Positions 1-64,000 of a stretch of DNA of 64,000 nt are shown piece after piece. The stretch is from contig OY740785.1 of NCBI GenBank assembly GCA_963514005.1, forward strand, positions 79,856,001 through 79,920,000, written 5' to 3'. How positions within the stretch are numbered: the first letter of the stretch is position 1; every line of letters starts with the position of its first letter. The DNA comes from Raja brachyura. Lineage: Eukaryota. Below the pieces are notes generated by a model. The model saw only the letters and a list, made by a program, of their open reading frames with translations, was not told where the DNA came from and did not search any database. Made by a program: the position numbers and the translations under genes.

Positions 1-339
1 TGGTAGTATGCAAGACCCTGCCACCATCGACAGGTGTCTGTGTGGTCAGTCTGGGAGTCCAGCTTGTATGGTGTTGTCTCTTAGCTTCCCTGATGGCTTT
101 ACCAAGGTCATACTTAGATTTCCTGACATAATCATCTCAGACCTGAATTTAAACAGAGAGGGCTGGTTCATATAGCTAGCATGCATGGGATCCAGAGTGA
201 GCGAGACATTTAGATACAAAATGACTTGGTGGTAGTAGTGGGGGTTGCATTTTCAGACTGGACACATGATCAGTATTTAGTTTAGTTTAGTTTAGTTTAG
301 AGATACAGCACGGAAACATGCCCTTTGGCCCACCGGGTT

Positions 340-630
340 GCAGGAAGATTGTTCCCGATGTTGGGGAAGTCCAGGACAAGGGGTCACAGTTTAAGGATAA
401 GGGGGAAATCTTTTAGGACTGAGATGAGAAGAACATTTTTCACACAGAGAGTGGTGAATCTCTGGAATTCTCTGCCACAGAAGGTAGTTGAGGCCAGTTC
501 ACTGGCTATATGGAGAGAAAGGAGGTACGGGATACTTAGTTAGATGATAGGCCATGATTATATTGAATGGTGGTGCAGGCTCGAAGGGCCGAATGGCCTA
601 CTCCTGCACCTATTTTCTATGTTTCTATGT
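340..630 (+). mobile_element. CR1 LINE, 5'-truncated 3' end with 60-bp internal deletion
   Basis: Encodes AGRLFPMLGKSRTRGHSLRIRG...FFTQRVVNLWNSLPQKVVEA, matching the C-terminus of ORF 11592-13994. Ends in a tttctatgtttctatgt tail. Lacks the equivalent of 13917-13976. Confidence 0.92.
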
Positions 631-1160
631 ACCTCAGGTTGGAGTAGGGAGAGGTTAATGATGTCTACGGATAATCCCGCCTGCTGTCCTTGCAGGTTCT
701 AGGTACATGGATGTGGACTCCATCTGTGCCATCAGCTCTCTGCGGGTTTAGTCTCAGGACAGCCGATCTGATATGTGTGACAGTGACCATGGGTACAAGT
801 TCACCCAGGGTTGTTATGGCGTATATTGGCGTTTCACTAACCTGCTGTTCAATACAAGCATACAATGCATTGAGTGCATCGGGGAGAGATGCGTAGTTGC
901 CAGCAATACTGCCTGCCTTCCCTTTGCAACCTGTGGTAGTATGCAAGACCCTGCCACCATCGACAGGTGTCTGTGTGGTCAGTCTGGGAGTCCAGCTTGT
1001 ATGGTGTTGTCTCTTAGCTTCCCTGATGGCTTTACCAAGGTCATACTTAGATTTCCTGACATAATCATCTCAGACCTGAATTTAAACAGAGAGGGCTGGT
1101 TCATATAGCTAGCATGCATGGGATCCAGAGTGAGCGAGACATTTAGATACAAAATGACTT
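631..1160 (-). mobile_element. Decayed Rex1/Babar-like (L2/CR1 group) LINE fragment
   Basis: ORF 665-946(-) has LPDALNALYA...LRLNPQRADGTDGVHIHVPRTCKD, resembling the pre-RT 'NPRKAxGPDGVPGRVLKxC' region of Rex1-type LINEs. Confidence 0.6.
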
Positions 1161-1208
1161 GGTGGTAGTAGTGGGGGTTGCATTTTCAGACTGGACACAT
1201 GATCAGTA

Positions 1209-1530
1209 TTTAGTTTAGTTTAGTTTAGTTTAGAGATACAGCACGGAAACATGCCCTTTGGCCCACCGGGTTCGCGCCAACCAGTGATCCCCGCATATTG
1301 ACACTATCCTACACACACTAGGGACAATTCTTACATTTACCAAGCCAATTCATCTACATACCTGTATGTCTTTGGAGTGTGGGAGGAAACCGAAGTTCTC
1401 GGAGAAAACCCATGCAGGTCATGGGGAGAACGTATAAACTCCAGGCAGCACCCATAGTCGGGATCAAACCCGGGTCTCTGGCGCTGCATTCTCTGTAATG
1501 CAGCAACTCTACTGCTGCGCTACTGTGCCG
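1209..1530 (-). mobile_element. tRNA-derived SINE (HE1/V-SINE-like), full length
   Basis: On the minus strand: tRNA-like head with A/B-box-like motifs, central ggtttcctcccacactccaaagac domain, CR1-like 3' end and (CTAAA)n tail. Confidence 0.88.
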
Positions 1531-1544
1531 CACACAGTATCATG

Positions 1545-2390
1545 CCGTAGGAATCAGTGTGGGTTCACTGTTGTTTGCCATACACATTAATGATTTTGAT
1601 GAAAATGTAGGTGGCATGATTAGTAAGTTTTCAGATGACACCAGAATTGGTGGCATAGTATACAATGAAGAAGGTTGCCTAATGTTATAACAGGATCTAG
1701 ATCAACTGGGAAAGTGGGCATGGGAGTGGCAGATTAAATTTAACTCGTATAAGTACGAAGTGATACATTTTGAAAACCTAAACCATTCCAAACTGTACAC
1801 AATAAATAACTAATGTCCTGGGGAGTGTTGTAGAATAAAAAGACATCGAGGAATATGTACATAGTTCCCTGCAAATGGGAACACAACATGGCAAGGATGA
1901 CACTAGTATGTTTGCCTTCATCCACTGAGTACAAGAATGTCACATTACACGTATACAAAAATTAGTTAGGCTGCACCTGAAGTATGCAATTCAGGCCACT
2001 ATGATTTAGGAAGGCTATGGTTGAGCTGGAGAAAATCAAAGGTTTCAAAGGTCTTTTATTGTCACGTGTACCAATTGAGGTACAGTGATATGTGAATTAC
2101 CATACAGCCATACTAAAAAAAGGCACCAAGTCACACAACTACATAAAAATTAACATAAACATCCACCACAGCGGTTACCCCACATTCCTCACTGTGATGG
2201 AATGCAATAACGTCCAATCTTCTTCCTCTTTCTTCTCCCGGAACGATTGAAGCTCCTGCATCGGGGCGGTTGAAGCTCCTGTGTCGGGGCGGTCAAAAGA
2301 TGTTACTAAGATTTGAAGGATTGAGCTATCAGGAGAGGTTAGAAAGGCTCAGTCTCTTTTTCCTGAAGTGAAATAAACTGAAAGATAACA
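1545..2390 (+). mobile_element. Decayed CR1 RT fragment with a LINE 3'-end insertion at ~2038-2298
   Basis: attaatgattttgatg...attagtaagttttcagatgacacc (SKFxDDT-like) with many stops. Confidence 0.75.
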
Positions 2391-2391
2391 T

Positions 2392-2950
2392 GTGTTTGAG
2401 TTTAGTTTATTGTCACATATATTGAGGTACAGTGAAAGGTTTTGTTGCATGCTAACCAGTCAGTGGAAAGACAATACGTAATTTAAGGGTGGCACAATGG
2501 TATCGAGGTGGAGCTATTGCCTTGCAGGCCAGAGTCCCTGGTTCAATCCTGATTATGGGTGCTTGTCTGTACGGAGTTTGTAAATTCTCCCCGTGACATG
2601 CTTAGGTTTTCACCAAGATCTTCGGATTCCACCCACACTCCAAGGACATACAGGTTTGTAGTAATAAATGGTATAAATGTATCAATGTGAAATTGGTCCC
2701 AGTGTGTGCAGGGTCGTGTTAATGTGCGGGGATCGCTGGTCGGTGCAGACTTGATGGGCCGCAAGGCCTGTTTCCGGGTTGTATCTTCTTAAAAAAATAC
2801 AATCGAGCCATTAACAAAGTACAAAGAGCATAAAGTAAGAAATGCTGCTGTTGGAATGGAGATTTAAAAGAATTAAGTGATTGTAATGCGTGATTGCAGA
2901 TTCACTTCTGTGACCAGTACACTAAGAATCGCCTGGCTTGGGCATGATGG
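2392..2950 (-). mobile_element. Short non-autonomous element with Rex/L2-type 3' tail, split by a SINE
   Basis: 2400-2477 and 2838-2943 align by eye with 26150-26370. Confidence 0.65.
2488..2790 (+). mobile_element. HE1/V-SINE-like SINE
   Basis: ggtggcacaatgg...ggttcaatcc head, conserved body and gcctgtttcc tail shared with the other copies. Confidence 0.85.
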
Positions 2951-3954
2951 AGGTAGATTCAAGATTCAAGATTCAAGAGAGTTTATTGTCATATGTCCCT
3001 GATAGGACAATAACATTCTTGCTTTGCTTCAGCACAACAGAACATAGTAGGCATGAATTCAGAACAGATCAGTGTGTCCACATAACATTATATAAATATA
3101 TACACACATGAATAAATAAACTGATAAAGTGTAAAGTGTATATGAAAATATGAGTGGCATAGATAAGGCCAGTGTTTGTTTTCCATGGTTGTTTCCAATG
3201 GATGTTTACGACAAACTGGTTAATTTGATTGTTACCACAGCTGAGTCCAGCTTTATCTTTAATTCCAAAAGGTGAAACCTCCACTTCCTGATCACCACAA
3301 TCAGACTCTTATTTCCATTGGCTATACCTAAACACCCACTGCACATCACCCTGACCTTATCCAAGGCAGCCCACAACCACCAACACCCCCCAACCACAAT
3401 GCCCAGCCCAGACCCCTTGACCTTTATGAAGTATGCAAACGAATGGCCTTTCACCATGTAAGGATTTGTACAAGCACATCGAATGTAAGGCCTCCTGATT
3501 CACAGTGTTTTGCAATGGCAGGCCCTGTAAAGACACATTTTTTCACCCTCTACATGCCACACTGCCAGATTCACAGGCTTCTGAAGCCTCAGAAGAATTT
3601 CAAACCCAGATTATCAGATTACTATCGATTTGTCAGCCACAGGAACTTTTGGGCATGATGCCTGCTGCAATTCTTACCTTTGACATTGACTTCACTTCAA
3701 AATGACAAGTCTCATTGCTGAAAATTTCTTTGAAGTAGTGGAAGAAGCTAATTTAGGAGAGTTTAACTAGACGATATGGAAAGCATTCCAGATTTCAATG
3801 TTGTGCTTGGACACGGCACAAGGAAAGTTACATGTAAGTAACCCGTCAGCATAACCTCCAGTTTACGATAGCTAACATCTGCTATCTGAAAACACTGGTT
3901 GGAACAACTACAGCCTTTAACCCTTTTTTCCTCAATCTGCGAAGGCAATAGAGA

Positions 3955-4426
3955 ACTTGCCTCAGTCTTCCTGATCTCCCGGTTGCCAAACACTTTAAAC
4001 CCCCTTCCCATTCCCACACCGACCTTTCTGTCCTCGGCCTCCTCCATTGCCAGAGTGAGGCCAAACACAAATTGGAGGAACAGCACCAATTTTGCTTTAA
4101 ACCCAGTCTTGCATCTCCCCCTCTCTCCGTCCCTCCCCACCCAAGTCATTTTTACTAGCTTCAAAGTCGTCCTGTTGAGTCTCCTTGTCTGTGACTCGTT
4201 TTCACCTAGACAACAGCTAACAATAGGCAGTTGCCTTTATCGTTGTCACTTTTTTGCATGTCTTTCAGTCATTAGTTCTATGTCACTCTATACCACTGTC
4301 TATATCCCTCGTTTCCCTTTCCCCTGACTCTCAGTCTGAAGAAGGGTCTCAACGCAAAACGTCACCCATTCATTTTCTCCAGGGATGCTGCCTGTCCCGC
4401 TGAGTTACTCCAGCTTTATGTGTCCA
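3955..4426 (+). mobile_element. Penelope-like element 3' fragment (GIY-YIG C-terminal remnant plus hammerhead-bearing terminal repeat)
   Basis: Frame-shifted translation gives LPVAKHF...SHSHTDLSVLGLLHCQSEAKHKLEEQH, typical of the C-terminal part of the PLE endonuclease. It is followed by agtctgaagaagggtctc...aaacgtcaccc. Confidence 0.8.
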
Positions 4427-5413
4427 AATAAGACAGTTTGAATCCAGATGTTCGTGTCATTTAATATCACCTCATGGAGAAAATGTATTTTACTCTCTGC
4501 CAAAGTCTTGTCAGAAAATGGTTTTAGCACAAGCTGAGGTTAGGTTTTGAAATGAAGGGCAGTCTCTCTCCTCAGGTTGGTGCAAAATTAATCTTATGGT
4601 CGGGTTCCTGAAACCAAGTGATTTTTCGCCTTTATTTTTCTTGCACTTGAGATTAGTCCTGGCTGCAAATTGGAAACTTCATAGAGAAAACTTCAGACAA
4701 TTTTAAAAGTTTCAGCTTCTAACTGCCTGTGGCCCATGATTTGTAGTTGGCACAAAATCAAGAGAGAAAAGCCATAAACCATAGCTGTGGTGTGAGGGGA
4801 GAGGGTAGATGGGTTAGTGGGTAAGTGTGTATTGCAGGGCATTGCTGGGCGTTGCTGGGAAAAGGCCCGAAATCTCAGCAAATACAATGAGCTTCTGCAT
4901 CTCTAGCAGCAAACACTTCTCTCCATCAGACACAACCCATCCCAAACCCTCCCTTCAATAAAGAAAAACTAGGACAGTGGGGAGTAAAAAATCATGCTGC
5001 TTTGAAAAACAAATGCAATTGTTGGACAAGATGGAAAGTGAGATTTTCTTGCCTGGAGAGGATGTGCTGGTTGTTAATGAGCATAACTCTCAGTGGGAAG
5101 TTCACTCTGTGGGCAGCTAACCTTCAGTGTTAACTCCCCGGGGAATGCCTCCTGTGAGCATGGTTCATTGCAAGGATTGGGAACATTGAAAAACAGCCCT
5201 TGAAATGCCTTTTTCCTCTGCAATGCTTTCTTAGAAAAAGGGGGACAAATTGAAAATGCATTTTTTCTATCATTTAATTAAAAAGATCCCAGGTTTTGCT
5301 GCAATTATCATTATTAAAGGTAGACGGGCTTTGTTTGTCTAATAGCATCTGGCTGATGGAGCAATGTTGCCTCTCACGTTAAGAACATTAAAAACATAAG
5401 GATAAATTATTGT

Positions 5414-5542
5414 GGAGGAAGGAACTGCAGATGCTGGTTTAAACCAAAGATAGTTACAAAAAGCTGGAGTAACTCAGTGGGACAGGCAGCATCTCTGGAG
5501 AGAAGGAATGGGTGACGTTTTGGGTTGAGACACTTCTTCAGA
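5414..5542 (-). mobile_element. Penelope-derived short repeat with degenerate hammerhead motif
   Basis: Reverse complement reads tCTGAAGAagtgtctcaacccaaaacgtcaccc...gatgctgcctgtccc. Confidence 0.8.
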
Positions 5543-5674
5543 TATTTTATTTATATATAAACACATTTTCCCTTTTTCATAACTTATGAATGAGTCAATT
5601 TACATGAGCAATTATTGATGAAGTGGAAAGGATAAACAAACAGCTGAAGAGTAATTCAAGAACAAATAATTCAG

Positions 5675-6420
5675 AGCAAATGAGAGGTGTTGCACTTTGG
5701 TAGGTCAAATATAAGGGGAAAGTATACGTTAATGGCTAAGACACTTAACAGCATTGATGTGCATAGGAATGTTGGGATCCAGGTCCATACCTCACTGAAA
5801 GTGGCAACGCAAGTAGATGGATTAGCAAAGGTGTTCTTTCTTTCATCCATTGGGAAGACTGAGGAACTTGATGGGACTTTGGTTAGGCCACATTGGAGTC
5901 CTGCATGCAGTTCTGGTTGCCCCATTAGATAAAGGATGTGAAGGCTTTGGACATGGTGCAAAAGAGGCTCACAAGAATGCTGCCTGGATTAGAGGGTTTT
6001 ACTTTTCTGGATAACTTGGATTGTTATCTCTGGAAGATCAGAGGTCGAGTGGATAATTGATAGAAGTTTATAGAATTATGAGAGGCATAGATTGGGTAAA
6101 GAGCCAGAACCTTTATCCCAGGATGGAAATATCAAGGACTAGAGGGCATAGGATTTAGGTGAGAGGATCTTCTTAAGTTTAAAGGAGATGTGTGGGCAAG
6201 TTTTATTTACACAATGTGGTGAGTGCCAGGAATGCGTTGCCAATTATAGTGAGGGAGGCAGATATAATAGTACCATTTAAGAGGCTTCTAGATAGGCACA
6301 CGGATATGCAGGGTATGTAGAGATGTGGATCAAGTGTTGGCAGAAGAGATTCATTTAACTTGGCATTATGTTCGGCACAGACACAGTGCGCCAAAGCTGC
6401 ACTGTTCCATGTCTATGGAA
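5675..6420 (+). mobile_element. Decayed CR1 3' fragment
   Basis: LHFGRSN...VRPH...cagttctggttgcccc motifs and CR1 3' UTR. Confidence 0.85.
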
Positions 6421-8573
6421 ACTAAATAAAGAACAATTGAGTTTAGAGAATAAAAATGGCTTGCATCCTATTGAATACTCCCATCTTGGTGTGAGTCAAT
6501 CATTGTCAATCATTTTTTCAATTCCTTGCGTTTGCGCTCCAATCTTTCCTGATTATGTCCATTTACTTAAATATACAAACTTTGTAAGTTAATAAGGTGT
6601 CAATTAATTGCTAATAGCAAATCAATTCCATCTTTACATGCGCAGCGTTTCATCAAGGTCGAGTCGATAGGTATCCTGCAGAGCCAACATTTTAACTTTC
6701 CTTTTGGTTAGAGGACTATATATTCTGCACATGCCAAAGCTGATATATTTCTCATTCAGAGCCTTGTCTAAATGTGTTAAATCCATTAAATGTTTTGTTT
6801 CTGCACCAGTGCTGTCAGAAGCAGTGCCATGCTGAACATTTGTCTGGGATAAATTTGCGACCTGTTGGCTTTGTAAAACCTTCTTTTCCAGCTTTCTCTG
6901 TGTTAATTAAGCCAGAAAAATGCCACGTTAACTTTATAATGAAGTAATTGTAATTGTTTTTTGTTATTGTAATTAATTAGGTGTCACAGCATGCCAGCAA
7001 CTGTCCTCTCCTCCGGAATTATAACCTGAAAGACTATATGGCATTTTCCATTCACAAGTTGCATGTTGATCCGAAAGCAACCTGAAGATAATTTTGATTA
7101 GTGGAAGTAGTATGAAAATGCCAATTAAAGTCAATGGAAGTGAAAACCATGTATATTTTTAAGTTTCTGTTTTAATTGGTTAAAATTTACTCCTCCCTAT
7201 ATATTAATTATGTCATTTTATTTCAGCATTTTAAAGCACATTTTTGCATCATTATAAAAACAGAGAATATTCAGAAGGCCACGCAGCATCTGTGGAGAAA
7301 GAAAAAAATATATATTTTAGGTCAATGATTTATGGCCATAATCTTTACTTTCTAACTCCATGTTCATGGTTGATTTGTATGTTTCCAAGCCCATGAAAGA
7401 ATCACTAATTGCAATGTCTGTCGATACACTATACCTGCTCCCCAGCTTTGTCCTAAAAAAATAGATCAATGTCTTGAAACAGGTTTCAGAGAGACTATCC
7501 TGATAACTTTGAGCCTTGTTTTGACTGACATTTTCATCTAATTGTGTCAGTTTGACATGTAAGGGAAGCAGGAACATATCTCAGGATGACATGCTTGCAA
7601 TTCAATCTGTTTCTTGCTGTATCACTATGCAGACAGAGGTTAATGAAAGATACTGTGAGAGTTCTCTGTCACATGGAACATCTCATTACAGATTCTCCCT
7701 CAGCAACAAGGCCTTCTGCCAAAATTACTGAACATTTGCGATATTTGCTGTTTTAGATGCAACATGGCAGGCCGTTCAGCCCACCTAGCCATACCGACCA
7801 TCGATCACCAAAACACTAGTTATATGTTATCCCACCTTCGCATCCCACACACTAAGGCAGTTTGCAGGAGCCAATTATGAAAGAATGTTTGGTATTAATT
7901 TTCTGTAGGGAGCAGTGAAATCAGGCCAGTTGGGACTTGATTGAACATTGATCTTATTCAGACTTTACTGAGATGGCAAATCAATGCCAATCAATTGCTT
8001 GTTAGTAGGGTGCTACCCGACTCAATTTCCCAAGCGCTACATGAATGAAAGTGATAACCATCTCCCTAATGAATTAAAGAAAGACTGCTTACAATTCTTC
8101 TGAACCAAAGCCAAAGCTTTGTCACGAGCAACTTTAGTTATCAAATTACCACAGCGGTGGCATGGAAAGTTTTTCATGATCTGCGGAGAAGAAGAGGAAA
8201 TGAAACATGACACAAAAGCAGCTACTCCAACTGGTCACACCGACCATGTTGCCAGTATTGACAAGTCATGTCAAGTAGGAGCTCGGGAGCAACAGGACTC
8301 ACTGTTAATCTGCTCCTTGCCATTATCACTCTCAGTAAGACTTACAATTAACTTTTTTTGTTTATATCTTTTCTCAATCGTATGTAAGACTAACCATTAA
8401 TGTAAAAAAAATAATGAATAGCATTTAATCATCGTGATCAGTTTTTCACCTTTACATTGCTTGCATTAGATATGTGACTCTATGTCCAGTGTCATCATCG
8501 ATGCATTTTCTAAAGAACAAATTATCATTTATTTCTCCTCCAATGCCACTTGCATTTAGCTTTGTTCTGTCAT

Positions 8574-8887
8574 TTAGTTTAGTTTAGAGATACAGCATGG
8601 AAACAGGCCTTTTGGCCAACCGGGTCCGCGCCGACCAGCGATCCCCGCACATTAATGCTATCATACACCCACTAGGGACAATTTTTACATTTCCCCCAAA
8701 AAATTAACCTACAAACCTGTACATCTTTGGAATTTGGGAGGAAACCGAAGATCTCGGAGAAAACCCAAGCAGGTCACGGGGGGAACGTACAAACTCCGTA
8801 CAGACAGCAATCATAGTCATGATCGAACCCGGGTCTCCGGCGTTGCATTCGCTATAAGGCAGCGACTATCGTTGCGCCACCATGACT
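8574..8887 (-). mobile_element. HE1/V-SINE-like SINE
   Basis: Same head, body and (CTAAA)n tail as 1209-1530. Confidence 0.88.
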
Positions 8888-8924
8888 GCCGTTCTTCAAT
8901 GCTCCCTCCTCAAGCTCACTAATT

Positions 8925-9118
8925 GCACAAAAGAAAAGTGTTTCAGGATCTCAGCAGGCCAGGCATCACTATGGACAGAAGACCTTTTTGAGTTGGGATA
9001 CTTCTTTGGACTGATTTGGTGCTGATGCTGCCTGGTACAGATGCTGCCTGGCTTGCTGAGTTCTTCTAGCACTTTGTTTTTTTACTTATGATTCCAGCAT
9101 TTGCAGTCTCTCGTGTCT
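8925..9118. mobile_element. Degenerate palindromic Penelope-derived repeat
   Basis: ctcagcaggccaggcatc arm faces gatgctgcctggcttgctgag arm; ends ttccagcatttgcagtctc. Confidence 0.55.
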
Positions 9119-9339
9119 ATTTAAGTGCACACTGAATGCAAGCAAATTACTCCTTGCAAAGTTTGGTGAGGAAGTTCTCTGAGATGCTGTGTTGTCCTGG
9201 TCTATTTGTGGGTCTGTTGGACAGCTGTAGAAATGTGGATGTTACAGTCCATGGAAATGCATCAGTGCTTAATCTATAGAGGCATGGATCTTCTTATTAG
9301 GAGTCTGCCTATCCATTTGGATATATTATTTAGAATATT

Positions 9340-9790
9340 GTGTTTAGAGTATTGGTCACCATGTTATAGGAATGATTTTGTCAAGCTGGAAAAGGTGCAG
9401 TAAAGATTTACAAGAATGTTGCCAGGACAAGATCATAAGAGGAATAGATTGGGTAAATACACAGTCTTTTTTTCCAGTGTAGGGGAACTGAGAATTAGAG
9501 GACGTAGGTTTAAGGTGAGGGGGAAAATATTTAATAGGAAACTGAGGAGTAACCTTTTTACACAAACAGTGGAGGACAAATGGAACGATCTGTGTTCGGA
9601 GTTAGTTGAGGCAGGTATTATCTAAAATGTTTAAGAGATAATTGGACAGGTGCATTGAAAGGATATGTTTAGAGAGATATGAGCCAAATGCAAGCAGGTG
9701 GGACTAATGTAGATGAGGCATGTTGGACGGAATGGGCAAGTTGGGTCGAAGGCCCTGTTTCCATGCTGTGTGACTCAATGACCCCATGAC
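9340..9790 (+). mobile_element. Decayed CR1 3' fragment
   Basis: YWSPCYRNDFVKLEKVQ...RGRRFKVRG...FTQ..WNDL and CR1 3' UTR. Confidence 0.85.
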
Positions 9791-10225
9791 TATTTGCCTA
9801 TTTAATTAAGTAGATATTCCTGAAATGGATGTTCTGAACTTCCACCTGGCCTCTGCTGGTCTCAGGGCAATTGCCCTCCACTCCTGGTATATACACTCAG
9901 TAAGACATAGGAACAGAATTAGGCCATTCAGCTCATCGAGTTGATTCTCCCATTCAATCATGGCTGATCAATATTGCCCTCTCAACTACATTCTCCTGCC
10001 TTTTCCCTGTACTCTTTGACACCCTTAATCACAATCTCCTCACAGACCTCAGTAGTAGTAGTAGCCCCCCCTTGGTCATGACTGACCATGGGTTATGCAT
10101 CATAGTTTGCAGGTGCAGTGTGGTCGGATGCAAGCCTGGGTGATGTCATATGGAGGACAGGCTGTTGCCCATGCAGTACGTACCGCTCTCCACTTGGCTG
10201 ATCGATCCAAAGGAACAGCAGGGCC

Positions 10226-11153
10226 ATATAACCATATAACCATATAACAATTACAGCACGGAAACAGGCCCTCTCGGACCTTCCAGTCCGTGCCGACCAT
10301 TTATTTTCCCCTAGTCCCATCATCCTGCACTCAGACCATACCGCTCCATTCCCTTCCCATCCATATACCTATCCACTTTACTTTTAAATGTTAAAATCGA
10401 TCCTGCCTCCACCACTTCAGCTGGAAGCTCATTCCACACAGCCACCATTCTCTGGGTAAAGAAATTCCCCCTCATGTTACCCCTAAACATCTGTCCCTTA
10501 ATTCTCATGTCATGCCCTCTTGTTTGAATCTTCTCTACCCTCAATGGAAAAAGCTTATCCACGTCAACTCTGTCTATCCCTTTCATCATTTTAAAGACCT
10601 AAATCAAGTCCCCCCTTAACCTTCTGCGCTCCAAAGAATAAAGACCTAACTTGTTCAACCTTTCTCTGTAACTTAGTTGCTAAAACCCAGGCAACATTCT
10701 AGTAAATCTCCTCTGTACTCTCTCTATTTTGTTGACATCCTTCCTATAATTAGGCAACCAAAATTGTACACCATACTCCAGAATTGGTCTTACCAATGCT
10801 TTGTACAATTTTAACATTACTTCCCTACTCCTATATTCAATGCTCTGATTTATAAAGGCCAGCACACCAAAAGCTTTCTTTACCACCCTATCTACATGCG
10901 ATTCCACCTTCAGGGAACTATGCACAGTTATTCCTAGATCCCTCTATTCCACAACATTCCTCAATTCCCTACCATTTACAATGTACGTCCTATTTTGATT
11001 TGTCCTGCCAAGATGTAGCACTTCACACTTATCAGCATTAAACTCCATCTGCCATATTTCAGCCCACTTTTCCAAATGGCCCAAATCTCTCTGTAGACTT
11101 TGAAAATCTACTTCATTATCCACAACACCACCTATCTTAGTATCATCTGGATT
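10226..11153 (-). mobile_element. 5'-truncated CR1 (second subfamily) with (TTATATGG)n tail and 4-bp TSD ggcc
   Basis: ORFs 10680-10925 and 10320-10589 encode CR1 RT C-terminal regions (LVRPILEYGVQFW, FFTQRMVAVWNELP). ggcc is present at 10222-10225 and 11154-11157. Confidence 0.92.
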
Positions 11154-11519
11154 GGCCGTTACAGTTTGGCAAGAGCGCCGTCGGCAGGAGCTGCCAGAGC
11201 AAGGTTGTGGACTACGACGAACTGCCTTAGGGGCTCCGACTCCGGATTTTCGTGAGGTTTACTCCAGGAACCTTTTCCATGACTGGATATGGCCACAAGT
11301 CAGTGGAGGTTTTAAGTCAGAGTTTTCCCTCTCCTATTGGACTGCCTTCCCAGGCTGACGAGCCCCGTCTGCCCGAGACTCGTGGGGGCTGGAGCGTGTA
11401 CCTTCCCGTGCAGGTCTATAGCACCTGCCCACTGCCAGACTCCAGTGGGGGAGCACAAACTGTAGATTTACCACCAGTTAGTCTGGGAATTCTGCCTGCT
11501 GAACCTTTGCCAGGGTAAC

Positions 11520-14093
11520 AGTAGTATTGGAGTTGGGGATGGCATCAAACAGGAAATTAGAAATGCGTGCAACAAGGGTAACACGGTTATAATGGGTGAC
11601 TTCAATCTGCATGTAGATTGGGTGAATCAAATTGGCAGGGGTGCTGAGGAAGAGGATTTCCTGGAATGTATGCGGGATAGTTTTCTCAACCAACATGTGG
11701 AGGAACCAACGAGAGAGCAGGCTATTCTAGACTGGGTATTGAGTAATGAGGAAGGGTTAGTTAGCAGTCTTGTTGTGCGTGGCCCCTTGGGCAAGAGTGA
11801 CCATAATATGGTTGAGTTCTTCATTAGGATGGAGAGTGACAAAATTAAGTCAGAAACAAGGGTTCTGAACTTGAACAAAAGTAACTTTGAAGGTATGAGA
11901 TGTGAATTGGCCAAGATAGACTGGCAGGTGATTCTTAAAGGGTTGACAGTGGATGTGCAATGGAAGGTATTTAAAGACTGCATGGATGAAGTACAAAAGT
12001 TGTTCATACCAGTTTGGCAAAAGAATAAATCGGGGAAGGTGGTGCATCCATGGATAACAAGGGAAATCAGGGATAGTATAAAAACAAAAGATGAGGCATA
12101 CAAATTTGCCAGAAAAAGCAGCCTACCGGAGGACTGGGAGAAATTCAGAATCCAGCAGAGGAGGACAAAGGGCTTAATTAGGAAAGGGAAAATAGATTAT
12201 GAAAGGAAACTGGCAGGGAACATAAAAACTGACTGCAAAAGTTTTTATAGATATGTAAAGAGAAAGAGACTAGTTAAAACAAATGTTGGTCCCTTGCAGT
12301 CAGAAACAGGTGAATTGATCATGGGGAACAAGGACATGGCAGACCAATTGAATAACTACTTTGGTTCTGTCTTCACTAAGGAAGACATAAATAATCTGCC
12401 GGAAATAGCAGTGGAACGGGGGTCAAATAAGATGGAGGAACTGAGTGAAATCCAGGTTAGCCGGGAGGTGGTGTTGGGTAAATTGAACGGATTGAAGGCC
12501 GATCAATCCCCAGGGCCAGATAGTCTGCATCCCAGAGTACTCAAGGAGGTAGCCACAGAAATAGTGGATGCATTAGTGATAATTTTTCAAAATTCCTTAG
12601 ATTCTGGAGTAGTTCCTGAGGATTGGAGGGTAGCTAATGTAACCCCACTTTTTAAAAAAGGAGGGAGAGAGAAAGCGGGGAATTACAGACCAGTTAGTCT
12701 AACATCGGTAGTGGGGAAACTGCTAGAGTCAGTTATTAAAGATGGGATAGCAGCGCATTTGGAAAGTGGTGAAATCATTGGACAAAGTCAGCATGGATTT
12801 ACGAAAGGTAAATCATGTCTGACAAACCTGATAGAATTTTTTGAGGATGTAACTAGTAGAGTGGATAAGGGAGAACCAGTGGATGTGTTATATCTAGACT
12901 TTCAGAAGGCTTTTGACAAGGTCCTGCATAAGAGATTAGCATACAAACTTAAAGCACACGGTATTGGGGGTTCAGTATTGATGTGGATAGAGAACTGGCT
13001 AGCAGACAGGAGGCAAAGGGTAGGAGTAAACGGGTCCTTTTCAGAATGGCAGGCAGTGACTAGTGGGGTGCCGCAAGGCTCAGTGCTGGGACCCCAGCTA
13101 TTTACAATATATATTAATGATTTGGACGAGGGAATTCAATGCAACATCTCCAAATTTGCAGATGATACCAAGCTGGGGGGTATAGTTAGGTGTGAGGAGG
13201 ATGCTTGGAGGCTGCAGGGTGATTTGGATAGGCTGAGTGAATGGGCAGATGCATGGCAGATGCAGTACAATGTGGATAAATGTGAGGTTATCCACTTTGG
13301 TGGCAAAAACATGAGGGTAGACTATTATCTGAATGGTGGCAGATTAGGTAAGGGGGAGATGCAACGAGACCTGGGTGTCATGGTACACCAGTCATTGAAA
13401 GTAGGCATGCAGGTGCAGCAGGCAGTGAAGAAAGCAAATGGTATGTTAGCATTCATAGCGAAAGGATTTGAGTATAGGAGCAGGGAGGTTCTACTGCAGT
13501 TGTACAGGGTTTTGGTGAGGCCACACCTGGAGTACTGCGTACAGTTTTGGTCTCCAAATCTGAGGAAAGACATCCTTGCCATAGAGGGGGTACAGAGAAG
13601 ATTCACCAGACTGATTCCTGGGATGTCAGGACTTTCATATGAGGAAAGATTGGATAGACTCGGTTTGTACTCGATGGAATTTAGAAGATTGAGGGGGGAT
13701 CTTATAGAAACCTACAAAATTCTTAAGGGGTTGGACAAGCTAGATGCTGGAAGATTGTTCCCGATGTTGGGGGAGTCCAGAACAAGGGGTCACAGTCTAA
13801 GGATAAGGGGGAATTCCTTTAGGATTGAAATGAGGAAAACATTCTTTACACAGAGAGTGGTGAGTCTCTGGAATTCTCTGCCACAGAAGGTAGTTGAGGC
13901 CAGTTCATTGGCTATATTTAAGAGGGCGTTAGATGTGGCACTTGTGGCTAAAGGGAACAGGGGGTATGGAGAGAAGGCAGGTACGGGATACTGAGTTGGA
14001 TGATCAGCCATGATCACATTGAATGGCGGTGCAGGCTCGAAGGGCCGAATGGCCTACTCCTGCACCTATTTTCTATTTTCTATGTTTCTATGT
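11520..14093 (+). mobile_element. Young 5'-truncated CR1 (HER1-like) LINE
   Basis: Uninterrupted ORF2, 3' UTR with hairpin-like segment and tttctatg tail. A short gtaac repeat sits at both junctions. Confidence 0.95.
11592..13994 (+). CDS. CR1 ORF2 (C-terminal part of APE endonuclease plus complete reverse transcriptase), 800 aa without stops
   Basis: MGDFN, SDH, SPGPD, YRPVSLTS, QHGF, YLDFQKAFDKV, SGVPQGSVLGP, KFADD motifs. Confidence 0.95.
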   Translation: MGDFNLHVDWVNQIGRGAEEEDFLECMRDSFLNQHVEEPTREQAILDWVLSNEEGLVSSLVVRGPLGKSDHNMVEFFIRMESDKIKSETRVLNLNKSNFEGMRCELAKIDWQVILKGLTVDVQWKVFKDCMDEVQKLFIPVWQKNKSGKVVHPWITREIRDSIKTKDEAYKFARKSSLPEDWEKFRIQQRRTKGLIRKGKIDYERKLAGNIKTDCKSFYRYVKRKRLVKTNVGPLQSETGELIMGNKDMADQLNNYFGSVFTKEDINNLPEIAVERGSNKMEELSEIQVSREVVLGKLNGLKADQSPGPDSLHPRVLKEVATEIVDALVIIFQNSLDSGVVPEDWRVANVTPLFKKGGREKAGNYRPVSLTSVVGKLLESVIKDGIAAHLESGEIIGQSQHGFTKGKSCLTNLIEFFEDVTSRVDKGEPVDVLYLDFQKAFDKVLHKRLAYKLKAHGIGGSVLMWIENWLADRRQRVGVNGSFSEWQAVTSGVPQGSVLGPQLFTIYINDLDEGIQCNISKFADDTKLGGIVRCEEDAWRLQGDLDRLSEWADAWQMQYNVDKCEVIHFGGKNMRVDYYLNGGRLGKGEMQRDLGVMVHQSLKVGMQVQQAVKKANGMLAFIAKGFEYRSREVLLQLYRVLVRPHLEYCVQFWSPNLRKDILAIEGVQRRFTRLIPGMSGLSYEERLDRLGLYSMEFRRLRGDLIETYKILKGLDKLDAGRLFPMLGESRTRGHSLRIRGNSFRIEMRKTFFTQRVVSLWNSLPQKVVEASSLAIFKRALDVALVAKGNRGYGEKAGTGY

Positions 14094-14210
14094 AACCTGG
14101 AGCAATTCCAGTGGACCCATTGAAAGAAATAACTGCAGATAAAAGCACAGATTAAAATAAGCACATTTTTAAAAATGGGGTTAATTTAAATCCATTTCAA
14201 TTGTTAACAC

Positions 14211-14335
14211 AAGGAACTGCAGGTGCTGTTTACAAAAAGAAAAACACACAAAATGCTGGTGTAACTCAATGGGTCAGGCAGCAACTTTGGAAGCTATGGA
14301 TAGGTGACGTTTTGGGTCAGGACCCTTCTTTACAC
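14211..14335 (-). mobile_element. Penelope-derived hammerhead repeat, degenerate
   Basis: aaggaactgcaggtgctg...ggtgacgttttgggtcaggacccttctt, homologous to 5414-5542. Confidence 0.7.
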
Positions 14336-14705
14336 ACTTAATTGTTTACGTGTTTTAAGTCCATTTAAAAAATATTATTTATTGATATTTTAGATGTTTT
14401 TAATGATATATATGTTTTAATGATGCATATGATTGGAGAGCCCTATGTTGCCCTGGGTTTCTAAGATCAGCAAGGAGCTGGCTTCCCAAAGACAAAATAT
14501 CTCAGAGTATCTGTGCTGAATAAGAACTGTATTTTAGGACAGGGAAATGGTTAAACCTGTGAGGATAAAATGACAGTCACGAGATTATAGAGGGATGTTT
14601 TCATTCAGTGATTTTAAAATAAGAATGCTGTTTAATAGTAGGCTATTGTTTAATCATGAACCTGTGGAGGGACAACACAAAGAGGTGACGGGTGAGTGGC
14701 ACTTG

Positions 14706-15330
14706 AAACATAGAAACACAGAAACATAGAAAATATGTGCAGGAATAGGCCATTTGGCCCTTCAAGCCAGCACCACCATTCAATATGATCATGGCTAATC
14801 AAACAGAATCAGTACTCTGTTCCTGCTTTCTCCCGATATCCTTTGATTCCGTTAGCCCTAAGAGCTTAACTCTCTCTTGAATACACCCATTGAATTGGCC
14901 TCCACTGCCTTCGGTGGCAGAAAATTCCACAGACTCACAACTCTCTGGCTGAAAAAGATTTTCCTCATCTCAGTCCTAAATAGCCTGCCCTTTAGTCTTA
15001 AACTGTGAGCCCCGGTTCCGGTCACCCCCAACATCGGGAACATTTTTCTAATTGTATATGTTTCTATAACATTGCCCTCTCATCCTTCTAAATTCCAGTG
15101 AATATAAGCCCAGTCAATCCATTCTTTCATCATATGTCAGTTCCGTCATCCCGGGAATTAACCTGGTGAACCTACTCTGCACTCAATAGCAAGAATGTTG
15201 TTCCTCAAATTAGGAGACCAAAATTGCACACAATACTCCAGGTGTGGTTTAACCAGCCATGTACAACTGTAGTTGGACCTCCTTGTTCCTATACTTAAAT
15301 CCTCTCGCTATGAAGGCCAACATGCCATCA
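14706..15330 (-). mobile_element. CR1 3' fragment
   Basis: aaacatagaa tail repeats; ORF 14858-15043 FPMLG...FFSQRVVSLWN. Confidence 0.88.
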
Positions 15331-15759
15331 GAAGATCTGAGAATCAGCATGTATTTCTGCCCGAAGGGTTTATCTAGTGTCAGGTGGCTCTAAATCATCT
15401 TCCATACCAGGTCAAAGTATCCCAAGTGACTGGAAACCTTCTGGGACCAAGATTTCCTTCACTGGTACATGCACACCATACTGGATTCCACCATTGTAAT
15501 GTCTCTGTCAACCCAATCAGAGTTTAAATGCATTTAAATGTATATTTTCTGGATTGTAAGAGGAAGAATACTTTGAAATGAATATGATCTTATTAACACT
15601 GTAATGTGAACACTGCATTTTGCATTCTGGTATTTTTTTCTTTTGTTCTGCTTGTTATACATGTGTACAGCTTGATTGCACTCATCTACAGTAATGCTTG
15701 ACTGGATAGCATTCAAATAATGCTTTTCACTCTATCTTATTATAATAATAAACCAATTG

Positions 15760-16352
15760 AAGGAAGTCATGTTGCAACTTAACGACTTTGGTTAGGCCGC
15801 ATTTGGAACATTGCGTGTTGTTTTGGTCACCACATTACCGTCAGGATATGAAGGCTTTTGGGAGGGTTTGGAAGGGGTTTCGCGGAAAGTTGTCTGGATT
15901 GGAAGATGATAGATATAAAGAGTTTGGATAAACTTTGATTTTTGTTTCTCCAGTTTCAGAGACTGACGGGAGATCCGATGGAGGTATTTCAAATTATGAG
16001 AGGCATAGATAGGGTAGAAAGTCAGAACATTTTCCAAGGGTGGTAATGCCAAAGACTGTAGGGAATAACTTTAAGATGAGATGAGGATAGTTTAAAGAAT
16101 ATGAGTGAATAATGCTTTTTTAGCACAAAAATGGCCTGGAATGCACTGCCAGGAATGGTGGTGGAGACGTATCTGATTGAGGTATTTAAGAGACTTCTAG
16201 AAAGGCACATGAACATGTAGGACATGGAGGAACATGGATAACGTGCTGATAGAGATGATTAGTTTAATTTGGCATGATGTTGAGCACAGGCAATGTGGGC
16301 CGAAGCTGTTCCTTTGCTGTTTTGTTCTATGTTCTATGTTCTATGTTCTATG
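15760..16352 (+). mobile_element. Decayed CR1 3' fragment
   Basis: ggttaggccgcatttggaa...ttttggtcaccacattac; ends in (gttctat)n. Confidence 0.8.
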
Positions 16353-16462
16353 TCACAATTGCCTAAAGCAACCCTTCCTTATTTTGGTGTGGTGGGTTGG
16401 GGTACCAGGTGTCCATGTTCCATGGCATGAAATTAGGTGAACCTAACATCATGTTTGGCATG

Positions 16463-16624
16463 AAGGTAGACACAAAAAGCTGGAGTAGCTCAGCAGGACA
16501 GGCAGAATCTCTGGAGAGAAGGAACGGGTGACATTTCGGGTTGACACTCTTCTTCAGACTAGTCAGGGAAAAGGGAAACGAGAGATATGGAGGACGATGT
16601 AGAGAGATAAATAACAATGAATGA
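16463..16624 (-). mobile_element. Penelope-derived hammerhead repeat
   Basis: Reverse complement reads agtCTGAAGAagagtgtcaacccGAAAtgtcaccc; it also shares the upstream tttcccttttccctgact with 4310-4330. Confidence 0.8.
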
Positions 16625-17334
16625 TGTTTGGCATGGACATTATAGGCTGAAGAACCTGTTCCTGTGCTGTACTCTTCTATGTTCAACACCAATGCTTATT
16701 AGCCTACCCGTTTGGGTTATGGGAGGAAACTCCTACAGACACACGGAGAATGCACTGGACAGGTAACATGTTAAATCAGGATTGAACCTGGATTTTTTGC
16801 GTTGTGCGGCAGCAGCTCCACTGGCAGCTCCTCTGTGGCATTCATTTTCTGGTTCTTGCCAGTTTGGGAGAACTGTTTCCTTCACCAGGAACCTGATTGC
16901 AATTCAACCAGTTGCATCAACTCTAACATAAGCTGTTTTCCCTGCAGCAGGTTTATTCTGACTTTAAGAACAAAAGCAACATTTTGTTTGATGGAGCATC
17001 CTCTTGTGTGCTGTTTCCAGATGTCAGCCTCAAACCTAAGGTAGAGAAAATGATTAATAACCATATGAAAGAATCTGCAGTGTTTACATAGATTGACTGT
17101 TTGTTGTGTGCTGATGATGCTCAAAACACTTCTGCAGCAATTTTAACATTATCGAATGGAGGAAGTATACCAGAGCAACTCAGTAAAAACAAGCCAGCAA
17201 TAATTTTTCTGCATCATCTGGCAAAATATATTTGTGCACTTAAGTATTAATTAGACATTAATTGCATAACCTATCAGACAAGCTATTTAGATGGCAAAAT
17301 CATGAAGTGGTTAGGCCATTTTTTTTTAAAAGGC

Positions 17335-17456
17335 AAAGATAGACGCAAAATGCTGGAGCAACTCAACTGATCAGGCAGCATCTCTCGAGAAAATGGATAG
17401 GTGACATTTCGGCGAAGATGGGTCCCGAACTGAAACCAGCATCTGCACTTCCTTTC
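17335..17456. mobile_element. Collapsed palindromic Penelope-derived repeat
   Basis: Minus-strand arm (aaatgctggag...gtgacatttcgg) joined to a plus-strand arm (gaagatgggtcccgaactgaaac...cagcatctgcacttcctt). Confidence 0.65.
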
Positions 17457-18618
17457 CATTGCTTTTTGAAGGCAATTTATGTATGCTCTAAAACTAAATT
17501 CATGTAATCAAACATAAAAGTCAATCGGACCAGAGTGGTATGATGCTCTGTTCTAGCAATGCAGCCTGAGAACTATCAGCCTTTTTTAGCAGATGATACA
17601 ACAGTACTCACTATTCCACAGAAGTAATCTGGTCAGTAACCACCTTGTATCCTTGTGTAAAACTAATTGATCTCCACAGAACCAAGGATGTTTATATCAT
17701 TCGACAATCAAGCACAACCAGGGATGGGCAATTAAATGTTGGTTCAGCTGCAAAACCCACGTCCCTTGATTGAAGAAATAAGTAGCGAAGCTTTAAAAAT
17801 TTGCTGACATCACTAATGATTCATAGGCTGTTGAATTAAATGCAATAAATATTTTTTCACAGAAACAGAAGAGACAGCAAATGCTGGAACATGGAGCAAG
17901 AAATACCTGGTCGAACTCAGAGGGACATGTTTCATCTGGGAAAGGAAGTGAACAGATGACGATTCCAGTTGGGACCCTTCATTCATTTGTTTACATTTCT
18001 GTTTGTGATACCTCACTGCTCTTATAAAGTACCCCTGCACACAATGTCCAAGAAAGAGTCCATTCAGCCCATTATGTTCTTGCCAGTGCAGAGGAGAGAG
18101 CCCGATCAGTCCCTTTCCCCTTGTCTTGATTCACATGTAGGCCTTAAACCTTCTCTCTGTCTTATATGATAAGTCAGAGATATCATATTGTCTTTTGATT
18201 CTTTTACCACTTATCTACGTCAAGGGGTAAGTTACAGTAGCCAACTAATTTACCAGCACATCTTTTGCATTGTGGGAGCTTTTTTTAAATGTGGCTTTAA
18301 AAGTAGGAAGTAAACATGTCAGAGAAAATAATAATTTGAGTGAAAGTTGTAAATGACTGATATTGAAGCTCCTCAGCCAGTGTGCCCAACCAACAGAATA
18401 TGACAGAATTATTGTGTTCAACTTTTGTCACCCTGCTATAAGGCAGATGCCATTAAGCTGGAAAGAATGCAGTAAATAATTATGAGATGTTTCCAAAACC
18501 CAAGGGACTAAGTTATGGGGAGAGGTTGGACAGGCTAAGACTTTCTTCCTTGGTGCATAGGAGACTGAGATGTGATCGGAAAGAATTGTATAAAATCATG
18601 GGGCATAGATAGGGTCAA

Positions 18619-18834
18619 GTGTAGGAAGGAACTGCAGATGCTAGTTTCAACCGAAGATAGACACAAAATGCTGGAGTAACCCAGCGGGACAGGCAGCATC
18701 TCTGGAGAGAATGAATGGGTGACGTTTCAGGTCAAGGCTTTCTGAAGAAGGCCCTTAACCTGAAACGTCACCCAATTCTTCTCTCCAGAGATGCTGCCTG
18801 TCCAGCTGAGTTGCTCCAACCTTTTGTGTCTGTT
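18619..18834. mobile_element. Palindromic Penelope-derived insertion with hammerhead core and 14-bp TSD
   Basis: atagatagggtcaa at 18605-18618 and 18835-18848. The arms at ~18659-18733 and ~18758-18831 are inverted repeats. Confidence 0.88.
18738..18774 (+). ncRNA. Putative minimal type I hammerhead ribozyme motif
   Basis: CUGAAGA (18742-18748), stem II AGG/CCU, GAAAC (18762-18766), then GUC cleavage triplet with palindromic ACGU in place of loop III. Stem I is weak and activity is not shown. Confidence 0.6.
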
Positions 18835-19870
18835 ATAGATAGGGTCAACACACACAGTCTTTTTCTCAGGGCTGGGTAAATCAAGAACTGGAGAGCATGA
18901 GTTTAAAGTGAGGGGGGAAAGATTTAAAAAGAATCTGAGGGGCTACCTTTTCACACAAAGGTTTGGTCATACATGGATTAAGCTGCCAGAGAAAGTGGAG
19001 GAAGTAGTTACAATAATAACATTTAAGTAATTTGGACAGTTACCTGGATAGGAATGGTTTAGAAGGATATGAGTCAAATGTGGGCAAATGGGACCAGTGT
19101 GGATGAGCAGGGCTGAGTTAGACCAAAGGACCTGTTTCCATGCTGTACGACTCTGTGACTCTATGACTTGATGCTTGCCTGACATTAGTTAGGTAATGAC
19201 TGAACTTTTCTATCATTCTTTTCGTACTTGTCCCTACATCATTGAATTTCACGGGTGCGTAAAACCCCACTGACCCCAGCTCTGAATATACTCAATGATT
19301 ATCCGTCTTCTGGGTTGGCAGCCTCCTTGAAAGAGAAACATTCCCACAGCCTAGACTTAGATGGGATACTCTTTATTCTGAGACTATAACTCTTTGTCCC
19401 ACATTCTTCAGCAAGAGCCGCATCCTTCAAGCATTGATTCCGTCAAGCTCGATCTTTGCAGATATAAGGCAGTGCTCTCTTCCTAATCAGACCTCGACAC
19501 AATTGTTCTTTGTGACTTCCACTGAAGACAGGCACAAAGCAGTTGTTTAATACTCTGTCATTTCCATGTTCTGCTTCAACGTTTCTTTTCTTTCTTTCTT
19601 CTAAAGAACCACCATTATCCTTGCTAATCTTTTCCTTTGTACAATGTTGCACAGACTCTCACAATTTTACGTTCCTTACTAGTTTACCCCACCCCCTCAT
19701 TCTTAATTTCTCGTTAATCCTTGGCCTTTAATACTCTGATTCCTCCACATTTTCACTCATATTAGCAACACGGAAATCCTCCATAACCCTCTCCCTAATT
19801 TTGTTTTCATGTGGAGTTTCTATTCTTCAAAATAATCTATATTGGTTAACAATTATGAATTATTCAGTTA

Positions 19871-20608
19871 AGGGCCTGTCCCACTGATGCGACTTTACAG
19901 TGACTGTCTTCGATCTTCAAACTCGAGGGCACTTGCCTGGAAAACCTCGACCGTCAGCAATGAAACCACGAGCTGGATCGACCGACCGCGCACACACACA
20001 CACAAACACATCGCAAAGGCGGGGGCCAGGGAAAGCGGGATAGCACTGTCTGAAATTCACACCCGCGATGAACAGGAATGTAAAATACGGCTGCACAGTG
20101 TAGGGTAAGCCTTTAGAGAGTGTGGGGGGGGGGGGGGGGGGAGCGAAGGGGAGGGAAGGGGGGGGAGAAAAGGGGGAGAAGGAGTGGAGACACTTTTAAG
20201 AAGCCAGACAACTTATAATAAAGTTTAGCGGGCATTTAAATTACTGGTCGGTTTTCCTTGGTCCTGAAAATTCCAATGAGCCAATTAAAATGCCCGGTCA
20301 GCGTAGGAGATTGCCTACGGCTGCCCTCGACTGCCTATAACTACATAGCGACCTCACTCCACTGCACTACGAGTTCAAAAGAACCATACTGACCAATTTT
20401 TACTTGCAGAAAATGTTTCAACATGCTGAAAATTTTTCCTCGACCAAACTGAGGCCGCGAGTATGCGGGAACTTCCCTCGAGCATGAAGGAGAGTTCCAG
20501 TGTCCTCATAGGACCTCCTGGGACCACATGTCGACCATGCTGCGAGTTTGAGTCAAGGGCAAATTCTTCTAAACTCGCAGATTAGGTCCCCGCAGTGGGA
20601 CAGCCCCT
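19871..20608. mobile_element. PIF/Harbinger-type MITE
   Basis: TIRs agggcctgtcccact / agtgggacagcccct; TTA on both sides (19868-19870, 20609-20611); no coding capacity. Confidence 0.88.
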
Positions 20609-20967
20609 TTACATGGTAACTATTGCTTTTCCTGCTTATTGCTGTTAATCCAACCGTAATTACCTGTAATAGGCTGTAAATAAATATTTGTTTGTAAATT
20701 TGCACACAATATTCTAGACTGTCCTGATCTTCAGATGACAGCCTGTAGTAAGGGCTGGTTGTCAGTAGCCTCAACACTGAGCCTAGGTGTCGTTCTAAGC
20801 ACAGTTAATTAATTTCATAATGACTACTATGGACACATAACTTTAATTCTGAGGGGTGCCACAGCAGCACAGTCGACAGAGTGGCTGCCTCAATCTAATC
20901 TCTCATGCTGTCTGTGTGGAGTTTGCATTTTCTCCCCTGTGACCACATGGATTTCTTGCAGCTACTT

Positions 20968-22030
20968 GTGGCACGGTGGAGCAGCGGTAGAGTTGGTGCC
21001 TTAAGCCCCTGTCCCACTTAGGAAACCTGGACGGAAACCCCTGGTGACCTTGCGCCCCACCCAAGGTTTCCATGAGTCGCCAGAGGTTTTGGTCACACGC
21101 CTGCAAAGCCTCGACCGAAGCGTGATCTGCATCTACTGACCAAAGATCCAACAGGATCTTTGATACCGACCACACACAAACAACTCGCGAAGGTGGGGGC
21201 CAGAGACAGCGGAGGAGCGCTGTCTGCACGATGAAGAGGAAGGTAAATGGTTGCCACAGAGCACGGTAAGTCATTTAGAGAGGGAGGGAGAGAAGGACAG
21301 AGCAGGGGAGAGAGAAGGGGAGAGAGAAGGGGAGAGAGAAGGGGGCGAGAGGGAGGGGGAAGGAGTGGAGACAGTTTTAAGAAGTTTAATAAAGTTAGCG
21401 GGCATTTTACCTTCCAGCGGATCTTCTAGCTCCTGAAAACCAAAGATCCTATAAGATCTTTGCTGAAAACTCCAATGAGCCAATCAAAATGGCCGGTCAG
21501 CGAAGGAGATTGCCTTCGACTGCCTGTATGTAAATAGCAACCCCACTCCACTGGCCTCGACCGAACGGCAACCTATTTTTAGTCGAGGCCGGTTTTGAAT
21601 TTGTTGAAGTAATCGCAGGAACATAGAAGAAGCCTCGACTACGCAGAAACCACTTTCGACCATTAGGGAGAGTGACCAAAACCTTTGCGAACCTCACGGA
21701 AACCTTGTGTGGGGCTTAAGGTCACCAAAGGTTTCCGTTCAGGTTTCCTAAGTGGGACGGGCTTTACAGCGCCAAAGACCCGTGTTCAATCCTGACTACA
21801 GGTGCTCTCTTTACGGAGTTTGTACGTTCTCCCCGTGACCTGCATGGGTTTTCTCCGGGTGCTCCAGATTCCTCCCACACTCCAAAGATGTAGAGGTTTG
21901 TAGGCTGATTGGCTTTAAAATTGTAATTTTTCCCTAGTGTGTGCAGAATAGTGCGTGTGTGCGGGGATCGCTGGTCAGCGCGGACTCAGTGAGCCGAAGG
22001 GCCTGTTCCTGTGCTGTACCTCACTGTGAC
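20968..22030 (+). mobile_element. HE1/V-SINE-like SINE split by a MITE
   Basis: The head gtggcacggtggagcagcggtagagttggtgcctta rejoins cagcgccaaagacccgtgttcaatcc after 21766. Confidence 0.88.
21004..21763. mobile_element. PIF/Harbinger-type MITE (related subfamily)
   Basis: Long TIRs agcccctgtcccacttaggaaacctg / caggtttcctaagtgggacgggct; TTA TSD at 21001-21003 and 21764-21766. The interior is homologous to 19871-20608. Confidence 0.92.
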
Positions 22031-23944
22031 TTGATATGGAATGAGCTGCCAGAGGAAGTGGTAAAAGTGGGTTTAATTTTAACATTTATTAAATTGGACA
22101 GGTACGTTGGTAGGGTAGATTTGGAGGATTATGAGCCAAGTACAGAAATGTGGGGCTAGCTCAACATGGTTGGTGTGGCCGAGTTCGGCCAAAGGACCTG
22201 TTTCCCTGCTGCTTAGCTCTGTGACCATGATTATGATTCTATGATCCTATTGATTTAATTACTAGAACATTAATTCAATTCGCTGGGTAACCTCTAAGCA
22301 GTTATGGAGCATGTGACTACCCGCAACAAAACAGAGTAGACCAAAGGATCTTAAACAATAGTCTCCACAAGAAAATGTACTTATCCCGACACTACATACA
22401 GAGGCAATCTGCCATCTGAAGGTAATTCACATATGCTAATGACCTGGCACTGACCACAATAAAACAAATATTCAGAGATTGAGCACAGGCTGACGTTAGA
22501 CCTGCCAATAGTGATAGAATATCCCTGCAATTGGAGGCTGCTACCTTGTCCATTGTCTCAACCATTCACCTCAATGACCACAAAGCCCAAGTTCATCTCA
22601 TTGTCACCTTCTGCAACAAGAAAGCACAGTGTGATTCAAGGCTAACCTTGCTTTAGTTTGACTCTTTTGTTTTCGTCTTTAAAGAACTGCTAAGAAGATC
22701 GGAAGTGGGATAAAGAGAATGCAAAGATACGTGAGATTTGCCATTGACCAGGTTAACAGGTGAATATTTTGCACTTGTCAGGACTGCTAACATCCTTAAA
22801 ATGTCATGGCTATACAGTTAAATTCTCAATTTTTTGAATGTTAATCTATTGAGTGGTGACCAGATTTGACCAACGTTGGTCTTCTGGCTAGATACCACTA
22901 TGTGGTAGTGTACAGCGAGACTGCTTGCATGAATGCAACACAGACCTCACTGCACATACAAAATTAACAAACCTCACAGCGAAATATTTGATCTCATGGA
23001 AACCTTTGTGCTCAAGGACGCAGGCTGATTGTAAAGTGTAAAATGAATCTGCCATCTGAAATTAACATTAATTCCCTGACTCAACAGTGAAGCCTCCTGG
23101 TTTAGACCTGCAAATAAATATGGCAAGGTTTTAAATCAGTTCTGAAAACCCTAATCACTTGATGCACAAATATGCTGCGGTAAACCTAATCAAACTATGG
23201 ATCACGTAGCAATCAAGTTTACACAGATACACTCCCTCTACTCAAGAGCATTGGACTTGTTAGCAATCCTAGACTAGACTTACAATTACAGCTCCAAATG
23301 TGCTACACGAAAGTAGAAAGTCAAATATAAATTCCTCAGCTTTCAATCTAGGGTTCAAACTCATGTCATCAAACATATTTATGCCCTTTGTTCAGCTACT
23401 TTATCCTTTTGTTAAGAGATCCTTTGAAATAGATTTTAAATAGTCTCTACTTTTGTTCTTTGACACCCTCGTGCAAAGAACGGTCTCAAATACAATCTAT
23501 CAGTTCATACACGGAGCTATTCTTGACTTTCCATATTTTTCTTTCCATAGACGTCAATGAAAAAGTAAAGCAGTCTCCACAAATCTGTGCATCTGATTTA
23601 ATTATCCAGCAGCCAAAATTAATTATCCAGCAGACAAAATTACATTCCTCACTACTTGAACGGCAGTTCTTACTGAGAACATTTGCTTCAGGAGGTTATC
23701 CATGGTGGAAGGATGCACTTTTGAGTTTTCACAGCTCATACAGCTATTATATAATGGCCGTATGTTGAGAGGACAGGCTTGTGATGCATAAATGCACACT
23801 TATGCATGCAAAAATAATGATTTCCCATAGCCTGAGAAGAACTGCAGAACTGCAAAAAACAGTTCTGCAGAGCTATTTTGCAGGCACATCCTATGTACAT
23901 TAACATTTTTAAGCATCATTATTTTCATGTTTATCATAAAAGTA

Positions 23945-24262
23945 GTTTGGCACAGTGGTGCAGCTTGTAGAGCAGATTTCTCACTGCCCCAGAGACCATG
24001 CATTTAATCCTGATCACGGGTGTCGTCTGAGTGGAGTTTGCATGCTCTCTCTACTACTGCATTGGTTTCCTCTTGGTTCTCTAGTTTCCTCCACATCCCA
24101 AAGACATGGAGGATTTTAGGTTAAGTGGCCTCTGTAAATTGCCCCCGTGTGTAGGGAATAATGCAAAAGTGGGATAACATAGAATTAGTGCATACCAGGT
24201 GAGCAATGGTCGGTGTGGACTGAGTGGGCGATCGGGCCCGTTTGCATTCTGTATTTTTCAAT
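23945..24262 (+). mobile_element. Older HE1/V-SINE-like SINE
   Basis: ggcacagtggtgcagc head and conserved body. Confidence 0.8.
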
Positions 24263-25539
24263 CAATTTAAAAGTATTTAATATTAAGTAGCCAGACTGAC
24301 CGAAGTACAATTAATGGAGACCTGCACACTTTTAGCTTCAATATTGCCAGAGCATTACAATTTTTTACTGGTGCAAATGTCAATGGATCAACAATTTCTG
24401 GTGACAGTTTTCAATGTTTATTTTACTCCTAATTTCAAACTGACTTCTTTCCCTGACATTTACATCTAGCTTTCTAATTATCTAAATTTCATAAGAACAC
24501 TCCACGGTGAGATGATGTTTACATGAGTGGTTCCAAGGCCATATTTTATGAGCAATGCAATTACCAGTGACCTCTTCCACACAATAATGAATGAATAATG
24601 ACTACATTAAACCATCATAGCTTATGCTATTCACAAAATGCTTGGGAAATTATACAGTTTATACAAAATATTAGATTTTCATTCCGAAGAATATTTCATA
24701 TTTCACATATCGATTTTAGGGATGATGGCCAATTCTACCGTTTCTAACATAAACCTTCAACCTGTCTCTTTATTTCTTTTAGTGCCCACAATTGTAAGAC
24801 ATGGTGATAATATAGTACTTTGAAGGAGTACATAAATACAGGTCGCTGACAGCTATATGAACAGCAAATTGAATATTTTTGCTAATATTATCTTGTGGCA
24901 TTGAATCAGAGAGCCATTCTCTTCTCATCAAAATGCTTGGCACAATCAGTCATATATTTGTGTTTGGCTTCAATTCCAAATATGAATGGTGAAGCAGGCC
25001 AGTAACCTGTTGAAGGACACCTGCCCCCAACCCCACATTCATGCCCGTCTATCAGGTTTTCATGCTGTATTCTGATCTGCCATGGGAAGTATGTAATCGT
25101 GCCATCTATCCCTCTTGTACCAATGCAGGTTGATGCTGTATTTTTGCTGTCGCTACTGAACCTCCATATTACTGTTACAGGATTTAATATTGCTTGTATA
25201 AAGCTCCGCAACTTCTCCGACTTAAATCATTTCACTTGCAATGATGGAGGACACAAGTGTAAACTTTCTTCCTGCAAGGCTTGGTCAGTTTGCATCACAC
25301 CAAGGGCTCCTCGATCCACCGCTGCCTCCTCCTCATCTCCTTCTCCCCCTGCAGTTGTCGACATCTTCCAATGTGGAGCGTGTCAGTGACTCCGAGGGGC
25401 GAAGGAGGAAGAGGTGATGCTGGTGAAGTGGGAGAGTGGCTGAGTGGACAAAGTGATGGGAGAAGCAGAAGGAGGCTGCGGTAGGTAGGAGGAAGAGGCC
25501 AAATGGACAAATTAATAGCCAACAGGAAGAAGCGGCAGC

Positions 25540-25668
25540 TGGTGTTTGTAGTTTGTTGGTTGTTTGTTTGTTTGTTTTTTGCACAAAGTCCGCGAGCATT
25601 GCCACTTTTCATTTCACTGCACATCCTGTATGTGTATGTGACGAATAAACTTGACTTGACTTGACTTG
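25540..25668 (+). mobile_element. LINE 3' end (Rex/L2-type) with (ACTTG)n tail
   Basis: catttcactgcacat...gtgacgaataaacttgacttgacttgacttg. Confidence 0.6.
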
Positions 25669-26000
25669 GTGAGAGAGGAGGGAGCCCCATGGTGACAGAG
25701 CACATCCTGTGGGTGGCAGTGGTCTGAAGGAAGCTTTGTCGGCCGGGGCTACAGTGTAAGCCGCAGCAACAGTGATGTCAACTGGACGGTGTGGCAGCTG
25801 GTGAAAAGGAGCTCGCTGGTGCACCTTGTGATTCAGGGGTTGCGTCAGCAACTGTGGCTGTAAGCAGCCGGGGAGCTGGTCTGCACTGGGGTGGTGTCGG
25901 CAGGTCCGTCTGCAATAACTGAAATCCATTATAGAAGGGTCCGTTAAAGCGAGGGTTTGCTATATATAAAATTATGAGAGACATAGATAGAGTAGACCGT

Positions 26001-26098
26001 AGAGAGTTACAAAAAGCTGGAATAACTCAGCGGGACAGGCAGCATCTCTGGAGAGAAGGAAACCGATGATGATTCATGTCGAGACCCTTCTTCAGACT
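26001..26098 (-). mobile_element. Penelope-derived hammerhead repeat inside a CR1 remnant
   Basis: Reverse complement reads agtCTGAAGAagggtctcgac...; flanked by CR1 sequence (25960-26000 and 26100 onward). Confidence 0.78.
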
Positions 26099-26123
26099 TC
26101 ACTGGATGGAAATATCAAGTACT

Positions 26124-26380
26124 AGTTCCGTTCAGTTCAGCTTAGTTCAATTTATTGTCAGGTGTACCGAGGTACAGTAAAAAGCTTTTGTTGCATACTA
26201 ACCAGTCAGCGGAAAGACAATACATCAAGCCATTTTCAGTGTACAGATACACAATAGGGAATAACATTTAGTGCAAGGTAAGAAATGCTGCTATAGGGGT
26301 AGAGATTGTAATATGTGATTGTAGATCTGCTTCTGTGGCTAGCATGCACATAGTCACCTGGGTTGGGCGCCATTTTGGAA
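26124..26380 (-). mobile_element. ~250-bp bipartite non-autonomous element with Rex/L2-type tail
   Basis: The minus strand starts ccaaaatggcgcccaac and ends tgacaataaa plus a (ctgaa)n-like tail. It interrupts a CR1 remnant and is homologous to 2392-2950. Confidence 0.65.
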
Positions 26381-27128
26381 GATATATTTCTACTTAAGGT
26401 GAGAAACGTTTGAAGGAGATGTACAGTGCAAGCTTTCTACACAAAGGGTGATGACTGCCTGGAATACACTGCTGGGGATGGTGCTGGAGGAAAGCACAAT
26501 ACGATAGGCACATAAATATGCAGTGAGTGGTGGGATATGGGTTATGTGCAGGCAGATAAGAGTTGGTCTCAGCATTATGTGTGGCACAGGCATTGGTGAC
26601 CTTAACTGGAGGGTCCATCAAGGATTTATCCTGCCAAAGAAAAGTGGAGCAGTCTGTTGAACAACTCTCATAATCAATGTGTTTTTAAAATAATTTCTTG
26701 TTGTGGATAAGTATTGATTGTTTAAATTAATTGACATATTCCATGACAGTGTCTTGGCATCTAATATATCAGCTATTGTCCATTCTTGCTTTCTGTATCT
26801 TACAAATGCTTTCCTGAAATGGGCTAACATTGTGCCATGACCAACTCTTATTTACCTGCACATATTCATATCCCTCGATTCATTGCCTATATTCATGTGC
26901 CTATCCAAAAGTCTCTTGATTGTCACTATTGTGTCTACTTCCACCACCTTATTCAGCAGCAAGTTCCAGGCACTCAATGCCCTGTGTAAAAAAACTTGCC
27001 CTGCACATCTCTTTCAAAGCTTTGCCCCTCTCACCTAAAAGCTATGCACTCTAATACTTGATATATTTTACTGTATGTCTGGTATAATTAAGATAACTAT
27101 TTATTGTTGGTATAAAACCGTCTGTCAT

Positions 27129-27132
<4 letters not shown>

Positions 27133-27195
<63 letters not shown>
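27133..27195. repeat. (GA)n microsatellite
   Basis: Perfect dinucleotide run. Confidence 0.98.
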
Positions 27196-27200
<5 letters not shown>

Positions 27201-27299
27201 TGGAGACTGCTTCTCTGTAAACTGCCTCCTTAGATTGTCAGATGGCTTAATGAGTTTTCAACTGAAGATCTCCTGAAGGGAAGCTTATCCTTTTGATAA

Positions 27300-28620
27300 A
27301 TGAGCAGTGGGACGAGCATCAGTAACACTGGAATCTATTATGAAGGAAGTGGTAACAGCAAAGCACTTGGAAAATAATAATAATAATAGATTTTAGCAGA
27401 GTCAGCAAGAACATATGAAAGGAAATCATGTTTGACAATTCTGTTGGAATGTTTTGTAGTTACTTCCAACAGTATTAATGTCAGAACTGATCTTGTGGTG
27501 CATTTGGTTTCCAGAAATAATTTGTGAAAGTACCTCTTAGGAAATCATTAAACATAATTAGAGTACATGGTTTTGAAGTAACACACTGGCATGGATTGAT
27601 TGGTTAATGGACAGGAAACAGACTTGAGTAAAGGGTTATTTTTAGGCTGAAAACTAGAGGTGAATAACAAGATGGGTGTCAGAGGTTATGGGGAGAAGAC
27701 AGAATAGGGTTAGGAGCCATAATTGAATGGTTGAGCAGGCTTGATGGGGGAGAATGGCCTTGTTCCTTTCCTATCAGTTATGAGTTTATGAATTTATGAG
27801 ATTGGTGCTGGGATCCTAGATGTGCACCAAAGGTTTGGATGAAGGAATCTAAGCTTGCTGATAATACTTGTTTGGGTGACAGTGTGGACTGCGAGCAGAA
27901 GGCAGAAAGGTTTTAGGAGATATGGACAGATTGTTAATGGGAGTGAACATGCAAATAATATACGTGTGGAAAAATATGGAGTTAATTTATTTGATGGACA
28001 AAATAGAAAGGTGAAATCATTATTAAATAATGAGAGATAGAAAGGTTCAGAAGGACTAAGGTATTCTTGCAGTGTGTTATTCTTATACATTAATTACTTA
28101 AAGGTAAGACACAGGTTCAGCAAAGACCCTGAAAGTTAAGAGACATATTGCCCTTTGCTTCAGAACATTTAAGTATGAGTAGAGATGTCTTGCTCCAATT
28201 ACACACAGCCCCCTCAGTGAAACTAATTCTGGAATATTTCATGCAATTCAAGTCCCTCTATTTAAAGATGAAGATGTGAAAGAAGCACTACAGCCAAAGT
28301 TTATTGAATTGATGCTGAGTGGTGTTTTGTCATATGAAAAAATGTCAAGCATAATCTGCCTGCACTCATTTGAGTTTAAATGGCTTGATAGGGTTGATGT
28401 AGAGTTGATGTTTCCCCTGGTTGTCTCAAACTAAAGGGTCAGGCATTCAGGACTCAGATTTTAAAATATTCATGACCCTGAGGGTGGTGACTGTAGTGAT
28501 ATTTAATACCCAAAAGGGTGTGGAGACCAGTGCTACATATTCAAAAAAGTTGTCAATTGATATTGAGAGAATCAAGGGCTTTAAGGTTAGTGCAGGAAAG
28601 TGACATTGAGGTAAATGATC
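27300..28620 (+). mobile_element. Highly decayed CR1 RT region
   Basis: gagtcagca...ggaaatcatgtttgaca (QHGF/KSCLT-like) and aagcttgctgataatac (KFADDT-like). Confidence 0.7.
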
Positions 28621-30730
28621 ATTTATTATCTTATTCTTCTTTTCGTGTCCATCTTGTTACAAATGTTGACACTTCTGCTATGGGGCTATTATCTTATTGA
28701 AAGGCAGTCACGCATGATGGGGTGGATGGTATATTCCTGATGTCCTCATATTCTCATGTTCTTTCACTCTAATCTGTCCATTCTGATATGAAACAAGAGG
28801 ACATTCTGTATTATAAGATGTTGCAGGGAGACATTTTTATAACAGCAGGCAAAATTATATTTTTTGCCTTAGTGACTCTTTATTAACTTTCTAAATTACT
28901 ATAGTTGAGAAGTTTCTGGCTTAATGTTGAATAGAATTTGCTGCCTACATTTGTTTTATTAAAGCAAACATTCAATTTGCAAGATTTCTCTATTGTCTCT
29001 ATAACTAACATTTGCAAAAGTCATTCCTAATGCGGTTACTGGCAAACCAGTTTATAAAGTTCAATGGAAAATAGAAGTCTCCTTTTAGTATATATTTGTG
29101 AGCATATTTCTCTGTGTAACAAGATCATACACATGATTTATTGAAATTATGTTGGACTAATTTCTAAATCAGCATGTTAAGGAATCCATTGGAGATAATG
29201 GAATAGTGTCTTTAGTTTTAATGAATGAAGTGGGAATACTAAAAAGCTAGTTGCAAAGCTAGTTACAATTGGGGTCTATTGGCCATAATATTTTGACATC
29301 AGAGCAGAATCAAAGGGAATATATATTTTTAAAATATGACATTAAGGGAGTCACTAAGAGCAGAAATCCAATATATATGTTGTACCTTTATGCTCAGGGT
29401 ATGCTGAAGCCTATCAGTTCATCTTCACTATTATTTCTGCTCAGCCCAAATCATTCAGCACAGACCAGTGTTAAGATCTGGAACATTCATGGTTCAGTTC
29501 CAAGACAGTGCATTCTTCTTCAGTTATATTGAGGCAAATAATTACTTTGTGCTGTTTTTTAAACAGCTGCTTGCAAACATGTGCCAGTGAAGCTAGGGTG
29601 AATCTCACACCCAGTCGCCCGCCTCATTGTCCCATGGTGGCTATACAGCTCAAATTAGTTCAAGGATTTAAATGGGAATGGCAAAAAACAAACATTTCTC
29701 TGTGGCTGAGTACTCTGGGCCCCAAATGCTGCGTCAGTGAGCTCTCATTGGTTTACATTATATAAACTATGTTGAAAAGGTTTCACGTCGTAGGCTGCTT
29801 TGGATGGTTACATTGCATGGGATGAAGGGAGAGCTAGTTAACATAATATAAAATTGTCTTAGTGTTAGAGAGAGAGTGGTGGTGGTGGGGGGTTATTTTT
29901 TGGACTGGAGGTCAAGAAACATAGAAATAGAAATAGGTGCAGGAGGAGGCCATTTGGCCCTTCGAACCTGCACCGCCATTCATTGTAATCATGGCTGATC
30001 ATCCACAATCAGTAACCGGTACCTGCCTTCTCCCCATCTCCATTGATTCCCTAGCCCCTAGAGTTCTAGCTAATTCTCTATTTTTAATTCATCCAGTGAA
30101 TTGGCCTCTGCTGCCTTATGTGGCAGAGAATTCCAAAATTTCACAACTCTATGGTGAAAAGTTTTTTTTTTCATCTTAGTTTTAAATGGCATCCCCTTTA
30201 TTATTGGACTGTGGCCCCTGGTTCTGGATCCCCCATAATCCCCCTGCATCTAGCTTGACCAGTCCTCTCATCATTCTAAATTCCAGTGAATACAAGCCTA
30301 GTCTTTCCAATCCTTCCTCTATGACAGTCCTGAGGGATTCACCTCATGAACCTCTGCTGCGCTGCCTCAATAGCAAAGATTAGGAGATCCTTCCTCAAAT
30401 AAGGAGACCAAATCTGCACACAATACTCCAGATAGGGTACCACCAGGGCCCTGTACAACTGCAGAAGGACCTATACTCAAATCCTCTCGTTATGAAGGCC
30501 AACATGCCATTAGCTTTATTCACTGCCTGCTGTACCTGGATGTTTACTTTCAGTGACTGGTGTACATGGACAGCCAGGTCTCATTGCACTTCTCTTTTCC
30601 CTAATTTGACACCATTGAATAATCTGCCTACTTGTTCTTGCTGCCAAAGTGGATAACCTCACATTCATCTACATTATACTGCATCTGCCATGCATCTGCC
30701 CACTCACTCAACCTGTCCAAGTCACCCTGC

Positions 30731-31260
30731 AATTCAATTCAATTCAATTCAATCTTTAATTGTCATTGTGCAGTGTACAATACAGACAACAAAATGCAGT
30801 TGGTATCTCCGAAGGGCGAACTTACGAATGAACAATTAATTGCGCAGTAGTATGAGTATTGCGCAATAGTATGAGTTAATGTACATCTATACATATACAG
30901 TGTCCGGGGGGGGGGGGGGAGGGGTGGAGACAGGCAGTCATTGAGGTGCAGCGTTGAGAAGTGTGACAGCCGCAGAGAAGAAGCTGTTCTTGAGCCTGCT
31001 GGTACGGCAGCGGAGGGACCTGTAGCGTCTCCCGAATGGGAGGAGGGTAAACAATCTATGGTTGGTGTGTGAGCTGTCCCTGGCGATGCTGTGCGCCCTG
31101 CGCAGGCATCGTTTACTATGGATAGACTCAATGGAGTGGAGTGAGGAGCCTGTGATGCGTATGGCGATCTTCACCACCCTCTGCAGAGCTTTCCGGTCGG
31201 CGACAGAGCAGTTACCATACCATACTGTGATGCAGTTGGTAAGACTCGGGTGGGGATTGG
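30731..31260 (-). mobile_element. Rex1/Babar-like LINE 3' fragment with (TTGAA)n tail
   Basis: ORF 30938-31177: RITG...IARDSSHTNHRLFTLLPFGRRYRSLRCRTSRLKNSFF. The short repeat cctgcaa is found at both junctions. Confidence 0.85.
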
Positions 31261-32158
31261 GACCTGCAACCTCCTAGCATCCTCTTCGTAGTTCACACTG
31301 CCACTCAGCTTTGTGTTATCTGCAAATTTGATAGTGTTACTTTTAATCCAATCATCTAAATCAATATTATGTATTGTAAATAGTTGCGGCCCCAGCACCG
31401 AGCTTTGCGGCACTCCACTTGCCACTGCCTGCAATTCTGACAGGGACACGTTTATTCCTACTCTTCGTTTCGTGTCTGCCAATCAATTTTCTATCCATGT
31501 CATAACCCTACCCCCAATACCATGTGTTCTAATTTTACCCACTAATCTCCTGTGGGGCCTTATCAAAGGCTTTCTAAAAGTCTAGATACACTACATCCAC
31601 TGGCTCTCCTTCATCCATTTTACTTGTCACATCCTCAAAAATTCCAGAAGATTAGTCAAGCAATATTTCCCCTTCATGAATGAATGAATAAGTTTATTGG
31701 CCAAGTATTCACATACATGGAATTTGCCTTGATGCTCTGCCCACAAGTGACAACATGACATGCAGTGACAGTTAGGAATGACACATAAAACATTAAACAT
31801 TAATAATAAAACATTATTGATTAAACATGTGAATTAAATCCATGTATTCATAATGCATCCATTCACAAATCCATGCTGACTTGGACCAATCCTTATACTG
31901 CTATCCATTGTGCCATTATTACATGTTTAATAATTGACTGCAGCATCTTCCCCACCATCGATGTCAGGCTAACTGGTCTATAATTCCCTGTTTTCTCTCT
32001 TGCTCCTTTCTTGAAAAGTGGGATAACATTAACTACCCTCCAATCCACAGGAACTGATCCTGAATTTATAGAACATTGGAAAATTATCACCAATGTGTCC
32101 TCGGTTTCTAGTGTGACCCCCTTGGGTACCCTGGGATGCAGACCATCAGGCCCTGGGG

Positions 32159-32643
32159 CAGGCACAGAACTCACTATCAAAATATGGAGGGGACCGGAGG
32201 ACAGGGGGGACACAATCTTTTGGCGGCCACGCGTGCATGCGCACACACACACACACACATGCGCGAGGCTTCGGAGGCTCAATCCAGCATTAAATGCAGC
32301 TCAACTCTGCCTGTCTCGCTGGGTTAACGTACAAACCCTGACTGGACTGACGGGACACCAGCGCTGCTTCTCCGCGCTCGCCATATTTCCTGCAAGCCCA
32401 GGCAGGTTGACCTGGCGGGACAGGCAGAGTTGAGCTTGGTTTAGCGCCGCTTCTCTGCCCCGCCCCCATTGCCTGCTGACTGATGTCTCTCTTGTCCAAT
32501 CGGCGCCCTCGATCAGCAGTCTCACCACGGAGATTTTAAATCGGGATGACGAAAACTTTGGGGGGGGGGGGGGGTGATGTCCCCCATCTCTCAAAACATG
32601 GGGGGACGTGTCCCCTCTGCTCCCACCGGGTTTTCCGCCCCTG
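32159..32643. mobile_element. Probable hAT-like MITE in CR1
   Basis: Ends CAGG...CCTG with imperfect TIRs and ctgggg repeated on both flanks. The CR1 GPDG region rejoins across it. Confidence 0.55.
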
Positions 32644-33430
32644 CTGGGGGTTTATCAGCCTTCAGTCCCATCAGTCTACCCAATACTATTTCTCGTCTAC
32701 TGCAAATTTCTTTCAGTTCCTCTGTCTCCCTCGATCCTCTGTCCTCCAGTACATCCAGGAGATTGTTTGTGTCTTCCTTAGTGAAGACAGTACCAAACTA
32801 CCTGTTCAACTCTTCTGCCATTTCCTTATTCCCCATAATAATTTCATCTATTTCTGCCTTCAAGGGACCCACATTTGTCTTTACTCATCTTTTTTATTCT
32901 TAACATACCTAAAGAAGCTTTTACTATATTTCTTTGTATTCTTGGCCAGCTTACCCCCTTCATCTTTTCACCCCGTATTGCCCTTTTTGTTAACCTGTTA
33001 TCCTTTGATAGTTTCCCAATCCCCTGGTTTACCGCTACTCTTTGATGTGTTCTTTTAATTTTATTCCATCCCTAACTTCCCTTGTCAGCCACGGTTGCCT
33101 CTTACTCCCCTTAGAATCTTTCTTCCTCTTTGGAATGAAATGATCCAGCATCTTCTGGATTATGCCCAGAAATTCCTGCCATTGCTGTTCCACCGTAATT
33201 CCTGCTAGGATCCTTTTCATCTCTCATGCCTTCATAGTCTCCTTTGTTCAACTGCAATACTGACACTTCTGATTTAACATTCTCCCTCTCAAATTGCAGA
33301 TTAAAACATCATATTATGGTCACTACCTCCTAGTGGTTCCTTTACCTTGAGCTCCCTTATTAAATCTGGTTCATTGGACAACACTGAATCCAGAATTGCC
33401 TTCTCTCCGGTAGGCTCCAGTAGCAGCTGC

Positions 33431-33744
33431 TTTAGTTTAGTTTAATTTAGTTTAGAGATACAGCGCGGAAACTGTATCGGCTCACCAGGTCCATGCCGAC
33501 CAGCAATCTCCGCACATTAACAATATCCTACACCCACTCGGGACAATTTTTACATTTACCAAGCCAATTAACCTACAAACCTGTACGTCTTTGGAGTGTG
33601 GGAGGAAACCGAAGAAAACCTACGCAGGTCAGGGGGAAAACATACAAACTTCGTACAGACAGCACCCATAGTCGGGATCGAACCCGGGTCTCCGACGCTG
33701 CATTTGCTGTAAGGCAGCAACTCTACTGCTGCGCCACCGTGACC
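33431..33744 (-). mobile_element. HE1/V-SINE-like SINE in CR1
   Basis: Full head, body and (CTAAA)n tail. Confidence 0.88.
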
Positions 33745-34355
33745 GAATCCATCTCAGAGGCACTCTACAAACTCCCTTTCTTGGGGTCCTGAACCAACCT
33801 GATTTTCCCAGTCTATCTGCATATTGAAATCCCCAATAACCACAGTGGCATTCACTTTGTTACATGCCAATTTTAACTCCTGCTGCAACTTCCACCCTAT
33901 ATCCAGGCTACTGTTTGTGGACCTGTAGATAACTCCCATTAGTGTCTTCTTACCTTTACAATTCCTCACTTCTATCCACAGCGACTCTACATTGTCAATC
34001 CCTATGTCACCCCTCGCAAGGGACTGAATTTCATCCCTCACCAACAGAGCTACCCCATCTCCTCTGCCCACCTGTCTGTCTTTTCTACAGGATGTATAAC
34101 CCTGAATATTCAGTTCCCAGTCCCGATTCTGCTCTAGCCATGTCTCTGTAATCCCCACAATGTCATATCTACCAATCTCTAACTGAGCCTCAAGCTCATC
34201 CATTTTACTTCTTATACGGCGTGCATTCATATATAATACTTTTAATCCATTACTCACTTAACCTTTCACATTGATTCCTATTTAATTTGGCCATACTCTC
34301 CTATCCCTTCGTGAGCCTTCTGCCCCGTTAATTCTGGTGTCTTTCTTAACTTTTC

Positions 34356-34690
34356 CTATACTCTCTTTCCCTTTAACTCCAATCTTGTATTTCCATTTTG
34401 TCTCCTCCCCCTCAATATTTGGTTTAAACCCACCCGTGTAGCAGTGGCAAACCTGTCTGCCTGAATGCTGATCCCCCACCTGTTAATGTGCAGCCCGTCC
34501 CTTTTGTACAATTCACCCTTACCCCAAAACAGATCCCAGTGGTCTATGAATCGAAATCCCTGCTCCCTGTACCAGCTCCTCAGCCACGCATTCAGATCCT
34601 GTATCTCCCTGTTCCTGCCCTCACTAGCACGAGGAACATGAAGCAAACCAGAGATAACCACCTTGGAGATCCTGCTTTTGAGCCTTCTGC
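34356..34690 (-). pseudogene. CR1 ORF1 SGNH/GDSL esterase C-terminal remnant
   Basis: SKVVISGLLHVPRASEGRNREIQDLNAWLRSW...FIDHWDLFWGKGELYKRDGLH (DGLH block V motif). Confidence 0.85.
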
Positions 34691-35194
34691 GAGCGAGGAA
34701 GGGTAGGACAAAGCATGGAAGGTAATAGGTGAACACAGGCGAGGGGAGGGTTGTATTATTGCATGCAGAGCTGAGATGCCATGTAACAGCTGTGTGTGAG
34801 GTTGCTAACACCACATTTAGAATACTATATACAATTCTGGGTACATAGAGTGTGCATATCAAAGGCTCTCTAGTAAGGACATCATTAAACTGGAAAGGAT
34901 GCAAGAACAATTTATAGGGATATTACCGAATCTGGAGGATACGAGTTATTAGAAGGGGCAGGTTAGGCTGGGTCTTTTCTCTCTGCAGCATAGAAGGCTT
35001 AGGGGTACTTTTATAGAGGTACTAGACCAAGTGGGACCCATTGGGTCCTGTCACCCGGGGGGGGGGGGGGGGAGGGGGGCTGCGGAGTCACACACACTAA
35101 TCACCGCCCTTGATATTATATTAATATTATTCATTTGCTCCTTTTACCCCATCCCCTGCCCTGTCCACTCAGGCATAGCCCCCAACTCACAGGC

Positions 35195-35780
35195 ATGGCT
35201 AGAGAGGGAGAGAGAGGGGGGTAGAGAAAGAGAGCAGAGAGAGAGAAAGAGGGCAGAGAGAGAAACGGCAGAGGGCAGAGAGGGCAGAGAGGGCAGAAAA
35301 AGAGAGAGGGCAGAAAAAGAGTGGGGCAGANNNNNNNNNNNNNNNNNNNNNNNNNNNNNNNNNNNNNNNNNNNNNNNNNNNNNNNNNNNNNNNNNNNNNN
35401 NNNNNNNNNNNNNNNNNNNNNNNNNNNNNNNNNNNNNNNNNNNNNNNNNNNNNNNNNNNNNNNNNNNNNNNNNNNNNNNNNNNNNNNNNNNNNNNNNNNN
35501 NNNNNNNNNNNNNNNNNNNNNNNNNNNNGGCAGAGAGAAAGAGAAAGGGGGGCAGAAAGAGAGCGAGGGGGCAGAGAGAGAGAGAGTGAGCGAGGGGCAG
35601 AGAGAATGAGAGAGGGAGAGAGAGAGGGGGGCAGAGAGGGAGAGAGAGAGAGAGGGGGAGCAGAGAGAGAGTGGGGGGGGAGAGAGAGAGAGAGGGGGTA
35701 GAGAGAGATAGAGAGAGAGTGAGGGGCAGAGCGAGAGAGGGGCAGAAAGAGAGAGAGAGAGAGGGGCAGAAAGAGAGAGA
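35195..35780. repeat. GA-rich low-complexity/minisatellite tract containing the assembly gap
   Basis: (gggcagaga)n-like units either side of the Ns. Confidence 0.95.
35331..35528. other. Assembly gap (198 N)
   Basis: Run of n. Confidence 1.
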
Positions 35781-38700
35781 TTGGTGCGAAATCGCTCTGG
35801 TACACAATGTGCTCCTGCTGTAGCGAAGAAGTTGAGAGGTTTGATTGAACCTTTTGAGTTGGTTGATGCATGGTGGAACCTCCACCCTGATTCCAGTGTT
35901 TTTACGAGGAGGTCTGAGGGGGGTGGTTCCCGCATCGATCGTATGTACACCTCCGGTGCATATGTCTCCCGTGTCTCGCCGGCCTGAATGTGGCTGGTGC
36001 CGTGCTCTGACCACTGTCTGTTACAAGTGGACTTTAATCCAGCGCGCACACGGGCTGGGTCCGCTTACTGGCACTTTAATAACCGGCTGCTGAAGGATCG
36101 GTGTTTCCGGGAGTCACTCGGTCGGCTTTGGGTGAAGTGGAGAGAGAGGCAGTCATGGCGTAGGGCAGTCACGGTGGCGCAGCGGTAGAGTTGCTGCCTT
36201 ACAGCAAAATGCAGCGCCCGAGACCTGGGTTCGCTCCCGACTACGGGTGCTGTCTATATGGAGTTTGTACGTTCTCCCCGTGATCTGCGTGGGTTTTCTC
36301 CGAGATCTTCGGTTTCCTCCCACACTCCAAAGGCGTACAGATTTCTAGGTTAATTGGCTTGGTAAAAATGTAAAATTGTCCAAGATAGCGATATGCAGAG
36401 TACTGTCCTGCCAACTACAACATTCAGAAGGTTCGGAAGGTTCAGAAGCAGAGGAGCATCCATTCCCTTGGGCAGTGGTAGGATGTGGGAAAGGCTTACA
36501 TCCATCTCTTTTGTCAGGAATACACGTGAGGGTTGACCGGAACGTGGGACTCGGCGGTCGAGAGGCTCGAGAGGGAATTACTTGACGCGGAGTCTCGTTT
36601 GGGTCGGTTTGGCGAGGACTCCTGTGTGTGGGGAGAGTATCAGGTGAGGAAGGAAGCTTTGAGGAGCCTGCTGCTTGAGCGGTCTCGAGGCACTTACGTG
36701 CAGGTAGAGGGTCCAGATGCTGCACGATCTGGACTGTGCATGTCCTTGATTTTTCTCTCTGGAGAAAGGACGGGGAGACCGTAAGCAGCTCGTAGAGCTG
36801 CTCGCGGATGATGGCTCCTCTGTCACAGATCCAGAGAGGATCAGTGCTTTAGTTTGGTCCTTTTATGGGTCCCTGTTCTCCGCAGATGGATTCAGTGGGG
36901 AGGCTCAGCGGGTCCTGTGGGAGTGTCTACCGACTGTAGATAGGGAGGTGTCCGAACTTCTTGATGACCCCTTATCATTGGATGAGTTGACTCGTGCCCT
37001 GCACCAGCTCAGGAGGGGCAAGTCCCTTGGGCTGGATGGGTTGACGATAGAGTTTGTTAGAGCCTTCTGGGATATCCTGCGGGGTGATTACATGAAGGTT
37101 CTGGGGGAGAGCCTGGTGACCGGGGAGATGCCCCTCTTGTGGCGTAGGGCAGTCGTTGCGTGATTGTCAGCAGGCTTTCTTGGCTGCATTGTCCACCAGG
37201 ATTAACTGGAGTAAGTGTTCTGGACTTCTAGTGGGTCAGTGGCAGATGGACTCCCTGCCGGAGGAAATGACATTGTACGCATGGAACACCACGCACCTCC
37301 TCTACCTGGGGGTCTACCTGAGTCCCACTGAGGATGCTTGGCCGGCGAACTGGCTGGAGCTGGAGACAAAAGAGGTCGCCCGGCTGGGGCGCTGGTCAGG
37401 CCTGCGTATAGTTCTTTCTTTCCAGGGTAGGGTGCCGGTCATAAACCAGCTGGTGGCCTCCATGTTGTGGTAACAGCTGGCTACTCTTGTCCCGCCCTCT
37501 ATCTTTGTAACTGCAGTACAGAGCAAGCTGGTGGATTTCTTTTGGGGAGATGGGAAGCACTGGGTTTCCACAACGGTCCTGAGTCTCTTGTTAGAGGAGG
37601 GCGGCCAGTCCTTGGTATGCGGCGTACCCAGGTGGCGGCTCTCCGTCTCAGGACTGCAGAGTTACATGTATGCGGAGACCCCCCCCCCAGATGGTACGCT
37701 ATGGCCACGTATTTTTTCCACCGGTGTTGTTGCCTAAGGGGGGTTTCGCGGTTCCCAGTGGCGGGAATCAGTCGATCCACCTTACGGGCTTTCCCTTTTT
37801 TCTATCATGATGTGCTAAGAGTGAGGAATTTGGTTGTTTTCAGCCAGTGTGTTGCTCCACAGGGGGAGGGGGGTGTTGTGGCTGCGGGAGTGACCGGTTC
37901 TCACCCTGTCAAGGCGGGTGTCGAGGAGAGGCGTGTGCTTGGAGTGATTCTGACTGAGCTTACCCCCGCTCCATCCGATCTGCTCATCGGGCCCAGGCTC
38001 CGGGATATTTCTTGGGCGCCAGCTCCACACAACTTGAGCCGCCTTTCCGAGATGCCCAGCGTGCTGTTTCATGATGCGAAGAGACACATACTGTACAGGA
38101 TGCTCCTGCACATTCTGCACCTCCTTGCCTTCGTCTTCCGTCTGGACACGCCTTGGCGGTCCGTGTTACCACCTGAAGGCGGGGACGGTCGCCAGTGGAG
38201 GTCTCTCTACAAGGGAGTCGTCCCCCTTTACATTGGGGACCTGGGGTGGAGAGTGTTGCGCAGAGCGTTGGCATGTAATAGACTTTTGTGTCAGTTCACG
38301 GGCTCGCCGGCCACCTGTATTTTCTGCGACGAGGAAGAGACCGTGTTCCATGCATATATGGAGTGTGTGAGGTTGCTGCCACTGTCAATATCTGAAGGGG
38401 TTGTTCCTCAAGTTTTGGTTTCATTTTAGTCCCACAAATCTGGTGTTTGGACACAAGGCAGGGACTGGGGTGAGCTGATCAGGGGGGTGGGACCTGGGCC
38501 TGGCGAAGATGGCCATTTGCGGGTCCAGGCAGTGAGTGGTCAATGGTCACGCCAGCGTTGACTGCCTGCCCCTCTTCCGGGCCTACGTCCGTGCTCGCCT
38601 GTCCCTGGAGAAGGAACACACGGTGTCCACGGGGACTCTGGAGGACTTCCGTGAGCACTGGTCACCGCATGGGGTCAAGATCATTGTGAATAATGACTAC

Positions 38701-38810
38701 ATCATTGTATTATAATGATTGCTTGATGTATTGTAACATTTGAATGTGTTTTGATGTGCTGTGCTATGCATTTTTGCTGAATAAAGTCCTTGGAAAAAGA
38801 AAATTAAAAG
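35781..38810 (+). mobile_element. Tx1-clade (L1 group) LINE ORF2 remnant, 5'-truncated with most of the RT core deleted
   Basis: LVDAWWNLHP, SRIDRMY, SDH, SAYWHFNNRLL, GKSLGLDGLTIEF, INWSKCSG, YLGVYL, DFFW, C-terminal CIFC...ETVFHAYMEC, then aataaa and an A-rich tail. Confidence 0.88.
36163..36382 (+). mobile_element. HE1/V-SINE-like SINE (3'-truncated) in Tx1
   Basis: gcagtcacggtggcgcagcggtagagttgctgccttacagc head and conserved body. Confidence 0.88.
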
Positions 38811-38861
38811 GAGAGAGGGACAGAGAGGAAGAGAGAGAGAGGCAAAGAGAGGGACTGAGTA

Positions 38862-38958
38862 AACCCGAGATGGACCCGAGACAGACCCGACCCGAGACAG
38901 ACCCGAGATGGACCCGACCCGAGACCCAGAGACGGACCCGACCCGAGACGGACCCGAG
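38862..38958. repeat. Short tandem repeat of GACCC/GACCCGAGA units inside the Helitron
   Basis: ggacccgacccgagac repeated with variants. Confidence 0.9.
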
Positions 38959-39539
38959 AGCTCTGGTACGGGGCCCGACTTGCTCGTTCTTCACTTGTAG
39001 TACATGGAACACAGCGCTTGGAACACAGAGCGCAGACCCATTGTGACATCATCAGCAAAAGACAGTCATTTGTCTTTCAAGGTTTTGTCAGATTTTTGAA
39101 ATAAAGCATGAAAGTGTCAGATAAGGTGATTTTGGACTCCAGGGGAAAAATCTCTTCCAGAATATTGTGTAAATTTTACCGTTAGCGCAATGGGACCCGT
39201 TGGGTCCCAGCATCACTGGGCTGGTCAACCAATGGAATATTACAACTCTCCATCAATTCCAATATTGCTGGCCAGTGGGTGGGGGAGCTTTCTGTAGCGC
39301 TAGTATGGGTGATGTGGGCCAAGGGGACTGGTTTCCAGAGGGCTAGTATGGGCATTGTGGGCCGAATGCATTCTTGGGCTGGCAGCTCAGCCACTGAGGC
39401 CTGGCAGTACAGTCACTCAGACCTGGCAGGCTGACAGCTGAGAAACTGCCAGAAATTCTGCCTAAAACAAGTGACAGACTCTGTGAGAGAGAAGGGGGAG
39501 ATGGTGGACTGTATGGATTATTGGGCTCACAGTTTAATG

Positions 39540-39905
39540 AGTCATGGCTGGTGGGCTGGCAGTTCACTTACTCATGGCTGGTGGGCTGGCAGTGCAGTCA
39601 CTCATGGCTGGTGGGCTGGCAGTTCAGTCACTTACAGCTGGTGAGCTGGCAGTTCATTTATTCATGGCTGGTGGGCTGGCAGTACAGTCACTCATGGCTA
39701 GTGGGCTGGCACTTCAGTCACTTACAGCTGGAGGGCTGGCAGTTCACTTACTCATGTCTGGTGAGCTCGCAATGCAGTCACTCACAGCTGGTGGGCTGGC
39801 TGTTCCGTCACTTACAGCTGGTGGGCTGGCAGTTCACTTACTCATGGCTGGTGGGCTGGCAGTGCAGTCACTCATGGCTGGTGTGGTGGCAGTTCATTCA
39901 GTCAC
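39540..39905. repeat. 30-bp minisatellite, about 12 copies, inside the Helitron
   Basis: Unit ctcatggctggtgggctggcagttcagtca with alternating variants. Confidence 0.95.
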
Positions 39906-40299
39906 CCCTCCTCCCTTCACCCCTCCATTCTGCTCCTTGCCATTCCCCTCCCCCCACGCATTCAGTCCATCTTCCCACAACCTCCCCCCATGCACTCTTA
40001 GTGGCTCCCCACAGAGCAGCGATTCCTTCCTATTTGATTCCTATTGTGATGAAGAACACGCAGGCATGAAAAGTGGAAAAAGGATTTATTAAAGTATAAA
40101 ATGTGAATGACTCTTAAAATATAACAACAATTTAAATGTTAAATATGAGAATTATGAAGTTCTTTCTTGTTGTGTCTCTTGTTGCTGCTCACTGCATCTT
40201 TATGTCTCTGCTGTTGATTAGAAAAAAGAGACAATTTAAATATAGAGAGATTGAGCGGTCAGATTTTAACAAAGAAAATCTGAGAATTTATCTCAGAAA

Positions 40300-42975
40300 T
40301 CATCATTCAACGAAGCACGCTTTAATGATAGCATTCTTGGTCAATGTTCCATCCTTCAAGAAAACTTTGACATTTCTGTTCATCTTTCCTCGGCTAAGAG
40401 CCACATATAGTTGTCATGCTGAAATACCGGTTTGTCAAGGTAGATCAACACCTTCTGCATTGTTTGTCCTTGTGCTTTATGGATCATCATAGCAAAACTT
40501 GATTGAATGGGGAATTGGCTCCGCTGAAGGGGAATGTCTTCACCTGTTAAATTGAGTGCTATCCTAGGAATGAGAACAACCATCTTTGAAGGCTCCCATG
40601 ATGATTCTTGCAACGATCATCCTCGTTCCATTGCATAGCTTTGGCGGTTCGAAGTTTCTCATTAATATGATTGGAGATCCTTTTTTCAACTCCAATTTGT
40701 GTAGTGATAATCCAGAGAGTTCAAGTGAATTGAGGAATTCTGTTGGGAAGTGCGTATCATGAGTTCCTTCAGTGACAGCTTTGAAAGAAAAGTACTCCTT
40801 AACAATTCCATGGATGCATCTGATGCATGCAGCCATGATCATATTGAATGGTGCTGCAGGCTCGAAGGGCCGAAGGGCCTACTTCTGCACCCATTTTCTA
40901 TGTTTCTATGTTTCTATGATCCTTCTCATGGTATCGTTGTGATGAACCAAGATACAATTGTTGGAGAATAATTCTGCAGGATTGATAAATGTGGGATAGA
41001 TTAAATCAATACAATCCTCCAGTGTTTCTGCTGATAGAAGCATGTCTTGTGGGATTTCAATTTCATCGTCTTCATTCTTTAAAATCTCGTCTTCTCAAAC
41101 TTTCAACAAAAATTAAGAATAGTCGCCTTCTCCCTCTGTCAATCGCATATTTGTGTGCAATTGAAACTTGGTGAAAAGTCTCCACAAGTAGGATTTCTTG
41201 ATGCAGGAATTTTCAACATTAGCATCATTTCCCCTTTTCACCACAGGAAGGAGTTGTCGAAAATCGCCACAACAAATGATAACAATACCGCCAAAAGGCT
41301 TAGTGTTGCTGCGGACATCTTGAAGAGTTCTGTCCACCGATTCAAAGCTTTCTCGCCTAATCGTTGGACATTCATCCCAAACAATGAGTTTCACTTGCCT
41401 CATGAAATGTGTCATCTTCGAGTTCTTATCGATGTTGCAGAAGTATCCTCGGCCACTTGGATGGGTATCTTGAATCGAGAATGTGCAGTTCTTCCACCAG
41501 GCATTAATATAACTGCTATCCCAGAGGATGCTACAGTAATAGCCACATCACCTTGACCTCTAACTTTAGAGAGGATCACATTGGTGATAAATGTTTTTCC
41601 TGTTCCTCCTGGTGCATCAATGAAAAACATTGAAGGGGGATTCCTTTTCAAGGAGTTTCACAACTGGTCATAAATTGCTCTCTGCTCAGCATTCAGCAGA
41701 GGCTCATTCTCGTCAACAAATTGCTGTTGTTCAGTTCTATCGTATTTCAATTCCTGCAGCAATTCTGTATTGTCATCATCAAGGTGCATCCTTCCATTTC
41801 TTGGTTGTGGCAAATTAAAGAATTCCATTGTTTTGTTGTAATTCTCAAGTCTTGAATATACAACAGAGCCTGATCATGATGCTTCTCTTCAATCATGATA
41901 TTAGGATCATTCATTGTGCTCCGTTCTTTTTCAAGGTCATCTTCAGACATTGAATTCTTGAAGTGATCCCATAATTGTCGAGGATTGTTGATCTCAGTAT
42001 TCGTCAACAAAACAGCAAACAAATCTCTCATTGCACTGGGGAGTCTTGTGTTCTCAGCATCTTCCATTGTTTGTTGCCAATGGTCATCAGTCTGCAACAA
42101 ACCTCTTTGTCTGCAGACGTCCTTGAAGAAAGGATAAATTTGTCCATCATGTGTCTTCAATGAATCAAAGGATACTGGCCCTTTTACGTGATGGTGAAGC
42201 AGTCTCAAGTAGTAGAGGTCACCACATTTTGGAGACACGGTATACACTCGTCCCAGAATGTTGGATTAAAAAATACCTGGATGATCTTGCACTCTCTTGT
42301 CGGCCTTCCTTCTTTGTCATCTCTTTTTGTTCCATGTGTAAAATCGGGAAACATCAGCGTAGTCGAGTGTTCTTGGAAATGGCTCTTGAGAACACAATGC
42401 CATGAATTCAGTTAAAGTCGTTCTCGTCATAGCATCATTGGTCCCTTCTTCAGCAGCATTGGGTCTGAGAAAAGCTCGTTGTTGTTCTGGTAGATGTACC
42501 TGGAGGCGAAAAACAGCGGGGAGTCTCTCATGAGTTAGAAATCCAAGAATTAATGCCAATGCTTCTGATGGACCAATGTATCTGCCAGTCAAATACTGTG
42601 AAATGTCATAACTCCTGCTAACTTTAAAATATGCTTGATCACTTCCCTTCATGGTGTACTTGATGACGTATTTGACTGACTTTATAGAGGAACATATCTC
42701 AATGTTGATGTTACATTTGAATAACTTCAATAGTTCAGCATTATAGGGCACCACACAAACAGAAGTGATAGGTCGATGCTGGCGACCTTCTTGATATCCC
42801 TGAAATCTTCCCATGTCTGGAGATCTTCTCCTGTGTAGAGCATGTGAATTATTCCCACACCTTGTGCTCGCGATAAATGGCTTTGGGAATCTCTTACTGC
42901 ATTTTCCTTTCTTCTAACACGGAGAGCCGTGGTTGCACAATGGTCCATGAATCTTGTGCTTGAGTTACAATTCAT
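40300..42975 (-). pseudogene. Helitron RepHel remnant (post-Rep linker plus PIF1-family helicase), fragmented
   Basis: VVPYN...INIEICSSIKSVKYVIKY, YYLRLLHHHVKGP, FIDAPGGTGKTF, VASSGIA...GGRTAHSRFKIP, WDECP, FGG...GDFRQLLPVV, LCNGTR, QFP...IHKAQGQT. Confidence 0.93.
40830..40918 (+). mobile_element. Very short CR1 3'-UTR insertion in the Helitron helicase
   Basis: cagccatgatcatattgaatgg...tttctatgtttctatg, near-identical to 14006-14092. Confidence 0.88.
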
Positions 42976-42978
42976 TCA

Positions 42979-43128
42979 CAGGCAGGGCAGGCCAAACAAT
43001 TCATGGCATTGTCATTTCATTTCCAATTTTGCATTGAGGTTTCAAGACCAGGCAGGGCAGGTCAAACAACTCATGGCATTGTCATTTAATTGCCAATTTT
43101 GCATTGCAGTTTCAAGCATAGGCAGGGC
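42979..43128. repeat. ~70-bp tandem duplication (about 2 copies) at the Helitron deletion breakpoint
   Basis: caggcagggcaggccaaacaattcatggcattgtcattt...gtttcaag occurs twice. Confidence 0.85.
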
Positions 43129-43159
43129 TTAAAGCCGTAATATCTTACACTGGCCTAAC

Positions 43160-43430
43160 CACAATAGACAATAGGTGCAGGAGTAGGCCATTCGGCCCTT
43201 TGGCCTGCACCGCCATTCAATATGATCATGGCTGATCATCCAACTCAATAACCTGTACCTGCCTTCTCTCCATACCCCCTGATCCCTTTAGCCACAAGGG
43301 CCACATCTAACTCCCTCTTAAATATAGCCAATGAACTGGCCTCAACTACCTTCTGTGGCAGAGAATTCCACAGATTCACCACTCTCTGTGTGAAAAATGA
43401 TTTTCTCATCTCGATCCTAAAAGACTTCCC
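43160..43430 (-). mobile_element. CR1 3' fragment inside the Helitron
   Basis: Reverse complement of the 3' UTR and ORF2 end seen at ~13810-14075. Confidence 0.9.
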
Positions 43431-45949
43431 ACTTCACCATGGTGATTGACAGGCAAGAGGACCAATCAGCTAATCTCAAGATTTTTTAAACATTTATAAC
43501 TTTTTTATTTTTAATTGATCGGAAAAATCCTCAGGCATCAGCGGAGGACTGTGAGTAAGATGACCAAAAATCATAGCGACATAGGGTAGCATTATTTCTA
43601 AAATCAATATAAAACGCAGACAGGAATTGGTCAAGATGAGATTTTTAGTGATATAGGTATATATATATATATATAGCCACGAGGGGCATAGATAAAGTGA
43701 ATAACCCAAGGGGAAGGGGTTCTAAATCCAGAAGGCTTTTTTTTAGCAGAGATTTGAAAGCCAAGAGAGCCTAGCTCAGTGAAGCAACTTGGTCGGCATG
43801 GGCAAATTGTGCAGAAAGGTCTGGTCCCATGACCCTATAGCAGATAAGTGGAAACTATTAAGGATAGGTGTTTGTAATATAGCCTGACATTAATAATTTC
43901 TTTCTTACAAATTTTTATTTTTTATTATATAAACCATATAAATCCGATTTTTACAAAATATAACTGTGAAGTCTTTATTTTTAGCTGTACAGCAAAATGA
44001 CTGGTGATACTGCCAGAAACAATACAAAATTATATAACTGCACTTTACCTCACAATCAAAGCAAACTGTTTTTAGCCAGGTTAATAAAGTAGTGGCACTG
44101 GGAATCACATCAAAGATGATTAGGCGGCTTGCATTATTACCATGCATTTAACGTGTGCAGTTAAACTGACCATTGAACTAAATTGTCAGTTGGCTTGGAA
44201 ACACTCTGACATTGTTGTTCACACAACTCAGATTAATCGACAAAACACAATGCCCCCCCCCCCCAGCAAATACCATTACCTCATAGGTAGGCACTATCAG
44301 GGTTTGATTTGTGCAAGATAATTTTGCTTCTCTGGTGAAGTGACGTCCTATATTGTGTTTTGCACAGACAATGTGACATTGAAGGCAGTAAATTTCTCAA
44401 ATACAATTAAGATATGCTCTAATTGTTAACCAAGACCACATTAAACTCTTTTTTTCAAATCATAATCTAGAATATTGTTTAGCTTCTTCAAAATGTGGCT
44501 ATCTTTGTATTACATACATAATGTCACCAGCTACGTTAGTTATTATTCTGTTCACACTCTTCAAGCATGATAGCTTTCCATCTCACAATTAATGTTAAAC
44601 AAGTGGTCAGCTTGCTGTATGTTGATAATATTACAGGTAAAATTAGATATTTTTTTGCAAATCGTTAGAATAGATGAAAAGAAGGATTGTAGTCTCAATG
44701 TTTTGACACAATAAGACAAACATGATTTCCAGAGCAATAGCTAACAGTATTTGTTGCACACAGCTAAAGCAATATCTGGCCAGCGCTGCTGAAGTGTGGC
44801 TTGTATTTCCTTGAAAAAGATGAGCTCATTTTAAAACAGAGCTGAGAGAAAATGGAAGAGAACAGCATATCAGAATGATGAGGGATTCTGATATTGTACT
44901 CCTGAGACCCAGGCTAATAATGCAGGAATGTAAATTCAAACCCTATTGGTATTGATTAAAACAAATATTGAAAATAAATAGCTTACATTTGTGCTAGAAA
45001 GAATGAGCATGAAGTTGATGAAATCTTAACTGGTTCATGGATGCTCTTTAGTAATTAACCTGCTATCTTTTCCTTGCCAATAGGGCTTACAAGTCAATCT
45101 TCCCAGCAAAGGTAGGTTGACAGACAACTCAATAAATACCAGCTTAACTGTGATACACACATCCTGCAAATTAATTTTTAAAAATGGTACAGTTGTGAAT
45201 ATTAGTCACTTTATATGGCAAACACTGGTAACACAAATAAGGTTGTTTCCCTTGCTTAAAATACTGCAGCATAACAGCGTCATTCTGAACTTATTATACT
45301 CTCTGGACTGAATGTAGTTATAGTTTGTGATTGCCTCTCATATTCTCAACCAATTCTACTCTTCAGACTAAGTTTATTTTTTGTCATTGCCAAACAAATG
45401 TGCATGTTGCCACCTGGACATTTTATTTGGAAAATAATCTACACTGAGGTGTACCAGACTGCAATAGCAGTGGACGAAGTGATTAATGGGAATTTAAATA
45501 CACGCAGTATTTATGCTTTAAAATGCTGAATTGCAAAATAAATTGATAAAGCCCAAAGTAAACATTGTTCGGTGCTATCCAAAACACTTTGAAGAAAAAT
45601 AATGAGTAGCCCTTGTGAATGGAGCAAGATCATTATTCCAAATGGGATGGGGAAGATTTGCCGCCTGCATTATAAAAGAATAACAATCTCTTCCATTCAA
45701 TGCTGCGAGTTATCATTACAAATGTCAAGCAAGGAACGTATTCTTCTGGGAGAACATGGTGGTATAAAACACAGTAACAATCTGCAGCAAAGTTCCATCC
45801 CTGAGAGCTATGAATTTGACCTGGAAACTCCAGTAACTTATAAATTGTACAGGGGCTCCCAGGATTTAAGGGTGAGCTCTGGTTCAGAGTCCATTGTGAA
45901 TTCTTCTATTCCCATTTAAGTCCCCAACATAATCAAATACTTTTTTCAC

Positions 45950-46230
45950 CCCGGTAACTCCTTCATCCCCCTGCTCCCACCCGATAGAAGGTACATAAGC
46001 TTGTAAGTGCACACCACAAGACTCAGGAACTCTTCCCCTCTATCAGGCTTTTGAATGGTCCTTCCATAAGCTAGGGTACAATCTGATTCACCTTTACCCC
46101 ATTGCAGACATTGGACTTTGTCTATGGAACTAATGTACTATGAAGTTGAGAACTATATTCTATATTATGTACGGTATTATATGATTTGATTGGATAGCAT
46201 ACAAAAACAATGCTTTTCATTGTACCTAGC
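45950..46230 (+). mobile_element. Rex/L2-type LINE 3' fragment
   Basis: ctccttcatccccctgctccca...agaaggtaca...caccacaagactcaggaac, then ttggatagcatacaaaaacaatgcttttcattgtacct. Confidence 0.65.
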
Positions 46231-46865
46231 AAACTCACTTGCCAGCATTTATTTCAAGAGGGCTTGTATACAAAAACAGGGATGTAATGCTGGTTTGAGA
46301 GCAAGATGACGAGCGGTCCCTTGAAACTATCTATCTGCTCCGTTTTGTCCATCTTGTGATCACCCAATCCCTCACTGCCCATTACTCTTTAGAGCTTGTG
46401 GGAAATCACTCCATGAAACATTTGTTGTACTGTGCAGGCAGAAAGCATTCTGGACTTTCCAGGCCATCGGCTTGAAACATTGTCTCTGTGCCTCCCGCTG
46501 TACATGCATCATGGCCTGCTGAATATTTCTAATGTTTCCATTTTAAAGTTTGGATATTCTTTCGTTGATTCTGTGTTAACAACTCCACAAGGGGGCTGAA
46601 GAGGAAATTGTGCTCCAGGAATATGAATCTCCTATCGTAAGTGGGAGCTCTCCAGAATGATTGCCGAGCCAACAAAGATGTTATAGAAATGGAAGTTAGT
46701 GTTAGTGTGGCTCGAACCTGCAGCTCGAGAGGTTTCACCTAACTACTTATAGATAAAAGTTTCCAAGGTTATTTATTGTCGAAGCATAAATATGTTCATT
46801 CATCATCTAACATAAGCCATAAGAACATAACATAACATCCACTCCTCAATCTTTAAAACGTCACC

Positions 46866-46992
46866 CTATGAAGAAGAATCCCAACCTATAATGTCGCCTA
46901 TCCATTTGCTCCGTTGATGCTGCCTGACCTGCTGAGTTCCTCCAGCACTTTGTGTTTTGCTCAAGATTCCAACTCCTGCAGTTCCTCGTGTC
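46866..46992 (+). mobile_element. Degenerate Penelope-derived hammerhead repeat
   Basis: tgaagaagaatcccaacctataatgtc...gatgctgcctgacctgctgagttcctccagcactttgtgt. Confidence 0.65.
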
Positions 46993-47029
46993 ATTCCCTT
47001 TGTATTGGGTCAGATTTGGCACTGACATT

Positions 47030-47312
47030 GAAACATAGAAAATAGGTGCAGGATTAAGCGAGTTGGCCTTCGAGCCAGCACCGCCATTTAATATGATCAT
47101 GGCTGATCATCCAAAATCAGTACACCGTTCCTGCTTTCTCCCCATATTGCTTGATTATTTTAGTCCAAAGAGCTAAATCTAACTCTCTCTTGAAAACATC
47201 CAGTGAATTGGCCTCCATTGCCTTTTGTGGCAGAGAATTCCACAGATTCATAACTCTCTGGGTGAAAAGGTTTTCCTAATCTCAGTCTTAAATGGCCTAT
47301 CCCTTATTCTTC
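47030..47312 (-). mobile_element. CR1 3' fragment
   Basis: aaacatagaaaataggtgcagg tail end and gagaattccacagattca. Confidence 0.88.
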
Positions 47313-48424
47313 AGTCATGCTAAATGCAAAGCTCTGACAGGCTTTGGTCTGTGCATGTTTTTAAATTTGTTGCATATTGTTAGTTACAGATTTGTATACT
47401 TCCAAAATTAGATTGTCTGTCTTCCCTGTTTATTGGCCGATTTGCATTCGGGATCCATTTAGTGTCTGGCACGGATGTGATTTATGTGGATTCAGGAGAC
47501 ACCTGGGGTCTGAATGATGCTCAGTTCAATCATCTTGCTCTGGATCATGTTCCATTGCAGCACTCCCTTGCTGCTTCCTCATATCAGAGATGTCAAAACC
47601 ATCCCGAGCTCACTCTCTTGCTCACTGCCTTCAGACCCCTGCCGACAAATAAATGTGCAGGCCTCCAGTGTGGACTGGATTGATCTCAACAGTGAATCTC
47701 TTCATGACTGATTCAAAAGCAGTTCATCGAGAGACCTTGTCAGAGGGTCAAACAAGGAGGTCAGCACTGTAGATCCACTGCTCTCCCATGACCACTAAGT
47801 AGGCATGATGACCATTGAGCAGGCTTATAGGGATTGCAGTGCATCAGGCATGACTCCGGAAGAGAATCACTGATGTTGTTGCAGCTGAATAATTGCATTG
47901 CAGGATTTTTTTTTAAGATTTAGATGAAAACCATTTAGAATAAACCATGAACAAAACTGGATTATGCAATACCCTTCTCTTTCAGGTGTTAAGTAGATAA
48001 GGATTTTTAAACTTAATGTAGTTTCAAGATCCATAAACCCACCATAATCTAAAGTATTCAGCACAGTATATTTGTCTCTAAGCTATATTTTGTGCTTTCA
48101 CTTATCCCATTTCCACATCCTTTTTGTGCTGAATTGTCAACAAATCTTCATCACTGAGCTCTCCCCCCTTTAACAGGTCTGACTTTTCAGTTCTTTGATT
48201 TTTTCTGCTTCTGTACTTGCTTGGAATCTGTTTGGCTAGAATTTCTACCTTTCTGGTTTGACAGATCATAACGTTTCCCTCGCCATCAATTTCCAATGTC
48301 ACATGTGTAGAGATATGGAACAATTCAGCTTCCAAAATCTTATCTCTTCGAAGGCAGAAACAGCAAAAAACCTGGCCTGTGTAATTATAATCTACAAGTG
48401 GATTTCATCAAATGTGAAGCGATC

Positions 48425-48755
48425 GGGCAGCACTGTGGTGCAACCGGTAAAGCTGCTGCCTCACAGTGCCAGAGACAGATTCGATCGTGACCTTGGATGC
48501 TGTCTGTGTGGAGTTTGCACATTCTAGCTGTGACCCCATGGATTTCCTCCGGATGTTCCGGTTTCTTCCCACATTCTTCCCACATTCCATGGATGTGCTA
48601 GTTTGTAGATTAATTGCCCTCTGCACAATTGCCCCCAGTGTATAGAGACTCATTTCTGTTTAGTTTAGTTTAGAGATACAGCATGTCCGCACCAACCATC
48701 AGTCAATCATTCACACTAGTTCTGTTATTCCACTTTCTCATCCACGCCCTACACT
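48425..48755. mobile_element. Two partial SINEs in opposite orientation (48425-48645 +, 48658-48755 -)
   Basis: SINE head and body on the plus strand, then a tttagtttag tail of a minus copy. Confidence 0.75.
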
Positions 48756-48979
48756 TATCAGCTGCCTGAACCTGGCAACTGGCTTCAGGTATTTTATTTA
48801 ACTTGTCATTGTGTATCTCAATCATTGCTATCTTAACTACCACCCTAGCCCTCTTAAATCATCTCACTCACCTATTTTTGCTGTTCATCTCTTTCGGACA
48901 TATTTCCAATGATTGACTCAAGTTACCTCACTCCATTGTTGATGTCATTAAATTCCACCATGGATATTTCTCAGCCATA

Positions 48980-50140
48980 GGGGAGCACAGTGAGTTGCTG
49001 CCTTACAGCGTCAGAGACCCGTGTTTGATCCTGATTATGGGTCCTATCTGTATTGGGTTCCTACATTCTCCCTGTGACCGCGTGGGTTTTCTCCGGTTGC
49101 TCCAGCTTCCTCCCACATCCCAAAGATATACATGTTTGTAGGTTAATAGGCTTTAGTGACATTTAGTGACAAGTGGGAGTGGCAGCGCTGCCCTGGCAGC
49201 AACGGCTCGCCTGCAGTCTGTCTGTTTTTCTTTTTTTTGTTGTTGTTTTCTTGTCTTGTTTTAGTGTGTTAATTTGAGTTATTATGTAGTGTATGTGTGT
49301 GGGAGGGGTGGGAGAAACGTTTTAGTCCCTTCCTTTTGGGGGGGACGCAACTTTTTCTTGTCGTATCCCCCGTCTCCGTCTGTGCTGAGGCCTAATGGTG
49401 GACCTGACAGCCTCCAACTGCCACCGACCTCGAAGCTCCGGAGACAGAGCCAGCCAGGATTTACCAGCACGAGGCTGGCCGACTTCGGGGCTGCGGCGGG
49501 TTCAGGCATTCAGGCGTTCCAGCAGCCCAACTCAGAGCTGTGGCGGCTTTCCGGTGGCGGTGGCGGCGGCAGCGACTTCGGAAGTTCGGCTGCGGGTCCA
49601 GTGGATGACATCGTCGGGAGCTCGCAGGTCACAGGTTGGTGACCTGTTTTTACGGAGCTCCCGCGGCAACAGCTGCATCCGCTGGCCTGGAGGGCGGCAG
49701 CTTCGGCAGCTTCGACCGCCCTGGGCCGCGGAGTAGAACCGGCCCGTTTGCGGAGCGCGGTTCAGCCACGAGACTTATTTACATCACCCGGTGCGGTCAC
49801 AACATCGGAGGCCTGGGTCACCTCAGCACAGAGGAGGAGGAAGAACAAGAAGGGAAGAGACAAAGACAAGATTTATGCCTTCCATCACAGTGAGGAGGTG
49901 TCTGGTGAACTCACTGTGGTGGTTGTTAAATATGTGTTTATTGTGTGTTTTGTTATTTGCTATATGTATGACTGCAGGCAACAAACGTTTGTTTGGACCA
50001 CAAGGTCTGAATGACAATAAAGTTTTCCATGATTTTTAAATTGTTCCCAGTGTTGGGGATAATGTTATTGTACAGGGTGATCGCTGGTTGGCGTGAACCC
50101 GGTGGTCCGAAGGGCCTGTTTCTGCTCAGTATTTCTAAAA
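48980..50140 (+). mobile_element. SINE split by an ~860-bp insertion
   Basis: SINE body ends ...ggttaataggcttt at ~49155 and resumes taaattgttcccagtgt at ~50037. Confidence 0.78.
49170..50025 (+). mobile_element. GC-rich non-autonomous retroposon with Rex/L2-type 3' end
   Basis: CpG-rich body without a credible ORF, ending caaggtctgaatgacaataaag; interrupts a SINE. Confidence 0.6.
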
Positions 50141-50523
50141 TCTATTTTAACAGAGATGCTGTTTCAGATATTGAAGAAGCAGTTATTCAACTTCTGAATA
50201 CAGATGTTGTAGTTTGATCTTCACTGGCTGCTCCAGACTCTGAAGCTGAATACTCCAGAGACAGATTGCGCATCTTAAGTGCTCAAGGCAGTGACTGGCG
50301 ACTCATTTGCAGATCAATGAGATTGTTGAACACAACAAGCTCCATTAAAGTGAATTTTGGACAATAAAATATACTTGAGCAGAATATCGGCAGTGCAGTT
50401 GTCACAGTTTAAGCTCTTGGTAAATCATAGAGGTAAAGACTAACCTGCAGGGCAGAACAATTGGGCTGATACTGGAAGCTTCACCAATTGTCCTGCAGGC
50501 AAACCAGTTTTGACTTTTAAGGA

Positions 50524-50740
50524 AGGGCCTGTCCCACTTAGGCTATTTTTAGGCGACTGCCGGCGACTGTCATAGTCATAGCATGTCAGCACTAGCGACA
50601 ACCTACGTCACCTGGCGACAATGTACGTGAACCTGGCGACAACTCCAACAGCACCTAGAAGTCAAGGTACGCTCATTGATGTCAAATCCACTGTCGCCGA
50701 CTGTCTCCGAAGATTTTTCAAAAGGTTGAAAACCTAGCGG
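50524..50740. mobile_element. Truncated Harbinger-type MITE (one TIR)
   Basis: agggcctgtcccactt, the same TIR as at 19871; subterminal cctggcgacaa repeats. Confidence 0.7.
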
Positions 50741-51310
50741 TTTATACCCAAGAGACACTCATTTAACAATTTGAGATGGCTGTTTAATATAATCTACTCA
50801 CACAAAACTGAAGAAAAAGACTTAGCAATTATTTCATTGGATGCAGAAAAAACTTTTGATCAAGTAGAATGGCAATATTTATTCAAAGTATTGCAAAAAT
50901 TTAATATGGGAGATAATTTTATCTCATGGGTAAAATTATTATACGACAAGCCGATGGCTAGAATACTGACTAATAATATATTATCACCAAAATTCCAATG
51001 ATCACGGGGCAATAGACAGGGGTGTGCATTATCACCCCTGCTATTTGCATTAGTGATAGAGCCTTCAGCAGAAAGTATAAGAAGTCATCCGAATATTCAT
51101 GGATATAATACCAAACACTCAAATAATAAAATTTCATTATATGCAGACAACATATTATTATATATTCCAAATTCGCAAATTAGCATACCAAATATACTAA
51201 ATTTAATAGAGGAATTTGGTTGCTTTTCAGGATATCGAATAAACTGGAACAAAAGCAAAATTATAACGATAAAACCTCAAGAGCTGACACATCTGTTGAA
51301 ATTCCCTTTT
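50740..51310 (+). mobile_element. L1 RT fragment
   Basis: ISLDAEKTFDQVEW, RQGCALSPLLF, ISLYADNILLY, SGYRINWNKS. Confidence 0.9.
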
Positions 51311-52454
51311 AGGCAAATTATTAAAAATTTTGGCCAATGTGAAATACATTATTGAAATTGGTGAAGTGACCAGCTGATTGAGGAACTAATAAACATCAAA
51401 TGTAGTTTTATTTCTGGGTTGGTAGCTCCACTGCTCCCAAGAATATAGATGCAGGTCTGTAGGCACAAGGTGGAATTCCAGGAGGCTCAACAACTCACTG
51501 ATAGCTTGTGTGCCTCCTTCAGCACTGATAATGCCATCAACGGCTCAAATGCACAAAGCCTCACCCCAGTGAGAGACAGGAACTGGCGTGAACTAGTCAG
51601 AGGCAGAGAAGCAGTTGCTGGAAGGAACCACTGAAGATCTCCTTAATCACAAAGAGCACCCTGACAGGAGCATCCTCATCTCCATCCCACAGCCACCTAT
51701 CCAGGCCAGTGTTTAGAAGTGGTAGAGGTGTATACGATGTTTAAAATACATTTGGACAGTTTTGTGGATAGGATAATTTATAATTTATAGAGGTATGGAC
51801 CAAATGCAGGCAAGTGGGACCAGCTCAGGTAGGCCCCATGACCGGCATGGATTGGATAGGCCAACGGGCCTGTGTGTGTGCCATATAACTCTATGACTAT
51901 CACACTTGGCTGATAAAAAGACGATAATGTCATACCCCAACTAAAACCTCAGAAAGATTCAAGAGCATACTCTGTCTCAGCTGAAGTATTAAGGTGACAA
52001 TGCACTATATCTCAAAACTAAGTAGAGAATCTGTCAGAAACTCACAATTTCCTGATCTGGGAAGAGGAGAATATACCAGGGAACTCAGAAAGGCCATATC
52101 AGGATTATCTGCAAGAGAGGAGACAAATCCAACTGTGGTAACGACAGAAGATCCTTTGCTGCCTACCACAGGGAAAATCATCATTAAGCTCTTTCTGAAC
52201 TGACTCCTCCCAGTGACCATCCATCTACAAACAAAGCAAGCATGAATCTCACTGTGAGACAATCCAAGAAAGATTAAACTCGTCCAACTCGTCCGAAAGA
52301 TCCATCTCAGCCCAAGAAGCTCGACACTTCTCCTCCAACAAATCTCCTGCAGGAGTAAAGCTAATCCACTGGGAAGTTGGTTAACCTATGATGACCATGC
52401 TCCAACAACAGGGAGGACTTCAGTAGTCGAGCAGTAGAATGCAAATGTCACTGT

Positions 52455-52535
52455 CCGTGCACACTTGGAGGCTGATCTCCAAGCCATCGTAACTCTTTCT
52501 ATGAAGTAAATGACAGCATGGTCCCTGCACTGAAA
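52455..52535 (+). mobile_element. Probable RTE-clade RT remnant (surrounding 51430-52450 may be related)
   Basis: gcacacttggaggctgatctccaagccatcgta translates to AHLEADLQAIV, resembling the post-YADD RTE segment. Confidence 0.4.
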
Positions 52536-52539
52536 AGCA

Positions 52540-52815
52540 TGCAGTTACACATTCACTGTGATCACATGGGTTTCTTCTGGGTTCCTGTTTTCCACAAACC
52601 TCCTGCAGCCATGCAGGTCTGTGGGTTAATTGGCCAGTGTAAGGTGCCCCTAGTGTGTAGGTGAGTGATATAATCTGGATGTTGTTGATGAAAAGGCGGG
52701 GTGAATAAAATGGGTCAGAGTTTGTTGAATGTCATTATGGATGTTTGTTAGTTAACATGTACTCAGTGGCTGAAGGACCTGTTTCAGAGTTATATTTCCC
52801 TATGGCTCTGTGACT
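52540..52815 (+). mobile_element. Old SINE fragment
   Basis: ggttaattggccagtgtaa...gcccctagtgtgtagg body and gaaggacctgtttc tail. Confidence 0.65.
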
Positions 52816-53404
52816 GTTTAGTGGGAAGTGCAAACTAGTGCAGATTTCTGTGCATTTGTGCTGACACATCTGCCTCTTCATTTAACACCAAGTTAACCTA
52901 GTGGAAGTCCAAGAGATGCATTGATTTCAAAGGGAAGAAATAACTGCAGACAGTAATTTATTGATTTGGTTGAGATTTATTAAATTGATGTTGATTCTTG
53001 TGTTTTTAGCACTCTAGGTCTTTTTCACACGATTAATTATTTTAATCAGTTTTCATAATATGTTATTCTTTGGTGCACTTGGATTATTTTGAAAGGTAGT
53101 CAAAGACAGAGAATTGTGGAGAGAGGCAGACAAGGCAATTCTTAGGATTAGGAGGGAGAGATAGATTAGCCATGATTGAATGGCGGAGTAGACTTAATGG
53201 GCCGAATGACTTAATACTACTCGTACTCCTTATGACCTCCGGCAAAAGTCTGCCCATCTCAGCCCAAGAAGCTCGACACTGCCCTGGACCTGGACCTGCC
53301 AAATCTGCCCTGAGCCAACCTCCAAGAAGCATATTGTACCTGAAGACCAACCACAAATAAAAACGGGGTTCGAGGGCAGGCAGGTAAAGTCAAGTACCTA
53401 ATTA

Positions 53405-53503
53405 AGTCTGATGTATGGTCTCGACCCGAAACATCTACTATTCATTTTCTCTCAAGATGTTGCCTCACCTGCTGAGTTACTCCAGCACTTTGTGTCTATC
53501 TTC
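53405..53503 (+). mobile_element. Penelope-derived hammerhead repeat
   Basis: agtCTGATGtatggtctcgacccGAAACatc...gctgagttactccagcactttgtgtctatcttc. Confidence 0.75.
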
Positions 53504-53864
53504 TACCTAATTGATCAACTGGATAACTAGCTTAAATATCCCAATAACAGACTTTTACTTTAAAAAAATTGCCTTTTGGAAGTGTGAGAATTAAACAAAC
53601 TCATTCTTCAGAAGTGCCATGGCTTCACGCAAGTTGAGACTTTCTTGTAACTTTTAGCTGTGCTTCCTGACCACTTTCCCATTCAGTGATCCATCTTCTG
53701 AGTCCACAGTGCTTTATCTAGTGTAATGTAGTCTGGTCTCGTCATGATGTGCATGAACTGTGGAATGATATTGGGAAAACTTTAATTAACCCATATCTAA
53801 TGGGATAACATTAGAATAGAGGGGAAATAATATGTTCAACTTTGTTTGGGAGCATTAGGGTTAT

Positions 53865-54105
53865 AAGTTCATACCTTCATAAGTCATAGGAGCAGAATTA
53901 AGCCCTTGGGCCAATGAAGTCTACTCCGCCATTCAATCATGGCTGACCTATCCTTCCCTCTCAATTCCATTCTCCTGCCTTCTCCCGATAACCTTTGACA
54001 CGCTTACTAATCAAGACTGTCAATCTCCTCTTTAAAAATACCCAATGACTTGGCCTCCACAGCCGTCTGTTGCAATTAATTTCACAGATTCACCTTCTGA
54101 CTAAA
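53865..54105 (-). mobile_element. CR1 3' fragment
   Basis: cataagtcataggagcagaattaag...cattcaatcatggctga. Confidence 0.8.
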
Positions 54106-54399
54106 GGGTATATCTGTAGGATTTCAGCTCAATATTGGATCTTGTTTTGGGGAATAAGATGGACTAAGTGGACCAGGTATTGGTGGGAGAGCATTTAAGG
54201 AAGATAAATCATGGCATTATTAGTTATAGATCAGTAACCAAGAGGGACATGGACTGATATTAAGAAGGCTTTCTTTACTGGTGGAGTGATATTAATGGTA
54301 TCATGAGTGATCTGGCCCAGGGCAAAATAATTCACAAATAAAAGATTAACTTTAAAGAGCAGATGTTTCAGGTATCAGCTGGGTGTGTTGCCACAAGAG

Positions 54400-54690
54400 A
54401 GAAAGAAATGGGAACTGAAGTGGAGAGTAGTAGACAGGAGTCAGTGCTGGGACCTTTGCTGTTTCTGATACAAATTCATGAAAATACCTTGTATCCTCAT
54501 ACAAGGTAACATTTCAAAATCTGCAAACGACACAGAACATGGAATGAGGAGAATAGTGATAGACTGCAAGAAGACATAGATAGTCTGTCAGATGGATAAA
54601 TGACATTTAGTGCAGAAAAATGTGAAGCAATGCATTTTACAGAAAGAATGAAGAGAGCCAATATAGACAATGGCACAAGTGTTGGTTGAA
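54400..54690 (+). mobile_element. Decayed CR1 RT fragment
   Basis: caggagtcagtgctgggacct...tttcaaaatctgcaaacgacaca...aaatgtgaagcaatgcatttt. Confidence 0.65.
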
Positions 54691-54697
54691 GCAGCGA

Positions 54698-56992
54698 TGT
54701 ACTGAAAAAATACTCGTTAACCGTTCCTCGCAGTTTATGTAGTGGCAATTTGGCTTGTTTTGTATGTTATTGATTATGGCATGTGTCTTTAAATTTTAGA
54801 CTTCCCGTTATAGTGTGGGTGGGATTTATAACGTATTTTAGGGCGTGTTTGGAGCTAAGTTTCTTGCGCAGAAGCTTAGTTTTTAGTTTATTTTTGGACC
54901 AGCATGAGAAAGACATACCCTTTCACCATGCGAAGTGTAACGGAGACACGAGGAGTTTTCTAACGTTTAATGCAATAAGCTGGAGTTCGATGAAGATTAT
55001 AGTGTACGAGTCAGAAGAGTAAAATCGAGTAAAATTGACAATTAATTCTTTGAATTTTGAAGCTGCAAAGCTTTAATTTTAAACGGCTTCTGTAGGAAGA
55101 GCCAGAAAGTCACTAGCTTGGAAGATAGCATAAAAGTGTTTTTCCACTGTCTGGAGATTCCTTGGATTGTTTTGAAGTCATGATAACACGAATTCCTTTC
55201 GAACTATCGTCAGCTTTAAGCCGATGGATGTTTGAGAGATGTTGTCCACAATATCAGTTTGTTATTGTTTTGAGAAAATAGTTTTCAAAATAGCCACTCG
55301 ATATTTACACAAAGTTGGAGCAGAATTCAGAGAAGACTTAGTTCGTTCAATTTAAAGACTTGGCAATCTGCCAAGACCTCTTTAAAATCATGGAAGCAGA
55401 AGATGGAGAAAGAGCCCAGCCAGAGAAACAACAAGTTAATGAGTCAATTGAAAGCTACAGAAATCTACAGAGAAGAAACAGTTAATACACATGTTGCCTA
55501 CCTGAAAGAAATCGAGAAGGAGAGAAACAAGTTATGGAAACAAGTTACTAGATTAATTGAGAATCCGAAGAAACTAATGGAATCGACTAAGAATCCAATC
55601 AAAGTGAAATCTAATATGGGCCAACTGTGGAGCCTCTGCCATGAGGTTGGAAAGAAACATAATGCACTGATGGATTCAGAGCCATCTCTAGAAGAATGCA
55701 TAAGACACATCCAGTGGTGGGAAGACAAGGTGAAGATATTCAATGGTTTCATGGATAAGGCAGAGGAGTGGTTAACTGAAATTACACCATAACGTACGCG
55801 CTTAACAGCTGGAGGTGCGATGCAACCAGGTGCCAGAATGGAAGATGAAATTACACTACGAGATAATATCTCGAAAGTATCTACACAAAGATCAAGACAT
55901 AGATCTGGTTCTACAACCAGTTCGGTATCAAGGGTTTCTGCTCGACTGGGAGTTGAAGCTGATTTAGCCGTTCTCTCAATAGAAGCGGATGCCTTGAAGA
56001 TGAAACGCGAGATTGAGCAAGAAGAAGAAGAGATGAGGCTAGAAGAAGAACAGATGAGATGAAAAAAGGAAGAGATGACTCGACAGCAGGAGCAGCTGAG
56101 GTGACGAATGGAACAACTGGAACAAAACACAAAGATGGCCAAAGCAAAGAAGGAGATATTGGAAAGAAAAGGTTCAAGATGCAGCTCTAGATCAACGAAG
56201 ATGATGAGCTCTGGACCAAGGGGAAAAACTGCTCCAAGTGAGTCTGCAGTTGGATCAATTCCACTATTGAGGTCCACCGGATTTCATGGCTTTGAAAACC
56301 CATTGGAACAGAGTAAGATGGGTAAAACTGCTTCTCAGCAAATGAGTGCTAGATGGAAACAAACTACTAATGGAGCGTCTGCAGATGCTAGGGACAAATC
56401 AATAGCAGACCACGCTTTTCCGAGGCCTGATGCACAGGCTCGAGCAAGCCAGTTTGAGCCAAGGCCTGTCTGTCGTTTGTTGGAGCCAAGCCAAGGTTAT
56501 CAGGATGGATTATTGGCATTGGTGCAAAGGCAAGCTGAATTCAACCAGATCATAGCCAAAATACCTCTCTCACTACCACCAGCAGAAATTCCTACATATG
56601 ATGGAGATCCTTTGCGGTATGAAGCTTTTGTAAGGGCATTAGAAGAAGTATTAGAAATTAAAGTTACGGATGAAAAGGAGCGCTTACGATTTCTGGTGAA
56701 GTACATAAGCGGAGATGTATGCAAACACAACCAGACCTGTGGAAAAGCCAGATAGAATGAAAGGAAATGTATCTACTAGCAAGCAAATAGTATTTTGTTT
56801 GTTATGTGATGAAGTTGGTCAAACCATAAGATGGTGTCTAAGATTCAAGATGAAAGAATATGAAGAAAAGATGGATTTCTTGAAAGAGAAGGGAATGTGT
56901 TTTGGATGTTTGTAAAAAGGACATATGGTGAGAGTCCTATAATTTGTTATAAGTGCAGGCAATATCGTCCTGAAGCACTCCGCACTGATAGG
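54698..56992 (+). mobile_element. BEL/Pao LTR retrotransposon 5' part (putative LTR ~54698-55277 plus decayed gag)
   Basis: TG start. Gag pieces: SSVSRVSARLGVEADLAVL..., LSLPPAEIPTYDGDPLRYEAF...ERLRFLVKYISG (DUF1759-like), and Cys-rich CLLC...KGMCFGCL*KGH. The LTR end is uncertain. Confidence 0.8.
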
Positions 56993-57192
56993 TGTAAAGA
57001 ACAGGCACGTACACAAGGAATTCTTTACTATAGTTTTTATTACCTACACACACATCACTGCCCTAGCTGTACATGGTCTGTCACGTTCACTAGAGAGCGA
57101 GCTAGGTATCGGGAGGACACAGATATACTTGATTATAGGGGAGTGGTTAGCAGGGGCTACGTCACTACTATTAAAGGGACATGCACATAACA
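56993..57192 (-). repeat. Gypsy 3' LTR (200 bp)
   Basis: TGT...ACA termini, preceded on the minus strand by the polypurine tract agaggaaggatgtaga (57193-57208). Confidence 0.82.
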
Positions 57193-57292
57193 TCTACATC
57201 CTTCCTCTACAAAAGAAAGAAAAGTGACAGACGACCATGTCTCATGCGCTAGGGGAAGTTACACAACAGAGAAGCAACAAAGCAACACCAAA

Positions 57293-60247
57293 TTATACAT
57301 ACTCGCCATAATGGTCAGGTGGCTGCACAAGACGGCCAGAACGAGTCCACATCCCGCTAGCACCCCCTCCCCCCACGGGAACGAGAGGGACCGGCGCAGG
57401 TGGGGAAAACCTAGCAGGAGAGTCGCGGGGCAGGGAACGCAGCGGCGACGAGGGAGAGGAGGGGGGCGAGACGGCCGAAGAGACAGGGACAGCCACGAGA
57501 AGAACCACCGGGAGAGGCCGAGGGGACGGAGGACTGGGTAAGGCAGGAGGCGGCAGCGAGGACATGGGGGAAACATGTGGAACAGCAGGAGGGGAACGAG
57601 GCTCATTCACCAGGCGAAGGTGCTGACGTGACCTGCGGTAGACTGTGCCATCGTGGTTAACCAGGTAAGAACGAGGGGACCCGGCAGAACCGACGACAAC
57701 AGCAAGCCCATGATGACCAGAGGAAGAGCGCATACGGACAACCTGGGCAGGAGACAGAGGAGGAAGGACACGGCAGGACCTGTCATGGGATCGTTTCTGG
57801 ATAAACTGCTTGTTAGCAATACGCTCCTGGACCACAGCAGGTTTCAGCACAGAGGGGGCAAGGGTTTGTTGGGCAACCGGGATGGGAGGACGCGTAACGC
57901 GGGACATTAGGCGCTGCGCCGGGGACCCCAGGATATGGTCGCGGGGAATGTTGCAGAGGTTCAGGAGAGCAAGGTAAACGTCCGATCGTGAAAGACGACA
58001 ACGTTCCAGCAATCCCTTAGCACTGCGGACCGCACGCTCAGCCAGGCCGTTGCTCTGCGGGTACTCCGGGCTGCTGGTGTAGTGTCGAAAGTTCCAACGG
58101 TCAGCAAAGTCGTAGAACTCAGCGCTAGTGAACTGGCTGCCGTTGTCCGACTGCAGGCTTGCCGGGGACCCAAAAGTGGCGAAGTGACGTTGCAGCTTCT
58201 CAATGACGGCGGAGGATGACAGAGAGGACAGCTGGTCGACCTCAAACAAGTTCGAGTAGGAATCAACAAGCTCTAGGAAATGCTTGCCGCGCCATTCGAA
58301 AATGTCAGTCGCCAGCGCAGACCAAGGGAGGTCCGGGGCGGGTTGCTGCAAAAGGGGCTGCCGCTGCTGTTGCGGGGCGAGGCTGTTGCACGTAGGGCAG
58401 GACGATACCCTGTCCCGGAAGAAAGTGGCCATATCAGGCCAGTAAAACTGGCTCTGAGCGATGGAAAGAGTGGCTTCGGCCCCGAGATGGCCACGATGAG
58501 CAGTTTCAAAGTATTGTTCTCGTAGAGCTTCCGGCACCACCACCTTGTGGCCCTTCACAATCACTCCATCACGCGGCACCAGCTCGTCACGGACCAGGAA
58601 GTAGGGAGCTGCAGCAGCCGGCAGAGAAGAGCGTCGGTCAGGCCAACCCCGCTGAATGACAGCAGCCAGCTGTTGGAGCGAAGCGTCAGCAGCAGTGTGC
58701 TTAACCAGGGACTTCAACTGGTTGGAAGGCACGAAGTTCACATTCAACACTATCAAATCGGACGCATCATAAGGGTGACGGGTGGTGGATGCAAGTGGCG
58801 CCCGAGACAGCGTGTCTGCGATAAACATGTCCTTGCCTTTACGATACACCACATAGAAGGTAAACCGCTGTAGCTGAAGCATCATCCGCTGGAGCCGGGA
58901 GGAGGCCGCGTGAATCGGCTTACTGAGGATGGTGACCAGAGGCTGGTGGTCCGTCTCAATGGAAAAATGCGTGCCCAGGATATAGTCTTTAAACTTTGAG
59001 CAGGCGAACACAACAGCCAGCAGCTCTTTTTCAATCTGGGCATAGTGCTGTTCGGCAGGAGTCATCGTGCGGGACGCATATGACACTGGCAGTTGTACTC
59101 CATCATGGATCTGCAAGCAGGCGGCGCCCAGGCCAAACTTGGACGCATCGCAGGTGATGACGATGGGACGCTTGAGGTCGAAGTACTTCAGCGTCGGGGT
59201 GCTGATCAACTTGGACTTGAGGACATCGAAGGCATTCTGGTGTTGCGGGAACCAAGCCCAGGCAGTGTCCTTTTTTACCAGGTCTCTCAGGGGAGCGCAC
59301 AATTCACTCAAGTCAGGGATGAACTTCCCCAGGTAGTTGACCATGCCCAGGAAACGCTGGAGGCTTGGCACATCCTCAGGAGCAGGCATCGCAGCTGTCT
59401 TCTGCGGGTCGGCCTTCAGCCCGGACGCTGTGAAAACATGCCCCACGTAAGTGACCTCTGGGACGCGAAACCGGCACTTTTTTGGGTTGAGCTTTAGGTT
59501 GACCTCCCGGGCTCGATCCAGGACTAGCCGGAGGTTGTGGTCATGCTGCACGACATCCTTTCCATACACTAGAATGTCGTCAACAATGATGGCGCACGGG
59601 AGCCCCGCGAACAGCTGTTCCATCGTTCTCTGAAACACCTCACTAGCAGAGTTGATCCCGAACGGCATGCGCAGAAAACGAAACCTCCCGAAAGGCGTGC
59701 CGAATGTCGTCAGGTATGAGGACCGTTCATCTAGTGGTATTTCCAAAACGAACTCTTAGCGTCCAGAACCGAAAACATAGTGGCCGGGCCGACTTGTGCA
59801 GCGACATCTTCGACAGTTCGCATAGGATAATGCGGGCGCTTGATAGCCAAGTTCAAATCCTTTGGGTTGATGCAGATCCGCAGCTCGCTTTTGTCCTTCT
59901 TCGCAGCGACAACCATGGTGGAGACCCACTGAGTTGGCTCGCTCACTTCCGTCAGGATGCCCATGGCCACCATATCACGGAGTGTGGACTCAACTTTGTC
60001 TTTCATCGCGAACGACACTCGGAACGGGGAGGGCGGATGACAGGTTCGATATCCTGATTGAGAGCGATCTTGTAGCTGCAGGGGAGCTTCCCCAGCTTGC
60101 TATCAAAACGGTCTGGGTACTCGATCAGTGGGTCTAGGGGTTGCTGCACCATGCGGATGTCACGATGGAAGTTAACCAACCCAAGGTCCTGACAAGCCTG
60201 AATACCGAGCAGGGGTGCGCATTTGCCGTCCAGTAGGAAGAAAGAAA
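57293..60247 (-). pseudogene. Gypsy pol (RT, RNase H, integrase) with two frameshifts near 59745 and 60020
   Basis: LDAKSSFW, TPFGRFRFLRMPFGI, IIVDDILVYG, TCDASKFGLGA, YAQIEKELLA, ETDHQPL, HRGH...CPTC, SDNGSQF, SNGLAERAV. The 817-aa stretch is open. Confidence 0.92.
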
Positions 60248-60448
60248 GGGGGACTTCCGGTGGCGCCATGTTCTAGGAGAGAACAGCGCCAGACCAGCTC
60301 TTAAAAAATCTGAAAAAAAAACGGGGTTAGAGGAGGCTGCTAACGCTACTTACCGTAGGAGATCGATTTTAAACGGCTCCGGGTGCGATTGTAAGCTGCG
60401 TGACGTCATCAGGCGCGCGACTTTAGCGACTCCGGTAAGAAATTTAAA

Positions 60449-61600
60449 ATGAATCCCTCCTCCCCCACACAGCCGAAGAAAAGCTCCAGAAGGGAGGTAG
60501 GCCCCACCAAAGCTTCAGGCTCGGGACTGGCTGCCTCCCAAGAAGAGATTTCACTAAGAAAAGCTGAGATGGAAGATCTTAAAAAATCTCTGCTGGCTGA
60601 TATGAGGAAAATGCTGAAGGAAACACAAACAGAAACACAAAAAGAAGTGAAGAAAGATTATAAAGAAATTAAGGATGAAATGAAAGCCTTAAAAACGGAT
60701 ATTCGAAAAATCAAAGAAGAATTAATGAGAGAAGTTAAAGAAATGGTAAAAATCATGATGAATGAATGGAAAACAGAACTGGAGGAGGACATACATACTC
60801 AACTGATTGAGGTAACTGATAAGATTGCTGGGATGGAGCGAATGATGGAAGAGATGATGGATGCGAAAATAGAGGCGAGGTTAAGCCCTATGTCAACTGT
60901 ACTGGATCAACAAAATGATACGATTAAAGAATTAACTGATGCTGCTCTAACAACTGCAAGGGAGAATGAGAAGATAAACGAAGAGAACAAACGCCTCTCT
61001 GAATTAGTACGTAAAATAAATGAGAAATGTATTGATTTGGAGGGGCGGCAAAGACGTAAGAATTTGCGCATAGTAGGTCTGCCTGAGGGACGCGAAGGAA
61101 ACCATGACCCACGTAAATTCTTTGCTAAACTCCTGAAGGACATTTTGGATCTGGATGAAGAGCCCCTGTTGGGCCGAGCCCACAGGGCTTTAAGACCGGC
61201 TTCTAGGAGTGGTGCACCACCAAGACAAGTAATTGTAAAGGTGGTTTATGACGGCGTCTTTGAAGATATGATGAAGATAATAATAAGAAAAAGAAATCTG
61301 AAATACGAAGGAGATAACATCAGTATCTTCAGAGACTACCCGGCCGAAGTGGCTAAAAGAAGAGCTCTATTTACAGAAACAAGACGCATCTTGAGAGATA
61401 TAAAAGGAAAAAAGGAGATCAGATATGGTCTGGTGTACCCGGCAATACTTAGAGTTACCTACGAGAAGAAGGATCTTCGTTTCACCAAGCATACAGCGGC
61501 ACTGGAATTCGCTCGGAAAATACAGAAGAAGGTAGAAGAAGGAGAAGAAGGAGAGGCAGAGGAAGAAGGAGCAGACCCGACAGGAGTAATTGATGAATGA
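60449..61600 (+). CDS. L1 ORF1p (coiled coil, RRM, CTD; transposase_22-like), 383 aa
   Basis: DLEGRQRRKNLRIVGLPE, RAHRAL, FRDYPAEVAKRRALF, YPAILRV. Confidence 0.95.
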   Translation: MNPSSPTQPKKSSRREVGPTKASGSGLAASQEEISLRKAEMEDLKKSLLADMRKMLKETQTETQKEVKKDYKEIKDEMKALKTDIRKIKEELMREVKEMVKIMMNEWKTELEEDIHTQLIEVTDKIAGMERMMEEMMDAKIEARLSPMSTVLDQQNDTIKELTDAALTTARENEKINEENKRLSELVRKINEKCIDLEGRQRRKNLRIVGLPEGREGNHDPRKFFAKLLKDILDLDEEPLLGRAHRALRPASRSGAPPRQVIVKVVYDGVFEDMMKIIIRKRNLKYEGDNISIFRDYPAEVAKRRALFTETRRILRDIKGKKEIRYGLVYPAILRVTYEKKDLRFTKHTAALEFARKIQKKVEEGEEGEAEEEGADPTGVIDE

Positions 61601-62255
61601 ACTTTATGGACCTGCGGTTATGAACCACTCACTGAGAAAAAGGCGAAATAACGGACATAGAATTGTAGTATTATATTGCTTACTAATTAATTAATAAATA
61701 CTAATTTGTAATTATTAATTGCTAATTACTAATTAGTTTGATTTCCCTTACTCCACTTATATAGTATTACTAATTATGATACTAATTATAGTTGAAATTA
61801 ACAACTAAAAACTATTAATATGAATAATAGAAAAAGTTATTAAGAAAATAAAGTTAGCACCCCCACCCCAATATATACAGTATTCCAAATAAGAGCTGGA
61901 ATATTTAACATCTTTTTTTCTTAGAAAACGGAAGTCGCTAGATTAGTAGCCATGTTAGTGTGGCTTTCACCTGTGCACACTACACATTATAAAAGTGTAG
62001 TCTCTTTTTTTTCTGATCACCTTTTTATCACCCTTTACTTTTTTTATATTTACACTCGTTATTATTTTTTGTATAACACATACTTGATTTTATATTATAT
62101 ATTATATAATCATGACTTCTATCTATTTTATATAATCAGATTAAATGGATATGGTTTAATGGAATTGGAAATTCGCATCGGATTGAAGTTGGGGTGTAAT
62201 GTCGGGCTGGAGGAGCCAAGAAGGCTACTCCAAAAAAAGCCACCCTAACAATAAA

Positions 62256-64000
62256 ATGCAAGATATGAATGTAAGGAATGGGGGTGATGGAATCACCTTC
62301 TGTAGTTGGAATGTTAAAGGAATCAATGAACCAATTAAAAGGGGAAAGGTATTAGCTCAGCTGAATAGATTGAAATCTGGAGTTACGTTTCTTCAAGAAA
62401 CACATCTTAAAAAAGATGCTCAATATAGATTAACAGCTAAATGGATTTCAAAAGTATATCATTCTTCGTTTATACACAAATCTAGAGGGGTTGCAATAAT
62501 TATTCGTAAAGGTATACCTTTTAAACTTAATTCGATAATAGAGGATAAGGAGGGTAGATATTTAATAATTACAGGGGAACTACATTTAAAAAAAGTAATT
62601 CTTATGAATATATACGCACCTAATTTTGATAATCCACTATTTTTTAAGAAAATATTTAATAGTATTCTTATATCCACCCAATATAATTTAATAATTGGAG
62701 GTGATTTAAACTGTACTTTAGATAATTATTTGGATAGATCTTCTACAAAAAGTAAGGCTCTTTCTAAATCAAGTAAGCTTATAAATTATTTTATTAAGAC
62801 ATCGAATGTTAAAGATATTTGGAGATTGGATAATCCAACCGGACGGGAATATTCATTTTTCTCGCCGGTATTCGGAACCTATTCGAGGATAGATTATTTC
62901 TTAGTCGACTCAAAATTACTCCCCTTTACGTATGATGCAAAGTATCATAATATTATTATCTCAGATCATACTCCATTAACATTTAAGATAAAATTAAAAG
63001 ATATAGTTAATAAAACTAATATTTGGAGATTCAACACACTGATATTAAAGGATAAAGACTGCTGTAACTATGTGGAGAAACAGATTAAATTATTTTTTGA
63101 AACTAACGATAAACCTGAGACTTCCCCATTATTATTATGGGATACATTTAAAGCATTTATGCGCGGTGCAATAATATCAGCACAAGCTCATTTTAACAAA
63201 GAAAATCGAAAAATGGAGCAAAAGTTAGAAAAAGAGATAAAACAATTAGATAGTGAAAATATAATACATCCTTCTAAAGAGTTGAGTAATAAAATTGCTA
63301 TATTAAAATATAGATTAAATAAAATTTACTCTGATCAAGTGATAAAACTATATCAACAAACTAAACAAGTTCATTTTGAATTTGGTGATAAACCTCAAAA
63401 ATTATTAGCACGACAACTCAGAAGATTAGACGATGAAAAAACTATACATAGTATTAGATCGGTACAGGGAAATACGTTGACTATACCAAAAGACATTAAT
63501 GACACATTTTTACAATATTATCAAAATCTTTATTCATCTAAATTAACAGGGCAAACAGATGAAATGGAAACATTTCTAGAAAAATGTCATTTTAATAAGC
63601 TAGATTTTGAGAGTAGGCAATTATTAAATGCTGAAATATCGGTAATAGATATCGAAGAATCAATTGGATCGTTAAAAAATGGTAAAACAGCTGGCCCCGA
63701 TGGCCTGAGTGCAGAATTTTATAAAAAATTTCATGATCTACTTTCATCAAGATTACAAACAGTGTATAGACACACCTATGAGTTAGGAAAGTTACCAGAG
63801 TCTTTAAATGAATCTACAATTACATTAATTCCTAAATTAGATAAGGATCTGGAAGATCCTGGATCATATCGAGCGATTGCCCTTTTAAACACTGATCAAA
63901 AAATATTAACTAAAGTACTGTCTCGGAGGCTAAGTTTAGTGATTTCCAAAATAATACATTATGATCAAACAGGTTTTATTCCAAAACGTTATTCATCACA
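62256..64000 (+). CDS. L1 ORF2p (APE endonuclease and start of RT), partial at the window end
   Basis: FCSWNVKG, FLQETH, NIYAPN, GGDLN, YSRIDY, SDH, WRFN, AGPDG, SYRAIALLNTD, DQTGF. No closed plus-strand ORF is listed here, consistent with no stop before 64000. Confidence 0.92.
   Translation, partial: MQDMNVRNGGDGITFCSWNVKGINEPIKRGKVLAQLNRLKSGVTFLQETHLKKDAQYRLTAKWISKVYHSSFIHKSRGVAIIIRKGIPFKLNSIIEDKEGRYLIITGELHLKKVILMNIYAPNFDNPLFFKKIFNSILISTQYNLIIGGDLNCTLDNYLDRSSTKSKALSKSSKLINYFIKTSNVKDIWRLDNPTGREYSFFSPVFGTYSRIDYFLVDSKLLPFTYDAKYHNIIISDHTPLTFKIKLKDIVNKTNIWRFNTLILKDKDCCNYVEKQIKLFFETNDKPETSPLLLWDTFKAFMRGAIISAQAHFNKENRKMEQKLEKEIKQLDSENIIHPSKELSNKIAILKYRLNKIYSDQVIKLYQQTKQVHFEFGDKPQKLLARQLRRLDDEKTIHSIRSVQGNTLTIPKDINDTFLQYYQNLYSSKLTGQTDEMETFLEKCHFNKLDFESRQLLNAEISVIDIEESIGSLKNGKTAGPDGLSAEFYKKFHDLLSSRLQTVYRHTYELGKLPESLNESTITLIPKLDKDLEDPGSYRAIALLNTDQKILTKVLSRRLSLVISKIIHYDQTGFIPKRYSS

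Follow-up and report, generated by a model that had tools for sequence, protein, structure and literature searches.

The closest described counterparts of the locus reported here are insertions of endonuclease-bearing Penelope-like elements (PLEs). As set out in the accessible text on Pen2a of Adineta vaga, these carry head-to-head terminal repeats (pLTRs), a tail of 30-40 bp at one end, a target-site duplication (TSD) and short palindromes at the junction; the layout of inverted pLTR, one-sided tail and TSD is thus already published (PMC3846280; PMC8557442). In Poseidon PAc of Anolis carolinensis, an ORF with a reverse transcriptase (RT) and, at its C-terminus, a GIY-YIG domain is accompanied by a hammerhead in the pLTR and by two 3′ end sites with a 30-40-nt tail between them. 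In the available parts of that report, the anole protein cuts and extends both strands in vitro, two internal start sites bound the tail, and the reaction does not need hammerhead cleavage (PMC11167929). Metazoan PLEs carry minimal type I hammerheads with an extra base between positions 9 and 10.1 and a palindromic, minimal helix III, and the accessible sections of the survey mention motif pairs lying 100-700 bp apart on opposite strands (PMC4209133). Finally, non-LTR retrozymes are described in the available portion of a preprint as non-coding, PLE-derived and hammerhead-bearing units, repeated in tandem from head to tail so that an array contains at least two complete ribozymes (bioRxiv 10.64898/2026.07.22.740005).

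Here we describe a 216-bp insert in a 64,000-nt stretch of the Raja brachyura genome (the window, to which all coordinates without a locus label refer; L numbers designate loci fetched from the same genome). It is almost certainly a decayed, ORF-less head-to-head pair of Penelope-like terminal repeats, and an ordinary locus of its kind. Like the endonuclease-bearing PLE insertions, it has a head-to-head inverted 5′ pLTR, a tail of 30-40 bp at one end (18619-18658) and a TSD. The skate palindromes differ from those of A. vaga, as far as the accessible text describes the latter, in having no ORF between the repeats, in the length of the TSD (mostly 13-17 bp, against 8-10 bp) and in number (some 10^5 copies by our estimate, compared with a few; PMC3846280). 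Palindromes devoid of an ORF are likewise not described for PAc in the available parts of that report (PMC11167929), and a literature search that covered few subscription journals returned no ORF-less pLTR palindromes at such scale in cartilaginous fish. With its head-to-head layout and its single, damaged core, the insert does not match the non-LTR retrozymes.

Results

Structure of the insert and of its empty site

The insert is bounded by exact 14-bp direct repeats (18605-18618 and 18835-18848), and the locus reads as follows.

18451..18604, plus strand: host, a decayed CR1-type LINE, ORF2 C-terminal region, left part (outer edge approximate)
18605..18618, plus strand: left copy of the TSD, an exact repeat that is single-copy in CR1 paralogs
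18619..18658, minus strand: 40-nt PLE tail (the tailed end), on the left side only
18659..18736, minus strand: left pLTR arm, without the first half of the hammerhead core
18737..18740, no strand: head-to-head junction, where the aligned arms stand 4 nt apart
18741..18834, plus strand: right pLTR arm, tail-less, ending at the untailed site (consensus 5-95, 87.9%)
18742..18769, plus strand: remnant of a minimal type I hammerhead, core letters kept, nominal cleavage after 18769
18835..18848, plus strand: right copy of the TSD, at a junction that contigs from organisms B and D cross
18849..19170, plus strand: right part of the same CR1-type LINE remnant (outer edge approximate)

When the insert and one TSD copy were removed, 23 of 66 BLAST matches among the fetched loci crossed the restored site, at about 66-74% identity and with RT motifs upstream in 3 (among the 12 matches listed). 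Since LINE paralogs run through the restored site, the element made a clean insertion into the 3′ end of a CR1-type ORF2, and the initial annotation of a 216-bp insert with a perfect 14-bp TSD in an old CR1 is confirmed. We take the host to be CR1-type from its ORF2 C-terminal and RT motifs; a Pfam search with the short RT and CR1 pieces (the CR1 piece being 45 aa long) gave no match.

The same annotation saw two inverted copies of the Penelope repeat in a long stem. The stem is there, with inverted arms of 79 nt each (18659-18737 and 18753-18831) and a complementarity of 89%, but the copies are unequal: a tail and a minus-strand left arm lacking the first half of the core are followed by the 4-nt junction and a tail-less right arm. 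Tail and left arm together correspond to positions 18-135 of the pLTR consensus built in this analysis, at 95.8%. The RNA of the insert folds at -148.8 kcal/mol (z -17.1), and none of 200 shuffles was as stable, in keeping with the hairpin proposed initially.

Contigs of two related organisms, B and D, span the right insert junction, and organism D differs from the window flank at 32 of 694 positions. The insertion therefore predates the split from organism D, whose contigs bridge this junction. No joint skipping the insert was found among the joints listed from eight runs, in which the left-junction contigs enter the insert by 30 nt or less, under the bridging limit. Many contigs from other runs start at 18619 and at 18653-18655.

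By eye, those long frames of the window that can be recognised resemble mobile-element or low-complexity sequence. In total, 12 pLTR matches lie in the window; at 3970-4424 the end of a PLE GIY-YIG domain is followed by a UTR and then by the same pLTR as in the insert. An 842-aa frame at 11466-13994 (plus strand) resembles a CR1-type ORF2, and we take the broken frames at 41083-42913 to resemble a Helitron Rep/PIF1-type helicase, the 820-aa frame at 57293-59755 (minus strand) an LTR-retrotransposon pol, and the 398-aa frame at 60404-61600 (plus strand) an L1-type ORF1. At 19870-19886 a terminal inverted repeat begins that is similar to the one in a palindrome-carrying element of about 690 bp described below.

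The repeat belongs to an endonuclease-bearing Penelope-like element

In loci fetched from the same genome, the repeat sits 3′ of GIY-YIG and RT remnants. An RT query of this genome returned copies with open frames of more than 1,100 aa; of 16 that were fetched, two (L140 and L144) have a pLTR-ORF-pLTR structure, with frames of 1204 and 1221 aa. Both frames match the RT and GIY-YIG families of Pfam, below the Pfam cut-offs in either case, and contain the expected motifs, while a PDB search returned nothing at E 1 or less. The tailed arm of the insert agrees with ORF-linked pLTRs at 72/84 (L046), 89/111 (L033), 92/115 (L140) and 63/68 positions (window 4332). As it flanks RT and GIY-YIG frames, the repeat is the pLTR of an endonuclease-bearing PLE, and the assignment to a hammerhead-bearing Penelope terminal repeat made at the outset is borne out by these copies. 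The domain order would fit the Penelope/Poseidon clade.

L140:3817-7428 and L144:3714-7376 (minus strand) represent a young Penelope family, with repeated segments more than 99% identical in both loci, and this family is probably recently or still active. Its ORF starts just after the tail, whereas in PAc the start is inside the hammerhead, according to the accessible text (PMC11167929). Inverted insertions of kilobase length (L140, L142, L151, L152) show, by eye, the same tailed and untailed ends with TSDs of 13-16 bp, and the ORF-bearing copy L148 also starts at the pLTR 5′ boundary of the palindrome arms.

The hammerhead is decayed

The annotation had described an intact hammerhead core and a potentially self-cleaving RNA. 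The core letters are indeed kept (18742-18748 and 18762-18769), but the surrounding helices are disrupted: of the 5 pairs of helix II only 2 remain, with a G-U at the base, and of the 2 pairs of helix I only 1. A helix I of only 2 bp in cis is a property of the family, as in D. virilis, while the loss of G10.1-C11.1 and of most of helix II sets the insert apart from the PLE hammerheads characterized in the accessible sections of the survey (PMC4209133). In isolation, the helix II segment is unfolded (0.0 versus -3.6 kcal/mol). In the predicted fold of the full RNA, 18762-18769 has an unpaired probability of 0.003 or less, the cleavage region is paired at more than 0.99, and freeing the core from the hairpin would cost 26 kcal/mol. 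The insert holds one core on the plus strand and none on the minus strand, and thus no second same-strand core for a dimeric fold. No Rfam family scored at its gathering threshold in the whole window. The ribozyme of the insert is predicted from these folds to be inactive, and self-cleavage as initially suggested finds no support.

A functional RNA kept by selection, either as a self-cleaving ribozyme or as the hairpin precursor of small RNAs, would agree with the very stable predicted hairpin, the preserved core letters and the presence of the insertion in organisms B and D. However, besides the broken helices and the buried core, the insert has decayed to the median of its class, and even intact minimal PLE hammerheads show no monomer cleavage in the available part of the survey (PMC4209133). 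We find selection for an RNA function hardly credible.

The palindromes are an abundant class, probably without a master copy

Queried with the insert, the genome yielded 5484 candidates at first look, of which the best 40 were scored. The 28 other loci listed mostly had both outer ends in common with the insert, whereas their apexes differed. In an unbiased sample of 96 evenly spaced 10-kb stretches (960 kb) we counted 383 pLTR matches. Adjacent pLTRs at most 30 nt apart were head-to-head in 67 pairs, tail-to-tail in 4 and in tandem in 11; tail-to-tail joints were seen in other runs too. Forty-nine near-complete palindromes were found, 39 tailed/untailed, 9 untailed/untailed and 1 unclear, from which we estimate, by extrapolation from the 960 kb, about 140,000 such palindromes per genome. 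A TSD flanked 21 of 47 (two of the 49 lay too close to where their locus ends), compared with 3 of 329 shuffled pairs, and the hammerhead motif was fully intact in only 6 of the 49. Palindromes occur in the young, middle and old pLTR subfamilies. Subfamily variants are common to both arms in 346 of 421 cases, against 0.55 when shuffled. The insert falls in the middle one of these groups, and the identity of 0.885 between its arms equals the sample median.

Two further arrangements were noticed. At L038:8346-8728, two palindromes lie in a row with a few bases of duplicated target between them, which suggests repeated insertion at one site. At L050, L059, L080, L098, L111 and L151, an untailed/untailed palindrome lies inside an element of about 690 bp, with about 700 bp of common flank. 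This element has terminal inverted repeats of about 16 bp and apparent 3-bp TWA target duplications, and accounts for 5 of the 49 sampled palindromes; we take it to resemble a non-autonomous PIF/Harbinger transposon.

To look at recent insertions we used exact patterns, which matched 1962 young palindromes with 10-40 nt between the cores, 1776 with 41-52 nt and 627 with 53-82 nt; in the subfamily of the insert itself, about 1,520 exact-pattern palindromes have 20-50 nt between the cores. The first 50, 30 and 15 of the three young classes by position on one contig were examined, and removal of five passenger copies and one duplicate left an independent set of 89. Eighty-three of these had one tailed and one untailed end, 1 had two tails and 5 were unclear. 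An exact TSD of at least 10 nt was present in 73 of 89 (13-17 nt long in 58 of them), against 4 of 475 in the null. Distinct junctions numbered 39 in the 50, 17 in the 30 and 10 in the 15 copies. With tailed and untailed ends, TSDs of their own and this many junctions, the young palindromes likely form afresh at each insertion. Extra C residues often stand between the untailed end and the TSD (L188, L191, L210, L251), possibly through slippage on a short C run at the start site.

These junctions bear on the initial suggestion of a unit mobilised in trans. In such a reading the palindrome would be non-autonomous, in the manner of a SINE or a retrozyme, and the Penelope enzyme would copy it as a unit from a master. 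Outer ends common to most look-alikes, the recurrence of some apexes and a junction at L179 similar to that of the insert would speak for it. However, the 50 young copies of the first class have 39 junctions; the apex seen most often is present in either polarity (6 and 3), its flanks being unrelated but for one duplicated pair; and palindromes are found in each pLTR subfamily. Both shared-apex sets that we followed have common flanks and are passengers of other repeats, which rules them out as a master family. One of them, a young palindrome with a fixed 53-nt apex and identical flanks at six places (L251, L257-L260, L264), spreads inside another recent repeat. The best other match to the apex of the insert reaches 86% (best 40 of 45 candidates), and among the best 40 candidates scored none combined a shared junction and private mutations with independent TSDs; a small sub-family could remain. 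With junctions varying by copy, mobilisation of a master unit is not supported and seems to us very improbable.

Arm boundaries

The arms stop at a sharp place. In the unbiased sample, 51 of 61 palindromes have a longer arm that begins no later than pLTR position 10. Among the young copies, 70 of 89 have the end of the longer arm within positions 1-6, and in 3 of 89 this arm extends at least 4 nt into the upstream UTR, the pattern used demanding that both arms reach position 26 with a gap of at most 82 nt and so excluding longer, UTR-bearing arms. The annotation had offered extreme truncation of a Penelope insertion as another origin, and an ORF-less remnant of such an insertion is indeed likely, but its arms stop at a common boundary and not randomly. 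Central deletion of DNA palindromes is known, long inverted insertions with the same ends exist and the insert is old, so that a short stub could be left by deletion within a longer inverted insertion, or by random extreme 5′ truncation. Against this, the young copies are already short, and remains of the UTR or ORF would be expected more often than in 3 of 89. Either route is distinctly improbable.

A second possibility is folding back: a cDNA or antisense template would snap back at a small palindrome and prime itself, and endonuclease resolution would leave the tail on one side. In the accessible text, the A. vaga study proposes self-priming on an antisense template for head-to-head PLE junctions (PMC3846280), and an overview ascribes the tail to resolution by an endonuclease (PMC8557442). 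In our data, the nearly constant concordance of the arms (82 of 86 young copies at one polymorphic site) and the overlaps of 1-8 nt at the junctions of 44 of 95 young copies speak for it. However, folding back has to start from the tailed strand, whose arm would then extend no less far 5′ than the other, and yet the untailed arm is the longer in 42 of 95 young copies (the tailed one in 39, with 14 equal) and reaches further 5′ in the insert as well (position 5 versus 18); this disfavours a plain snap-back. Moreover, many solo copies have their 3′ end at this same untailed site, the 3′ ends of pLTR copies in the 960-kb sample peaking at 91-101 and 126-135. Overall, we hold a fold-back origin to be unlikely.

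Discussion

We consider that the palindrome probably arose during insertion itself, both strands of a staggered cut having served to prime reverse transcription. The endonuclease of the element would nick both strands about 14 bp apart, and one 3′ end would prime at the start site at the end of the tail, the other about 35-40 nt upstream, matching the pair of start sites described in vitro for the anole element (PMC11167929). Both cDNAs would copy the 5′ pLTR of one RNA or of sibling RNAs and run off the RNA 5′ end, a few bases before the hammerhead. The cDNA ends would then be joined, often via short self-complementary bits of the pLTR, giving a new apex each time, and the insert would since have decayed like its peers. 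In twin priming of L1, the second strand is likewise primed at the opposite nick, the products are joined by microhomology and a TSD results, but a different upstream part of the RNA is inverted; here both strands would copy the same stretch and hence yield a palindrome.

The stop of the arms a few bases before the hammerhead likely marks the 5′ end of the RNA, although strong pausing of the RT, or 3′ splicing at this place, could also create the boundary. A pyrimidine tract plus AG is found there, a sequence that, in our estimation, fits both the initiator and the 3′ splice site consensus. For D. virilis, an intron ending at the 5′ side of helix I (PMC4209133) and a start site 46 bp before that helix-I intron (PMC2377424) are given in the accessible portions of the reports. 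The hammerhead cleavage site as template end found no support in the small unbiased sample: 2 of 61 palindromes have a shorter arm beginning at positions 31-35, with no pile-up. That the young set has none of these starts is an artefact of the pattern used to collect it. Looking for a cap-derived G, we found an extra base at the boundary that was C in 37, G in 15, A in 5 and T in 1, counts confounded by passengers and microhomology. As to a target preference, the base after the tail is A in 46 of 61 and the sequence ATT in 9 of 61, but in the young family the template, too, continues with A. Solo copies starting from the boundary without a recognised UTR, a class mixed with diverged UTR-bearing copies, have a TSD in 23 of 104 cases, against 5 of 520.

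Several observations weigh against two-strand priming. The RNA 5′ end would be read solely from the arm stops, one apex recurs in 11 of the 30 copies of the 41-52-nt class, and the junction at L179 has the same length as that of the insert, whose apex may have been altered after insertion.

The locus itself, an old decayed copy among very many, is of little weight. The class to which it belongs, in contrast, bears on the way in which inverted repeats and one-sided tails are produced by Penelope-like elements, a point left open in the accessible text of the overview and of the anole study (PMC8557442, PMC11167929), and the paired-end rule together with the sharp 5′ boundary gives predictions testable in the published in vitro system. 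The long hairpins, which we estimate at 10^5, could also supply double-stranded RNA in large amounts where they lie inside transcripts. Whether these approximately 10^5 palindromes amount to a fossil library of Penelope insertion, recording two-strand priming, one strand per start site and a transcript starting 0-5 nt before the core, is a question on which our judgement is evenly balanced. If they do, a single reaction would account for tail, inverted pLTR and TSD alike, and the end of the template would be set by something other than hammerhead cleavage.
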